Source: Bradymonadia bacterium (GTDB taxonomy: Bacteria; Myxococcota_A; Bradymonadia; UBA7976; UBA1532). From it: a stretch of 64,000 nucleotides of DNA. The position numbers and the translations under genes are program-made. Under the pieces are notes generated by a model, which had not been told where the DNA came from, made no database searches, and saw only the letters and a program-made list of their open reading frames with translations. The DNA lies in assembly GCA_046290225.1 (NCBI GenBank), contig JBKAGE010000037.1, positions 320,001 to 384,000 of the forward strand, in the 5' to 3' direction. Below, one piece after another: positions 1 through 64,000 of the stretch. The stretch's first letter is position 1. The number at the start of each line of letters is the position of its first letter.

Positions 1-2760
1 CACGGTGACGCCACGGCCACAGGCGCCGGCCAGCTCGGTCTCACAGCGGGCGCCTACACCGGGTACACCGTCGTCAGTGGCGCCGTTGCAGTTGTTGTCC
101 ACCCCGTCACAGACCTCGTCGCTGGGCAGCACCTGGCCTTCACAGGCACCCCACTCACCGGCCACACAGGCCTGAGAGCCGCGGACACACACACCGACCC
201 CGACCAGCTCGGCTTCGCCGTCGAAGCAGGCTCGAGCGAGGCCCTCGTCCACCTGACCGTCACAGTCGTTGTCGAGGCCGTCGCAGACCTCTGCCTGCAC
301 ATCGGGCTGCACCACGGGCTCGCACCGGAGACCCGCGGGGCCAGCACACACCTGGCGGCCCTCACCACAGATGCCCTGCAGCTCGGTCTGGCAGGCATCG
401 CCGGCACCCTGAGGCGTCTCGTCGGTGGTGCCGTCACAATCGTTGTCGAGGCCGTCGCACAGCTCGGCGGCAGGCAACACCTGACCGGCACATGCGCCCC
501 AGTTCCCGGCATTGCAAGTGAGCACGCCGCCGGCGCACAGGCCCACGCCAGCTGTGCCCTCAGGGCCCTCGTAGCACCCTTGGAGCAGTGCCTCGTCGAT
601 GGCGCCGTCACAATCTTCGTCGCGGTTGTCACAGGTCTCTTCGATCTGACCGGGGCCCACCTCGCCACGGCAGCTCAAGCCGCCGGCGCCCTCACAAATC
701 TGAATGCCCGGCGCGCAGACACCCGGCTGCCCGGTGTTGCATGCCGCGCCGGCGCCTGCAGGGGCATCATCAGCGACCCCATCGCAATCGTTGTCGAGGC
801 CGTCACAGATCTCGGCGCTGGGCAGCACCTGACCCTCGCAGGCACCCCACTCACCGGCGCCACAGGCCTGAGTGCCCCCTGCACACACGCCCACTCCGGC
901 GGTGCCATCAGGGCCGTCGTAGCAGCCCCGGTCGAGGTTCTCGTCGACGACGGCGTCGCAGTCTTCGTCACGGTTGTCGCAGGTTTCGGCGCGCTGGCCG
1001 GGCTGGCTCGTGGGCTGACAGGACATGCCCGCAGCGCCACGGCACCGCATCACCCCGTCATCGCAGATGCCCGGCAGCTGAGTGCGGCAGTCGTCACCCT
1101 CACCGATGATGTTCTCGTCGATGTCGCCATCACAGTCGTTGTCGATGCCGTCGCACAGCTCTGCCTCGGCGGTGATGGCGCAGATGTAGTCGTCACAGGC
1201 GTCGCCGATGCCATCGCCATCCGCGTCGATCTGATCTGCGTTGGCTACAGCGGGGCAGTTGTCACAGGGATCACCCACGCCATCGCCGTCGCCGTCCGGG
1301 ACCTCACCAGCAATGTTCGGGCAGAGATCGCAGGCGTCGCCGACCCCATCGCCATCTGCGTCTGCTTGATCAGGGTTGGGGATCGGGCAGTTGTCACACT
1401 GATCACCTGCGCCATCGCCGTCCGCGTCGGCCTGATCCGGGTTGGGGATACCAGGGCAGACGTCGATGTCGTCACAGATGTCGTCGCGATCGGCGTCGAT
1501 GCAGGCGGCGCCGATGGAGCGCTGCATGATCAACAGCGCATAGGCCTGCTCGGCGTAAGTGTTCCAGCGAGGGTTGCCTCCATGGTTGAAGAGGCCGTTG
1601 GCGCCCTGCTGGCTCATCAGTGTGTAGGCATAGTCGTAGTACCAGCCCGGCTCTTCACCAGAGTAGTAGCCAGCGCCTTCAGCGCCCCGGCTGGGCACTC
1701 GCGGATCAGCCTCGGGGTTCCGGCGGGCCAGGCGGCTGCCCTGGGCGGCGAGGGCACCGATGTCGGCCGGCGTGATGCTGCCCGCGTTGGGCGCCACCCC
1801 ACCATCTTCGAGGATGCTGTACCCCTTCGCCGTGGCCCACATGTAGTAGTAGTAAGCTTGACGCCAGCTGTTATAGGCGGCGTCGATGCTCGTGTAGTTG
1901 TAGATGTTCTGTTGCCAGCCCAGACCCCCCTGGATGGTGGGGTGGTTCAGGTCGAAGTCACCGAGCAGCGAACACCACAACAGCGAGCCGGTCTGCTGAT
2001 AGCTCGATCCGTAGCTGCCCGCGCGATAGCCGAACCCGCCGTCTGCGTTCTGGTAGCGGCTGTACATCGCCGCGGTGCGACCCAGAGCGGTGACGATGTT
2101 GGCGAGGCGCCCACCCCGATCGCCCAGGCGGCTGTAGTAGCCACGTGCAGCGGCGAGGCCTGCAGCAGCGAACTGGGTGGTGGAGGAGTCCGTCTTGGGG
2201 CTGGTGTTGGGGTTGTAGCCCCAGAAACCATCGTAGTTGCCGCCGATTTGCTGAGCGGCGAGGGTCTCGTCCACCAGCTTGTCGATGGCGCCACTCACCG
2301 TGTAGTTGGCCCCGACGTCATCAGGGCCGCCGGTCTCGGCGAAGAGGGACAGGGTCATGAGGGCCTGCCCATGGCAATATGCGTAGAAAGACCGACTGAC
2401 ACCGCAGCTGTTGTTGTTGATCATGCTGCGCAGGCCCGTGATCACCAGGGCCTGGTCATCAGGGCTCAACACATTGTAGCCCTGCTCTCCGTTGGCGCCT
2501 GATTGCTCCATGAGGGCCAGCAGCGCCAACCCTCGACCCCGCTGACGATCGCTCGTCTCCTGGGTGAAGGCGTTGGTGTCGCGCAGATATTGAATACCCG
2601 CCTCGATGGAGGCGTTCACATCTTGCTCGAAGGGTGAGAGCACTTGACCGAAGGACGGCCCGGTGCCCAAGACGGTCAACCCGAAGATCAACCCGGTGAG
2701 GGTGAACCCTCGGAAACGACCAACAAAACGACCGGTCTTGTGCTGCACGTTCATCCCCAT
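1..2760 (-). CDS. Large secreted/surface protein (runs off window start): prenyltransferase-like helical domain + thrombospondin type-3 repeats + MopE-related Cys repeats
   Basis: Absent from the ORF track. Spot-translated by hand: GGAGG then ATG at 2760, signal-like [29 protein letters not shown] and QQGANGLF motifs, [17 protein letters not shown] repeats (~1200-1500), E-x-C-D-G-x-D-N-D-C-D-G-type repeats (70-1160). Confidence 0.85.
70..1160 (-). repeat. Seven intragenic Cys-rich repeats, ~175-bp period (MopE-related)
   Basis: [84 protein letters not shown]. Confidence 0.85.
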
Positions 2761-3039
2761 GAGTCGGCACCTCCCAGCCAGAGAGGTTAGCCTGCGCTCA
2801 TGCTCGGCAGCAACGGTCACATCATGCGCAAGGGTAGTCTCAATGGGTAGTTCTCACGACACCCCATTGTGCTCAACAACACACATCAAACACCACAAGC
2901 ATCTGAATTTATTCCACTTCGAGTCACCACCGCCCAATTCCCCACTGTGCTCATTTGAAGCAATGGAACCAGACCGGTTGTTCAAATGGCCCACTCTGAA
3001 CCGCGGGGGGTCATTTTTGACCCCGCTGCCCGTAAAGCT

Positions 3040-3900
3040 TCAGCGGTGTCCGGGGAAGGGTGAAGGCGAGCCGGGAGGCGGAGGCGCGAAGGCTGTGGGG
3101 CGCCTGATCTGCACACCACGGGCGATGAGGCCTTCTCGATCGTCGTAGTACACCGCCAGCAGGGCCTCCGGGCGCTGGGCGTCAGCGCGCACAAAGGGCA
3201 CCTCTACGGCATGATCGACCACGCCGTGGCCATACTGTGTGCCGATGTTCTGGCGACGACGGGCGGGCATCGGCTCCGCAGCTGCGACATCTTCAGCTTC
3301 CTGAGCCATATCGCCGAAGCCTGGCGTCGGTGCGGGGGCGATCTTGTGGGCCATGGGCTGCACCTTCTCTCTGAAGATCGCCGCGCCGATGACCCCGATG
3401 TGCTGGGGAGAGCCCATCCGACCGGCATAGCTGTCACCAGGGGCGGTGAAGCGGAAACTGGCCACCTCGCTCCAGTTCTTTCTGAAGCCGCGCACATCGA
3501 CGTGGCCATATGGCTCGATGATGTAGCCCCGCTGGGCGGCGAAGTCGCCGACCTGCCCGCTGATCACGTCTCGACCATCGACGGTGATGACCGCCTCGAC
3601 GCGCTGAGCCGTGGGGTTGCTGATGCGCACACTGTAGCCCTGGCCCGACATGCCCTCGACATAGGTCACACCTTGATGCTGGTAAGTGGGCAGAGCACCC
3701 CCGCCATTGTGGTTCACGCTGAGAGACCACGGTCCCACCTGGCTCGGGGCGCCATGGCCGCTGCTCGGGGGCTGAATCAGCGGCTGGCTGCTGTCGATGG
3801 TGCAGCCTGTCGCGAGCGTCAGCGCGAGGCTGAGGGAGAGCAGGCCCTTGATCGAAAGGCCTGTACCGAGGGTGGATGAGCGGGGATGTGTGTCGTGCAT
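3040..3900 (-). CDS. Hypothetical lipoprotein
   Basis: Lipobox-like LATGC, GGAGG upstream, globular-looking core VEAVITVDGRDVISG..GVIGAAIF. Confidence 0.75.
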   Translation of the reverse strand: MHDTHPRSSTLGTGLSIKGLLSLSLALTLATGCTIDSSQPLIQPPSSGHGAPSQVGPWSLSVNHNGGGALPTYQHQGVTYVEGMSGQGYSVRISNPTAQRVEAVITVDGRDVISGQVGDFAAQRGYIIEPYGHVDVRGFRKNWSEVASFRFTAPGDSYAGRMGSPQHIGVIGAAIFREKVQPMAHKIAPAPTPGFGDMAQEAEDVAAAEPMPARRRQNIGTQYGHGVVDHAVEVPFVRADAQRPEALLAVYYDDREGLIARGVQIRRPTAFAPPPPGSPSPFPGHR

Positions 3901-3992
3901 GCAGTGACCTCCAGTGGAAGAGGTCTACGACGAAGCTGCCTGGAGGATCTCTTGAGGCGGCTTTTTTTGTTCCAGGTTTTTCTTCCAGCGGC

Positions 3993-5936
3993 TTACCGGG
4001 CCACCCGAAAGCCGAGGCCCACCACTCGATCCCGTGGCCCCTCGGGGTTGCGGTAGGTGATCTGTCGCTGGCTCGCTTCGCTGGTGCCGATGGCACCGCC
4101 TCTGCTGAGGCCGAGCAAATTGTGCCGATCGGGCCACAGCCCCTCGCTCAGCTCCGTCCGCCATCGCCTCAATGCAGGGGTCCATTGAGGCACGTAGATG
4201 GGGTACGGCACGTGTGCTGCCCCTGCACGCCACCCCGTGTCGACTACGCCGGGGAAGAACACGCGTCGAGCCCCTGCGGCGATGAACGTGTGAAACACTT
4301 CGGCCATGACGATGGGATGAAAGCTGGCTTTTCGCGGATCGAGGTAGACATAGACCTCGCCGGTCTTGGCAGCGTCGGCCTTGAACCCCAGGCGGGTGCG
4401 CCCATAGGTGGCCTTCTTGGCGAAGGCGAGGGACTTGAAGTGCACACGGACACGCTCGGCGAACCCGTCGGGCATGGCCGCGGGGATCTCGATGGGCTGA
4501 AGCACATAGCGCTTCTGTCCGAGTCGGGGCATGGCGGTGTAGCTCAACCGTACGGGCCGCAGCGGGCCTCGATCGATGGCCCCTCCAGCGTCTGGCCACC
4601 AGGGCTGCTGATCCGTCGGCGCGCCGGTGTAGCTCGATGTGTAGGCGCCGAGCACCCGCTCCCAGGCGTTGCCACTCATGTCACACAGCCCCAAGGGGTT
4701 TTGAGGCGTGCTGCACACTGGCCCGGCAACTGAAAGCGCTGCCGCCCCAGGAGGGATCTTCCCCCCGGCGCCGCGGGCTGCATAGGCCCACTCTGCCTCG
4801 CTGGGCAGTCGCCCCCCGACCCATCGGGCGAAGTCTCGCGACTCTGCCAGGGTCACACAATCCATGGGCCAGTCTGCCTGACCAGCCTGCTGAAAGGCGC
4901 AGCCCTCCGGTAGAGGGTGCGGATCGGCCGGATCTGTCCCAGGCAGCGTGCACGCCCCCTCATCCACACATGCTTGATATTGGCCCACGGTGGTCTCGGT
5001 GCGGGCGAGCTGAAAAGACGCGATGGACACTGCATGTACAGGCCGCTCGTCGAGCTGGCCGTCAGATCGCCCCATGGAGAAGCGGCCGCCTGGGATCGTG
5101 AGCCAGACCACCCCGCCTTTCCCCGCCTCTTCGACCCCCTGCCCACCGAGCATACGCGCCAGCAAGGCCTTGGCTTCCATGGCTCGATGATTGCCGAGGG
5201 GGTGATCGGCATACTGCTTGAGGAACAGCTTCACCGCCTGACGACCCTCAGGGCCACCGGCCCGACCCAGAGGCGCCACTTGCCGCCACTGGGCTTCGAG
5301 GGTTTTTCGGTGGGCCTCAAGGGCCTCGGCTCGGAGGGCTTCTTCTGCAGCCTCGGCGGCACGTCGGGCCGCCTGAAGCCTGCTGAGCTCTGCGAGACGA
5401 TCCCCCATGGTGTCCCGGGTTTCGGGATCTCGCAGGCGATGGCCACCAGGCAGCCCCCTCAAGATCGAGGCGGCGGCACGCTCCAGCGGTACTTCGAGCG
5501 TGTCGACGGTCTTCGCCGATGCTCGAGAAGAGGCCAGCAAGCGCCCCTTCTCGGTCTCGTGGGCCTTCAAGGTAATACGCACAGCACCGCCGAGCCGAAC
5601 CAGCTCGCCAGAGATCACCACATGGGCGCCGACGTTTCGGCCAGTCTCCACCTCGCAGTCTCCCTCACAGGCCGAGAGCTCGGTCCCTGGGGGCAGTGAC
5701 TGCAAGATGTTCTCTCGAGTGAGCACGAACCACTGGGCCCGAGGGAGCCTGAGGGAGGCGCCCCGCACCACGTCGGTGAGATAGGCCCGGGCATCGGCGG
5801 AGAACTCCGGGCCCGCCTTCAGCTCGAGGACCGCCAGCCGTTTGGCCCCTTCGGGAGACGCCTGAGCGACGGACACGGCGCCTGTCACCCACGCCACCAT
5901 GCAAAGGTTCACTGTCCAGAAGAGCTGTCTCCTCAT
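3993..5936 (-). CDS. Secreted formylglycine-generating enzyme (SUMF1/FGE-sulfatase) domain protein with large insertion
   Basis: Signal peptide, then IPGGRFSMG, RLPSEAEWAYAARG, GLCDMSGNAWE and terminal LGFRVAR. Start at 5936 is inferred (the ORF extends to 5981). Confidence 0.8.
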   Translation of the reverse strand: MRRQLFWTVNLCMVAWVTGAVSVAQASPEGAKRLAVLELKAGPEFSADARAYLTDVVRGASLRLPRAQWFVLTRENILQSLPPGTELSACEGDCEVETGRNVGAHVVISGELVRLGGAVRITLKAHETEKGRLLASSRASAKTVDTLEVPLERAAASILRGLPGGHRLRDPETRDTMGDRLAELSRLQAARRAAEAAEEALRAEALEAHRKTLEAQWRQVAPLGRAGGPEGRQAVKLFLKQYADHPLGNHRAMEAKALLARMLGGQGVEEAGKGGVVWLTIPGGRFSMGRSDGQLDERPVHAVSIASFQLARTETTVGQYQACVDEGACTLPGTDPADPHPLPEGCAFQQAGQADWPMDCVTLAESRDFARWVGGRLPSEAEWAYAARGAGGKIPPGAAALSVAGPVCSTPQNPLGLCDMSGNAWERVLGAYTSSYTGAPTDQQPWWPDAGGAIDRGPLRPVRLSYTAMPRLGQKRYVLQPIEIPAAMPDGFAERVRVHFKSLAFAKKATYGRTRLGFKADAAKTGEVYVYLDPRKASFHPIVMAEVFHTFIAAGARRVFFPGVVDTGWRAGAAHVPYPIYVPQWTPALRRWRTELSEGLWPDRHNLLGLSRGGAIGTSEASQRQITYRNPEGPRDRVVGLGFRVAR

Positions 5937-6007
5937 CCTTCTCCGTCTTCCTCCCGTGTGCGACTGCAGGGCGCCCTGCAAAGGGCAGGCCTGGCAGCAT
6001 CATCAGG

Positions 6008-9000
6008 ATGATCCTCGAAGGGGTCGTCGACGAAGTGTGTCGATTTCGCCACATCTGTCTCAGAATCACTACGGTCCCTTGGATACACAGGCCGATTCAT
6101 GGAAACATCTGCGCATCTCGAGAGAGTACATCGCATGATCAAACGTATGCGCGAGCTGTCCATCTCAGAAGAGTCGAGAGATTGATCGAGATCCTCCAGT
6201 ACGACATCCCACTGTTCGGGGCCATCATCACCCTGGCTCTGGGCTGTGGTCATCTCGTTTTTCGGGAAGCCCGCGGCGCCAGTCGCCTCGCGGGCGGCCT
6301 CGCTCTCGGTGTGTCGTTTACGCTGTTCATCACACACCGCATGGTGAACACCCCGGTCTCGAGCCCTGAAGAGGCGAAGATGTGGGCACAGCTCGGGGGA
6401 CTGATGTTCCCTGTCATGGCCCTGGGTTTTCACTTTGTGTGGCGCTGGACCCGACACACAGCTCGGGCAGGCATCGATTGGGTGCTCGTGGCGGTGTACG
6501 GCGCCGCCTCTGCCCTGATGGTGTTCCACGGGCAGCGTTTGCTGGGCACCTTGTATCTCCTCGACGGACACTGGCGCCTCGGCCTCACGGGCCAGTGGAC
6601 CGACATCCTGTTCCTGGGCTGGATGCTGGGCCTGCCCGCAGCCTGGACCTTCATCATCGCCCGAGCGCACTTTGACGACAGGGCTCAGAAGGGTTTCGAT
6701 CGCACCGCGGTCCTGCTCTGCAGCACGATCACCCCCGCCCTCGTGTTGGGCATGGACGCCATCCCTGCCCTCCTCGGCCACCATCAAGTGTGGGCCGCAC
6801 CCGTCATCGTCACGCTGGGGGCCTCTTGTTTGCTCTTCGCAGTCGGTGAAGGCGCCTCTCCGGAGGATGCCCTCGTGCATCAGCACAACGCCCGTCGAAC
6901 CTTGGATGCCCTCTCAGAGGGGGTGATCACCACCACGCCCAACGGCACGATCACCTATGTGAACCCGGCGCTGTGCCGTCTCACGGGCCGCAGCGGCCGA
7001 CACCACGTGGGCCAGCACATCAACACCCTGTTCGATCCCAATGCCCCGGTACATCGCGCCGATCTCGCTCGACAGGCGAACGGCGGCGAGAGCCAGATGT
7101 TCAGCGCCTATCGGCTGCTGGCCCCTGGGGGCATGCGAGAGGTCCAGCTGAGCTGGTCTGCCCTCGGCGAGGGCGAAGAAGGCCTCATCTTCAGCATCAC
7201 GCCGCTCTCGAGCGCCCGCCAGGGCCTGCTCACCCTCATGGGGCACGTCCCCGTGGGCGTGGCGCTCTCCTCAGGTGACAGCATTCAGTTCGCCAACCAG
7301 GCCTTCGCCCAGCTGACGGGCATTGATCGAGATGCCTTGCTGGGGCTCAACCCGCGGGCGCTGATCTACCCCCCGGATCTGAAACTCTTCGACGAAGAGG
7401 GCCAGGAAGACACCATCAACAACGCGCGCCATTACGCCCTGAGAGTTCAACGGGCCAACGGAGAGCTGCGATGGGTCGACTTGATGGTGAGCGATCTGTT
7501 CTTCGATGGTGATCTCATCCGCATCCTCACCTTCGTCGACATCAACCGTCGCGCCCTGGCAGAGCAGGAGCGCGCGCAGTCCGAGGCGAAGGTCAGAGCG
7601 CTCATCGAGAACACCAGTGACGCCATCTGGTCCGTCGACCGGGATATGCGTGTGGTGACGTACAACACCGCCTGTGAGCGCCTCTTCAGCCACCTCTACC
7701 CTCACCGCATCGAGACGGGTCGGGATCTCGTGAGCATCGCCCCCGAGAGCGATCAACACATGATGCGCGTGGTCTATACGCGAGTCTTGAGCGGAGAGCG
7801 CCTGACCCTGCAACACGAGTGGCTCATCGAAGGCGAAACGGCGTACTACCAATGTGCCTTCAACCCGATCTTGAACGATCAGGGCGAGGTGGTGGGGGTC
7901 ACGGTCTTCGCTCGCGATCACACCGACGCCTGGCAACGCGAAGAAGAGCTGCGCCGCGCCCGGGACACGGCGGAGAAGGCCACAGAAGCCAAGAGCATGT
8001 TCCTGGCCACCATGAGCCACGAGATCAGGACCCCCCTCAACGGGGTCATCGGCATCGCCTCTCTCCTCGAGGACACCCTCGCCCCTCGGGGTACGCCTCT
8101 GCCCGAAGCCCCTGCTCTCGGCGCAGAGCAGCGTGACTATGTGGAGATCATCCGCCGAAGTGGTGAAACGCTGCTGGCGTTGATCAACGACATCCTCGAC
8201 TTTTCCAAGATCGAAGCCCAGGCGGTGGAGCTCGAGGCTCAACCCTTCACCCTCGAGACCTGCATCAACGATGGCCTCGACCTGCTGGCGCCCCAAGCAC
8301 GGGCCCGTGGGGTGGAGCTCATGTCGTGTGTCGACTATGGGGTGCCCCAGCGGGTCGTCGGCGACGTCACGCGCCTTCGGCAAGTGCTGGTGAATCTGCT
8401 GAGCAATGCGGTGAAGTTCACGGAGCAGGGGGCGGTGACGGTGCGGGTCACCGAACTGGACGCCAACCGGCTCCGCTTTGCGGTGGAAGATACGGGCATC
8501 GGCATCCCCGCCGATCGCCTCGATCGGCTCTTTCAGCCCTTCAGCCAGGTCGACACCTCAACCACTCGACGATTTGGAGGTACAGGCCTGGGCCTCGCCA
8601 TTTGCGATCACCTCGTCTCGCTCATGGGGGGCAAGCTGCAGGTCCGCAGTGTCGAAGGCCAGGGCTCGTGCTTCTTCTTCGACGCCGATCTACCCCCAGT
8701 ACAGAAGACACCTCGCCCTTCAGGGGCGCATACCTCAGGCGAGTATGCACCGTCGTCTTTGATCCGGGGTCGACTCGTCGCGGTCCATCACCCCAACGCG
8801 CTGGTTCAGCAACTGCTCATCGACCAGATCCACGCCTGGGGCATGGTGGGCGGGCCATTGGGCACCTTCCCCACGGGACCCGACGTGGTCCTCACCTCCG
8901 ACCAGCATGCTCTGCCCCCATCTGCCACCCGGTATCCCACGCTGACCATCGTGGATCCCACGCCGGGTAAACGCACCACGACGCGCCAGATCGTGCGGCC

Positions 9001-9523
9001 CCTGAAGCCCCAGGGCCTGCTCGACGGGCTGACCACGGTGCTCCTCGGCGACGCCCTCGCCGGGCCGAGCATGGCCTCTGCTGCACCCAGGCGGAGCTCG
9101 GCTCACCTCCCCACTCACCTGAAGGTGCTGCTGGTGGAGGACAACGCCGTGAACCAGAAGGTCGCGATCCGCCATCTCGCCCGCTGGGGTTTGAATGCCG
9201 ATCTCGCCGCCGACGGCGTCGAAGCGCTCGAGGCGATGTCGCTGCGCCGCTACGACGTGGTGCTGATGGATGTTCAGATGCCCCACATGGACGGCCTGGA
9301 AGCCACCCAGAGGATCCGCGCCCGTGGGGGCCACCAGCCATACATCATCGCCATGACCGCCAACGCCCTCGATGGTGATCGGGAGCGCTGCCTCGCTGTG
9401 GGCATGAACGACTACCTCAGCAAGCCAGTGCGACCTGCGATCCTGTTGCGGGCCCTGACTCAAGGGGCCAGGCAAGCGCTGCATCGGCAAGCGGCCACCA
9501 GCACCCCTCCGGACGTCACCTGA
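6008..9523 (+). CDS. Membrane hybrid sensor histidine kinase (TM region, PAS x3, HisKA, HATPase, REC)
   Basis: [54 protein letters not shown]. True start probably downstream (TTG ~6182). Confidence 0.92.
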
Positions 9524-10761
9524 TGCCCCACGCTCTGCAGAGAACCTCTCCCCTGCTGTTTCGCTCGATGTCTCTTCGCCTCGCTGTGTGGGCGATGTGC
9601 CTCACAGCCTGTGGCGGCACCAGAACCAAAGACGCCCCGAGCACATCGTCCACAGTGGTGATTTTGTCTCTCGACGGGTTCCGCTACGACTACCCCGAAA
9701 AGACTGAGACCCCTCACATCGACCGCATCGCCGCCGAGGGTGTGCGCGTGGGGCGCCTGGTGCCGCCCTTCCCCAGTCAGACCTTCGTGGGCCACGCCAC
9801 TCTGGCCACTGGGGTCTCTCCGGATCGACACGGCATTTTGAACAACAAGTTCAAGAGTCGCCAGCGGGGGCCCTACATGATGGCCGACGACGTCACCTGG
9901 TACGATCAGGTGCCTCTCTGGATATATGCGCAGAGCAAGGGGGTGCGCAGCCATGTCTATCATTGGGTGGGCAGCGCCGGCAGCTATCACGGCGTAGAGC
10001 CTGCCTTCTGGCGTCACTTCGACAAATCGATCACCGATGACGAGAAGATCGACACCATCATCGGCTGGCTCGAAGGCCCTGAAGCGGCCCGACCGGGGCT
10101 GGTCATGAGCTATCTGCACGGGTGTGATCACGCCGGCCACGTGCACGGCCCCGACAGCGCTGAAGTCACCGCATGTGTCGCCGAAGTCGACGCCCGCCTC
10201 GGACGCCTCATGGCCACCATCGAAGGGCGAAGCGAGCCCATCACCCTCATGGTGGTCTCCGATCACGGCATGATGAAGACCCGGGGCATCATCGACGTGG
10301 CGGCTCACTTCAAGTCGGCCATGGGCGATGCCGCCGAGGTCATCGCCGTGGGCCCTGTGGCCCATGTCTATCTGAAGCGCCCCGAAGATCTCGCCACCGC
10401 TGAAACTGCAGCCTCTGGCCTCGAGCATGTCACCGTCCACCGCCGTGGCGCCGTGCCGAAGGCGCTGCGCTACGATCATCCGGACCGCACGGGTGATCTC
10501 GTGCTGGTGGCCCCCTTTGGGCACCGCTTCAGCCACAAGCCGCTGCCCGGCCACCATGGCCACCACCCCGATCATCCGGAGATGAGCGCCATCTTCTTTG
10601 CCTGGGGCCATGGTGTCGCCAGAGGCGCTGAGGTCCCTCTGGCGAAATCACTCGATCTGTTCCCCACTGCATGTGCCCTCATGGGCTTGCAGCCACCTGC
10701 CGAAGTCGAAGGCAAGGTCCCGGAAGGCATGCTCGAGTTGCCTGCGGGAATATCGAACTGA
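9523..10761 (+). CDS. Alkaline phosphatase superfamily nucleotide pyrophosphatase/phosphodiesterase lipoprotein
   Basis: SLDGFR, PSQTFVGH, DHAGH, SDHGM, GHHG motifs and a lipobox. Confidence 0.9.
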   Translation: MPHALQRTSPLLFRSMSLRLAVWAMCLTACGGTRTKDAPSTSSTVVILSLDGFRYDYPEKTETPHIDRIAAEGVRVGRLVPPFPSQTFVGHATLATGVSPDRHGILNNKFKSRQRGPYMMADDVTWYDQVPLWIYAQSKGVRSHVYHWVGSAGSYHGVEPAFWRHFDKSITDDEKIDTIIGWLEGPEAARPGLVMSYLHGCDHAGHVHGPDSAEVTACVAEVDARLGRLMATIEGRSEPITLMVVSDHGMMKTRGIIDVAAHFKSAMGDAAEVIAVGPVAHVYLKRPEDLATAETAASGLEHVTVHRRGAVPKALRYDHPDRTGDLVLVAPFGHRFSHKPLPGHHGHHPDHPEMSAIFFAWGHGVARGAEVPLAKSLDLFPTACALMGLQPPAEVEGKVPEGMLELPAGISN

Positions 10762-10842
10762 CAGAGGCGTCTTGATCATCAGGCCGCGTGTCACCATGCT
10801 TCTCAGGACGCCCTGATCGGGCACTTCAGGAGGAAGAGGGTC

Positions 10843-11289
10843 GTGTTCACAGTGCGTGGGCTCAATGGAACGATGTTGGGGATGGTTTTGCTCTCGCTGT
10901 TCACCCTCACCGGATGTGGTGGCGGTCAGCAGGTGATCATGGGTCGAGTCGTGAACCCTCAGGGCGCCCCCGTGACGCGGGCCGAGGTGAGCACCGAGCC
11001 GCCGACCGACATCGTGCTCACCAACACCAAGGGCATCTTCAGCATTCGTCAGATCATCATGGACGATGGCGGCGTCGAGCCCCTCGAGACGGGCCGATAT
11101 GTGGTGACGGTCCGCCAGCTGGGTTTCGATGATCTGGAGGTCGAGGTGGATTATGACGGCGGCACGGTGAAACTGCCGGAGCTCGAGCTCATCCCCAAGG
11201 GTATGGATATTTCGCCGACGGCGCCTGATCCCACCCAGGAGTTCAGGGTCGACCCCGACAACCCCGCCCCCCCCGTGCAAGGCACTTGA
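10843..11289 (+). CDS. Carboxypeptidase regulatory-like domain lipoprotein
   Basis: LTGC lipobox, GRVVNPQGAPV..TNTKGIF..GRYVVTV pattern. Confidence 0.7.
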   Translation: MFTVRGLNGTMLGMVLLSLFTLTGCGGGQQVIMGRVVNPQGAPVTRAEVSTEPPTDIVLTNTKGIFSIRQIIMDDGGVEPLETGRYVVTVRQLGFDDLEVEVDYDGGTVKLPELELIPKGMDISPTAPDPTQEFRVDPDNPAPPVQGT

Positions 11290-12464
11290 TGGCCTTCAGC
11301 CCCACCAGAGCGTCCACAGCGGTGGGGCTGTGTGTCTTCCTCGGGTCGCTCTGCGCCCTCGCCAACCCTCAAGAGAAGTCACCTCAAGAGACGCCTCCAC
11401 GAGAGCAGCTCGCTCAAAACAAAGATCGCACGCTCAAACATGCTGAAGTCACGGTGACCGAGGCACCCCCAGAGGGTGATCCCGACAGCAACCGCTTCAT
11501 GGCGATCCCCTTTGCTTCTTATGGCCCGGAGACAGGCTGGCTCGGCGGAGCAGCGATGCTCTACCTGTTCCACCTCGACAGCGAGCGGAACTCCCAGGTG
11601 GCCACCTCGGTGCGCTACACCGAGAAGAAGCAGCTGCTGCTGCGCCTCAAGCCCGAGCTGTGGTGGGGCAACAACCACGTCAAGCTCGACGTGGAGTACG
11701 ACCGGTTCCCTGATTATGTCTGGGGCGTAGGCCGGGGTACCGCCGCAAGCGCCGAAGAGAAGTTCCTGCCTGTGTCGACCCGCCTGGAGCTCGATCTCGA
11801 CCGACGAGTGTGGCGTCGCTGGTTCGTGGGCATGCGCTCGGAGCAGGTGTTCACCAGCATCAAAGAGTCGGAGTCGGACGGCTTCATCGCCAATGGTGCC
11901 ACCGGAGCGACTGGGGGCTTCCTCAACGGTTTGGGCCTTCAGGCCTTGTGGGATGATCGGGACAACGCCAATGCCACCACCCAGGGCAGCTACCTCAAGG
12001 TGGGCGCCCTGCACTTCAACAAGGCGTGGGGCAGTGATTTCTCGTTCACCCGCTACCTGCTCGATGCGCGCCACTTCTTCGATCTGGGTGGTGAGCAGGT
12101 GATCGGCGTACAAGCCATCAGCCTCTATGTCGCCGGCAACGCGCCCTTTTACGAGCTGCCACGCATCGGCGGCAAAAAGGTGATGCGGGGGTACTACAAC
12201 GGGCGCTACCGCGATCAGACCATGGCTGCGTTTCAGGTGGAGTACCGCCGACCCCTCTTCTGGCGCCTGGGCATGGTGGCCTTCGGTGGGGTGGCCGACG
12301 TGGCCGACAGCCCCGGCGATTTGAGCTTCGGCGCCCCCAAGTGGTCCGCAGGCGGTGGCATCCGCATCGCCATCAGCCGCAAGAGTCGCCTCAACGCCCG
12401 CCTTGACATCGGCTACGCCGAAGGTGAGACATCCACCTATCTGAACTTCGGCGAGGCGTTCTGA
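11286..12464 (+). CDS. Omp85/BamA-TamA family beta-barrel protein without obvious POTRA domains
   Basis: PFASYGPETG, GG..MRGYYNGRYRD, C-terminal YLNFGEAF. Confidence 0.85.
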   Translation: MMAFSPTRASTAVGLCVFLGSLCALANPQEKSPQETPPREQLAQNKDRTLKHAEVTVTEAPPEGDPDSNRFMAIPFASYGPETGWLGGAAMLYLFHLDSERNSQVATSVRYTEKKQLLLRLKPELWWGNNHVKLDVEYDRFPDYVWGVGRGTAASAEEKFLPVSTRLELDLDRRVWRRWFVGMRSEQVFTSIKESESDGFIANGATGATGGFLNGLGLQALWDDRDNANATTQGSYLKVGALHFNKAWGSDFSFTRYLLDARHFFDLGGEQVIGVQAISLYVAGNAPFYELPRIGGKKVMRGYYNGRYRDQTMAAFQVEYRRPLFWRLGMVAFGGVADVADSPGDLSFGAPKWSAGGGIRIAISRKSRLNARLDIGYAEGETSTYLNFGEAF

Positions 12465-12467
12465 GCA

Positions 12468-13346
12468 GTGCAGACATTCGAGCAGGCCACTGAAGAGAGC
12501 CGCCGCATGGCGCGGCTCTACGCATTGATCCATCGCGGCAACCCCGGCGACGTCGAGTGCTATGTCGCGGCGTGTGATGGCGCCACCCGGGTATTGGAGT
12601 TGGGTTGTGGTGAAGGCCGGGTCCTCGAAGCCCTCGTGACGCATCACCCATCGCTCGAGATCTCAGGCCTCGATCTCGACCCTGGAGCCCTCGCCGAAGC
12701 ATGCACCCGAGAGCCCCTTGCCCAGGCCATGGAAGCCGGTCGCGTGCAGTTGCATCAAGCAGACATGCGCGACTTCGAACTCGAAGGCAGCTTCGACCGC
12801 ATCATCATCCCCTACAACGGCCTCTACACCCTGGGCAGCCTCGACGGCGTGCGCCAATGCCTTGCCACCGCTGCACGGCACCTCACCCCTGATGGCGCGT
12901 TGATCTTCGATGGCTACGCCGTAGACGACGACGCAGCTGACGCCGAGCTGTGGGTGGATCCACCAGATCCCAACGAGGTCGCCGAGGACCCGTGGTGTGA
13001 AGGGGGCTTCAGTTATCTGATCACAGTGCTCGACCTGCAGCAGCGGGTTGATGTGTACGAGCGAGAGATCGCCGTCGGCGAGCCGCGGCGGCTCAACGTC
13101 CGCTATCGATTCGTGATCCGCTCGGGCAGCCCCTTCGAGCCGCCCACAGGTGAGCCCGAGGTCATCGAGCAAGTGGTGGGGCACCACTTCATCACCCCAG
13201 GCATGGTGCCGGCGCTGATCCGCGATGCGGGTTTGAAGCTGGTGTCGATGTGGGGTGAGTTCGACGGCCGGCCCTTCGACGACGAGTCGGAGCGGCTGGT
13301 GGTGACCGCCCGCAAAACCAACGACACGGGCGAATCATCTCGCTGA
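12468..13346 (+). CDS. Class I SAM-dependent methyltransferase
   Basis: VLELGCGEGR, ADMRDF, HLTPDGALIFD. Confidence 0.88.
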   Translation: MQTFEQATEESRRMARLYALIHRGNPGDVECYVAACDGATRVLELGCGEGRVLEALVTHHPSLEISGLDLDPGALAEACTREPLAQAMEAGRVQLHQADMRDFELEGSFDRIIIPYNGLYTLGSLDGVRQCLATAARHLTPDGALIFDGYAVDDDAADAELWVDPPDPNEVAEDPWCEGGFSYLITVLDLQQRVDVYEREIAVGEPRRLNVRYRFVIRSGSPFEPPTGEPEVIEQVVGHHFITPGMVPALIRDAGLKLVSMWGEFDGRPFDDESERLVVTARKTNDTGESSR

Positions 13347-13925
13347 TCAGCCCTGCTCGCCCTGGCTCTGTTGTCTCGCGGAGTGCATCAACATCTCGTC
13401 GAGCAAATCGCTCATCCACGACAGGCGCGCCTCGGCGCCGGGATCGAGGGGCCCTTCGAACTCCCGGTGCACCACCCGGCCCTCAGGCGAGACGAGACAC
13501 ACCCGAGGGCGATGCGTGCCCCCATAGAGCTGCCCAACTCTGCCAGTGGGATCGAGGAGTACGGGGTAAGGCAGGCTCGGCGTGGGTGGGTTGCTCCGCG
13601 TGTAGTGCGCACACACGACCAGCCACCCCACCTGAAGGCGCGTGGACTGCATCAACGCCAGCAACGGCTCCCGCTCCAGGCCTCCGGGGCTGCTCCAGGG
13701 CTGCCCGGCCCGGGTCCACAAAATCACCGTGGGTCGGCCGCGGTGATGGCTCAGGGTGATGGGCACCCCAAGGTGATCTCTCAATGTGAAATCAGGGGCC
13801 TCAGTGCCTGGACCCGCGCCACCCACTGCAGGCTGGGCACTGCGCAATACGGGCAACATGCCTTGGAGCACCCGGACGAAAGCGTCTCGAGCCCACTGGC
13901 CGATTCGGGGTTGGGTTTGAGGCAC
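13347..13925 (-). CDS. Redoxin/AhpC-TSA-fold protein lacking CxxC
   Basis: GTEAPDFTLRD..LSHHRGRPTVI, YPVLLDPTGRVGQLYG. Confidence 0.65.
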   Translation of the reverse strand: MPQTQPRIGQWARDAFVRVLQGMLPVLRSAQPAVGGAGPGTEAPDFTLRDHLGVPITLSHHRGRPTVILWTRAGQPWSSPGGLEREPLLALMQSTRLQVGWLVVCAHYTRSNPPTPSLPYPVLLDPTGRVGQLYGGTHRPRVCLVSPEGRVVHREFEGPLDPGAEARLSWMSDLLDEMLMHSARQQSQGEQG

Positions 13926-14166
13926 AAGGACTCACGGCGCTCACGACCACAGGTCACGAGGCATCAGATTCGTCGACACACATCTACGCATGTAGATTCG
14001 GCCTCTCTAAAGAGGCCATGGCCCTGCAAAAGGTTGTTCTGGATTCGAAATAGATCTCTCGACGTGCCCACACGTCTGAGAGCACGGGCCCGGACCCACC
14101 ACACATGCATTCAACGTTCACGGCCCGACAAATCTTCACCTGCACCCACGCCATGGGGATCACACA

Positions 14167-17100
14167 GTGTTCAGACCACCTTGGGCCCTCTTCCTCGCGA
14201 CCGCCTGCGCTTTCACTGGCTGCAGAGATCAGGTCGACCTCTCACCTGACCAGCCACAGACCTCACGGGCAGACTCCGAGCCGGAGTCCGCCCCCGAAAG
14301 CAAAGCCCTGGCACAGCCTGCCGATCCGGATGCACCGAAGGGCGCCCGGGTGGTTCAGCCCCCGATGAAGCCCGAGCCTGCCCCCAAAGCGGCAAAGCGC
14401 ATCGAGCAGTTGCCAGCCCTCGACACCCTCACCCAGAAGATCGGGAGCGTCTTCGGCGCCCATCAAGGACGACGGATACACATTCAGACCGACAAGCCGC
14501 TCTACACACCCGGTGAGACCATCTGGATCAAGAGCCTCGATCTGAAGGATCGCGATCTCAGCGACAGCCCCGCCGCAGGCATTCATTACAGACTGGTCAG
14601 CCCCCGAGGCTCGACGGTGGTGCAGCAGCGGGTGGTGCAGACACGCGGACGCGCGGCGAACGGCATCGAGATCCCCGAGGGCTCTGTGGGGGGTCTCTAC
14701 ACCCTCAAAGCCACAGCCTTCGACGGCGTCACCGCCGAGCGACCCGTCGTGATCAGCAATTATCAGCCACCGAGGGTGCAGAAGAAGCTCGAGTTCGTGC
14801 GCAAGGCCTATGGCGCCGGCGATACCGTCAAAGCCACATTGACCCTCAAAGGGCCCACGGGTGATCCGCTGGGCAATCACCCGGTCAAGGCACAGATCAC
14901 CGTCGATGGCGCGCCTCTCAAAGCGCAGGCCACCACCGACGCCCACGGCAACGCCCTGATCAAATTCACCCTGCCTGGAGAGATCAGCCGCGGCGACGGT
15001 CTGCTCACCGTGCTCGTGGAGCAGGGTGGCATCACTGAGTCGATCAGCCGGCCCATCCCCATCGTGGTGAAAGCGGTTCAACTGTCGTTCTTCCCCGAAG
15101 GTGGGCAGATGGTCGGCGGCCTGCCGACGCGGCTCTACTTTGAAGCCCGCACCCCCCTGGACAAACCTGCTGACGTCAAGGGGCGCATCGTCGACGATCA
15201 AGGGGCTGTGGTGGCCACCTTCGAGACCTTCGATCGGGGTCGGGGCCGCGTGGGCTTCACGCCGTCGCCTGGCCGCAGCTACCACGGCGAGATCATCCGC
15301 CCTGCGGGGATCTCGGCCCGCTACCCTCTGCCTCTGGCAGCGGCGGAGGGGTGCGTGATCCGCACCTATGATGATCCCGACGGTCAACGGTCAGAGATCC
15401 CCGTCGCCGTGCGCTGTACCGATGCACAGACGGTCATCGTCGCCGCCACTCAGCGTCATCTGCTCCTCGATGCTGCGGCGGTGGAAGCACGGTCCGACGT
15501 ACCCATCGCCGTGCACCTGAAGCCCGGTGCACTGGAGAAAGCCGATGGTGCCCGAGAAGGGCTGATACATGCTCAGGGTCCTGCCCGCATCACCCTCTTC
15601 GATGCAGATCTGCGCCCCATCGCCGAGCGGCTGGTCTTTCGCAACCGGCGAGGGGGCCTCAAGGTGGAGATCACCCCTGACCAGGATGGCTACTCTCCCC
15701 GTGAGCAGGTGGCCCTCAAGCTGAAGACCACGGGCCCCTCGGGTGAGCCGGTCCCTGCGGAGCTGGCCCTCTCCGTCGTGGACGACAAGGTGCTCAGCTT
15801 CGCCGACGACAAGACCGGTCACTTGCTCAGCGCCATGCTGCTGGCGCCGGAGATCCCCGGCACCGTGGCGGAGCCCAATGTGTACTTCGACCTCACGGAG
15901 CCCAAGGGCGCCATGGGGCTCGAACTGCTCATGGGCACCCGAGGCTGGCGCCGCTTCGACTGGCAGCCGGTCCTCGCGCCCAACCCCCGCACAGGCACCG
16001 CCACCACGGTATCCCTCGACGGCTCCACCCGGGCCCCTCGAGATCGCGGGGCTGATGCCGACGAGTTCGAGAAAGCCGGTGAGCTGGGCGGCTTCAAAGA
16101 GGAGAAGCGTCTCGCGGGCAAGAAGGCGGGCCTGAAGAGGCCTCTTGCTCGCCGAAAGCGCGCCGAGGCTGCACAGCCGATGGCTCAGGCTGAGGCGATG
16201 CCCGATCCAAAACCAGATGCCGAAGACGCAAACCGACGCGCCGACGTCGCTCTGGCAGGGCACAAAGCCCTCAAGGGCAAGGGGCGCGGCGGTGGTGGGA
16301 TCGAGCGTGGCCCGAGACAGCGGAACCTCGAGCCGATGCCAGCGGCGAAGCCGGTGCCGATGGGCCGGGTCGCCGGAGGGTTCTTCGAAGACGACCTGCG
16401 CATGCCCGCAGAGGCGATGCCCGACGTACCCCCGCCGCCGCCTCAGTGGGCGCCCGTTCGAGTGTTCCCCACGCCGGACTACAGCGGAGGCTTCACCGGC
16501 GCCCGGACCGACTTCAGAGAGACCATTCACTGGGCCCCCATGGTGAAGACTGGCCGCGACGGCGAGGCCACGGTGACCTTCTGGATGTCGGACGCCGTGA
16601 CCGCGTTCCGGGTCACCGCTGAAGGTGCAGGCCTCGAAGGCGGGGTCATCGGCCGCGCCGAGAAGGTGATCAGCGCCCGCCTGCCCTTCAACCTCGACGT
16701 CAAGCTCCCTGTAGAGGTGAGCGCCGGTGACACCGTGCAATTGCCCATCACCCTGAGCAACGAGACCGAGGGCACTCAGCCAGTGAATCTCGTGGCACAC
16801 TTCGGCGATCTCGTAGAAGCTGGCACGCCTGAAGGACTCACCGAGGGCAAGCTGCAGCTGCCGCCCAAGGCCAGCCAGTCGGTGTGGTACCCCCTCACGG
16901 TGAAGGGACAGCGAGGTGAGAGCACGATCACCCTCTCTGCTCAGGCGGACGGCCTCGACGACGAGATGGTGCGCACCCTCAGAGTGGCCCCTCGGGGGTT
17001 CCCCCAGGTGGCCGAGCGCAGTGGCACCCTCAAGGGCGACGTCACCGTGACCGAGACCGTCGATCTCGGCGAGGTGGCCCCAGGGAGCGTGGCGGCGAGC

Positions 17101-18597
17101 TTGAAGCTCTACCCCAGCCCGGTGGCCACCCTGCTCAGTGGCCTCGATGGCCTGGTAAGAGAGCCCCATGGCTGCTTCGAGCAGACCTCGAGCAGCAACT
17201 ACCCCAACGTGATGGTGCTGCAGTACCTCGAAGCGAACGATGTCGCCGACCCCAAGCTCATCGCTCGAACTCGCAAGCTCGTCGACAAGGGCTACAAGCG
17301 GCTCGTGGGCTTCGAGACCAAAAAGAAGGGCTACGAGTGGTTCGGCCGCGCACCGGCCCACGAGGCCCTTACCGCGTACGGCGTGCTGGAGTTCACCGAC
17401 ATGCGCTCGATCTACGGCGAGGTGGACGAGGCCATGCTGGCACGCACCGCGAAGTGGCTCGCGAAACGCCGCGATGGCAAGGGGGGCTTCAAGCGCGACA
17501 AGAAAGCCCTGGACAGCTTCGGCCGCGCGGCGCCGGAGATCACCGATGCCTACATCGTCTACAGCCTCGCGGAGGCTGGCCTTGTCGATGGCTTCGATCT
17601 CGAGCTGGACACCCTCGGCAAGCGCGCGGAAAAGACGCAGGACGACTATATGCTCGCCCTCGCAGCGAACGCCCTGCTCAGCGTGCCTGCCCGCCGACAG
17701 GCGGGCCTCGCCCTGCTCAAGACTCTGAAGAGCCGCCAGGGCAAGGACGGCGCCTGGAAGAAGGCCAAGCACAGCATCACCCGGTCTTCGGGCAAGAACC
17801 TGCACATCGAGACCACGGCCCTGGCCATGCTGGCGCTGATGAAAGATCCGGAGGGCGGCCACTTCGACGCGCTGCGCTCAGGGGCGAAGTGGCTCACTGA
17901 TCACCGCGGCGGCTATGGGCAGTGGGGGGCCACTCAGGCCACCGTGCTCGCACTCAAGGCCATGACCGCCTACAGCAGCGCCAGCGCCACCACCAAACAC
18001 CCGGGCACCGTCATCGTGAAGATCAACGGGGTGCAAGTGGGCGAGATGGCCTATGAGGCCGGCCGCCGGGACCCCCTTGAGTTCCACGCCATCGGCGGCC
18101 ACTTCAAGGCCGGCGAGAACACCATCGAGATCACTCACAAGGGTCAGGGGCAGCTGCCCTTCAGCTTCGCCGCCGACTACCGCTCCACCACCCCGGCCAC
18201 CGATCCCGAAGCTGCGGTGTCGGTGACCACCTCACTGGCCCGCGACACCGTGCCCATGGGCGAGACCGTGCGACTCACCGCCACGGTGGAGAACCGCCTC
18301 GACGCTGGCCAGCCGATGACGCTGGCCCGTCTGGGCCTGCCCGGCGGCCTGGTCTGGCAGCAGTGGCAGCTCAAAGCGCTCAAAGAAAAGGGAGAAGTGG
18401 ACTTCGTGGAGACGCGGCCTCGAGAGGTCATCGTCTACTTCCGGCAGATGAAGCCCAAGGAGAAGCGAGAGATCAGTCTTGACCTCGTGGCGCAGGTGCC
18501 CGGCGAGTTCACCGGGCCGGCCTCGTCGGCCTACCTCTACTACACCAACGACAAGAAGTTCTGGACGAAGGGGTTGCCCGTCTCGATCACCCGCTGA
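14167..18597 (+). CDS. Bacterial alpha-2-macroglobulin family lipoprotein
   Basis: Lipobox FTGC, MG2 motif QTDKPLYTPGE, RTDFRETIHW, thioester PHGCFEQ. Confidence 0.92.
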   Translation: MFRPPWALFLATACAFTGCRDQVDLSPDQPQTSRADSEPESAPESKALAQPADPDAPKGARVVQPPMKPEPAPKAAKRIEQLPALDTLTQKIGSVFGAHQGRRIHIQTDKPLYTPGETIWIKSLDLKDRDLSDSPAAGIHYRLVSPRGSTVVQQRVVQTRGRAANGIEIPEGSVGGLYTLKATAFDGVTAERPVVISNYQPPRVQKKLEFVRKAYGAGDTVKATLTLKGPTGDPLGNHPVKAQITVDGAPLKAQATTDAHGNALIKFTLPGEISRGDGLLTVLVEQGGITESISRPIPIVVKAVQLSFFPEGGQMVGGLPTRLYFEARTPLDKPADVKGRIVDDQGAVVATFETFDRGRGRVGFTPSPGRSYHGEIIRPAGISARYPLPLAAAEGCVIRTYDDPDGQRSEIPVAVRCTDAQTVIVAATQRHLLLDAAAVEARSDVPIAVHLKPGALEKADGAREGLIHAQGPARITLFDADLRPIAERLVFRNRRGGLKVEITPDQDGYSPREQVALKLKTTGPSGEPVPAELALSVVDDKVLSFADDKTGHLLSAMLLAPEIPGTVAEPNVYFDLTEPKGAMGLELLMGTRGWRRFDWQPVLAPNPRTGTATTVSLDGSTRAPRDRGADADEFEKAGELGGFKEEKRLAGKKAGLKRPLARRKRAEAAQPMAQAEAMPDPKPDAEDANRRADVALAGHKALKGKGRGGGGIERGPRQRNLEPMPAAKPVPMGRVAGGFFEDDLRMPAEAMPDVPPPPPQWAPVRVFPTPDYSGGFTGARTDFRETIHWAPMVKTGRDGEATVTFWMSDAVTAFRVTAEGAGLEGGVIGRAEKVISARLPFNLDVKLPVEVSAGDTVQLPITLSNETEGTQPVNLVAHFGDLVEAGTPEGLTEGKLQLPPKASQSVWYPLTVKGQRGESTITLSAQADGLDDEMVRTLRVAPRGFPQVAERSGTLKGDVTVTETVDLGEVAPGSVAASLKLYPSPVATLLSGLDGLVREPHGCFEQTSSSNYPNVMVLQYLEANDVADPKLIARTRKLVDKGYKRLVGFETKKKGYEWFGRAPAHEALTAYGVLEFTDMRSIYGEVDEAMLARTAKWLAKRRDGKGGFKRDKKALDSFGRAAPEITDAYIVYSLAEAGLVDGFDLELDTLGKRAEKTQDDYMLALAANALLSVPARRQAGLALLKTLKSRQGKDGAWKKAKHSITRSSGKNLHIETTALAMLALMKDPEGGHFDALRSGAKWLTDHRGGYGQWGATQATVLALKAMTAYSSASATTKHPGTVIVKINGVQVGEMAYEAGRRDPLEFHAIGGHFKAGENTIEITHKGQGQLPFSFAADYRSTTPATDPEAAVSVTTSLARDTVPMGETVRLTATVENRLDAGQPMTLARLGLPGGLVWQQWQLKALKEKGEVDFVETRPREVIVYFRQMKPKEKREISLDLVAQVPGEFTGPASSAYLYYTNDKKFWTKGLPVSITR

Positions 18598-18615
18598 GGC
18601 GCGGGCGCTGATCCA

Positions 18616-19197
18616 TCAGACGTTGATGGCGACGAACTGGGTAGCTTCGAGGCACAGCTCCATGTGGAACCGGGCGTGGCCGGGGGTGGTGTAGACGATG
18701 CGCACGCACGGATCGTTCTGGCGCATCACCGCCCGCAACTCGAGCCGATAGAGACCTGTGAGGGGCACCACCGCGGGGATCGACGCGTCGGCGCTCACGT
18801 CGTAGCGCTTCTGCATGGCGATGCGCGACATGCCGATGCAGTGGTTGGTCAACTCGCCGATGGCGTTGCGCACGTCCTCGGCCTCGTGGTGCTGGGGGAT
18901 CTCGTCTTCATCCATGCCCATCTGGCGGAGCGAGGAGGAGACGATCTCCAAGGCCGCAGGGCCCTGGAAGTTCATGACCATCAAGCCGCTGTAGTTGCCG
19001 AAGAAGCTGACGAAGGAGCCGATGTCCTCAGCGAGCCGGATCGTGGGCACGAGCTGAGCCGAGCGAGACATCTGAATCTCGAGGCCCGTAGAGCGCGAGA
19101 TCACGTCGCGGACGGTCTCGCCAAAGAGCTGAGCCATCTCCAACACCGAGGAGTTGACTCGCAATTCCTGGATCCGATTATGGATGCCTGATTCCAT
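18616..19197 (-). CDS. DUF3334-like / CheX-related protein
   Basis: DIGSFVSFFGNYSGLMVMNF..AALEI..MG, and AIGELTN (CheC/CheX-type ExxN). Confidence 0.65.
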   Translation of the reverse strand: MESGIHNRIQELRVNSSVLEMAQLFGETVRDVISRSTGLEIQMSRSAQLVPTIRLAEDIGSFVSFFGNYSGLMVMNFQGPAALEIVSSSLRQMGMDEDEIPQHHEAEDVRNAIGELTNHCIGMSRIAMQKRYDVSADASIPAVVPLTGLYRLELRAVMRQNDPCVRIVYTTPGHARFHMELCLEATQFVAINV

Positions 19198-19340
19198 GAG
19201 AACACCACCCTCGTTGATGCTTTTGTGCAATGATTGGGAGCTTGCGCCGCCGGCAAGAGCCGAGGCCTTTTCCCTTGTTCGGCACGAGACACTTGTGACC
19301 CAAATCTTTTTTTACATCCGCACCGTAACAGTGTGAGCCC

Positions 19341-20015
19341 ATGCGAGAGACTGATCCTGGAGACCGCCCGGAAGGCGGCAGCTCCAAGGCCCGCAAACGG
19401 AAAAAGCCACGCACTCAGGTGAGCGGCCCGTGGCTCGAGCGGGTAGCACTGGCCCACCTTCAGCGCTTCAGCTCTTCCAGAGAGAACCTGCGTCGCGTAC
19501 TCAGCCGACGGGTGTCGAAGGTGGCTCGGGCCGCCGCCTATGCTGCAGAGCAGGACGAGCCAGGCACCGGCGAGGCCATCAAGGAAGAGCGGCTCGCCGC
19601 CGGCGCGGAGATCATCGAGCCCTTGCTCGACCGATTCGTCGAAGCAGGCCTGCTCAACGATCGTGTCTATGCCGAGGGCCGGGTCAGGGCGCTGCATCGT
19701 CAGGGACACCCCGCCCGAGCCATCAGAGCCCGCCTCAGGGCCAAGGGGGTACCTGCTGAGCTCGTCGACGAGGTGCTCGAATTGCTCGCCGAAGAAGATG
19801 ACGGAGGCCTCTCCCCTGATCTCGAAGCTGCCATCCTCCGGGCGCGCCGCAAACGCTTGGGGCCCTATCGAGATGAAGCGAGCAGGGCCGACCGGCGACA
19901 GCGGGATCTCGGCGCGCTGGCCCGGGCCGGATTCTCCTTCGACGTCGCTCGTCAGGTGATAGATGCACCGGACAAAGAACATTTGGAAGACATGCTCTAT
20001 GGCGCTGGTCGTTGA
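19341..20015 (+). CDS. recX: Regulatory protein RecX
   Basis: ALAHLQRFSSS..LRRVL, GLLNDRVYA, LRAKGV, LARAGFSFD. Confidence 0.85.
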   Translation: MRETDPGDRPEGGSSKARKRKKPRTQVSGPWLERVALAHLQRFSSSRENLRRVLSRRVSKVARAAAYAAEQDEPGTGEAIKEERLAAGAEIIEPLLDRFVEAGLLNDRVYAEGRVRALHRQGHPARAIRARLRAKGVPAELVDEVLELLAEEDDGGLSPDLEAAILRARRKRLGPYRDEASRADRRQRDLGALARAGFSFDVARQVIDAPDKEHLEDMLYGAGR

Positions 20016-20116
20016 GGGTGAAACACAGCCGGTGCTCCGGCTCAAAATGCACTGGATCATGCCTGTGATTCAGGCTAAGAGGCGCCTCGCTCAACGCCCT
20101 CGCGCAATTCCAATGT

Positions 20117-21550
20117 GTGGCTTGCTTCAGGCATCTCCACGAGGTGCCGAGATTAGATGACGTGATGAACACCCCCGATACTCCGGCCCTCGAGGCCCTG
20201 AGCGCAGCGGGCCTCGCCGCGGCCTGGCTCGATCCTCAGTTGAACGTGGTGACCTGCACTGAGCAGTTCGAGCGATTGCTCCACCGCGCTCAGTCGGATG
20301 AGGGAGACATCCCATGGCACTTCCTCGGCGCATTCGACCAGGTGAGCCCTGAGATTTCTCTCCCGTTGCGGGCGCCAGAATCTCGCAGGTTGCACATCGA
20401 CGAGGGCGGGCTGCGGCGTACGTTCCACCTGAAGCTCACGCCCCAGCAAGGCTGTGTGCTGGCGATCCTCACTGACTTGACCGAGGCCGAGTCTCTGGTC
20501 AAAGACGAGCGCCACCTCGACACCCTCTCGGTGATGGGGCGCTTCGCCGCCCAGATCGCCCACGAGCTCAACAACATGCTGGTGGTGATCTCCGGCCGGG
20601 GTCAGCTGCTGCAGATGGGCTTGCCACCGAGCCCCAGACTGCAAGAAGACATCCGCGAGATCCTGCTCGCAGGCAACCGGGCGCAGCACCTCGCCAAACG
20701 GCTGATGCTCCTCCGACCCACTGCGCGGCAGGATCCTGCTGTCATCTGTGTCGATGAGGCTGTGGAGAGCAGCTTCAAGTTGATGAGTCGCCTGCTCCCT
20801 CACGGCGCCGAGCTGAAGCTCGACATCGAGCAGCGTCAGCTGCGCACGCGTATGGATCCTTCAGGCCTCGAGCGGGCGATTCTCTGTCTCATGGTCGGTG
20901 TTCAGCGCCATCTGGGGCCCGACGATCAGGTGCGCTTGCGGGTAAGCGCCAGAGGGCACGACATCGCCCTCACTTTGAGCACCACCGCAACGGTGGGGCC
21001 TCACCTCTATCTCTATCTCGACCTCGCCCAGTCACTCATCGGGCATCCCATCGCCGGCAGTCAGGTCATCGACCCACATCAGCTCGAGCTGCGTTTGTCG
21101 CCCCTGACCCCGACCCCCACCCCCCTTGGGGCCAACTGGCGTCCGGTGAAGGCAGCAACGGCCCTCAAGCTCTTGCTGGTGGACGATCGCCCCGACACCC
21201 TCGAAGCGGTGCAGCGCCAGCTCGACGTACTCGGCCACAGCGTCACGGCAGTGGGTCGGCCCCACGAAGCCCTGTCGGTCTTTCAGAGCGCCCCTGATCA
21301 CTTCGACATGCTCGTCACCGATGTGCTGATGCCGGTGATGAACGGTGTAGAGCTGGCGCGGCAGCTTCAAAAGACCGCCCTGGGGCTCCCGATCCTGTTC
21401 ATCTCGGGCTTCACAGCAGAAGTCTGGCGACAACATGGGGTCGAGAGTCTCGACGACGCCCGAGTGCACTTGCTGCACAAGCCCTTCGACCTGAACACCC
21501 TCGCTCAGGCCATCGAACGCGCCTACCGCTCCCCGGGCCCTCTGCTCTGA
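20117..21550 (+). CDS. Hybrid HisKA + receiver protein with degenerate ATPase domain
   Basis: AHELNNML H-box, REC LLVDD..TDVLMP..KPF. Start may be ~20164-20167. Confidence 0.8.
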   Translation: MACFRHLHEVPRLDDVMNTPDTPALEALSAAGLAAAWLDPQLNVVTCTEQFERLLHRAQSDEGDIPWHFLGAFDQVSPEISLPLRAPESRRLHIDEGGLRRTFHLKLTPQQGCVLAILTDLTEAESLVKDERHLDTLSVMGRFAAQIAHELNNMLVVISGRGQLLQMGLPPSPRLQEDIREILLAGNRAQHLAKRLMLLRPTARQDPAVICVDEAVESSFKLMSRLLPHGAELKLDIEQRQLRTRMDPSGLERAILCLMVGVQRHLGPDDQVRLRVSARGHDIALTLSTTATVGPHLYLYLDLAQSLIGHPIAGSQVIDPHQLELRLSPLTPTPTPLGANWRPVKAATALKLLLVDDRPDTLEAVQRQLDVLGHSVTAVGRPHEALSVFQSAPDHFDMLVTDVLMPVMNGVELARQLQKTALGLPILFISGFTAEVWRQHGVESLDDARVHLLHKPFDLNTLAQAIERAYRSPGPLL

Positions 21551-21636
21551 TCAGGTCATGACCGGGGTCAACGCGGCCCCAGCGCTCACCTCCCCCTTCT
21601 GTATGTCCGATCTTCCCCTCAGAGGAAGGTTGCATC

Positions 21637-23097
21637 ATGGCGGATCACGCAGACATTGGATCTCTGGGCTCTCTCGGCGACGTGAGCCGACTGCTCGGCG
21701 GACGATATGTGCTGGAGTCGCGCATCGGCAGCGGGGGCCACGGTGACGTCTATTTGTCACATCAGCCTGTGGTGGACCGCCCGGTGGCCATCAAGCTGAT
21801 TCGCCCGCCGAAGCGGGCCGGCTCCGTTAAGAGTTACAGCCGTATGCAGGCCCGCTTTCTGCGAGAAGCCCGCCTGCACGCCAGCATCGGCCACCCTAGC
21901 GTGGTCACCTTGTACGACTTCGGCTCTGAAGACGACGGCACACTCTTCATCGTGATGGAGTACCTCGAAGGTCGCTCCATGTACGAGCACCTCGGCAGCA
22001 TGCCGGTGCGTCATGTGGCCCATGTGTGCGTTCAGGTCCTGGAGGCGCTGCACGCCGCTCATCAACAGGGCTTGATCCATCGAGACATCAAGCCCGAAAA
22101 CATCATGATCCTCGATGCCCCTGACGCTCGGGGCCTGCCCCAGGCACGGCTTCTGGACTTCGGCATCGCCCGTTCGATCACCAACCACGCCGCCCTCACC
22201 CAACAAGGCGAGGTCTTTGGCACCCCCTGGTACATGGCCCCGGAGCAAGCCCTCGGCCTGGACAACCTCGATGGCAAGGTGGATCAGTACGCAGTCGGTG
22301 TCATTTTGTACGAAGCCATCAGCGGACGCCTCCCCTTCGATGGGGACGATCCGCAGCGTGTACTGGATCAGCTCGCCAGCAGAGCTGCACCCAAGCTGCG
22401 CCCAACCCAGGGTGTCCCCAGCGAGCTGGTGAGGCTGGTCAACCGCGCGATGGCCCGCAAGGCCGAGGACCGCTTCGCCTCTGCAGCGGAGATGGCCAAG
22501 GAGATCAAGCGGCTGCCGTGGTTCAGCGCTGGGATCCTGACCTCGACGAGCAGCCTCAAGGTCTTCAAGCGTGAGCAGTTTCCTTCGGACTCTTTCGAAG
22601 GCCTGGGCACCATCGTCGATGCCCACCCCTCGATAGACGACATGGCCCAGGCGGTGAGCCTCACGCCTCCCCCAGATACCCAGCAGGTCGCCTCACCAGC
22701 CTTCAAGGCCTCCCCTGAGGTCTCAGAAGAGGGCAAAGACAGGCATCACCTCGACAGGCAGACAGAGCCGGCTCCGCGCACACAGCGCGCATCACCACAG
22801 GTGACCTTCGAAGAACGGCCTACGATCCAACCGCCGACAAAGAGCCGGCGGTCGACGACGGAGCGGGTCGCCGAGACACCTCGTGCACGCACCAGAGCCC
22901 CCATCCCCTGGCGGGCTCTGGGCGTCGCCGCTGCTGTGCTGGTCTTGTTGCTGACATTTGTATTGATGCCGGATGATCACGCGGTGCCCCAGCCTCGTAC
23001 TGAGAGCACCGACAAGACAGCCCCGGTCGTCATCAAACTCTCAGTAGAGCCCACCTCAGGGCAGCTTCAAGTTGCCCCGGCAAAGCCATCGCGATGA
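21637..23097 (+). CDS. Ser/Thr protein kinase with C-terminal TM helix
   Basis: IGSGGHG, VAIK, HRDIKPEN, DFG, GTPWYMAPEQ. Confidence 0.93.
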   Translation: MADHADIGSLGSLGDVSRLLGGRYVLESRIGSGGHGDVYLSHQPVVDRPVAIKLIRPPKRAGSVKSYSRMQARFLREARLHASIGHPSVVTLYDFGSEDDGTLFIVMEYLEGRSMYEHLGSMPVRHVAHVCVQVLEALHAAHQQGLIHRDIKPENIMILDAPDARGLPQARLLDFGIARSITNHAALTQQGEVFGTPWYMAPEQALGLDNLDGKVDQYAVGVILYEAISGRLPFDGDDPQRVLDQLASRAAPKLRPTQGVPSELVRLVNRAMARKAEDRFASAAEMAKEIKRLPWFSAGILTSTSSLKVFKREQFPSDSFEGLGTIVDAHPSIDDMAQAVSLTPPPDTQQVASPAFKASPEVSEEGKDRHHLDRQTEPAPRTQRASPQVTFEERPTIQPPTKSRRSTTERVAETPRARTRAPIPWRALGVAAAVLVLLLTFVLMPDDHAVPQPRTESTDKTAPVVIKLSVEPTSGQLQVAPAKPSR

Positions 23098-23323
23098 GTT
23101 CCTCACTCGATCAAGGGGCAGACATTTCTTTACACGTGTTGACATCTTTACCGGTATCCCACACACAATAGGGTCATATGCAGGAGCGGTCAGGCAGACA
23201 CCACTCCATGCTGACCAGGGGCCTCTCCCCAGGCCACCTGCCTCAGACCGTCGGCGCGTGACGGGCAGACGCGTCGGCGGTCACTCTCAGAGCCGCTCGG
23301 GCGCCCACCAGACTCGCCCTCCA

Positions 23324-23773
23324 TCAGTGGCCTCCAAAGCCCCAAATCAACACAGCATATCGTGCAACTCGGGTGCCCAGGCCCAGTCCGATCCAGGACC
23401 ACGCAGGCACACGCACAATGCCCGCCACCACCATCAACGGATCACCCACGATGGGCAGCCACGAGCCCACGAGGGCCACAGGGCCCCAACGCTCGCTCCA
23501 CCGAAGTGCCCGCCGCCCGCCTGCACTGGCCTTCAGTCGAGAGACCACAGCAGGGCCCATCCATCGACCGAGCAGATAATCAGTCCCCGCGCCAGCGCAA
23601 TTGCCCACGCTGGCCCACAGCAACACCTCGCCCGAGGATGCGCCCCCAGCGAGGGCCAGGACCACCGCCAGCTCTGAAGAAAAAGGTAGGAGTGTCGCAG
23701 CGATGAAACAGATCGGCGCCAGAGCCCATACACCCTCGGCGAGCCAGGCCCCCCACCACGCCGCGTGCTCCAC
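23324..23773 (-). CDS. YqaA/DedA (VTT domain) membrane protein
   Basis: FIAATLLPFSSE, SVGN..G...YLLGR, WLPIVGDPL..VAG. GTG start inferred. Confidence 0.85.
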   Translation of the reverse strand: MEHAAWWGAWLAEGVWALAPICFIAATLLPFSSELAVVLALAGGASSGEVLLWASVGNCAGAGTDYLLGRWMGPAVVSRLKASAGGRRALRWSERWGPVALVGSWLPIVGDPLMVVAGIVRVPAWSWIGLGLGTRVARYAVLIWGFGGH

Positions 23774-23911
23774 CCCCGTACTCCACGCGTCCACGCGATC
23801 CCTCGATGACCTTCGATCTTCAGAAGGGCATACTCTGCAGAGACGTCGAAGGCCAGAGCCAGTCTGAACCTGGGAACACCCGGAGACCCTCGACACAACT
23901 GAGGAAGACTC

Positions 23912-24364
23912 ATGCACACCCCGCTCATCTCACGCTTTGTTGTTGCGCTGCTCGTCGCGGTGAGCCTGCTGGCATGCTCCAGCAAGCAACGCCCGCAGCC
24001 AGTACCGGAGATCCCATTTCACGAGAGCTTCAAGGGCGAGCGACGCTTGCTGGTGGTCTTCGATGCAGCCCCAGGTGAGGCGCTGGAAGCCCAGCGACAA
24101 CTCATCAAGGCCGAAAAGCCGCGCTGGCGCGATGCCGATCTGCTGCTCCTCGAGGTGGTGGAGGGGCAGCCCATCGTGCTCGCAGGCCAGAAGATGCAGG
24201 TCCCTCAGGGGGCAGATCTACGCACTGCCCTCCATGCCCCCTCCGGGCGCTTTACCGCGGTCCTGGTGGGCCTCGACGGCACCGAGAAGCTCAGAGAAGA
24301 TGCCCCGATCTCCGTAGAGACCCTGATCACCGCAGATCCGCTTGCCCGGCAAGACACCCCGTGA
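23912..24364 (+). CDS. DUF4174 domain lipoprotein
   Basis: Lipobox LLAC, RLLVVF, FTAVLVGLDGTEKLR. Confidence 0.75.
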   Translation: MHTPLISRFVVALLVAVSLLACSSKQRPQPVPEIPFHESFKGERRLLVVFDAAPGEALEAQRQLIKAEKPRWRDADLLLLEVVEGQPIVLAGQKMQVPQGADLRTALHAPSGRFTAVLVGLDGTEKLREDAPISVETLITADPLARQDTP

Positions 24365-24410
24365 CACAACTTCATGGTGTCTCTCACTTTGATCGTGCTC
24401 TGGAGTCTGC

Positions 24411-25004
24411 ATGCGATCTCTCACTGCTCTGTTGCTCCTCGGCCTCTCTGGCTGTGGTGGCACGCCCAAGCAGCAGGTCATCCCCGAGTTCCCTCTGAAG
24501 GCCATGCGCAGCCCTCACGCCCGTGGTGTGAAGCTCTATGTCTCACCGCAAGGCATGGTGGACAAAGTCGCCGTCGCCGTGGCCCGAGAAGCTCTGCCAG
24601 ACTGGACCTTCGCCCTCGCTGATGCACAGCTCGGCGCCGGGACCGACATCGAGTTCGAGATCGAGCAGTACGCCAATGGCGACGAGATCTACGAGATCAC
24701 CCGACTCGTGGAGGGCAAGCCGAAAGAGATCGCGATCCGCGGCACGGATCGCAAAGTGGTGTACTTCGAAGACAAGGGCCTCGATGTCGGCGACTTGCCT
24801 GAGGCAGTGCGCACCGCCCTCGACACCCCACCAGGTGGCCTCGAGGTCATGGGCATTCAACATCAGAGGCGAGCAGACGGCACGGACCGCTACACGATCA
24901 AAGGCCGTCGGCAGGGCGTGCCGGTCTCAGTCACATTCAGCGCCAAAGGGCAGAAGCTCTCAGAGCGGCATGTGCTCCCTGGCGATCTGGCTCTCGATCG
25001 CTGA
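24411..25004 (+). CDS. Hypothetical lipoprotein (PepSY-like)
   Basis: LSGC lipobox, repeated LPxxV...E...YEI pattern. Confidence 0.6.
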   Translation: MRSLTALLLLGLSGCGGTPKQQVIPEFPLKAMRSPHARGVKLYVSPQGMVDKVAVAVAREALPDWTFALADAQLGAGTDIEFEIEQYANGDEIYEITRLVEGKPKEIAIRGTDRKVVYFEDKGLDVGDLPEAVRTALDTPPGGLEVMGIQHQRRADGTDRYTIKGRRQGVPVSVTFSAKGQKLSERHVLPGDLALDR

Positions 25005-25008
25005 CGCC

Positions 25009-25812
25009 TCACCCCCACAACTGGTGAAAGTGATGTACGGGGCCATGTCCGTGGCCCACCTGTAGATCGTCGGCAGACTTGATCGCCCCGCCGAGCCAGC
25101 GTGTGGCCTCGCGGACGGCCTCGGGCAACGCCATCCCGTGGGCCAGCGCCGCGGCGATGGCCGAGGAGAGGCTGCAACCGGTGCCATGGGTGTTTTCGGT
25201 GTGGATTCGAGTGCTGGCGTAACGCGTCACCCCGCCCTCATCGACGAGCAGGTCGACACAGATCTCCCCCGTGAGGTGCCCACCCTTCATCAGGACCGCT
25301 GACGCCCCGAGATCTCTCAACGCCTCGGCGGCCTGGACCATGCTGTCTTCGTCCGCAGGTGCCTGAGCGCCGAGAAGTACACCCGCTTCAGGCAGGTTGG
25401 GGGTGATCACGGTGGCCATGGGCAACAGCCGATGTTTGAGGGTGTCCACAGCTTCGGGCTGCAGCAGATCATCGCCGCTCTTGGCCACCATGACCGGGTC
25501 GAGCACGATCGTACGCACCGCGTGACGCTCCAGAGCCGAGGCCACCACTTCGATGACCTCGGGCTGGCTGAGCATGCCGATCTTCACCGCAGCGATGTCC
25601 AGATCGCTCAACACCGCATCGAGCTGAGCGGTGATGAAGGCCGGTGGCACATCGTGTACCCCAGTCACCGCCTGCGTGTTCTGGGCGGTGAGGGCGGTGA
25701 TGACCGAGGCGCCATACACCTTCATGGCCGAGAACGCTTTGAGATCTGCCTGAATCCCAGCGCCGCCGCTGGGATCAGAGCCGGCGATGGTGAGCACGTT
25801 GGGAATCGTCAT
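25009..25812 (-). CDS. thiD: Hydroxymethylpyrimidine/phosphomethylpyrimidine kinase
   Basis: [36 protein letters not shown]. Confidence 0.96.
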
Positions 25813-26492
25813 GGGTTTGCCTTCTCGCTGGAGGCCCCTGCAGACGCCGAGAGGGCCAGGTCGATGCGCGCCCGGAGCGCGCGCGCTGATTCAGTGACTT
25901 CGCTCAACGCGGTCTTCGGGCCGCCGAAGACCGCAGAGACCACGGCGATGCTGTGCGCTCCGGCCTCGATGACCGAGGTGAGGTTGTGGGCCTTGAGGCC
26001 ACCGATGGCCACGAGGGGCAGGGCCGTGGCCTCAGAGATGGCCGAGACACCCTCGAGGCCCAGCGGAGGTGCGGTGTCTGTCTTGGTGGGGGTACCGAAG
26101 ACCGGGCTCGCTGCCACATAGTCCACTGCAGCGCTCACCGTCTTCAGATCGTCGAGGCGCTCCAGGGACAGCCCGATGATGGCCTCTGTCCCCAGAAGGC
26201 GACGCGCCTCGTCAGGGGGCAGATCTGACTGCCCAAGGTGGACTCCATCGGCGCCGATGGCCCACGCCACGTCTGCCCGGTCGTTCACGATCAGAGGCAC
26301 CCCGGTGCCCTCGAGCGCCGACATCAAAGCGCGACCGTGGGACAACATGCGACCCACATCGCCCTTGTCTCGCAGTTGAACCAGGGTGACGCCACCCTCC
26401 ACTGCAGCGAGGACCACCTGAACCAGATCGCGCTCGCCGAGCAGATCGGGATCAGTGACGAGATACAGGCGCGGATCGAAAGCCGCGCTCAC
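25809..26492 (-). CDS. thiE: Thiamine phosphate synthase
   Basis: LYLVTD, VQLRDK, NDRAD..DGVHLGQSD, TPTK, VAIGG. Confidence 0.96.
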   Translation of the reverse strand: MSAAFDPRLYLVTDPDLLGERDLVQVVLAAVEGGVTLVQLRDKGDVGRMLSHGRALMSALEGTGVPLIVNDRADVAWAIGADGVHLGQSDLPPDEARRLLGTEAIIGLSLERLDDLKTVSAAVDYVAASPVFGTPTKTDTAPPLGLEGVSAISEATALPLVAIGGLKAHNLTSVIEAGAHSIAVVSAVFGGPKTALSEVTESARALRARIDLALSASAGASSEKANP

Positions 26493-27304
26493 TGCAGCTT
26501 CACGCCATGCAGGGTGGCCTCTTCGTCGAGGGTGTACAGGCTGTCGAGCAAGTGCGCCTTGAAGGTGCCCGGCCCCTGGCCCTTCTGAGCGGCGATCTCC
26601 CCGGCGAGGCCGTACACGGCGAAGGCGCTGGTGACGGCCTTGAGCGCATCGGACTCCACGGCAAGGAAAGCCCCGAGCACGCCACTCAGAGAGCAGCCCA
26701 TGGCAGTGACTCGGGTGAAGAGCACGTGGCCGTTGTGCACCTGGGCCACCCGCTCACCATCCGTGATGACGTCCACCTCACCGCTCACGGCGACCACGAG
26801 GCCGAGGGTCCTCGCCATGGCCGTGGCCGCGCCGAGGGCCTGGGCCGAGCTGTGGGTGGAATCCACGCCCTTCCCCGAGGCGGCCTCGGCGGTGATGCCC
26901 GCGGCCCCGGCGAGGGCCATGATCTCGGAGGCGTTCCCTCGCACCACCGTCGGCCCGAGACGCAACAATTTCACCGCCACATCGGTGCGGTAGGGCGTAG
27001 CGCCGACCCCCACAGGATCAAGCACCACGGGCGTGCCTTTGGCCCTGGCGGTCTGCATGGAGGCCTCCATGGCTTCGACCCAACGCGGGCTCAGGGTGCC
27101 GATGTTCACCACCAGCGCGCTGGCGATGCCGGCGAAGTCACTGGCCTCTTCCACGGCGTGGATCATCGCTGGCGATGCGCCCACGGCGAGCAGGGCGTTG
27201 GCGCTGATCTGCATGGCAACATAGTTGGTGATGTTGTGTACCAGGGGACCCTGGTCACGGACGGCCTTGAGGGTCTGCCAGACGTCGGCGGGGGTGAAAC
27301 TCAT
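26489..27304 (-). CDS. thiM: Hydroxyethylthiazole kinase
   Basis: PLVHNITNYV, NIGTL, LDPVGVG, RGNASEI, TAMGC. Start MSFTP at 27304. Confidence 0.95.
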   Translation of the reverse strand: MSFTPADVWQTLKAVRDQGPLVHNITNYVAMQISANALLAVGASPAMIHAVEEASDFAGIASALVVNIGTLSPRWVEAMEASMQTARAKGTPVVLDPVGVGATPYRTDVAVKLLRLGPTVVRGNASEIMALAGAAGITAEAASGKGVDSTHSSAQALGAATAMARTLGLVVAVSGEVDVITDGERVAQVHNGHVLFTRVTAMGCSLSGVLGAFLAVESDALKAVTSAFAVYGLAGEIAAQKGQGPGTFKAHLLDSLYTLDEEATLHGVKLQ

Positions 27305-27384
27305 CGAGAAGCTCCGGGCACATGGGGTGGCGCCGGGCAGGGAGGGCCCATGGGCGCACGCATGCACGCCCATGTGCGGTATCG

Positions 27385-27450
27385 ACTCCCTCCGCCGGCA
27401 TCATCCGGTTCAGGTTCGACGGGTCTACTCTCAGCACAGAGCCCCTGAGT
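27385..27450 (-). promoter_or_regulatory. TPP riboswitch (THI box) upstream of thiMED
   Basis: Minus strand ACTCAGGGG..GCTGAGA..ACCCGTCGAACCTGAACCGGATGATGCCGGCGGAGGGAGT matches the TPP consensus, with P1 ACTC/GAGT. Confidence 0.95.
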
Positions 27451-27580
27451 GAGGCCCGGCGCACCCCGGCGATACATGGGCTGGCATTTGGGGCGAGGGC
27501 CGGCGCCCTGTCAAGAGACAGCGAGACGCAGCTGGTACAGCGGTTGCTCTGGTGATGGGCAACCCCCTGACCAGGAGCAC

Positions 27581-28864
27581 ATGATGAACCCCACCACACA
27601 TCTGTCCATTCGAGAGAGCACGTTGTTGATCTGCCCCCGGTGTGGCGCCCGGAACGTCGGCCTCGTCGGTCGAGGCTGCCCCATCTGTCCGAGCGCCATG
27701 GTGGCCTGCCAGGTCGCGAACACATTGTCCGGTGATCCGGATCTCGGCCGTGTGCTCGACGGACAATATGCACTCGTCGACCGGCTCAGCACCGGCGGTC
27801 TGTCGGTGATGTACTGTGGCGTGCGGGTGCCTCAGCACCGGCCCGTGGTGGTGAAGATCGAGCAACGTGTCGAGAGCGAATCACTCAAACAGGCCCTGAG
27901 CCGATGCCTCACCCGTGAGATCGAACTGTTACAGAGCCTTGAGCATCATGCCCTGCCTCGATTGCTCGACGTGTTCTACGACAAAGAGCGCATTTGCATG
28001 GTGGTGGATCACCCCGAAGAGACCACCCTCGAGCATCACCTGCTCGATCTGGGCCCCAGGCTCACCCCACAAGAAGCGCTGCGCATCACCAGCGCACTCC
28101 TGGAGATCGTCGACGGTTTGCACAATTTGGGGCTGGTGCACCGCAACCTCTCCGCCAGCGGGATCAGCATTGGGGGCACCCATGAGAAGCCACGCCTACG
28201 TTTGCTCGACCTGGGACGGGCCTGCTTCAACGATGCCGCCGAGCTGAGCCACACACGGCACGAAACCCTCGTCCAGACTCAGCGCGGGCTGCTTCTGGGC
28301 ACGCTGCAATACTTCTCACCAGAGCAGCTGCTCGGCGAGCGTGGGGATCATCGCGCCGACATCTATGCCATCGGGGTCCTGCTCCACCGCATGCTCACGG
28401 GCGGGTTCCCCTTCAAAGCCAGTGTCAGGCTCTCCGACCTGCAGCATCGGGTCTCGTCACCTCCGCCGAGCCTCCCGAGCCCACTCTCCAGGCATCACCC
28501 CCTCAACGCCCTCGTGATGCAGGCCCTTGCACTCAACCCTGAGGATCGTTTTCAGAGCGCCGCCGAAATGGCTGAAGTCACTGACCGTGTGCTGTCGCGC
28601 CTCACCCACCCCCCGCGGCATGCGCAAGAGACGAACGAAGTGCACATGTCGAAGGTGATGGACCAGCTGCGGGCCCAGGGCATCGAACTGAATGGGCAGG
28701 CAGCACACAGCGAGCAACGCCACACAGACGGCGACGGGATCGCCCAGCTGGTGGCCAGCCTGGACGAGAATACTCAGACCTGCCTTCAGCCCCACCATCA
28801 ACCCCCCCACCAGCCACTAATGAGTCGAGCCATGCGCTGGCTCAACACCCGACTGGGATCTTGA
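27581..28864 (+). CDS. Zn-ribbon + Ser/Thr kinase-like protein (probable pseudokinase)
   Basis: AGGAG RBS, CPRC..CPIC, HRNLSASG, DLG, GTLQYFSPEQ, DIYAIG. Confidence 0.8.
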   Translation: MMNPTTHLSIRESTLLICPRCGARNVGLVGRGCPICPSAMVACQVANTLSGDPDLGRVLDGQYALVDRLSTGGLSVMYCGVRVPQHRPVVVKIEQRVESESLKQALSRCLTREIELLQSLEHHALPRLLDVFYDKERICMVVDHPEETTLEHHLLDLGPRLTPQEALRITSALLEIVDGLHNLGLVHRNLSASGISIGGTHEKPRLRLLDLGRACFNDAAELSHTRHETLVQTQRGLLLGTLQYFSPEQLLGERGDHRADIYAIGVLLHRMLTGGFPFKASVRLSDLQHRVSSPPPSLPSPLSRHHPLNALVMQALALNPEDRFQSAAEMAEVTDRVLSRLTHPPRHAQETNEVHMSKVMDQLRAQGIELNGQAAHSEQRHTDGDGIAQLVASLDENTQTCLQPHHQPPHQPLMSRAMRWLNTRLGS

Positions 28865-28924
28865 ATCTCCCGCGCGGCTCAGGTCCAATGTGCGCCCTCA
28901 CCCACATCACTTCATGAGGGCCTC

Positions 28925-30472
28925 ATGCGTCACTCGCTCTCCATCGCCTTGCTGAGCCTCTGTGGTGCTGTCGCCTGCAATGATGACAGCCCAAAACCCA
29001 CATCGCCCCCACCTGCGCCCGTAGACGAGCTGCTCGACGACGATCCCACTGGGGGGCTGGACGGCAAGACCGACAACACGGCAAGCCGCGCGCGTCGCAT
29101 CCAAGTCCTCGGCCGACTCACACTCGACGCAGGTGAGTGGGTGTCTGTGTCCACGCCAGAGGGCATCGCCACGGCCTACACCTTTCATGCGCCAGCAGGC
29201 ATGACGTTGAGCCTGAGCGCGGAGGGTGCCTCGGCTCTACGTGTCTACGCCCCCCGCCCTGTGGGCAATGACTGGGGCGAGCCCATCTGGGCCCATCTGA
29301 GCGATACCCCTGAAGGGGATCCCGAAGTGCTCGACGTCGTGCTCGACGAGGCGGGCCTCTATGCAGTGGAGGTGGTGCCCGAAGCCGGGCACACGCCAAA
29401 GCTGACCGCGCGCTGCAGCAGCGTGCAATGCACCCGCCCGAGCTGGCCACTCCCCACCGTGGAGGGTGCCCTGTCGCTCACGGCCGTGGGCGATCTGGGC
29501 CTCACGGTGAGCCGCGCGCCGATCGACAGCGAAGGTGGGTACAAATATGGCGAGTTCCATTACTGGCACGAGATGCTTGAGGGCTTCGATCACTTCATCA
29601 ACGCAGATCTCAACCTTGTGAATCTCGAGACCGCAGTGACCACGCGTGGTGAGGCCGCCGAGAAGACCTACACCTTCCGGATGCCCGCTGAAGCCCTGGA
29701 GGCCACTCTGGACGCTGGCTTCAACGTGATGTCCCTGGCGAACAACCACACAGGCGACTACGGCGCCATCGGGGTCGAGGACACCCTGGAGCACTTGAAG
29801 CAAGCCGCAGAGCAGCGCCCTCTGCTGGCGTGGGCAGGTGCGGGGATGACCTTTGACGACGCCGTGGCCCCACGGATCTTCGAGCACGAAGGTGTCACCG
29901 TCGCCCTGAGCAGCATCGGCATCGGCAGAGGGGCTCGATGGAGCGGCGGCGTCGGCGTCGCCCACATCTACGATGATGACGCAGCCATCGAGCGCCTGAT
30001 GGCCGCAGAAGCTGACATCCACATCCTGGCGGTGCACGGGGGCACAGAGCGCAAGCTCGAACCCACTGCGCAGATTCAGGGCATCGCCCACAAGGCCGTC
30101 GACGCTGGCGTCGATCTCGTCTGGGGACACCACCCCCACGTGACTCAGGGCATCGAGCGCCGAGGCGAAGGACTGATCATGTACAGCCTGGGCAACTACG
30201 CTCTTCGTGGCGCCCGAAACATGGGCACCCTCGCCGTCGATCTCGACTACGGCCTTGCGGTCCGGCTGATGTACGACCGCGAAGCGAAGCGCTTTAGCCG
30301 CCTCGAAGCAGCCCCCATCTTCGACATGCACCGCGTGGTGCGCCCATTGCGCACGGTAGAGCGCACCGCCGAGCGGATTCGTCGCCTGAACAATCGCGGC
30401 GAGGCTCTGGGTGAAGGCGGGATGAAGTTCGAGATCGACGAGGCGACGGGGATGGGCTGGGTCGAGCTCTGA
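28925..30472 (+). CDS. CapA-family metallophosphatase lipoprotein
   Basis: AVGD, NLET, SLANNH..DYG, HGG.E, GHHPHV.QG, YSLGN. Confidence 0.88.
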   Translation: MRHSLSIALLSLCGAVACNDDSPKPTSPPPAPVDELLDDDPTGGLDGKTDNTASRARRIQVLGRLTLDAGEWVSVSTPEGIATAYTFHAPAGMTLSLSAEGASALRVYAPRPVGNDWGEPIWAHLSDTPEGDPEVLDVVLDEAGLYAVEVVPEAGHTPKLTARCSSVQCTRPSWPLPTVEGALSLTAVGDLGLTVSRAPIDSEGGYKYGEFHYWHEMLEGFDHFINADLNLVNLETAVTTRGEAAEKTYTFRMPAEALEATLDAGFNVMSLANNHTGDYGAIGVEDTLEHLKQAAEQRPLLAWAGAGMTFDDAVAPRIFEHEGVTVALSSIGIGRGARWSGGVGVAHIYDDDAAIERLMAAEADIHILAVHGGTERKLEPTAQIQGIAHKAVDAGVDLVWGHHPHVTQGIERRGEGLIMYSLGNYALRGARNMGTLAVDLDYGLAVRLMYDREAKRFSRLEAAPIFDMHRVVRPLRTVERTAERIRRLNNRGEALGEGGMKFEIDEATGMGWVEL

Positions 30473-30485
30473 GTCCAGACTGGGC

Positions 30486-31571
30486 TCAGGCCACCTCGAC
30501 GTCGAAGCCCGTCACATAACGCAGCTCCGTGGGATCTCCAGCCTCTTCCCAACGATAACGCGCGTTCCGCAGCACCTCACCCTGCTCGTTGATCGCCAGC
30601 AGCCCGAAGCTCAGATCTGTGTCGTAGCGGCCGTCGATGGTCACCTGGATCACCTCGTCGGCCACGGCGATGCCCCGGCACCAGTTGGGCTCCCGGCCCA
30701 ACGAGGTCTCTTCGAGGCGGATCAGCTTCGAGACCATGTCCCGCAGGTACACTCCGGGGGCCTCGACACGATCGAGCTCCTGGTGGGTGTGGTGCTGGTC
30801 GAGATGTGGCGAGGCGATGATCACCTTGCCATCGATGCTGGTGAAGAAGAAGCGTGACCCGACCTTGCGGCCGTCGTGCAGCAGCGCCGGCGTGCAGAGG
30901 TTCATGAGCTTCAGCCGCGCCGTGCGCTTCACAGGGTCGACCACCACGAAGCAGTTGGCATTGCGGCTGGTGAGCCACAGCTCACCATCGATGCGCTGCA
31001 CATAATTGAAGTGCCAGTACCCCGTGCTCCCCCGAAACTGCTTGCCCACGAAGCGCCAGTCCACGCCTTCGGCCCCGCTGTCGGTGGTGATCGACAAATC
31101 AGAGTGCACGCGGAAGTGTTCGACGACGTTGCCGTCGAGATCGGTGATCACCACCGTGTCACGGGGGGTGAGCACGGTGACCACGTGATCCTCCTCGGCC
31201 CAGATTCCGTGCATGTCGGACATCATCTCGTGGCTGATGATGCCCTCGAGGCTCAAGTCATCGCGGTTGATGACGTACACCCCGTTCCAGCTGCCGGCGT
31301 ACACACGATCACCAGCAACTGAGAGCCCAGTGAGGCCAAAGCGCGGCAAACGCTTGAACGAGGGCTGCTCGGCCCCGGGCTGCGTACCTCGGATCACGTC
31401 ACCGAGCTCGGCGAAGTCTTCCGGCGCCCTGGGGAATGGGTAGCTGTGGGCCACTCGAACATCGCCCTGCACGGACCACAGCGCTGGCCGCGGCCCGTTG
31501 CCCAGGGTGATGTCGAGGTTCTGATAACCGTGGACGAAGCTGACGAGGGTGCGCTGGTCGAGGGGGTGCAT
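30486..31571 (-). CDS. Hypothetical protein, probable beta-propeller
   Basis: Good coding ORF with repeated beta-strand motifs (GLTGL, DMHGI, HFNYV, LHDG, WCRGIA). Confidence 0.6.
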   Translation of the reverse strand: MHPLDQRTLVSFVHGYQNLDITLGNGPRPALWSVQGDVRVAHSYPFPRAPEDFAELGDVIRGTQPGAEQPSFKRLPRFGLTGLSVAGDRVYAGSWNGVYVINRDDLSLEGIISHEMMSDMHGIWAEEDHVVTVLTPRDTVVITDLDGNVVEHFRVHSDLSITTDSGAEGVDWRFVGKQFRGSTGYWHFNYVQRIDGELWLTSRNANCFVVVDPVKRTARLKLMNLCTPALLHDGRKVGSRFFFTSIDGKVIIASPHLDQHHTHQELDRVEAPGVYLRDMVSKLIRLEETSLGREPNWCRGIAVADEVIQVTIDGRYDTDLSFGLLAINEQGEVLRNARYRWEEAGDPTELRYVTGFDVEVA

Positions 31572-31640
31572 GCGATCTCCGAGTGAAGCTCTCGATGATC
31601 ATGCATCGGCAAACGCGCGTGGCCAGTTTATGCGGCATAC

Positions 31641-31935
31641 TCAGCGGCGGCGCTTCCAGTCATCTGGGTGACGCGCCACATGCAATATCGCGAAGACTAC
31701 GATCGCGTTCAGGCTCTGCTCGAGGCTGTAGTAAACCGCATAGGGGAACTTGGACAAGAGCGCGCGGCGAGTGCCGGAGTCGTCGATGGTTGAATACAAC
31801 TCGGGATGCTGTACGACAGTGTTCAGGGTGTGCTCGACCTCTGCTCGGAACTCGTGCACCAACTCTGGCACCTGGCGTTGATACCAGAGGCAGGCAGACA
31901 TCAACTCATTTTCAGCAGGAGGAGCGCCCGCTCAC
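31641..31935 (-). pseudogene. RelE/ParE-family toxin with disrupted 5' end
   Basis: PAENELMSACLWY, RRALLSKFPYAVYY, IVVFAILHVARHP..W. The expected GTG overlapping the antitoxin stop is out of frame. Confidence 0.6.
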
Positions 31936-32171
31936 CCACCACTCAGCTCATCATTGAGGCGTGACCGCACAGCGCTCCAAGCCTTCAACTTCGCGGGCTC
32001 TTTCAGGGCTGCCTTGCGCCTGTCCGAGACCACCTCCAAGTGGCTTTCAAGCACAGGCACCTCTCCAGCATACATGACGACATGGCCCCACAGTCGGTTG
32101 AGGTACCGCAGCTGGCCCTCAACGGTGAGCGACTCGAAGCCGGGGGGCAGTGGCAACTCTGATGCAGACAT
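31932..32171 (-). CDS. Addiction module antitoxin component
   Basis: GAGG RBS, LTVEGQLRYL.RLW..VPV.ESH..V..RR..W..VRSRL pattern, directly upstream of the ParE-like toxin. Confidence 0.75.
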   Translation of the reverse strand: MSASELPLPPGFESLTVEGQLRYLNRLWGHVVMYAGEVPVLESHLEVVSDRRKAALKEPAKLKAWSAVRSRLNDELSGG

Positions 32172-32232
32172 ATCCACCTCACTCTCAGGGGCTCTCGACC
32201 CCAGTCTAACGTCCACCATCAAAATGTGACAA

Positions 32233-33276
32233 TCACCCAGGCTGTGCCGGTGGATCTTCAAATGCTCGGTAGAAAGCGCTCCAGTAGCTGCTCCTCGAGC
32301 CCACGCGATACTCCTCTTCGTGTACCCCCACAGTGCTGGCGCCGGAGATATTGCCATCCACGGTGGTCACCTTGTATGACGCCCGGCCCAGGCGCACCAC
32401 GTTCACCACCGTGCCGTGGTGCATGCCGTCGATCTTGAGGGCGATGTCGCCGATCCTGGGCACCTCGGTGCCGGGCACCGCAGGCCACTGACGACTCAGC
32501 CACGGCGTACCCCGACCTTGTGGAGGCCAGTTCGCAGCCGAAGCGTTCCCCGCCATCTTCTGCATGGCCAGGGCGAAAATGCCGCACCAGCTCGGGACCC
32601 CCGTGTTGTTGCCCCCTACCTCCATACTGCTGTCGAAGATGGCCTTCTTCGAGGCGGTGCCAATGGTGCCTACAGGCACGTCTTCACCCGCCACCGCCCC
32701 AGACTTCTTGAACACCGCGTAGAGTGTCTCTGCGCCATATCGCCAGACCACCTGTTCGGTGGTGCCGGGGATCGCCGCCAGGCTGGTGCCTTGTCGGGCG
32801 TTGATGGCGCCCACGAGGCCAAGGGCGTGGCTCACCACCGACGCACGGCCAGGGTGCAGCGGCCCAGTCTGATCACCCTCGTCGAAGGGATCACCTGCGC
32901 CGTCAATGCCTTGCAGGTTGTTGGCCATCGACATCAGCCCCACCACCATCATGTAGTCGTTGAGCCACTGCCGCTCGCCGGGACCGAGGTGGTTGGGGTC
33001 ATTCGGCAGGTCTCGACGCATGTGGGCGGTGTAGATGCGCTCGTGAGCGGCGCTGATCTGCGTCGGCGCCGTACGGTTGCCCGGGTTGGCTGGGTATGGG
33101 GCCTGTTGGATCAGTAGCCGGTCGATGGCCGCGGCGAGGCGGGGGATGTTCCCCTGAAGGGCCAGAGGATCTCCCCCACTTTGTGGTGGCGTAGTGTCGT
33201 TCGCTGAGAGCGCCACGAACTCCGGGCCACCACCGAGGTGCATGGCCACCAGCCCCACAGGGCTGGCCATCACCAC
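32233..33276 (-). CDS. CHAP-like domain protein (C-terminal part of amber-split gene)
   Basis: SWCGIF..PRIGDI..HHGTV..TTVDGN resembles the CHAP Cys/His motif order. Confidence 0.6.
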   Translation of the reverse strand: MVMASPVGLVAMHLGGGPEFVALSANDTTPPQSGGDPLALQGNIPRLAAAIDRLLIQQAPYPANPGNRTAPTQISAAHERIYTAHMRRDLPNDPNHLGPGERQWLNDYMMVVGLMSMANNLQGIDGAGDPFDEGDQTGPLHPGRASVVSHALGLVGAINARQGTSLAAIPGTTEQVVWRYGAETLYAVFKKSGAVAGEDVPVGTIGTASKKAIFDSSMEVGGNNTGVPSWCGIFALAMQKMAGNASAANWPPQGRGTPWLSRQWPAVPGTEVPRIGDIALKIDGMHHGTVVNVVRLGRASYKVTTVDGNISGASTVGVHEEEYRVGSRSSYWSAFYRAFEDPPAQPG

Positions 33277-33312
33277 CGGTGAAGTGACGAGGGTGGGCCA
33301 CTGGGTGGCGAA

Positions 33313-33885
33313 CTAAGCGATGTGCGGGCCCACCTCGCCGCCACCTCCCAATGGCGTGGTGTTGCCGGAGTCGCCTCCCGGCCCGGTGCCACCAGGGCCA
33401 GGTACGTCATCGGGCTCCGGGCCTGGGGGCCTCTCGTGCTCACCGTGATCGGGACCACCTGTATCCGGTGTCGTCGACCCGCCTCCGGAGAGCGCGCCCC
33501 ATGTCTGCGGGCCCACCACGCCGTCCACATCGACGCCTGCCTCTTGCTGGAACGCCACCACGGCGCCTCGGGTCATCGGGCCGAAGATGCCGTCTGCGGT
33601 GAGTGAGACCCCTGAGGTGTTGAGCATGCCCTGCAGGTGCGCCACCGTGGGGCCACTCGATCCTATCCGGAGCACTTGATCGACGTAGGGGTTGTCGGTG
33701 ACTCCAGTGGCGGGCTGGGCCACTGTTGGTTCATCCGTGAGCCCCACCGCGATGCTCTGCAGCAGCTCATTGCTCTGCAATGTGGCGGCTTGCTGAACCA
33801 TCGGGGCGCTGGATTGTGCAGAAGGTGTGCTCTGCTCAACGCTCGCTGCCGGTCGGAGCTCCTGGTTGTGCATCGGCCGTCCCAT
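33313..33885 (-). CDS. Peptidoglycan-binding domain protein (N-terminal part of amber-split gene)
   Basis: LRIGSSGPTVAHLQ..DGIFGPMT..AVVAFQ..VDGVVGPQTW.AL (PG_binding_1). Confidence 0.85.
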   Translation of the reverse strand: MGRPMHNQELRPAASVEQSTPSAQSSAPMVQQAATLQSNELLQSIAVGLTDEPTVAQPATGVTDNPYVDQVLRIGSSGPTVAHLQGMLNTSGVSLTADGIFGPMTRGAVVAFQQEAGVDVDGVVGPQTWGALSGGGSTTPDTGGPDHGEHERPPGPEPDDVPGPGGTGPGGDSGNTTPLGGGGEVGPHIA

Positions 33886-33976
33886 CGTGATTTTGCTGGT
33901 GTGATGGCCAGCATCTCTGTGAATTCAGGCGACGGTGGACCACACATCACGACAGACCTTCAGTGAAAAAGGCGTC

Positions 33977-34741
33977 TCATCGACTTGCAGAGAGCACGAT
34001 CCGAAAGCCGAGGTAGTCATAGGCACAATCAGGTGGATCACCATCCCGTACAGCGGCCCGTGCCGTGCGGGCAAAATAACCCCAGGCGCCACCACGGATG
34101 ACCCGGTCGTCACCCTCTCCAACGCACGTACCAGGATTCACTGTGGGCGTATCGGTGTAATCCGAGAACGCATCGGCGCACCACTCGAAGACGTTGCCGT
34201 GCATGTCGTAGAGCCCCCAGGGGCTTGCGGGCTTCTGGGCCACGGGGTGTATGTGGCCCCCTGAGTTCTCTCCGTACCAGCCCACCCGGTAGAGGTCCTG
34301 CTCGTCGTCGCCAGACCAATATCGGGTGGAGGTACCCGCTCGACATGCGTATTCCCACTGCGCCTCTGTGGGCAGCAGCGCGCCGACTCCAGACAGGCGG
34401 GCCTCCAACGCCTTCAGGCAACGTTGAGCGTCATGCCAGCTCACGCACTCTACAGGCTGACTCAGGTCATCAGCAGAGCGACTGGGGTTGTCACCCATCA
34501 CAGCCACCCACAACGCTTGGGTCACAGGTGTGTCACCGAGCCAGAAGCCATGAGTGAGGGTCACCTGATGTTGTGGCCCCTCCCATGTGTACCGGCCCTC
34601 TTCGTTCTTTGGTGAGCCCATCAGGAACGTGCCCGGCTCGATCCATCGCAGGCGCTGCACGACACCATCGACCTCGAAGCACGCGAAGGTGCCGAAGTCG
34701 TCCTCGCCCCAATCACTCATCCAGTCAGCTCTCGTCGACAT
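33977..34741 (-). CDS. Stand-alone FGE-sulfatase (SUMF1, C-type-lectin fold) protein
   Basis: GGAGG RBS then MSTRADW, PGTFLMGSP, LPTEAQWEYACRAG, GLYDMHGNVFEW, RGGAW..LGFR. Confidence 0.9.
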   Translation of the reverse strand: MSTRADWMSDWGEDDFGTFACFEVDGVVQRLRWIEPGTFLMGSPKNEEGRYTWEGPQHQVTLTHGFWLGDTPVTQALWVAVMGDNPSRSADDLSQPVECVSWHDAQRCLKALEARLSGVGALLPTEAQWEYACRAGTSTRYWSGDDEQDLYRVGWYGENSGGHIHPVAQKPASPWGLYDMHGNVFEWCADAFSDYTDTPTVNPGTCVGEGDDRVIRGGAWGYFARTARAAVRDGDPPDCAYDYLGFRIVLSASR

Positions 34742-34822
34742 CTGCCTCCAAATCTTCTCAGGCTGACCCGGCGACTGGCCGAACCAAAGGAGAATTATCC
34801 GGCCACAAGGATCCACCCGGCG

Positions 34823-37800
34823 ATGAAATATCTGTTCCTCTACCCGCATCAAGTCTGGCCCATGCACTACTTCCACGGCGGAGTGCTCGCCAGGGCCTTG
34901 ATCAACGAGGGTCACGAAGTGTTGTGGGTCAATTGCCAGAAGACCCTGCCCGGGTGCCATGCCCAGTGGATCGTGCCCGACACCCCACCGGAAGAGGTCT
35001 GCCGTGATTGCGAGCAGCGGACCAACTTCATCACCCACAAGATGGGCATCCAGCCGAGGCCACTCTCCGACTGGCTCACCGACGCAGATCGAGCAGACGC
35101 CGCCAAGGTGCGCGAGATCGACGATGCCTGGGTGCTCAAGGACTGGATGGACGGCGACATGCCCGTGGGCTACTACGGCCTGTCGTCGCCGGCGAGCTGC
35201 GAGCGCATGCTCGAGCTCGACGACATGACCCCCACCTTCATGCCCAAGTTCCGACAGGGGGTCGAGAACGCCATCCTGTCGCACCGGGCCCTGAAGAAGA
35301 TCCTCGACGAAGAGGGCATCGATCGTGTGGCGCTGCATCTGGGCCGGCTGCCCAGCCAGCAGGTGCTCATGGCGCTGAGCAAAGAGCGCGACCTCACGTG
35401 GTACAGCTGGGAGACCGGCGAGATCCGGAACACCCTCGCCCTGCGACACTGCACCACCCTCTACGACTACGCCTTCTGCCGCGACCTCTGGAAGACCTAC
35501 AAGGACGCGCCTCTCACCCTCGCCGAGATGGAGACGGTGACCACCTGGATGGAGGCCCGGCGTCAGAGCGGCAAGAAGACCGGGCGGTACACCTTCAGCC
35601 CCCAGGCCACCTCGCCTCGGGAGATGTTCGAGGGCCTCGGCATCGAGCCCACGGAGAACATCGTCACCCTCTTCACCAGCAGCGTCGACGAGACCAGCTT
35701 CACCAAGCGAATGGAGGACCCCACCTTCAACGCGGTCTTCGAAGATCAGTACGAGATGATCGGCGACGCCATCGAGTGGGCCAAAGGCCGACCGGACTAC
35801 ACCCTGGTCATCCGGATCCACCCCAACGAGTCCGCCCGGGCCAACCACCTCGGCATGGAAGGCACCAAGGCGCTGAATCTGTATCAGCAGCTCTTCGATC
35901 GCTTCGACCCCATGCCCGAGAACGTCAGGGTGGTCTGGCCTGACGAGAAGATCAGCAGCTACACCCTCATCGACGTGTGCAAGGCGGTCATCGTCTACCG
36001 CAGCACCACCGGCATCGAGGCCGCTGTTGTGGGCCGCCCCGTGGTCTGCACCGAGAACCCGCCGTGGCGCGACGCCGGCTTCGAATATCTCGTGCCCACC
36101 CGCGAGCAGTTCGGCGACTACATCGAGCAGGCCCTCGCCACCGACGAGGACGATCTGCTGCGGCGCAGCACCCTGGCGTGGCGCTTCTCGATGCACAACT
36201 ACCTGAAGTTCCTGATCCCCTTCCCCCTGGTGAAGGATCACGGGCGCATGATGCTCATCAGCCTGGGCTTCGACAAACCCGAGCAGCTCAAGTACGGCTT
36301 CCACCCTGGCCTCGACACCGCCCTGGACAACCTGATCAAAGACACATGGCCCTTCCCCCACGTGCGTGAGGACTGGACCGAGGCTGACGCCGCCTGGGAG
36401 CGGGCCATGGTGAAGGCCCGGCTGCGGCCTCAGCCCACCCTCGCCGAGATGCAGCCCGTGGCCGAGACGGCCGCCCTTTCCGAAGCGCAAAAGGGCATCT
36501 TCGAGGCCGATCTCGCCATGTTGCTGCCTCAAATCGATCGACAGCAGCCCAGCCTGGTCACCGGGCCACTGGCCTCGGCCTTCACTGATCTCTTCACCGC
36601 CGCAGGGGCGAAGCCCCCGGTGATCATCGACGAAGAAGACGCAGGGCGCCGGGCCCGGGCCATCCAAGGTCACATCGGCGGCCCCGCCACGGCCCTGCCC
36701 TTCGCCGATCGGTGCGCGGCCTTCGTCGCGGTCACAGGTGGCCTCGCCCAGCGCTCGGAGGCCGAGGCCAGCCTCGACGCCTACCGACGCTGGCTCCGAC
36801 CACAGGGGCGCATTTGGGTGCACCTCGAAGCGCCCACGGCCACCGATCAGTGGCGTCCGGGCGCTCGAGGCCTCGAGCGGGCCCTCACCGAGCGGGGCTT
36901 CATCGAGGTCTTCGTGCGCCCAGGGCCCGACGGCAGCCTGCTCGCCATCGGCCGGGTTCCTGGCGAGTTGCACGACGATCCGGGCCACACCATCACCGCA
37001 GGTCAGGATCCCATCCGCGCGCTCCTGTCAGCCACCCGCCTTGCCGGTGACTGCCTGGTGAGCGTGGCCACCGGCGACGTGATCGCCGTACGCCAGAGCG
37101 GGTTCACGTCAGAGGGCGAGGTGGCCCCCTGGACCTGCTGGCCCGAGCACCTCGACGGCCACCAGCCTGTGCCGCCTTACTATTTGATGGACCGCCCCGA
37201 GGTCCGCGATCTGCTGCCCAAGGGCGCCGAGAAGATCCTCGATGTGGGCTGCGCCGGCGGCGGCCTCGGCAAGGCCGTGAAGGCCGCCCGGCCCACAGCG
37301 GTGGTCGATGGGGTCGAGGTGGTGGAGCGCGCCGCCCGCCATGCCGACGCCCACCTCGACCAGGTCTTCCGAGGTCCCGTGGAGCAAGTGATCCCCCGGC
37401 TCGAAGACGGCCGCTACGACGCCGTGATCTTCGCCGATGTGCTCGAACATCTCGTCGACCCGGGCGTGGTCCTCGACGAGATCAAACCCAAGCTCGCCGA
37501 AGACGGTGTGTTGGTGATCTCGCTGCCCAACGTGCGGCACTGGTCCGTGGTGGGGCCATTGCTCGAAGGGCGGTTCACCTACGAAGACGCCGGCATCCTC
37601 GACCGCACCCACCTGCGATTTTTCACGAAACAGTCGATCCAGAGCCTCTTCGAGGCCCACGGATACGACATCGTCGAGCTCAAGCAGGTGCGCTTTGGTG
37701 GTCGGGCCCCCGACGCAGTGGTGCAGGCCCTCGGCGCAGCGCCCGTGAACACCAGCACCCTCGCAGACGAGTCAGGGGTGTATCAGTATCTGCTCGTGGC

Positions 37801-39097
37801 CCGGCCCCAGCCCAAGCGGCCGCCCAAGCTCACCAGCATTGTGCTCCTGGGCTGGAATCAGGTGCAGTACACCCGCATGTGCATCAACAGCGTCATGCGA
37901 TACACCCGAGTGCCCTACGAGCTGATCCTCGTGGACAACGGCAGCGTCGACGGCACGGGGGACTACTTCAGATCTCTCGCCGAGCAGCACGACAACGTGA
38001 AGGTGGTGCTCAACCGCAAGAACCTCGGCTTCGCCAAGGGCTGTAATCAGGGCCTCGCCCGGGCCGACGGCGACTATGTGATGTTCCTCAACAACGACAC
38101 CATCGTCACCGAAGGCTGGCTGAGCCGTATGCAATGGTGGATCGAGTTGGAGCCCAACATCGGCGTCGTGGGCCCCCGGAGCAACCGCGTGGCGGGGATC
38201 CAGAAGGTGGATGGGGTGGGCTACAACGAAGACGACCCCCGAGCCATGGCGCACATGCACGCCTGGGCCAGCGCCTTCACCACGGCGCATCATCAACAGA
38301 GCACCTTCGTAAACCGTCTCATCGGGCTCTGTTTGCTGGTGAAACGTGGTGTCATCGACCGCATCGGCGGCTTCGACGTGGGCTTCGGCACGGGCAACTT
38401 CGAGGATGACGACTTCTGTATGCGGGCCAAGGTGGCGGGGTACACCCTGCTCATCGCCGGCGACGTCTTCATCCATCACTTCGGCTCGAAGACCTTCGAA
38501 GGCAACGGGGTGGACTATCAACAGACCTTCTCTGGCAACATGGACAGATTCCTCAACAAGTGGGGCTTCGAGCGGCAGGGGAACGGCTACGCCACTGAAG
38601 GCCTCGACGAGATCGCCTACGAGCGTGGACAACACTTCGTGCCCTACGGGCGTGAGGAGGGTTTCCGGCCCGAGGCAGCCCCTGTGAACGTGCTCGAGCG
38701 GGGTGAGCGCAATGTGCTCGTGTTGCCGCCGTGGTCCGACGAGGGCGCCCTCACCGATCTCATCCGAGTGCTCCATGACACCGCCGAGCCCGCTCGACGA
38801 CAGCGCTGTGCATACTGGCTGCGGGTCGAGCCCAAGTCCGGCCCTGCCCGCCTGAGGCAGCTCGAAGAGGCCACACGCAAAGCTGGCCTGAGGCCGGCGC
38901 TGCTGCCCGAGGTGCTGCTCATCGACGCGCCGTTGTCTCCAGAACGAGAGGCCGGGCTCTTCACAGCCTGTGATGCTGTGCTCCTCGATCGGGACTGGCC
39001 GGAGTCCGATATCGCCGCCCGGCGTGCCATGGACTGTGAATCCACCCTCGTGGACGGCTTGTCGGCGTTGCCACAGTGGCTCTCCTCAAGCCACTGA
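34823..39097 (+). CDS. Multidomain glycosylation protein: capsule-synthesis-like domain + SAM methyltransferase + GT2 glycosyltransferase
   Basis: VIRIHPNE, STTGIEAA..GRPV; ILDVGCAGG, DVLEHLVDP; ILVDNGS.DGT, FLNND, GNFEDDDF. Confidence 0.85.
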   Translation: MKYLFLYPHQVWPMHYFHGGVLARALINEGHEVLWVNCQKTLPGCHAQWIVPDTPPEEVCRDCEQRTNFITHKMGIQPRPLSDWLTDADRADAAKVREIDDAWVLKDWMDGDMPVGYYGLSSPASCERMLELDDMTPTFMPKFRQGVENAILSHRALKKILDEEGIDRVALHLGRLPSQQVLMALSKERDLTWYSWETGEIRNTLALRHCTTLYDYAFCRDLWKTYKDAPLTLAEMETVTTWMEARRQSGKKTGRYTFSPQATSPREMFEGLGIEPTENIVTLFTSSVDETSFTKRMEDPTFNAVFEDQYEMIGDAIEWAKGRPDYTLVIRIHPNESARANHLGMEGTKALNLYQQLFDRFDPMPENVRVVWPDEKISSYTLIDVCKAVIVYRSTTGIEAAVVGRPVVCTENPPWRDAGFEYLVPTREQFGDYIEQALATDEDDLLRRSTLAWRFSMHNYLKFLIPFPLVKDHGRMMLISLGFDKPEQLKYGFHPGLDTALDNLIKDTWPFPHVREDWTEADAAWERAMVKARLRPQPTLAEMQPVAETAALSEAQKGIFEADLAMLLPQIDRQQPSLVTGPLASAFTDLFTAAGAKPPVIIDEEDAGRRARAIQGHIGGPATALPFADRCAAFVAVTGGLAQRSEAEASLDAYRRWLRPQGRIWVHLEAPTATDQWRPGARGLERALTERGFIEVFVRPGPDGSLLAIGRVPGELHDDPGHTITAGQDPIRALLSATRLAGDCLVSVATGDVIAVRQSGFTSEGEVAPWTCWPEHLDGHQPVPPYYLMDRPEVRDLLPKGAEKILDVGCAGGGLGKAVKAARPTAVVDGVEVVERAARHADAHLDQVFRGPVEQVIPRLEDGRYDAVIFADVLEHLVDPGVVLDEIKPKLAEDGVLVISLPNVRHWSVVGPLLEGRFTYEDAGILDRTHLRFFTKQSIQSLFEAHGYDIVELKQVRFGGRAPDAVVQALGAAPVNTSTLADESGVYQYLLVARPQPKRPPKLTSIVLLGWNQVQYTRMCINSVMRYTRVPYELILVDNGSVDGTGDYFRSLAEQHDNVKVVLNRKNLGFAKGCNQGLARADGDYVMFLNNDTIVTEGWLSRMQWWIELEPNIGVVGPRSNRVAGIQKVDGVGYNEDDPRAMAHMHAWASAFTTAHHQQSTFVNRLIGLCLLVKRGVIDRIGGFDVGFGTGNFEDDDFCMRAKVAGYTLLIAGDVFIHHFGSKTFEGNGVDYQQTFSGNMDRFLNKWGFERQGNGYATEGLDEIAYERGQHFVPYGREEGFRPEAAPVNVLERGERNVLVLPPWSDEGALTDLIRVLHDTAEPARRQRCAYWLRVEPKSGPARLRQLEEATRKAGLRPALLPEVLLIDAPLSPEREAGLFTACDAVLLDRDWPESDIAARRAMDCESTLVDGLSALPQWLSSSH

Positions 39098-39223
39098 AAT
39101 CAAAGCCCTAACTCAAAACACATCACACTTTCTGCAAAAAACATTCAGCGACAAACAACCTTCCGCCCTCCAAAACATCACTGATTTACGATATGTTGCT
39201 TTTTGAGCGGAAGGTTGTCTCCT

Positions 39224-39730
39224 ATGCACACGCCACATCTCATCACTCCGGTGGATGCAGAGGCCCTGGCCAGCATCATCGAACAAGTGGGTCGAGCCAT
39301 GTACGCCATGGCGTTCACTGATGGGTTGAACCCCGCTCAGTGGGCAGCGCTGCGATACTTTCATCGCGCAGATGACACCGGGCGTACGGTGAGCGGTTTT
39401 GCCCGCTTCCAAGGCACGACACCGGGGACCGCATCGCGGACGATCTCGGTGTTGATCCGCCGTGGCTACCTGACCCGCGACATCGATCCTGCAGATCGTC
39501 GCCGGGCCCTCATCGGGCTCACAGGCGAAGGTCACGCCATGATGGATCTCGATCCCATGACCAACCTGACCGCCGCCCTCAAAGAGGTCTCCCCTCCAGA
39601 GCGGGGCATGGTGCTGGGCGTGATGGAGCGCTTACTGCATCACCTGCAACAGCCCAAGACCTCTGACGAGGACTCGATCGCTGATCCCAGCGCCACGCAT
39701 CTCTCCCCTGCCCACCTCGCCTCTGACTGA
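39224..39730 (+). CDS. MarR-family transcriptional regulator
   Basis: GLNPAQWAALRY, ASRTIS.L..RGYL.R..DP.DRR..LT..G. Confidence 0.88.
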   Translation: MHTPHLITPVDAEALASIIEQVGRAMYAMAFTDGLNPAQWAALRYFHRADDTGRTVSGFARFQGTTPGTASRTISVLIRRGYLTRDIDPADRRRALIGLTGEGHAMMDLDPMTNLTAALKEVSPPERGMVLGVMERLLHHLQQPKTSDEDSIADPSATHLSPAHLASD

Positions 39731-39900
39731 AGGCAAGCTCCAGGCCCAGCCTGGCGCATTTCAGGTCAGCGCACAGTCATCTTCCTTGCCCTCGGGCCTA
39801 CCTGACGCATATCCATATATACACAGACGAGCGGAGAAGACCGCAGACCTGAGGGAGAGGCACCTGAAGGGCTGCGCCAATTTGAGTTGAGGACATTACG

Positions 39901-40638
39901 ATGACGTGTCTGAGGCGGACGTGGGCAGTGCTCACCCTCTGCGCCATGGGCCTCACCGGCTGCCCGGGGTTCGGCGATCGCACCCTGACGTTCACCGGTG
40001 ACGTGCCCACCTGGGAAGGTGACATCAAGGCCCTATTCGAAGCGCGATGTACGACGTGTCACGGTGATCCACCGGTGGCCGGTGCGCCCTATCCGCTGCT
40101 GACCTTCGAGCAGGCGGTGGAGCGTTCGAGTCGTATCTATGCCCGCTCGGTCACGGTACGCGAGATGCCCCCTGGCGGCGGCCTCGATGACAGCGAGGCC
40201 GCCATGCTCAAGGCCTGGCTCGACAACGGCACTCCTCGAGGTGAAGCGCAGGCGACCCCTGACGCCGAGGTCATGGGCGGCGCCGGTGGTGAGGGCGGTA
40301 TGGGTGGCGCGATGGCCGGTGCAGGCGGGATGATCGCTGGTGATCCCACCTACGACGGTCAGGTGAAGGCCATCCTCGATGGCAGCTGCGCCTTCCCAGG
40401 CTGCCACGGTGGCGACGCCCCCGCGGTGAACCTCGACCTGACATCCTATGCCGGCTTCACAGCAGGCGGCCTCTCCGGCGTGCTCACCTCCGACTCTGGT
40501 GATCCCGCCGACTCGCTCCTGATCAAACGCGTGCGGGCCCTCGATGGCTTCACCAGCATGCCCCCAGGCAGCATGCTCCCTGCTGATCAGCTCGACATCC
40601 TGGACGCCTGGATCGCCGCTGGCGCACCAGAGAATTGA
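39901..40638 (+). CDS. c-type cytochrome lipoprotein with two repeated cytochrome modules
   Basis: LTGC lipobox, CTTCH..MPPG..W..NG and CAFPGCH..MPPG..WI..GA, joined by a Gly-rich linker. Confidence 0.8.
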   Translation: MTCLRRTWAVLTLCAMGLTGCPGFGDRTLTFTGDVPTWEGDIKALFEARCTTCHGDPPVAGAPYPLLTFEQAVERSSRIYARSVTVREMPPGGGLDDSEAAMLKAWLDNGTPRGEAQATPDAEVMGGAGGEGGMGGAMAGAGGMIAGDPTYDGQVKAILDGSCAFPGCHGGDAPAVNLDLTSYAGFTAGGLSGVLTSDSGDPADSLLIKRVRALDGFTSMPPGSMLPADQLDILDAWIAAGAPEN

Positions 40639-42095
40639 GGGCACGACTCGTGATCAAGACACTCCGTCGTTCATCGACCCCTGGCGCCTGCTTCTGGGCT
40701 CTACTGGCCCTCGTGTCGCTTCTGGGGGCCGAGGCGCTGGCCTTGCCCCAATGGGCGGTGCAGTCGGGGCGGGCCTGTGACACCTGCCACACAGATCCCA
40801 CGGGCTGGCCCAACCCCGAGCTGGCGGAGCGCAAGTGCTCGCTCAGCTGTGGCACCTGCCACGTAAACCCCACCGGGGGCGGCATGCGCAACGCCGGGGG
40901 GCTCTACTTCGGACGCCAGACCCTGCCCATGTTCGGCAGTCGCCCCGCCGACGAGCTCTACAAAGCACCGAAGATCAAGCTGACCAACGGGCCCTCGCCG
41001 GGCTCACAGCCCTCACAGGCGCCTACGGAAGAGATGAAGGGCACGCCGATCCCCAAGGGGGACTGGTACTGGCAGATGCCCCTCGATCAGGCCCCTCGGC
41101 TCGGTGTCTGGCCCTGGAAGGTGCCTGGGCCCATGACCGCGGGCCGCTACGCCGGGATCCCGGTGAGCCCCACGTTCCAGGTGGGTACCGATCTGCGCTT
41201 CATGGCCTACTACCCTCAGGAAGAAGGGGTCGAGACGGCCTACTTCCCCATGCAGGCCGATCTGCACCTGCTCGCCCGGCCCTACAACCCCGAGGGGGTG
41301 AACGTCGGCCGCCTCACCACCTTGATCACCATGGGCTTTCAAGGGTCTCGCGGCGAAGAGTTCGATGGCTTCGTCGATCGATACTTCACCCGTGAATGGT
41401 GGGCGCTCTACGACAACCTGCCTTATCAGTTCTATGTGAAGGGTGGGCGCTTCCTGCCGGCCTATGGCTGGAAGCTCGACGATCACACGGCATATACCCG
41501 TCAAGGCATGGACTTGCTGGGCACCCCCTTTGATCACGAGCGGCAGGTCACCGGCGTAGAGGTGGGCCTCAACCCCAACTATTTCTATGCCCACGCCAGC
41601 CTCTTCAATGCTGCCCAGAAATGGGACGAGCCCATCAAGGACGAAGATGGCTATGGCGCCGCCCTCACCGCCGGCTGGCGGCACATGGGCTGGCACGTGG
41701 GCGGCTCGTTGATGGGGGGCTCGAAAGAGGGCCTCGACCAGGTCACGGCGGGGGCGAACTGGGCCCTCAACCTGATGTGGTACGACATCTTGCCCATCAT
41801 GTATCTCGGAGAGCTGAACTACACCCACTCGGGTCTCGACGGCCGAGATCGCAACGGCATGAACGCGTTCCACGAGGTCGAGGTCCGGGCCACGCGGGGG
41901 GTGCAGCTCAAGCTGCGCTATGACTGGCGCGATCCCGACACCCAGTTCATCGACGATCACTTACACCGCTACATCGTCGGTGTGCAGTGGTACCCCGTGA
42001 GTTTCCTCGAGGTGATTGTGCAATACCGTCATAACCGGGAGCTCGAGCAAATCGACAACGATGAATTCTTCGTGCAGCTCCACGGTTGGTATTGA
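40635..42095 (+). CDS. Cytochrome c-porin fusion (Cyc2-like), two CxxCH
   Basis: Signal peptide, ALPQWAVQSGRACDTCH, CGTCHVNPTGGG, aromatic-rich alternating beta C-domain ending FVQLHGWY. Confidence 0.7.
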   Translation: MRARLVIKTLRRSSTPGACFWALLALVSLLGAEALALPQWAVQSGRACDTCHTDPTGWPNPELAERKCSLSCGTCHVNPTGGGMRNAGGLYFGRQTLPMFGSRPADELYKAPKIKLTNGPSPGSQPSQAPTEEMKGTPIPKGDWYWQMPLDQAPRLGVWPWKVPGPMTAGRYAGIPVSPTFQVGTDLRFMAYYPQEEGVETAYFPMQADLHLLARPYNPEGVNVGRLTTLITMGFQGSRGEEFDGFVDRYFTREWWALYDNLPYQFYVKGGRFLPAYGWKLDDHTAYTRQGMDLLGTPFDHERQVTGVEVGLNPNYFYAHASLFNAAQKWDEPIKDEDGYGAALTAGWRHMGWHVGGSLMGGSKEGLDQVTAGANWALNLMWYDILPIMYLGELNYTHSGLDGRDRNGMNAFHEVEVRATRGVQLKLRYDWRDPDTQFIDDHLHRYIVGVQWYPVSFLEVIVQYRHNRELEQIDNDEFFVQLHGWY

Positions 42096-42154
42096 CCACC
42101 GACCTGGGCCGGCATAATCCACCCCGGTCGGATGCTTGACCGGGAGGAGCCAGA

Positions 42155-43840
42155 ATGTCGCGCCGTCACCTGCCTCGCCGAGGCCTGTTCACACCACTCA
42201 TCATCGCCCTGACGCTGTCGCTGGGGGTGGCCCACGCCGCTCCGGTGGACGACACCGCACGTCGCCTGATGGAGTACGTGCCTGCGGACACGCCCTATGC
42301 CTTCGTGGGGCTCGAGTCGTTCCCCGAGGCCATCACCAAGAAGATGACTCAGGCGGTCCAGCCCACCTTGGATCAGCTGAAGACGCAGATGGCCGAGCTC
42401 GAGAAGACCCCGGGTCAGAGCAAGGGCGACCGCGTGATCCAGGCCGTCGTACAGGAGATGTTCGCCAACGTCGATGACGCCATGAACATCTTCGGCATGG
42501 GCCCCGACAGCCGCATGGTGATCTATGGCCTGGGCTTCCTGCCCGCCGCCCGCATCACCCTCAAAGATCCCAAGCGACTTCAGAGCTTCATCGGCAAGGT
42601 GGAGAAGCGCTCCGAGGTGAAGTTCGATCGCAAGCAGTTCGACTCGGTGTCGTACTACAGCTTCGGCGACGCCGAGTTGCAGGTGGCCCTGGCCATCATC
42701 AACAACGATCTGGTCATCGGCGCCTCACCCACCTCGATGACCGAGGAGGTCTGGCCTCAACTCTTCGGACTGCGCAAGCCCCTGAAGACCACCCTCAACC
42801 AGTCGGGCAAGATCGACGACCTGATCAAGCGCCACAACCTCAACAGCTTCGCTGTGGGCTTCCTCGACCACAAAGCCATCGCCCAGCTGCTCATGGGTGA
42901 CAACACGGGCCTGGGCCAGAAAATGGCCACGGCCCTGGGCTACAAGGTGAAGCTCGACGCCACCTGCAAGGCCGAGGTCTACAGTCTGGTGGACTATGCA
43001 CCTCGCTCGATCATCGACTACCGGATCATCGGCGAGCAGGAGATCCGCAGCGATCTGCTCTTCGAAACCGAGGCCGCCCTCACCCATGATCTCGCCGGCC
43101 TCACCACTCGGGTGCCGGGCCTCGGCGGCGCCCAGAAGTCCCACCTCGGTGAGATGGCTTTTGCCCTCGACGTCAATGGCATGTTCGACCTGCTCGGCCG
43201 CCGGGCGAAGGCCGCCGCGGCGAAGCCCTTCACCTGCCCCGACCTGCAGGGCCTCAACGAGATGGCCACGAACCTGAGCCGGGATCTGGGCAACGGCACC
43301 CCCGCACCAGCGGCAGCCTTCGCCAAAGGCTTCCGCGGGCTGCACGCGGTCATCGAAGACGGCCGGATGACCAAGGACAAGAGCTTCGAGGCCAAGGGCT
43401 TTGTGCACTTGTCCCACGACACCCCCATGACCTTCATGGGCATCCTGGGCATCGCCCTCCCTGCTCTGGGGCAGGCAGGCCTGACCGACGACGGCAAGGT
43501 GGTGGACGTGAAGCTGCCCAAGTCGCAGTCGAGCAAGATGGACTTCTCCGCGGTCTCCGCCGTGGCGGTCCGGGGCAAAGGCATGGTGGTGGGCTCTGGC
43601 AAGGGCATGAAGGGCCGCATCACCGGCGTGCTCGACGCCCCCGCCCCCGGGCCGGCCCCAGTGTTCCTGTTCAACTACGATGCCGGACGCTTCCTCAAGC
43701 TGATCGGCGACACGCTGCCCCCCGACGCCACCGAGCGCGAGGCCATGGAGTCCTTGCTCAGCGTCTTCGGCGCCACGGGATACGGCGTCTACTTCACTGA
43801 TCGCGGGCCCATGATCCGCAGCACCATCTTCTTGCGCTGA
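42155..43840 (+). CDS. Secreted hypothetical protein
   Basis: Signal peptide (AHA), strong GC3 codon bias, GGAGG RBS. Confidence 0.75.
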   Translation: MSRRHLPRRGLFTPLIIALTLSLGVAHAAPVDDTARRLMEYVPADTPYAFVGLESFPEAITKKMTQAVQPTLDQLKTQMAELEKTPGQSKGDRVIQAVVQEMFANVDDAMNIFGMGPDSRMVIYGLGFLPAARITLKDPKRLQSFIGKVEKRSEVKFDRKQFDSVSYYSFGDAELQVALAIINNDLVIGASPTSMTEEVWPQLFGLRKPLKTTLNQSGKIDDLIKRHNLNSFAVGFLDHKAIAQLLMGDNTGLGQKMATALGYKVKLDATCKAEVYSLVDYAPRSIIDYRIIGEQEIRSDLLFETEAALTHDLAGLTTRVPGLGGAQKSHLGEMAFALDVNGMFDLLGRRAKAAAAKPFTCPDLQGLNEMATNLSRDLGNGTPAPAAAFAKGFRGLHAVIEDGRMTKDKSFEAKGFVHLSHDTPMTFMGILGIALPALGQAGLTDDGKVVDVKLPKSQSSKMDFSAVSAVAVRGKGMVVGSGKGMKGRITGVLDAPAPGPAPVFLFNYDAGRFLKLIGDTLPPDATEREAMESLLSVFGATGYGVYFTDRGPMIRSTIFLR

Positions 43841-43848
43841 TCGAGCAC

Positions 43849-44421
43849 ATGCCTCTGACGCTCCCCCCCATCCATCTGCCCATCACGCACGAAGACGTCG
43901 ATCAGCTCGCAGCGGCGCTTGGCGAGGTCATCCCCCGCTTCGCGATTCGCTACAAAGACGAGTCACCGCTTCAGCGCCTGATCGGCCGCCTGGTGTCACC
44001 CTTTAACTCGGAATACATGACCCGCTTCACCACGGTGATGTTCGGCAAAGTATATTTCCCGAGTCGGGCGTGGTGTGACGAGATGGGCCCGGAGGCGGTT
44101 TACAGCATCTTGCGCCACGAGGCGGTGCACCTGCTCGACGCCAAACACTTCCCGGTGATCTTTCACCTGAGCTACTTGTTCTTGTTGCCAGCAGGCCTCA
44201 CGGCCCGGGCGTGGTGGGAGTGGCGTGGGTACGTGGAGACAATGCGGGTGGAGGTGGCCCTTCGAGGGTACGTGCCCGAGCATCACATCGAGTGGATCGC
44301 AGGCTGCTTCACGGGGCCTGCGTATCTATTCATGTGGCCGTTCCCGAAGCAGATCCGTCGCGCCCTGAGGCGTAAGGCGAAACAGCTTCAAGCCCAGCGT
44401 GAAGCTCAAGGCAGCCCGTAG
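43849..44421 (+). CDS. Hypothetical protein with HExxH motif
   Basis: ILRHEAVH, RAWWEWRGY, FTGPAYLFMWP. Confidence 0.7.
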   Translation: MPLTLPPIHLPITHEDVDQLAAALGEVIPRFAIRYKDESPLQRLIGRLVSPFNSEYMTRFTTVMFGKVYFPSRAWCDEMGPEAVYSILRHEAVHLLDAKHFPVIFHLSYLFLLPAGLTARAWWEWRGYVETMRVEVALRGYVPEHHIEWIAGCFTGPAYLFMWPFPKQIRRALRRKAKQLQAQREAQGSP

Positions 44422-44852
44422 TCGAAGCCCTTCATCGTCGCCAGATAGATGCCCAGCGCCGCGCTCACCATGGCCATCAATGCTGACAGGCCGTAGACCA
44501 GCCGCAGCTGGGGCACGAGCCTCAGGCTCGATTGCCGTGCGCAGGCCACCATCATCACCCCACCGGCGAGCGACAGCGCCAGGGCATACCAGGCCAGGTG
44601 CTCTTTGATCTCGAACATCTGCCCCATCTGCAGGTCAGCCAGATAGAGCTGACGGCGCAGCTCTTGTCGGTATGCGGGGTAGATCACCCAGCCCATGATG
44701 TTGGTGCCCAAACACGTGAGCGTGGCCAGATAGCCCGCCAGCCGTGTGCGAGGGCTCGGCCGCTTCGCCCGCCGCAATGCCAGAGGTGGGTGCAGGGCCA
44801 GGGCGATGCCCAGCAAGGCCAGATGGCCGTGGATCTTCTCCCAAATCAGCAT
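44406..44852 (-). CDS. Small multi-TM membrane protein with several His residues
   Basis: ~4 hydrophobic segments, IHGHL..LHP, IKEHLAW. Start overlaps the upstream stop (TGATG). Confidence 0.7.
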   Translation of the reverse strand: MLIWEKIHGHLALLGIALALHPPLALRRAKRPSPRTRLAGYLATLTCLGTNIMGWVIYPAYRQELRRQLYLADLQMGQMFEIKEHLAWYALALSLAGGVMMVACARQSSLRLVPQLRLVYGLSALMAMVSAALGIYLATMKGFDYGLP

Positions 44853-45184
44853 CAGGGATACATCACGCTGAGCAACGCGCAGCCGAGGGTCACTGGCACG
44901 AGCAAACGCGTCAGCCAGCGTATGATCTGCTCGGCCCGGCCGAGGGCCAGACGCCAGCCGGCGATGGCCCCCACGGTGGAGATGAAGGCCGAGAGCCCCA
45001 AGCGCCAGAAATACTCCACCCGCACGGTGGCCATGATGGCGGTGGGGTCCACCGGGCCCATGTCGATGGCCGCTCGTGTGCGATCAAGGCTGTAGAACAG
45101 ACAGCCCACCAGGGCGCCGGCGAGAGCGCCGGCGCAGATGCGCAGCCACACATCTCGCTCATGGTGCGCTTCGACGTCTGACAT
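44852..45184 (-). CDS. Small membrane protein (3 TM)
   Basis: ATG overlaps the rSAM stop (TGATG), with hydrophobic segments. Confidence 0.7.
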   Translation of the reverse strand: MSDVEAHHERDVWLRICAGALAGALVGCLFYSLDRTRAAIDMGPVDPTAIMATVRVEYFWRLGLSAFISTVGAIAGWRLALGRAEQIIRWLTRLLVPVTLGCALLSVMYP

Positions 45185-46356
45185 CAGGGACACCTCACGG
45201 GCTCGAAGGGCACACCCCGGTGGTGGGCCATCACCCGAGGACACTCCGGATCCGGAGCGAAGTACGTGTCGTCGTAGAACGCCGTCACCGCCTTGCAGCC
45301 CCCTTTGCAAATCGACCGATAGACGCATGTATTACACGGCGCAGGGGCGTTCTCCGGGTAGCTCCGCCAGCGCTTCAAGGTCTCGTCAGTGCCCCAACGT
45401 GGCCCCAGAGCGCCCGCGTCTCCGAGGGGGGTCTCGATGAAGCTGCACGGGGTGGCGTGCAGCTCTGCAGTGATCGCGCTCAGCGCGTGACCCGCCTCGC
45501 AACCGTACACCCCGAAACGTTCGAGCTGCTCCGGGTCGGGGTTCGCCGCGCAGAGCATAGGGATGAACGAGCAGTCCACCTTGAAGCTCACGGCGGGATA
45601 TTGCTCGGCGAGGGCCATCAGAGTGGGCGTGAGGGATCGACTCTGGGCCTCGGTGAGGGCCATGCTCTCATAGATGTCCCGGCCTCGACCCGTGGGCTTA
45701 AACCGCAAGCACTCCACCTCATCCACCCCATAGGCCACCACGGCCTCGACGGTCTGGGGCAGCGCTTCGAAGGTGGCCCGACTGAGCACACAGTTGATGC
45801 CACAACGCACGCCGGCTTCCGCGAGCATGGACAGCGCCTTCAACGCAGCGGCGGCGCCATCGTAGCCGCGACTCTGGCGGTAGACCGCGCCCACGCCATC
45901 CATGGAGACGTTGACCCGCCCAAAGACAGTGCACGCCCGAGCCCGCTCAGGGGTCAGGCCGATGCCGCTGGTGGTGAGGTTGGGCACCATGCCCCGCTGA
46001 CGAATGTAGTGAGCCAGCTCGAAGAGGCCCGGCCTCAGCATGCTCTCCCCGCCGCCGAGGGCCACGTGGAACACACCTGCATCGGCGAGCTGATCCACCA
46101 CGGCCTTCAGAGCACTGACTGTGGGCTCTGCCCCTGAAGGCGTGGCCCCGGTGTAGCACCCCGGGCAGGCTGCGGGGCAGCGATTGGTGGTCATCAAGTG
46201 CACCTCGATGGGGGCGCTCAAGTGACCTGATGGTGCAGACCACGATGGATGCTCACGGCCACCGAGGGCTCGAGCCATGGTCTGATCGACGTGCACCAGC
46301 GCCGGCGGATCGTCCAGGGCGATGATGGCGCCGAAGTCTTCGTAGCGCAGCTTCAC
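45184..46356 (-). CDS. Radical SAM/SPASM domain protein
   Basis: CPAACPGC, GGGE, NLTTSG; SPASM CEAG..PCSF..CNTC..CKGGC..DPEC. Confidence 0.92.
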   Translation of the reverse strand: MKLRYEDFGAIIALDDPPALVHVDQTMARALGGREHPSWSAPSGHLSAPIEVHLMTTNRCPAACPGCYTGATPSGAEPTVSALKAVVDQLADAGVFHVALGGGESMLRPGLFELAHYIRQRGMVPNLTTSGIGLTPERARACTVFGRVNVSMDGVGAVYRQSRGYDGAAAALKALSMLAEAGVRCGINCVLSRATFEALPQTVEAVVAYGVDEVECLRFKPTGRGRDIYESMALTEAQSRSLTPTLMALAEQYPAVSFKVDCSFIPMLCAANPDPEQLERFGVYGCEAGHALSAITAELHATPCSFIETPLGDAGALGPRWGTDETLKRWRSYPENAPAPCNTCVYRSICKGGCKAVTAFYDDTYFAPDPECPRVMAHHRGVPFEPVRCP

Positions 46357-46628
46357 TGATCCGCCTCAGGCTCGGAGGCCGCCTCACCATCGGTAACCTG
46401 CTGGCGCTGGGCGCGGGCCTGCAGCAGCGCTGACATGAGGTTCACAGCCACAGTGCTCGCCGTGGCTGTCCAGAAGAGCATGTTGATGACGCTGCCCACG
46501 GAGCTGGAGTTCGGGTTGTAGCCGAACTTGATCTTCAAGATGCGGCCCGGCAGCGGCGCACCGGGCTCGATGGCCCCTTCAGCGCGCAGGGCTTCTCTCA
46601 GCGCCTCGTGCCAAGCGTCTTCGTCCAT
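46353..46628 (-). CDS. 91-aa protein with GYNPNSSS motif and hydrophobic segment (candidate rSAM substrate)
   Basis: MDEDAW..GRILKIKFGYNPNSSSVGSVINMLFW.. Its stop overlaps the rSAM GTG. Confidence 0.7.
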   Translation of the reverse strand: MDEDAWHEALREALRAEGAIEPGAPLPGRILKIKFGYNPNSSSVGSVINMLFWTATASTVAVNLMSALLQARAQRQQVTDGEAASEPEADQ

Positions 46629-46629
46629 C

Positions 46630-47742
46630 TCACATCCCCATGAGGGCCTGCAGCCCAAAGGTGTCGAGCACCATGAAACATGCCCCGAGAGAGGCGGTGA
46701 CCGACAACACCGCCAATGCCATATGAAGCCCGAGCCCTGTCGTGGGTCGCCCGTGACGGCTCGCGCCCACGATCAAGTGCACCCCCACGAGGGCCACACC
46801 ACACGACCAGAAAGGCCAGAGGTGCCCCGGGCTCCACAGCTCGGCGATCAGGCCGCCGGCCCCGAAGACATACACGATGAAACTCGCCCCTCGCCAGGGT
46901 CGCCAACGCCTCAGCGTCGAACCTGAGAAGGCCCGCCACCCTTGTCTGAACACGCACAGACCGAGGAGAGCGGCGAGCATCACCCAAGAGCCGAGCCGAG
47001 CCCGAATGCGCCACAGCAGATCTCGGGCGTTGTGGAGCAGCCTTCTCAAGCGCACGTGATCGGTATGCTGAGCCAAGTGCGCCTCCAGCGCCTCGATGAG
47101 CGGTGTCGGATCTCTCGAGCCCACGGCGCGAAACGCGAGCTGATATGCCGTATAGGCCTGCACCTCGTTCGCGGCAGCAAGGCCAATTGCGAGGGTGCGC
47201 TGCAGCGATGCTTCAGGGCGTCTTTGCACCTCGAGATCGTCACGGGCGAGCCAGAGCTCCAGAGCGAATACCGCCTCGGGCTCTGCATCGGCTCGCAACG
47301 CCTGTACCGCAGCACGGGTGGCATCACCGCCAAGCTTCAGAGCCTCGGCTTTGATGCGCTCGAAGCGCGCCAGAGTGTTCTGAGCGGCCTCGGGGCGAGC
47401 ACCGATCACTTCGAGGCGACGTCGAGCACGGCGCGCGAAACGACCACCGGGATCGAGTTCGAGGGATCGCTGGTACCATCGCTGAGCCCCACTCAGCCCT
47501 CTCGACTCCATCAACTCACCCAACGTGTAGGCCGCGCGGGCCCCCTGGCGTTTCAGAGCCTGAGTCGCTTCGGGGTCAGACGCTTGATTCACCATCTGCC
47601 GCAGCTCCACGGCCCCTTGCCGATATGCCGCTTCGTCATCGGCAGCCCGGACAGCATCGAAGATCGCCCGAGGATCCCGCTCTGCGCTGGCTGGTGCGGA
47701 GCACAGGGCGATCACGAGCCACACGAGAGGCACGCACAACAT
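46630..47742 (-). CDS. TPR-like exported domain + C-terminal multi-TM protein
   Basis: Signal peptide, AAYTLGE..AQRWYQRSLELDP TPR-like repeat, ~4 C-terminal TM helices. Confidence 0.7.
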   Translation of the reverse strand: MLCVPLVWLVIALCSAPASAERDPRAIFDAVRAADDEAAYRQGAVELRQMVNQASDPEATQALKRQGARAAYTLGELMESRGLSGAQRWYQRSLELDPGGRFARRARRRLEVIGARPEAAQNTLARFERIKAEALKLGGDATRAAVQALRADAEPEAVFALELWLARDDLEVQRRPEASLQRTLAIGLAAANEVQAYTAYQLAFRAVGSRDPTPLIEALEAHLAQHTDHVRLRRLLHNARDLLWRIRARLGSWVMLAALLGLCVFRQGWRAFSGSTLRRWRPWRGASFIVYVFGAGGLIAELWSPGHLWPFWSCGVALVGVHLIVGASRHGRPTTGLGLHMALAVLSVTASLGACFMVLDTFGLQALMGM

Positions 47743-47804
47743 GTTGCCTGCAGCAGCATCTAAAGTCGTGATACCTTCTCTCCTCTCTTCAGCCGGGTAG
47801 AACC

Positions 47805-49229
47805 ATGAGATGCACCCTCACCTCCACCGTCGCACTGTGCGCTGCAACCCTCTTCACCTTCGGCTGTGACACCACAGAGAGTACCCAGACAGCGACATCA
47901 GATGCCGACGCGCTCACCGACACCGGTCTCACCGACGCAGAGCGTGTCGAGGATGCCGAAGCCATCACCGATGCCAGTGTCGTCGCCGACGCTGCTCTGC
48001 CGGCACCCGACGCAGCTCAACCCATATATGCCGAGAACTGCGACGATGCGGTGCAGCATGGGCTCACCTTCACGCCAGCGCTGTGTGCCCACGAGATCAC
48101 CCACCAGGAAGGCCTGGAAGAGATCACCGCGAGCTGTGGCGTCGCCACGGAGACGCCCGTCCATCTGCACCTGAACTTCCCCACGGAAGATCCCTCCACC
48201 ACCATCGCCATGCTCTGGACCACTGGTGGTGACACTCGGGTGAGCGAGGTGCGCCTCGGCAATGACCCAAGCGCCCTCGATCAAGTCTGGCACGGTCACA
48301 CGTTCACCCATAGTCAGATGGAAGGCCGCCGCCTACACGAGGTGCACGTGTGCGGCCTCGAGCCCGGGCGTACGTACTATTATCAAGCAGGCGGTCCGGG
48401 CGGTTGGAGCGAAGTCGCGAGCTTCACGACGGCCCCAGTCAAAGACACAGACGAAGAGTTCACCTTCGCCTTCGCCGGCGACACACGCTCTGAAGACTTC
48501 ATCATGTGGAACGAGGCCTTGAGGGCCATCGACGCCCGTGGGGTGGACATGATGCTCTTCAGCGGTGATCTGGTGGATCGCGGGTTGATGCAGGATCAAT
48601 GGGACGGCTGGTTCGGCGCCGGAGATCCGTACATGTCGCGCCTGCCCTTCATCCCGGCCAACGGCAACCATGACTGGCTCTCCCTGAACTACCTCGCCCA
48701 CTTCGCCTTGCCGCGAAACGAAGAGAACTTCCATTACCGATATGGCAACGCCCTCATCATCTCGGTCAATGACTTCCCGGCGATGGACCCCCGGGCCATC
48801 CGCGGTCGCACGCGAGAATATCTACGCGATACGCTGGCGGCCCATCAGGACGCCAAATGGAAGTTCGTCGTCAACCACCGCGCCTTCTTCAGCGCGAGCC
48901 AGCACGGCTCGACATCGGTGCTTCAAGAGGAGTGGCTGCCGTTCATCGACGAATATGGCGTCGATATGGTCTTCAACGGCCACGATCACAACTACGAGCG
49001 CTCCAAGCCGATCCGCAACATGGAGGTGGTCCCCATGGGTGAGGGCACGATCTACGCCATCGCAGCAGGCATCGGCGCCCCGCTCTACGAGAACGGCTCC
49101 GAGTGGTGGACCGAGATCTCCGAGAAAGTGCCTTCATATGGCATTGTGCGCGTAGCGGGTGATCGCCTCGAGTACACGGCCTACCGTCTCGACGGCACGA
49201 TGCTCGACAGTTTTACTTGGACCAAGTGA
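47805..49229 (+). CDS. Purple acid phosphatase-family metallophosphoesterase lipoprotein
   Basis: FN3 GLEPGRTYYY, GDT, SGDLV, GNHD, NH, GHDH.YERS. Confidence 0.9.
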   Translation: MRCTLTSTVALCAATLFTFGCDTTESTQTATSDADALTDTGLTDAERVEDAEAITDASVVADAALPAPDAAQPIYAENCDDAVQHGLTFTPALCAHEITHQEGLEEITASCGVATETPVHLHLNFPTEDPSTTIAMLWTTGGDTRVSEVRLGNDPSALDQVWHGHTFTHSQMEGRRLHEVHVCGLEPGRTYYYQAGGPGGWSEVASFTTAPVKDTDEEFTFAFAGDTRSEDFIMWNEALRAIDARGVDMMLFSGDLVDRGLMQDQWDGWFGAGDPYMSRLPFIPANGNHDWLSLNYLAHFALPRNEENFHYRYGNALIISVNDFPAMDPRAIRGRTREYLRDTLAAHQDAKWKFVVNHRAFFSASQHGSTSVLQEEWLPFIDEYGVDMVFNGHDHNYERSKPIRNMEVVPMGEGTIYAIAAGIGAPLYENGSEWWTEISEKVPSYGIVRVAGDRLEYTAYRLDGTMLDSFTWTK

Positions 49230-49230
49230 C

Positions 49231-49608
49231 ATGATGTCGAAGAAATCATCGTTCAGCGTGCTGGGCACCCCCCTGGAGCTTTGCAGCTGCGAGCCCATGA
49301 CCGGCTGGTTCCGCAACGGCTTCTGCGAGACCGACAAAGATGATCGCGGCAGCCACGTGGTGTGCGCCGAGATGACCGACGAGTTCCTGGCCTACACCAG
49401 GCGCCGGGGCAACGATCTCAGCACCCCACGGCCCGAGTTCGGGTTCCCGGGCCTCGAAGCAGGCGATCATTGGTGCCTCTGCGCGATCCGTTGGGCCGAG
49501 GCCGTGGAGGCTGGGGTGGCCCCACCCGTGTTCCTCGAGCGCACGGAACGCTCGGCCCTCGAGGTGGTCGATCTCGACACCCTCAAGCGCCACGCGGTCC
49601 TGCACTGA
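49231..49608 (+). CDS. DUF2237 family protein
   Basis: VLGTPLELCSCEPMTGWFRNGFC, GNDLSTPRPEFGFPGL..GD.WCLCA.RW. Confidence 0.9.
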   Translation: MMSKKSSFSVLGTPLELCSCEPMTGWFRNGFCETDKDDRGSHVVCAEMTDEFLAYTRRRGNDLSTPRPEFGFPGLEAGDHWCLCAIRWAEAVEAGVAPPVFLERTERSALEVVDLDTLKRHAVLH

Positions 49609-49880
49609 TGCTCGAGTCACGAGAAGACGAAGCGATCCCCATGGGGGACGATCCAAACGATCCCACCCGAGTGGCCGTGGCCCGAGAAGCCGAAGCGCTC
49701 CCTCTCAAACCACTGCTCATGGCTTTGGTGATTCCCGGTGTCACCGCTGGCGTCGCTTATGGCTTGGGCCAGTGGCTGTTCCCCGGTGAAGATCAGGAGA
49801 CGATCCGTCAGGTGATGGTGGTGTCGGGCCTTGTCGCGGCGGCCGGGGCGGTGGCCTGGATGTTTACCCGCAAGCGGTAA
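49608..49880 (+). CDS. Small 2-TM protein
   Basis: TGATG overlap with the DUF2237 stop, two hydrophobic segments. Confidence 0.6.
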   Translation: MLESREDEAIPMGDDPNDPTRVAVAREAEALPLKPLLMALVIPGVTAGVAYGLGQWLFPGEDQETIRQVMVVSGLVAAAGAVAWMFTRKR

Positions 49881-49901
49881 AATCTGGCTACACTGCCGGG
49901 C

Positions 49902-51119
49902 ATGGCTGACGAGATTCACACACCCGAGCAGCTCATCGCCGTGATCCGCGAAGGTCGACGCACGGCGTGTCCGCACTGTCGACACCCCAACCCGCCCGGT
50001 CAGCGCTTCTGCTCGAGCTGTGGGTTACGGCTGAAATTCCCCTGCCCTCAATGCAACGCCCCCTGCCAGTCGGGGCAGAGCTTCTGCGGCAGCTGCGGCG
50101 TCTCCCTCGCCGAAGTGCTCAATGATCACTTCGCCCAGCTCGAAGCCGGTGAAGCAGATGCCAGAGCCGCCCGAGAAGCTGACCCTCTGAGGCGCTATCG
50201 CACCCTGCGCACCATCGAAGAAGGCCGCATGAGCCACATGCTCGGCGTCACCCCCGAGGGCGAGCGCCACTTCTTGAAGGTGGCCCGCAGCGCCACTGGC
50301 AAGCGGCTCATGGCCAACGAGCTCTCGGCGCTGGCAGATCTCGAGGACGTACAGGGGATTCAACACCCCGTGCACACATACAGTGACGATCAACACGCGG
50401 TCGTTGCATTCGAGCAACTGCACAACCCCGCGCTGCGGTTCCCCGTGGACATCCCCGAGCTGCTGCAGCTGACCATCGATGTGCTGGAGATCCTCAGCGC
50501 AGTGCACGCCCGCGGCTGGGTGCACTGCGATCTCAAACCTGCGCACTTGATGCAGAGGGCCGACGGCCAACTCGCCCTCGTGGACTTCGACATCGCCCAG
50601 AAGCCCGGACCAAGTGCTTTTGGGGCCTACACCGCCCTCTTCGCCGCCCCGGAGCAGATCGTCGGTGATGCCCTCGACCACCGGGTCGATCTACACGCTG
50701 TGGGGGTCATGCTGTACATGCTCTTCACCTATGATCGATTCCCTGCAGTCCTCGAAGAGCGGACGGAGTCAGAGGCGTACATTGGGGTGCTCAAGGCGCG
50801 CCCGGCGAAGAACCGGGCCTATCTGAGTGGCCAGACGATGTACGTAGGCAAGGGCTCGCTGAGCAAGGTGGCAGGTGCCCCGCAAAACATGGCGGGCCCG
50901 CCGACGAACACCGAGGCCGAGAAGCGGCGCGTACTCGGCGCGAAGTACCTCTTCAGCGCCGAGCTCAAGCGCACATGCGACGTCAACGCCGAGATCAGGC
51001 TCGCCGGTGAGGTCATGCGGGTGGTGCGCACCGCCTGCGCAGTGGATCCGGAGGCGCGCTATCCCAGCGCTGAGGTCATGGCCGCTGATCTGCGCCTGAT
51101 CATGGAGGGCGCCCGATGA
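49902..51119 (+). CDS. Double zinc-ribbon + atypical protein kinase
   Basis: CPHC..CSSC..CPQC..CGSC, FLK, HCDLKPAH, DFD, AAPEQ, DLHAVG. Confidence 0.82.
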   Translation: MADEIHTPEQLIAVIREGRRTACPHCRHPNPPGQRFCSSCGLRLKFPCPQCNAPCQSGQSFCGSCGVSLAEVLNDHFAQLEAGEADARAAREADPLRRYRTLRTIEEGRMSHMLGVTPEGERHFLKVARSATGKRLMANELSALADLEDVQGIQHPVHTYSDDQHAVVAFEQLHNPALRFPVDIPELLQLTIDVLEILSAVHARGWVHCDLKPAHLMQRADGQLALVDFDIAQKPGPSAFGAYTALFAAPEQIVGDALDHRVDLHAVGVMLYMLFTYDRFPAVLEERTESEAYIGVLKARPAKNRAYLSGQTMYVGKGSLSKVAGAPQNMAGPPTNTEAEKRRVLGAKYLFSAELKRTCDVNAEIRLAGEVMRVVRTACAVDPEARYPSAEVMAADLRLIMEGAR

Positions 51120-52126
51120 CCCCCAACGAGCTCAACATCGCCTTGGGTCAACATCGCCCGTCGGGCCTCTTCTACAAGCCGCTCAAGCAGGCGGGGCTCC
51201 GGCGACTGAGAGTCCTCGAACACCCGTTGATCCATCAGTGGCTCGGCGAAGCCCCCGACGGCAGCCAGATGCTGGTTCGCGCGGGCACGCATCACGAGGC
51301 CCTCGAGCTTTTGCTCAACGAAGCAGAGCGCTGCGCCGCAGTGGAGCACCAGCACGTGATCTCCATGGCCTGGACGGTGCGCCCCAAGGCCCACCATCTG
51401 ACCCTGGGCTTTCACTGGCCCAAGCCCCTCACGTTGAAGTGGCCTCTCGACCTGCGGTGGCTGATTCGATGCTTCATCTCCGCCGCCCGTGGGGCCGGCG
51501 CGCTGCACCGGGCAGGGCTGGTGCACTGCGATCTCAAGCCAGAGTCGATCTGTTTCACCGAGGATCCACAGCACGTGCGGATTTGGGGGCTGCACATGGC
51601 GCAACCGCCAGGCACGCCCGAGGTGGAAGCCTGGTCCGCCCGGTTTGCGGCGCCAGAGCAAATCACCGGGGCTCCCCTCGACGCCACCGCCGACGTCTAT
51701 GCCCTTGGGGTCTCCCTGTACTCGATGTTCATCCGCTCGCGGTTCCCCACAATTCAGCTCTCGGGCCAGCCACGGGGCGTTTCGCCGGCGCCGCCGTCAC
51801 CGCAGACGATGATGGGGATCGACACAGGCCCCGTGGGCCCACCCCCTGGGGGCGCGTTTCTGAGCGCGGCCACTCATGTGGGGGTGATCCCTGATCACGC
51901 AGGCGTGCCTGCGGCTGCTCAGGGGCCCGCTCAGGAAGCGACCCACTCGATTCTGGGGGCCAAGCTGATGTTCGCGCGGCAGATGGAGCAGGTGGCGGAG
52001 CGCACCGCGGACATCGGCGCCGCCCACGGCCTGCTCACCTTGATCGACAAGGCCTGCGCTCAGAAGCCGACGGACAGATTCGCCGACGGAGATGCGCTGG
52101 CGAGCGCCCTGGAGGGCCTGTTATGA
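51116..52126 (+). CDS. Kinase-like protein (probable pseudokinase), paralog of upstream gene
   Basis: HCDLKPES, AAPEQ, DVYALG. The DFG position reads WGL/GLH. ATGA overlap. Confidence 0.78.
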   Translation: MTPNELNIALGQHRPSGLFYKPLKQAGLRRLRVLEHPLIHQWLGEAPDGSQMLVRAGTHHEALELLLNEAERCAAVEHQHVISMAWTVRPKAHHLTLGFHWPKPLTLKWPLDLRWLIRCFISAARGAGALHRAGLVHCDLKPESICFTEDPQHVRIWGLHMAQPPGTPEVEAWSARFAAPEQITGAPLDATADVYALGVSLYSMFIRSRFPTIQLSGQPRGVSPAPPSPQTMMGIDTGPVGPPPGGAFLSAATHVGVIPDHAGVPAAAQGPAQEATHSILGAKLMFARQMEQVAERTADIGAAHGLLTLIDKACAQKPTDRFADGDALASALEGLL

Positions 52127-52256
52127 GGCCAATTCAAGTGCACTCCGTACATCTACGATGGATCTATTTTGAAGCGAGTACGTTTTTCTAGGGGTCAAAG
52201 GAATAAACCTCTTACCCACGAAGCTTAGTCTTTGTGTTGGATTTACGGAGCCCCCC

Positions 52257-52907
52257 ATGCTTGGCAACTTGTTCAAGAAGAAAGACCACGCCGAATTCGA
52301 AGCGGTGGCCATGCCCCACGCCGACGCCCTCTACGGCGCCGCTCTGCGCATGACCCGCGATCCCACCCGCGCCGAAGACCTGGTGCAGGACACCCTGCTT
52401 CGAGCGTACCGCTTCTGGCACAAGTTCGAGCAGGGCACCAACATCAAGGCGTGGCTGTTCCGCATTCAGCTGAACACCTTCATCAACAAGTACCGTAAGA
52501 AGCAGACCGAGCAGACGGTGATGGACGATCGCGACATCCACGATCTGCTCCACCGTCACGCCGCAGAAGAGTCTCGGGTGATCCCCCCAGACACCCGCGA
52601 CGAGTTCTTCAAGAAGGTGCTCAGCGACGACGTGCTCGCCGCCCTCGACAGTCTGCCCTTCGACTTCCGTATGACGGTGGTGCTCGCCGACATGCACGAC
52701 TTCTCGTACAAAGAGATCGCCGAGATCCTCAACTGCCCTGTGGGCACCGTGATGAGCCGCCTGCACCGCGCACGCAAGCTGCTGCAGGCTCAGCTCTTTG
52801 CCTATGCCGTCGAGAATGGCATCATTCAGGCACCTGAGGGCGTCACCGCCGACAACGTCGCCGATCTCGACGCCTTCCGCCGCCGCCGTAAAAAGGCCTC
52901 TGCCTGA
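52257..52907 (+). CDS. ECF sigma-70 factor
   Basis: AEDLVQDT, TNIKAWLFRI, SYKEIAEILNCPVGTVMSRLHRAR. Confidence 0.95.
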   Translation: MLGNLFKKKDHAEFEAVAMPHADALYGAALRMTRDPTRAEDLVQDTLLRAYRFWHKFEQGTNIKAWLFRIQLNTFINKYRKKQTEQTVMDDRDIHDLLHRHAAEESRVIPPDTRDEFFKKVLSDDVLAALDSLPFDFRMTVVLADMHDFSYKEIAEILNCPVGTVMSRLHRARKLLQAQLFAYAVENGIIQAPEGVTADNVADLDAFRRRRKKASA

Positions 52908-52923
52908 GAAGGGCCCTCACCTG

Positions 52924-53715
52924 ATGTCGACTTCAAAGATCAGCTGCGCAGACTTCCGCCAGTTCATCGATCCCTACCTCGACGGTGAGTTCGACGAGCG
53001 CGACCGGGCCGACTTCGACGCCCACGCCGCGGGCTGCCCCGACTGCCGCCAGACGCTCGAGCAACACATCTGGTTCCAGCGCAACATCAAGCGCAACCTC
53101 GCCGAGCCACAGTCGATGCCCCCGGCGGCCCGAGCCAAGCTCAGGGCCCGCCTGCACATCGCTCAGCAGCCCGAGCGCCGCGCCCGCTGGGTCAAGCGCC
53201 TCGCCCTGCCAGTGCCCGTGCTCGCCGCAGGCGCAGCGTTGCTGCTCATCACCCCCCTCACGGGCTTCACCCCTGTGGTGGACGACGTGGTGGAGCAGCA
53301 CAATCAGACGATGCCTGTCGAGGTGCCCAGCGATCAGGCCAACGAGGTGGATCAGTGGTTCAAGGACAAAGTGCCTTTCGCCATGCACGCCCCCCGATTC
53401 TCTGATCAGCGGGTCACGCTGCTCGGCGGTCGCCTGAGCCAGCTACGCAGCCCCATCGACGGTGAGCCGATGCAGAAGGCCGCCTACCTGATGTACGGGG
53501 TGGGCCGCGAGAAGCTCACGGTGCTGGTCTTCGAGGGCAAGCAGCTCGATCTGAGCAAGTTCGGCACTCAAACCCGCCTCAAGAACCTCGAGTTGTCGAT
53601 CCTCGATCGCGGCGACTACCGCGTGGCGATGTACCGTAAAGACGGGCTGACTTACGCGGTGACCTCACGGCTGCCCGAGTCGGAGATGATCCGATTGGTG
53701 AGCACGGCCCTTTGA
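52924..53715 (+). CDS. Zinc-finger (zf-HC2) transmembrane anti-sigma factor
   Basis: C..YLDGE..HAAGCPDC, TM segment, LLGGRL periplasmic domain. Confidence 0.88.
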   Translation: MSTSKISCADFRQFIDPYLDGEFDERDRADFDAHAAGCPDCRQTLEQHIWFQRNIKRNLAEPQSMPPAARAKLRARLHIAQQPERRARWVKRLALPVPVLAAGAALLLITPLTGFTPVVDDVVEQHNQTMPVEVPSDQANEVDQWFKDKVPFAMHAPRFSDQRVTLLGGRLSQLRSPIDGEPMQKAAYLMYGVGREKLTVLVFEGKQLDLSKFGTQTRLKNLELSILDRGDYRVAMYRKDGLTYAVTSRLPESEMIRLVSTAL

Positions 53716-54124
53716 GCGGACGACCGTGCCTTCGGCACCGTCTGTAGCGGACGGTCATCGCCTTTGGCGACAGCCTGTAGCGGACGCCTCGCCTTCGGCG
53801 AGAGCTGTAGCGGACGCTCATTTGCCTACGGCAAATTCCCTGTAGCTTTTTGAAGATCACTTTGGGGGTGTGGGCTCGTCTACCGCGAACATTGTGGCCC
53901 TCTGACGGACCAGTTCCGGCGTAAGCCCCTACCCTGGTCCGGAAGCCCACCAGACACACCAAAAGTCTCTTAGAAAGCTACAGCTCAGGCTGCCGGAGGC
54001 AGACTCGGCGTCCGCTACAGCTCTGCAAGGCGAAGCCGAAGCAAGCGTCCGCTACAGACGCAGCGCAGCGAAAGCTTTTGCTGGGTCGTCCGCTACAGGC
54101 GGCCCGAAGGGCGGCCGTCCGCTC
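53714..54124. repeat. Intergenic dyad: inverted arrays of 12-bp CTGTAGCGGACG repeats with hairpin spacers around a structured core
   Basis: CTGTAGCGGACG at 53742, 53775, 53805; reverse complement at 54009, 54046, 54087; terminal GAGCGGACG/CGTCCGCTC; inner CTGTAGCTTT (53840)/AAAGCTACAG (53974). Confidence 0.93.
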
Positions 54125-54126
54125 CA

Positions 54127-56043
54127 TCACTCGTACCAAATCACATAAGCACTCAACGCGATGTCCCCACCTCGGGGATCCCCGCCGTTGAACAGCCCGC
54201 GGTACGTCAGTGTGCTCTCCGCGCCTGGCGTGATGTGATCCGTGATGTCCAGGCGGATGAGATCCACCGGTAAGCCCGGGCACCAGTAAGCGCGCCCTGG
54301 CGCCCAGTTGCCCCACTGACCTGGGGGCACCCCCTCACCCGCCCGCTCGGCGCAGCCCTTGAGCGTGCCTGCCTCCATGGCCGAGCTGATCTCGGTGAGC
54401 TCTACGTCATTGAGCGTGAACTGGTGGCGATGATCACACCACTCCGCGCAGTTGTCCTGCGGGGTCTGGCCGTGGCCGCTGATGATGGTCACCAGCTCCG
54501 CGCGGCGGGTGCCCTCGGGGGCCGTGAAGGTGAAGGGCTCCCGGGTGTTGTAGTTCTCGTCGAAAGCCCCGCCGGTGAAGGCGAGAGCGCCGCCAGTGGC
54601 CGAGCCCTCGGGGCCAGCGGCGGGCATGGCCTCGGAGAAGCGCAGGGTGATGCGGGCGTTGCGCTCAGTCTTGCGCTCCCAGTCGGGGCCCATCTCGATG
54701 AAGAACCGCTGGGTGCCGCCTGCCCGGAGCAGGGCGAGCATCGGCGAGATGTCCTGAGCCCACCGGCGACGACCACGACGCCAGTAAGGCGTGATCCAGC
54801 GCATGATCTCCTGCCGCTGGGCGCACTCTTCGTCGAGGCAGAGCGAGATGCGGGCGATGCGATCCCACTCACTGCAGGCGAAGGGGTGCTGGAACGGGCA
54901 GGTGACCTGAATGTCCACCTCGAGGGTGTTGAAGGCCGCCATCTCTTCAGCGGATGGCAGCTCCACCTGCTCGGTGAAGACCCGCTCGGTCACAGCCCGC
55001 TCAAGCAGCGTCACTTCGGTGATCTCCGAAGTGTCGGCGAGCCGGGCGTCGAGCGAGGAGAGGTGGTTGTAGAAGTGGCCGGCGTACGCCGCCATTTCGA
55101 AGTTCGGCGGCTGCCCCACCACAGGCGAGAGGCTGCCCACAGGGTCGAACTGTTGATGCCGGTTGATAGCGAAGACGTCGGGCAGCGGCGCCTGGGCCAT
55201 GCCACGGTCACCGAGATCGACAACGCCCTCGTCAGAGAACATGAAGTCGAGATAATTGCGGGCGAAGAGCCCGGCGCTGCCCTCGATCTCGGTCATGCGA
55301 TCAGTGACGAAGTGGAAGTGGCTGCGCCAATACGCGCGATCGGCTGCGTCGGCGACGTTGGCACCGAGGAACCGGTCGAAGCCATCTCGAAGCGTGTTCA
55401 TGCGGGCTTCGCGCTCGGCGAGCTCTTCTTCGAAGCTGGTGAAGAAGTAATGCACATTGCGCGGGCCCTGCTGATACAGGGGGGAGAGATCGCTGCCCCA
55501 GAGCTGATCGCCCTGCCATGGGCCTCCACCGCCCTGACGTAGATCCTGGAAGTAGTTCAGGAACACGTAACTCTCACAGCCGCTCCAGTTCTGGGTCAGC
55601 TGCCATGGGCCGTCGAGGGTCTGCACGGTGAAGTCACCGGCGATGTCGCCAAAAGCCGTGCCGCCATCCGCGGTCTGAAATGGTGCCTTGGGCAGGTCGA
55701 GATCTTCACATGGCCCATCGGCGAACATGACCTCACCGCCACCGGCGCCGCCCATCATGCCGCCCATGGGCTCACCACCGGCGCCGCCCACGGGCTCACC
55801 GCCCATGCCTCCGGCACCACCGCCGGCCTCACCGCCAGCGCCACCGGAAGGCTCGCCTCCCGCGCCGCCCACGGGCTCACCACCCATGCCACCGCTGGCT
55901 TCGGCATCGGGCGCTGGCGCCCCACCGCTGTCGCCATCGTCATCGCACCCAACTACGACACAGGCTGAGATCATCAGGGCCATCGGCAACTTGCCAAACA
56001 TCACGCGCAACCTCATCCGCAACTCCAGAGCATCTGGGTCCAC
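54127..56043 (-). CDS. Peptide-N-glycosidase F-related lipoprotein
   Basis: VVGC lipobox, GGAGGEP linker, CSEWDR, RWITPY, ISGHG..CAEWC, GQWGNW..GRAYWCPG. Exact start uncertain. Confidence 0.8.
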   Translation of the reverse strand: MDPDALELRMRLRVMFGKLPMALMISACVVVGCDDDGDSGGAPAPDAEASGGMGGEPVGGAGGEPSGGAGGEAGGGAGGMGGEPVGGAGGEPMGGMMGGAGGGEVMFADGPCEDLDLPKAPFQTADGGTAFGDIAGDFTVQTLDGPWQLTQNWSGCESYVFLNYFQDLRQGGGGPWQGDQLWGSDLSPLYQQGPRNVHYFFTSFEEELAEREARMNTLRDGFDRFLGANVADAADRAYWRSHFHFVTDRMTEIEGSAGLFARNYLDFMFSDEGVVDLGDRGMAQAPLPDVFAINRHQQFDPVGSLSPVVGQPPNFEMAAYAGHFYNHLSSLDARLADTSEITEVTLLERAVTERVFTEQVELPSAEEMAAFNTLEVDIQVTCPFQHPFACSEWDRIARISLCLDEECAQRQEIMRWITPYWRRGRRRWAQDISPMLALLRAGGTQRFFIEMGPDWERKTERNARITLRFSEAMPAAGPEGSATGGALAFTGGAFDENYNTREPFTFTAPEGTRRAELVTIISGHGQTPQDNCAEWCDHRHQFTLNDVELTEISSAMEAGTLKGCAERAGEGVPPGQWGNWAPGRAYWCPGLPVDLIRLDITDHITPGAESTLTYRGLFNGGDPRGGDIALSAYVIWYE

Positions 56044-56099
56044 TTCGGAATACAGGCTACTGTGGCTGAAGTGGAGAGACGAGGTCCAGGGAGAGGGGC

Positions 56100-57446
56100 A
56101 TGAAGACGAGAGGTTTGACGTATTTCGGGCTGGTGTGGCTCATGGCAGGGTGTGTCGATCGTCAATCGACCGCTGACGCGCCAGAGTCGAGGCAGGATTC
56201 AGGCACACCGGCAATGAACACCGACGCTTCGTCGGGCAACCAGAGCACCCCACCAGACGCCGGGCTCGCCGAGCCTGACGCCACCCCTGGATCCGATGCA
56301 GAGCCTGCAGCGCTAGACGCCGAGGTGCCAGATGCGGCGATGGCCGAGCCTCAGTGCGCTCAAATCACCTACTATCACGATGACTTGCGATGGGCTCCAG
56401 GGCCACCCATGGGTTTCATGGACGACCGCCTGCTCTTCTCGGTGCAAGACGATGAGGGCCGATGGCAACTCGGCACTGAGGTCGGTGAATTGCTGCCCTT
56501 CAGCCCCAACCAGGCCGTGCTCATGGGCAGCGGCGGAGGTGGCCTCGGCTTTGCGCTGGTCAACGCAGACGGCAGTTGGATGATCTCTCATGCTGTTGAC
56601 GGCACCCTCATGCCAGTGAGCGGGCTGCAACCTGTCCCCCTCGACTTCGCCCCAGGGCAAACCTGGCAGGCAGGGCCAGACTTCGTGGCCTGGACTCATG
56701 CCGGGTTCGCCTCCCGTTGGGATGCAGACATTGGAGAGCAGACGCTGGGAGACGGGCGCGTGCTCGACGCCCACGCTGACGGCACCCTGGTCTTCGACTC
56801 ACTCATGCAGCTCGTGCTCCATGGCCAGGATGGGAGCGCCTTCACCGTGGACATTGGGCTCCCCCTCGTCGATGCCGCCTTCAACAGCGTTGGGCAGTAC
56901 TGGGTCGAGCCAGGCGACGGCGCCCTGTGGCGTACGAACCGCAGCAGAATACGGGAGCAGCTCGGCGAAGGCTGCGCTCACCTGTCCGTGGTGAACGATC
57001 GCATGGTGGCGGTCTGTGACCGATACATACGCCGTGGCACACTCGTCGAAGGCCCCGCCCTCATCAGTGAGGCCCCTTCAGCGCCCGGCTCACAGGCGCG
57101 CTCCATCCAGAATCAGCTCGTGCTTGAAGATGGCGCCCACATCGCGGCAGTGGCCACAGATGGCACCGCTGTCGCCTGGGCACAGTTCGATGATGAGGTG
57201 GACTGGTGCAACGGCTCTGAGGGCGGAGGGCGGCTCAGATACACACCCTCTCTCGGCGGAGGCACCACCATCTCGGAGCTGGACCGTCTCGACGCCGGCT
57301 GTATGTGTTGCGACTCGTTCTGGCCAGAGATGTGGCTGGGCTTCTCCCCTTCTGGCGACGCGCTGGCTTGGTCCTATGCAGTCTCTGACGCAGGGAAACA
57401 GGCAGCACAGGCCGTCAAAGCCGCCAAAGCCCAATTCTGCCCTTGA
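56100..57446 (+). CDS. Hypothetical lipoprotein, paralog 1 of tandem trio
   Basis: AGCVDRQS; C-terminal AAVATDG..VAWA..WC..GCMCCDSFWPEMW..FCP. Confidence 0.75.
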   Translation: MKTRGLTYFGLVWLMAGCVDRQSTADAPESRQDSGTPAMNTDASSGNQSTPPDAGLAEPDATPGSDAEPAALDAEVPDAAMAEPQCAQITYYHDDLRWAPGPPMGFMDDRLLFSVQDDEGRWQLGTEVGELLPFSPNQAVLMGSGGGGLGFALVNADGSWMISHAVDGTLMPVSGLQPVPLDFAPGQTWQAGPDFVAWTHAGFASRWDADIGEQTLGDGRVLDAHADGTLVFDSLMQLVLHGQDGSAFTVDIGLPLVDAAFNSVGQYWVEPGDGALWRTNRSRIREQLGEGCAHLSVVNDRMVAVCDRYIRRGTLVEGPALISEAPSAPGSQARSIQNQLVLEDGAHIAAVATDGTAVAWAQFDDEVDWCNGSEGGGRLRYTPSLGGGTTISELDRLDAGCMCCDSFWPEMWLGFSPSGDALAWSYAVSDAGKQAAQAVKAAKAQFCP

Positions 57447-57521
57447 AGCGATCCTGAGGGGCACAGATAGACTGCGGGCATCTTCTCCCGGGCGCATCCT
57501 CGATGCGGGAATGGTGAAACG

Positions 57522-58823
57522 ATGTCGCGGTGGTCTCTGTGCCTCGCCCTGGCCCTGCTGGGCTGTGTCGATCGACAAAGCACACTCGATGGCGATCCAG
57601 GTGGTGACACTGCTGATGCTGGGGCACCCCTCGGCGGCGCAGCAGGTGCCCCAGCAGGCGGCGCGGGTGGCGCAGGGCCAGATGGTGGCACCCCAGACAT
57701 GGGTGTCGTCGTGGGCCCGGGCGTCGACTGCGAGGGCACGCCACAGATCGCTCAACTCGATCAGCAGAATCAGAGCACCATCGGGCCGAGTATGGGCTTC
57801 GTGGGCAACACGCTGGTCTTCACAGAGTGGGTCAGTGGCCAGGACGACCTGCGTCTCGTCGACGAGACCGGAGCGCCCATCTTCGAAGATGACGCTCGAA
57901 ACGTGCAGATCATGGGCGGGGGTGCAGGCACGATCATCGGCACAACGGGCTCGAGTGATCGCTGGGCACCCTTCATCGGGACGGTCGAAACAGGTCGGTT
58001 GCTCGATGGTCGACTGAGCTCTCCATCCCAGTTGGGCCGGTGGTTCTCCGGGCCTTTCTTCGGCGTATGGCAAGAAGGCCAGCGCCAAGTCTGGCGATGG
58101 GACACCGAGCTGGGTACTCGACAGCTCAGCGGTGATGGCACCCAGCTGCTCGATGCCGAGTCATATGGCACGCTCACCTATGATGCAGACGAGAAGGCCC
58201 TCGTCTTCTTCGGGGAGTTCGATGGTCAGCTGTTCATCCCCATCGATCTGCCGCCCTTGTATGGTGCCTTCCACCGCCGCGCGGTCTACTGGATCGACAT
58301 CGAAGGCTTCCTCTGGCGCGTCCAGCTGGACTCCGGCCGACTCGACCAGCTCGCAGAGGCGTGCACTCAGCTCGTCACCGATGGAGATCTCATGGTGGCG
58401 TCGTGCGCCACCGACTCCGCCGTTCGCCCTGGCAGCGCGCTGGCGCTCGTCATGGAGTCCTCGGAGGCGCCAGCGGACGGCTCGGACCTCGTGCTCACCA
58501 CCCTCGCCCTCGACGCCGCCTATGTGGCCGCCGTCGCCACCAACGGCAAGTTCGTGGCCTGGGCCGCCTACGACGATCCCGACGCGTGGTGCCAGGACTT
58601 CGACACTTTGGGCCGATTGATGGTGCTCACCCGACTCGATGGCAGCCTCAGCCCCACACAGGTCGACGCCCTCGGCGTCGGCTGCATCTGCTGCGGCGCT
58701 TTCTGGCCCGAGATGTGGCTGCAGTTTTCCGGCGACTGGCTGGGCTGGAACTACGCCATCGACCCCGAGGTGATGAACGAGAGGCGAGACATCAAGGCGG
58801 CGAAGGTGGAGATCTGTCGATGA
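57522..58823 (+). CDS. Hypothetical lipoprotein, paralog 2
   Basis: LGCVDRQS; AAVATNG..VAWA..WC..GCICCGAFWPEMW..EICR. Confidence 0.75.
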   Translation: MSRWSLCLALALLGCVDRQSTLDGDPGGDTADAGAPLGGAAGAPAGGAGGAGPDGGTPDMGVVVGPGVDCEGTPQIAQLDQQNQSTIGPSMGFVGNTLVFTEWVSGQDDLRLVDETGAPIFEDDARNVQIMGGGAGTIIGTTGSSDRWAPFIGTVETGRLLDGRLSSPSQLGRWFSGPFFGVWQEGQRQVWRWDTELGTRQLSGDGTQLLDAESYGTLTYDADEKALVFFGEFDGQLFIPIDLPPLYGAFHRRAVYWIDIEGFLWRVQLDSGRLDQLAEACTQLVTDGDLMVASCATDSAVRPGSALALVMESSEAPADGSDLVLTTLALDAAYVAAVATNGKFVAWAAYDDPDAWCQDFDTLGRLMVLTRLDGSLSPTQVDALGVGCICCGAFWPEMWLQFSGDWLGWNYAIDPEVMNERRDIKAAKVEICR

Positions 58824-60190
58824 GCGCCCGTACGCCCATCGCGGCGTTCTGGATGTGCGCGCTGGCGGCCTCGGGGTGTGTGGAGCGCGCGACGACGCTG
58901 GACACCGAGACGCCCCCTGCGGGAGAGCCCCCTGCAGGAGAGCGCCCCACGGCGTGCACCCCAAGGCAGAACTCCGTCTCATTGCCGACCTACATCAACG
59001 GCGTCGACGAAGCGCAGCCCTTCGGCACGCCGGCGTTCATCAACGGGCGCTTCGTCTATCCGGAACTGGGCCAGGGTGAGCGTCACGTGGTGGTCGACGA
59101 CACGGGTGAAACATTGCTGTCCAACCCTGGCGCCGAGCTGAGCGACTTCTTCATCATGCCTGGGCAGAGCGGGACGGCACTGGTCTGGCAATCGATCGAC
59201 GCCGACCCGCCCCACGTGGACATGTACCACCTCGACGCTCAGGGCACCTCGTATCTGACCACCGAGAGACAGCCTGAGGGCCTCAGGGTCGTGACCCCCC
59301 ACTCTGTGGGCCGAGGCTTTGCAGTGTGGCGCCAGCACCCGCCGCCCGGCCAGCTGGGCGCAGGGGGGACTCGGATTTGGTGGTGGGGCCCAGATCTCGG
59401 CGCCATGCCCACTGATCTGCCAGGCACCCGCATGGCTCGCCTCCATGGCACGGATCGCTCTGTCTTTCACTTCACCCCAGACTCAGAAGGGCAGTTTGGG
59501 CAATTGCTGAGATGGCGCCCTGGTGAGGGCACCATCGAGCTGGCCACAGACGTACGATGGCTGCACGCCGATGGCGAGCGCGCGCTCCTGCAAGGCCAGG
59601 ATGAGCACCTGTACGTCATCGACGAGAACAACATCGAGATCTGGCGCTCTACGACCCCCGTCGGGTTCACCACCTGGGCTCAACTCGCTGGCGACTTCGT
59701 GTATTGGCGCAGTGAGACCAACTCATTGCTACAGGCCTTGATCGGCAATGAGCTACTACTGGAAGTGTGCCCAGACACGCTGCGCTCCTGGTTCGTGGCC
59801 GGAGATCGAGTGGTGGCTGCGTGCAAAGCCGATGGCCAGCCGGGGCAAATCGTCACTGTGAGCCCCACCGGCGACACCAGCTGGCCCATCGAAGCCGACG
59901 CGCGGTGGCCTTTGGTCACCACCGACGGTCAACGCGTCGCTTGGGTCGAAACCAACGGCATTTGCGGAGAAGGCAACACCTCCCGGCTCATGGTGGATAT
60001 CGATCCAGAAGATGACCGCCCAGCGTATGTCGCGGCAGAGATCGACAGCTCGGATTGTGAGGCGGAGTACGCCCATGCCATCAGCTTCGCCGATGACTGG
60101 TTGCTCTTCGGTCGCTCTGTGCAGACACAAATCAGGGCCCTGAACGAGCCCGATGCGTCGCTCTGGCACCGCGTGGAACTCTGCCCATAA
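58820..60190 (+). CDS. Hypothetical lipoprotein, paralog 3 (divergent)
   Basis: ATGA overlap, SGCVER, VTTDGQRVAW..C..RLMV..C..ELCP. Confidence 0.7.
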   Translation: MSARTPIAAFWMCALAASGCVERATTLDTETPPAGEPPAGERPTACTPRQNSVSLPTYINGVDEAQPFGTPAFINGRFVYPELGQGERHVVVDDTGETLLSNPGAELSDFFIMPGQSGTALVWQSIDADPPHVDMYHLDAQGTSYLTTERQPEGLRVVTPHSVGRGFAVWRQHPPPGQLGAGGTRIWWWGPDLGAMPTDLPGTRMARLHGTDRSVFHFTPDSEGQFGQLLRWRPGEGTIELATDVRWLHADGERALLQGQDEHLYVIDENNIEIWRSTTPVGFTTWAQLAGDFVYWRSETNSLLQALIGNELLLEVCPDTLRSWFVAGDRVVAACKADGQPGQIVTVSPTGDTSWPIEADARWPLVTTDGQRVAWVETNGICGEGNTSRLMVDIDPEDDRPAYVAAEIDSSDCEAEYAHAISFADDWLLFGRSVQTQIRALNEPDASLWHRVELCP

Positions 60191-60204
60191 TGCGGGCGTG
60201 AAGA

Positions 60205-62463
60205 TCAGCGGAGGGCGAAGCCGTACTTGTCGGCGAGGGCCTCGAGGGCCATGGGCTTGCAAAAGTGATAGCCCTGCAGCCAGCGCACACCCATGTTGGT
60301 ACAGGTGACCGCCTCTTCTGGACGCTCGATGCCTTCCGCCACCGTGTCGATGCCGTGTCGTCCAGCGTATTCCACCAACAAGCGGACCATCTCCGCCTTG
60401 CGGTCGTCTTTGTCGAGGCCCGACACCAGCGAGATGTCGAGCTTGAGCACCTCAGGCTCCACCGCCACCACCGCAGCGAGAGAGTTGTAACCTGCGCCCA
60501 CATCGTCGAGGGCTAGGCGGAAGCCCACCTCGCGGAGACGCTCCACCGCAGCGGCCTGCGCCGGATCAGTCCCCAGGCGGGCGCGCTCGGTCATCTCGAG
60601 GATGACCTGACCCGCCACCGGGTAGAGATCGCCGAGCACAGCATCCACATGGTGCACGCTCGTCACCAGCCCCGGATCGACGTTCACGAAGAGCAGCATG
60701 TGCTCTGGCAGCTGCAAGCGAATACGCTGTGCCAGACGTGTCAGCACCTTCTGAAGGGCGATGTCCCGATCGAAGGTCTTGGCGGCGTCGAGGATGTCGA
60801 GGGGACCACGGAAGTCGGGGTGCAGGCTGCGCATCAGGGCCTCACAGGCCACGATTTGCCGTGTGCGGGCATCGAAGATGGGCTGCAGATGCAAAGTGAG
60901 CTTCTCACCTGCCAGCATGTCTTCGAACCGTGCCCTGAGCGTCTCGTCGTCAGGTGACAGACGACCTGTCGACAGCTGACGGCGCTCTTGCACCACAGCA
61001 TCGATGCACCGCTTGAGGACCGAGTACTCAGACCCCTTCTGGATGTAGCGGTGCACCACGCCCTGGTTGAAGGCATCCACCACCTCGGTGTCGGCGCCAA
61101 AAGCCGTGTAGAGCATACGGCTGGTCCGGGGCGCCAGACTGCGGGTGCGACCCAGAACCTCGAGACCTCGCATGCCCGAGGGCGTGAGGTTGGCGTCGCA
61201 CAGCACCAGATCCGGGGGCGGCTCGGCGAGCGGCAGCGACTTGAGCATCGCCTCACCGGACTCGAAGAGTTTGGTGTCGTGACCCCACATGCGCAGCAAG
61301 CGTGCAGTGGCCTTGAGCACCATGGGCTCGTCGTCCACGAGCCAGACGTTCAAACGGGCGTGATCCACGCGGGGCATCGCCGCGCCGTCGTCGAACTCGC
61401 CGTTGTTGATCAAATTGGGCCAGACCGTACGCACGAGCAGGCCGCCCTCGTCCCGGGGCGCCAGCTCGAGCTGGCCACCATGGGCCTTCAGCACCTCGTC
61501 GACGTAGGCCAGACCCACCTGCTCCTCTGCGAGCTGATAGTTGCCTGCAGCGAGCTCCTCGGAAAGGCCCGGGCCGCGATCACCGACCTCCACAACGAGG
61601 CGACGGCCGTCGATGCGGACCTTCAGCTCTGCGGTGCCTTCACCATATACCTGGGCGTTCAGCAGAAGGTGCTCCAGCACACGGCGGAACATCACCGGAT
61701 CAGCTTCGAGCTCGGGATCAGCATTTCGGGGCAGCCAGGTCACCATCCCTGCGGCAAACCCGACAGCCGCCGATGCTTCTCGGATCAGCTCGCGCACCTT
61801 TACAGACTGCGTCTCGGGTGCCTGTACGTTCACCAGCTCGCCGTGCGTGCGCCGCACCTGCTCGATGCGTTTGAGCGCCATCCTCGAGGAGGCCATGAGG
61901 GCGTCGAGGTCCCGACGTCCTGCCGGCGAGAGCAGCTCCACATTCGACATCTGCTCGATGCGTTGCTGCATGGCCATCAGGCCAGCGCGCACATCGTGAA
62001 TCATCACCTGGGCGAGGATCTGCGCCCCATCCTCGTCGCTGTCGGACTTCAACGGCGCCTCCTCACCCTCGAGCGACTGCATGGTGCCCAACGCAGCCCG
62101 AAGCGCCTCCTGTGTCAGAGGGTTCGGCAAGTGAGCGTCCGCGATTTCTTCGGAGATCTCGCGCTGAGCGGAGTCCATCTGCGGTGGGTGAGCTCCATCC
62201 AGAGTCACCACCTTCGAGCCTTCAGGGGCCAACATCGACTTCATGCGTTTGATGATCTCCACTCCAGGCGCCGTGGCGAGATCAATGAGCACAGCGACAA
62301 AACTCGCGCCCGACTCCATCGCCTCGAGGATCGGCCCAGGCTCTGGAAAGAGCTGAACCTCGAACCCGTCATCGGCGAGCCAGCGTCGAACATCGGACAA
62401 GCCCTCGCGGCCGTGGAGCACGGCGAGGGTCTTGTTCTGAGAAGTCAGTGCATGTGCGTTCAT
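60205..62463 (-). CDS. Signalling protein: REC-like + HisKA/HATPase + REC + EAL
   Basis: IHDVR, LLLNA, DRGPGL, LVDDEP, LQPI..CEALMR, ALDDVGAGY, VAEGIE, QGY. Confidence 0.85.
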   Translation of the reverse strand: MNAHALTSQNKTLAVLHGREGLSDVRRWLADDGFEVQLFPEPGPILEAMESGASFVAVLIDLATAPGVEIIKRMKSMLAPEGSKVVTLDGAHPPQMDSAQREISEEIADAHLPNPLTQEALRAALGTMQSLEGEEAPLKSDSDEDGAQILAQVMIHDVRAGLMAMQQRIEQMSNVELLSPAGRRDLDALMASSRMALKRIEQVRRTHGELVNVQAPETQSVKVRELIREASAAVGFAAGMVTWLPRNADPELEADPVMFRRVLEHLLLNAQVYGEGTAELKVRIDGRRLVVEVGDRGPGLSEELAAGNYQLAEEQVGLAYVDEVLKAHGGQLELAPRDEGGLLVRTVWPNLINNGEFDDGAAMPRVDHARLNVWLVDDEPMVLKATARLLRMWGHDTKLFESGEAMLKSLPLAEPPPDLVLCDANLTPSGMRGLEVLGRTRSLAPRTSRMLYTAFGADTEVVDAFNQGVVHRYIQKGSEYSVLKRCIDAVVQERRQLSTGRLSPDDETLRARFEDMLAGEKLTLHLQPIFDARTRQIVACEALMRSLHPDFRGPLDILDAAKTFDRDIALQKVLTRLAQRIRLQLPEHMLLFVNVDPGLVTSVHHVDAVLGDLYPVAGQVILEMTERARLGTDPAQAAAVERLREVGFRLALDDVGAGYNSLAAVVAVEPEVLKLDISLVSGLDKDDRKAEMVRLLVEYAGRHGIDTVAEGIERPEEAVTCTNMGVRWLQGYHFCKPMALEALADKYGFALR

Positions 62464-62584
62464 GATCACCAGGGCCTGAGCTACACCACGTACAGGCATC
62501 AGGGGCAGATAACGTCATGCACATCGGTCAACTTGAGGAGGGATCGCCCAGAGAGCCCAAGGTGGGTCATCGGCTCGGAGCAGG

Positions 62585-63988
<1,404 letters not shown>

Positions 63989-64000
63989 CAGGACCTCACA

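Follow-up and report, generated by a model that had tools for sequence, protein, structure and literature searches.

The 411-bp element that fills positions 53714–54124 of the window—by which we mean the whole 64,000-nucleotide stretch of bradymonad DNA under analysis—is one copy of a genome-wide, GTAG-tagged family of the REP type that probably spread as single-stranded DNA handled by a RAYT-like HUH nuclease. The family itself is real and well structured, and is a variant of the REP/REPIN kind rather than a new kind of system. It is unusually legible, combining a strict 12-mer junction, hairpin modules that stand in a fixed order and share a conserved mismatch, and a full series of sizes with no detectable transposase. 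GTAG-type REPs are thereby shown in an uncultured marine lineage of Myxococcota, with features that are unusual for REPs: ordered head-to-tail cassette arrays, a composite of around 400 bp as the copied unit and a RAYT/Y1 gene that was not found in the assembly.

The element occupies the gap between two convergent stop codons. To its left, a gene encoding 305 amino acids (52798–53715, forward strand) ends in a TGA (53713–53715) that shares 2 nt with the first bases of the element; to its right, the stop codon (54127–54129) of a gene encoding 638 amino acids (54127–56043, reverse strand) follows 2 nt past the element. Relatives have homologues of the left protein that match it up to residue 305 of 305, which shows that this gene is not truncated; homologues of the right protein extend to residue 637 of 638. 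For one protein of the window, the nearest named records are MAGs of Myxococcales, Nannocystaceae, Sandaracinaceae and Polyangiaceae, at no more than 60% identity. On the forward strand, the element opens with GAGCGGACG, a terminal repeat that is the 12-mer in its end form (53714–53722), and continues into a left arm (53723–53839) with the grammar ABCD, in which the cassettes A (53723–53741), B (53754–53774), C (53787–53804) and D (53817–53839) are separated by the 12-mer CTGTAGCGGACG (53742–53753, 53775–53786 and 53805–53816). A truncated innermost repeat, CTGTAGC (53840–53846), precedes a run of T (CTGTAGCTTT starts at 53840), and an asymmetric core, annotated on the forward strand, spans 53847–53976. 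The features beyond the core lie on the reverse strand: the truncated innermost right repeat, which reads GCTACAG on the forward strand (53977–53983; AAAGCTACAG at 53974–53983), and a right arm (53984–54115) that mirrors the left, has the grammar AFGE from the outside in, and holds the cassettes E (53984–54008), G (54021–54045), F (54058–54086) and A (54099–54115) separated by 12-mers that read CGTCCGCTACAG on the forward strand (54009–54020, 54046–54057 and 54087–54098). The right terminal repeat, CGTCCGCTC on the forward strand, closes the element (54116–54124).

Direct reading and a listing of inverted pairs bear out the mirrored 12-mer arrays described in the initial annotation, together with its eight spacer hairpins, which all differ in sequence and are each present as it had written them, and its remark that the element fills nearly the whole gap between the convergent stops. 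The inverted pairs between the arms are 12–17 nt in length and 100% complementary. Within the 64-kb window the 12-mer has 6 matches against 0.35 expected, and a count of 6 was reached in 0 of 100 shuffles. As a single strand of DNA, the 411-nt element folds at −139.2 kcal/mol, compared with −80.2 ± 4.3 for shuffled sequences (z = −13.8), and the minimum-energy fold pairs arm on arm.

The genome to which the window belongs (8.58 Mb in 83 contigs, 99.4% complete) contains 197 occurrences of the 12-mer, 105 forward and 92 reverse, compared with 1 + 1 for a control word of reversed order. The matches group into 45 clusters, 28 of which span 300–520 bp and show the pattern +++---; all units of an arm point the same way, and the direction changes once per cluster, at the core. 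Approximately 28 copies are full length and have a common asymmetric core of around 130 bp, and BLAST with this core gave 27 matches in the genome, in both orientations and at 74–100% identity, whereas the flanking DNA outside the element ends cannot be aligned between loci. In total, the family comprises 248 units with 82 distinct spacers and a unit period of 29–41 nt, at around 60 loci if clusters with two or more members are tallied. Other forms include half arrays truncated by other DNA, palindromes of several units that have no core, and minimal forms of 20 bp and 32–37 bp with intermediates, which have the same ends, GAGCGGACG...CGTCCGCTC. The family thus ranges from 20-bp palindromes to composites of around 450 bp whose ends are identical in kind. 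The suggestion of a REPIN/MITE-like element was therefore right in kind, as this is a dispersed family with the GTAG mark of REP elements, and the search for further copies that had been proposed with it, made here by 12-mer count and core BLAST, reveals a genome-wide family instead of a single copy.

Some loci also adjoin or contain other repeats. The core of the copy at C78:372535–373094 is interrupted by an insert of around 160 bp with inverted ends of around 20 bp, and the end of this insert has a single other partial match in the genome (C34:361117). At C82:48365–48900, a half array is continuous with a fold-back repeat of another type, around 200–330 bp in length, which gave well over 100 BLAST pieces (pieces, not loci) on around 35 contigs.

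We typed the cassettes of 26 full copies, oriented by their cores. Read from the outside in, most left arms carry A or F, then A, B or F, then C, c, H or I, and finally D, and most right arms carry A, then A, F or B, then G, H or C, and finally E; several arms are shorter, longer or have a different end. This fixed order on both arms, together with the oriented core and the unrelated loci, establishes that copying involves the whole composite of around 400 bp as one unit. Both subfamilies of the core show the same arm patterns, and the arms are therefore mosaic. At the element ends (n = 52), conservation starts abruptly at the G of GAGCGGACG: GCGGACG is present in all 52, with G at position 0 in 42, A at position 1 in 44 and T at position −1 in 25. 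Most terminal repeats have GAG and not GTAG, and GTAG or GTA precedes a few of the outer ends.

Each unit consists of CT-GTAG-CGG followed by an imperfect hairpin with the foot ACG / C(T)GT and then by the next CT, and such hairpins are predicted for almost every one of the 82 distinct spacers. Among the 25 distinct spacers of class 1, positions 1–7 counted from both ends pair in 25, 25, 3, 21, 24, 25 and 25 of 25, respectively, with two to three types of pair at positions 1, 2, 4, 5 and 6 and a C·C mismatch at position 3 in 21 of 25. Slid controls show far less pairing at most positions, with exceptions of 23/25, 20/25 and 24/25 (shift +1) and 19/25 (shift −2), and the bases of the hairpin loops vary freely. 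The predicted hairpins are conserved in structure, not in sequence. Dinucleotides beside the 12-mer covary inside the spacer and not between the arms, which hold different cassettes; local hairpins are therefore the supported structure, and pairing of arm on arm is assured for the 12-mers only. The rod of stacked four-way junctions that the initial annotation had envisaged accordingly survives in part: it equals the minimum-energy fold, but covariation backs local hairpins, with pairing between the arms restricted to the 12-mers.

As predicted structures, the units fit the substrate of a TnpAREP enzyme of the Escherichia coli group 2 type, with CT at a GTAG-headed hairpin and a C·C mismatch that is kept. 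The E. coli enzyme is described as cutting single-stranded REPs at a CT located 5′ or 3′ of the structure, and as requiring both GTAG and an irregularity in the stem (PMC8266576). In the present family, the CT in front of each GTAG would be the cleavage site of a RAYT-like HUH nuclease. Because CT stands before every GTAG, it also stands after every hairpin, and cutting and rejoining at CT would shift exactly one module, which could give rise to the mosaic arms and the variable number of units. The family would thus probably have gained, lost and swapped hairpin units as single-stranded DNA, and its minimal forms may derive from longer palindromes by loss of the centre. After insertion, transcription from either neighbouring gene would yield an identical series of forward units, which by analogy with E. 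coli REPs would serve as RNA hairpins at 3′ ends.

The enzyme was not found in the assembly. A profile for Y1/RAYT (PF01797) had 0 matches in the genome, in a search for which the control was positive in 6 of 14 genomes, and tblastn with the open frames around Y1_Tnp matches in the loci of ten relatives identified no Y1 homologue there; the only two tblastn matches obtained stem from neighbouring, unrelated frames. The Y2_Tnp profile also returned 0 matches, in a search whose control matched nowhere. Y1_Tnp matches are present in 18 of 40 relatives. As the assembly is divided into 83 contigs, a gene that lies inside repeats could be unassembled. The lack of a visible transposase noted from the window alone thus extends to a genome-wide search for RAYT by profile and tblastn, and the suggestion to look for a RAYT or TnpA gene flanked by the 12-mer led nowhere, with no Y1 gene found in this genome. 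RAYT-like loci of two relatives were considered and set aside: that of G008 has no REP-like flanks and matches no NCBIfam family, and that of G025 has low G+C and is not comparable. The genome contains four TnpB-like open frames of 382–429 amino acids (PF07282; C35:142955–144112, C35:40085–41233, C64:11728–12876 and C45:37122–38411) and no detectable Y1 TnpA; the 12-mer does not occur in the flanks of these four genes. Against spread as single-stranded REP DNA stand the failure to find Y1/RAYT, the GAG outer ends, the lack of near-identical copies and arms that are unremarkable as RNA. Two more features fit poorly: head-to-tail arrays, which the survey of GTAG REPs rates as rare, and a distribution that did not extend to the 40 relatives examined or, with this architecture, to the public collections scanned.

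The 12-mers are far better conserved than the sequence that they surround. Of 148 slots in 26 copies, 139 hold the exact 12-mer and the other 9 each deviate from it at one position (0.5% per site), whereas cores differ from their consensus at 13.5% per site (pairwise identity of 0.62–0.95, median 0.77), an approximately 26-fold difference. The divergence of the cores indicates that the copies are old or fast-evolving, and no two copies are near-identical (best pairwise core identity, 0.95), which gives no sign of recent movement. Either selection or conversion maintains the 12-mer; gene conversion or binding of a host protein could also account for its high conservation.

Element ends are found close to genes. 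Thirty of the 52 ends face the 3′ end of an open frame with high GC3, and 27 of these 30 stops (TGA in 20 cases, TAG in 10) are located at −3 to +13 nt from the boundary. The gene context of the 26 copies is convergent in 9, tandem in 8, divergent in 2 and undetermined in 7. In the C80 copy, the TAG of the gene is supplied by the element’s own first repeat; the orthologue in six relatives ends 0–5 codons past the same LPW motif (LPF in one), with no element downstream. A crude gene call over the whole genome, restricted to convergent pairs less than 700 bp apart, served as a control: the 226 pairs have a median stop-to-stop distance of 31 bp, 80 are separated by 15 bp or less and 18 overlap. 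Such tight spacing indicates that closeness to stops is at least partly a property of a compact genome, and we dropped targeting of stop codons as a needed explanation. A second group of convergent spacers measures 300–520 bp, and many of these are filled by repeats of the 12-mer family or of another family.

These data bear on the possibility, which we consider unlikely, that the element now serves mainly a host function and is kept up without a transposase, with the 12-mer as a site for a host protein or the arrays as two-way modules for 3′ ends (transcript stabilizers, terminators or ribosome-stalling hairpins next to the stop). The near-invariance of the 12-mers in a genome with no detectable RAYT argues for it, as does the clustering of adjacent stops at the boundaries; REPs within 15 nt of a stop have been reported to stall ribosomes (PMC12306157, citing its reference 17). 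Owing to the mirror design, transcripts that enter from either side also meet the same forward units. However, neither arm, when folded by itself as RNA, clearly exceeds shuffled sequences in stability (z = −2.4 and −0.7), a short spacer between convergent genes is nothing unusual in this genome and a search of 40 relatives did not find the family. A fuller version, to which we give a similarly small chance, holds that a REP family was retained as a working part after loss of its RAYT, with the 12-mer as a putative site for a host protein or RNA partner and the whole as a two-way control module for 3′ ends rather than a fossil transposon. If so, the mirror design would itself be selected, and transcripts from either convergent gene would meet the same ordered set of four hairpin modules a few bases past the stop. 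The idea that the 12-mer is a DNA-uptake sequence was dropped, because its copies are clustered and not dispersed.

Improbable in our judgement is that the paired changes in the hairpins reflect copying at the level of DNA, either by quasi-palindrome correction or by conversion between copies, instead of selection on structure. Cassettes that are common to arms and copies, in a mosaic that extends across both core subfamilies, are consistent with such copying; yet a process that perfects stems should erase the C·C mismatch, which is kept in 21 of the 25 distinct class-1 spacers even as their stems differ.

A lower probability still attaches to descent from a DDE transposon of the Mu/Tn7/Tn402 type, in which case the element would be a MITE and the 12-mers putative transposase-binding sites. 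Transposases of this type bind several directly repeated subterminal sites at each end, a pattern matched here by the four to five direct 12-mers per arm, each arm being the mirror of the other in this respect; ends of the form TG...CA make up about half of the total, and the composite is copied as a unit. The inverted ends are present, but no direct repeat of flanking bases was seen at the 52 element ends, so that the absence of a visible target duplication first noted for the window holds across the copies of the family, and neither a longer element with these ends nor a solo array with a partner in reach was found in the genome. An array of double-strand sites does not require covarying hairpin spacers with a conserved mismatch, and the family grades down to 20-bp palindromes.

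The further suggestion of a gene for a large structured RNA, folded as a branched rod, is highly improbable: the stability of the whole-element fold and the covarying stems favour it, but a near-palindrome folds equally on both strands, which leaves the z-score uninformative on RNA, and Rfam yielded no match, a search for promoter-like sites was negative, the orientation of the core relative to a single neighbouring gene is random (7 versus 9) and no consistent fold of the cores was found. The Rfam 15 scan of positions 53000–55000, with E values up to 10, returned seven matches at chance level (best, 21.5 bits against a gathering threshold of 82; E = 0.46), and RNAalifold on the 26 aligned cores reached only −17.7, mostly from the CTGTAG/CTACAG ends, with no convincing common structure.

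Evidence on the distribution of the family comes from public sequencing runs (small shares of six DNA runs and no RNA run), relatives and public collections. Near-identical contigs are present in the marine metagenome runs X2–X4. In run X1, a metagenomic contig of 5,657 nt, around 84% identical, spans both flanking genes, with 207 letters in place of the window’s 569; its spacer therefore measures around 49 nt and the 411-bp element is absent there, although a minimal form of the family may lie inside this spacer. A contig of run X4 crosses the left junction with 8 differences, which shows that a close strain carries the element. The comparison with an empty site proposed in the initial annotation was thus achieved through X1 but not by synteny, as the two flanking genes occupy separate contigs in each of 24 relatives. 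In 40 relatives the 12-mer occurs at control level and the family was not found, and none of 48 loci with orthologues of the right-hand gene has more than 4 CTGTAG/CTACAG words. A two-12-mer search of public collections gave 6 genome and 12 metagenome loci, none with the mirrored-arm architecture; these 18 are mostly coding tandem repeats, with a few other REP-like tandem arrays. The minimal palindrome of 18 bp gave 65 single matches over unrelated phyla, which we read as chance.

Other GTAG-headed arrays were encountered in these searches. A Haliangium sp. MAG (NZ_JBNLBH010000066.1; L053:500–1110) carries a tandem array of around 12 units in one direction just past the TGA of a gene; the units are around 50 bp in length, each begins with CCTGTAGCGG and two contain the exact 12-mer. 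This is another GTAG-headed array in Myxococcota, of different architecture. In distant taxa, the 12-mer heads unrelated non-coding tandem repeats in a Lamprocystis MAG (L055), where it forms the hairpin CTGTAGCGGACGGTCCGCACAG, and in the metagenome contigs L068/L069 and L076. These heads may represent a recurrent GTAG-REP motif or chance finds in very large collections. We found no paper that links bradymonads with extragenic palindromes, and ‘Myxococc-’ is unmentioned in the REP surveys searched.

Among known repeat systems, MITEs of the Correia/NEMIS type and the pneumococcal BOX elements are non-coding, have terminal inverted repeats and are dispersed between genes, and BOX has a variable number of internal modules. 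The present family differs from them in lacking both a target duplication and an insertion sequence related to it, and in repeating its ends internally with hairpin spacers. The BIMEs of E. coli (PMC2817692; PMC8266576) are described as mosaic clusters of REPs with specific linkers, which is a likeness; BIMEs alternate REP and inverted REP, whereas the regular alternation is missing here, orientation being constant along an arm and reversed once, at the core. Closer are the REPINs and their RAYT (Bertels and Rainey 2011, PMC3116915; PMC3337134), in which two inverted REP parts and a spacer fold back and are copied as a unit. Here too, two inverted parts and a spacer are copied as one, but each half is an array of several units and not a single REP, the whole measures around 400 bp and a RAYT was not found in the assembly.

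REP elements are abundant, and how they spread and why they persist are described as open questions (PMC8266576). With its CT-bounded units and its lack of a detectable transposase, the family suits a test of two points: whether CT sites are where units are gained, lost and exchanged, and whether a host by itself can maintain REP arrays. REPs are palindromes of 20–50 nt with GTAG in front (PMC8266576), and the features of the class are present here, including a small palindromic unit, GTAG, complementary stem variants, high copy number and an extragenic location mostly downstream of open reading frames (ORFs); the cognate RAYT gene of a REPtron, which REPs usually flank, was not found in this genome. 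The closest parallel is the GTAG REP super-family (Di Nocera, De Gregorio and Rocco 2013, PMC3733652), for which complementary stem variants, head-to-head pairs with conserved spacers, locations less than 20 bp from ORF 3′ ends, frequent supply of TAG stops and missing REPtrons are reported. The novelty implied by the initial annotation is weakened to that extent, given that GTAG REPs, their head-to-head pairs with conserved spacers, their siting at ORF 3′ ends and their supply of TAG had already been described (PMC3733652); the sequence itself belongs to no family named in the available text of that survey. The likeness extends to small palindromic units with a GTAG head, sub-families with alternative complementary stem residues, a head-to-head arrangement around a conserved spacer, a distance of around 20 bp or less from ORF 3′ ends, a terminus that gives a TAG stop and a REPtron that may be missing (PMC3733652). 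Where the present family departs from the super-family, as PMC3733652 describes it, is in arms that are head-to-tail arrays of 4–5 units—a form rated there as absent or under-represented—and in its fixed cassette order, its core of around 130 bp in the place of the spacer and its outer ends with mostly GAG.
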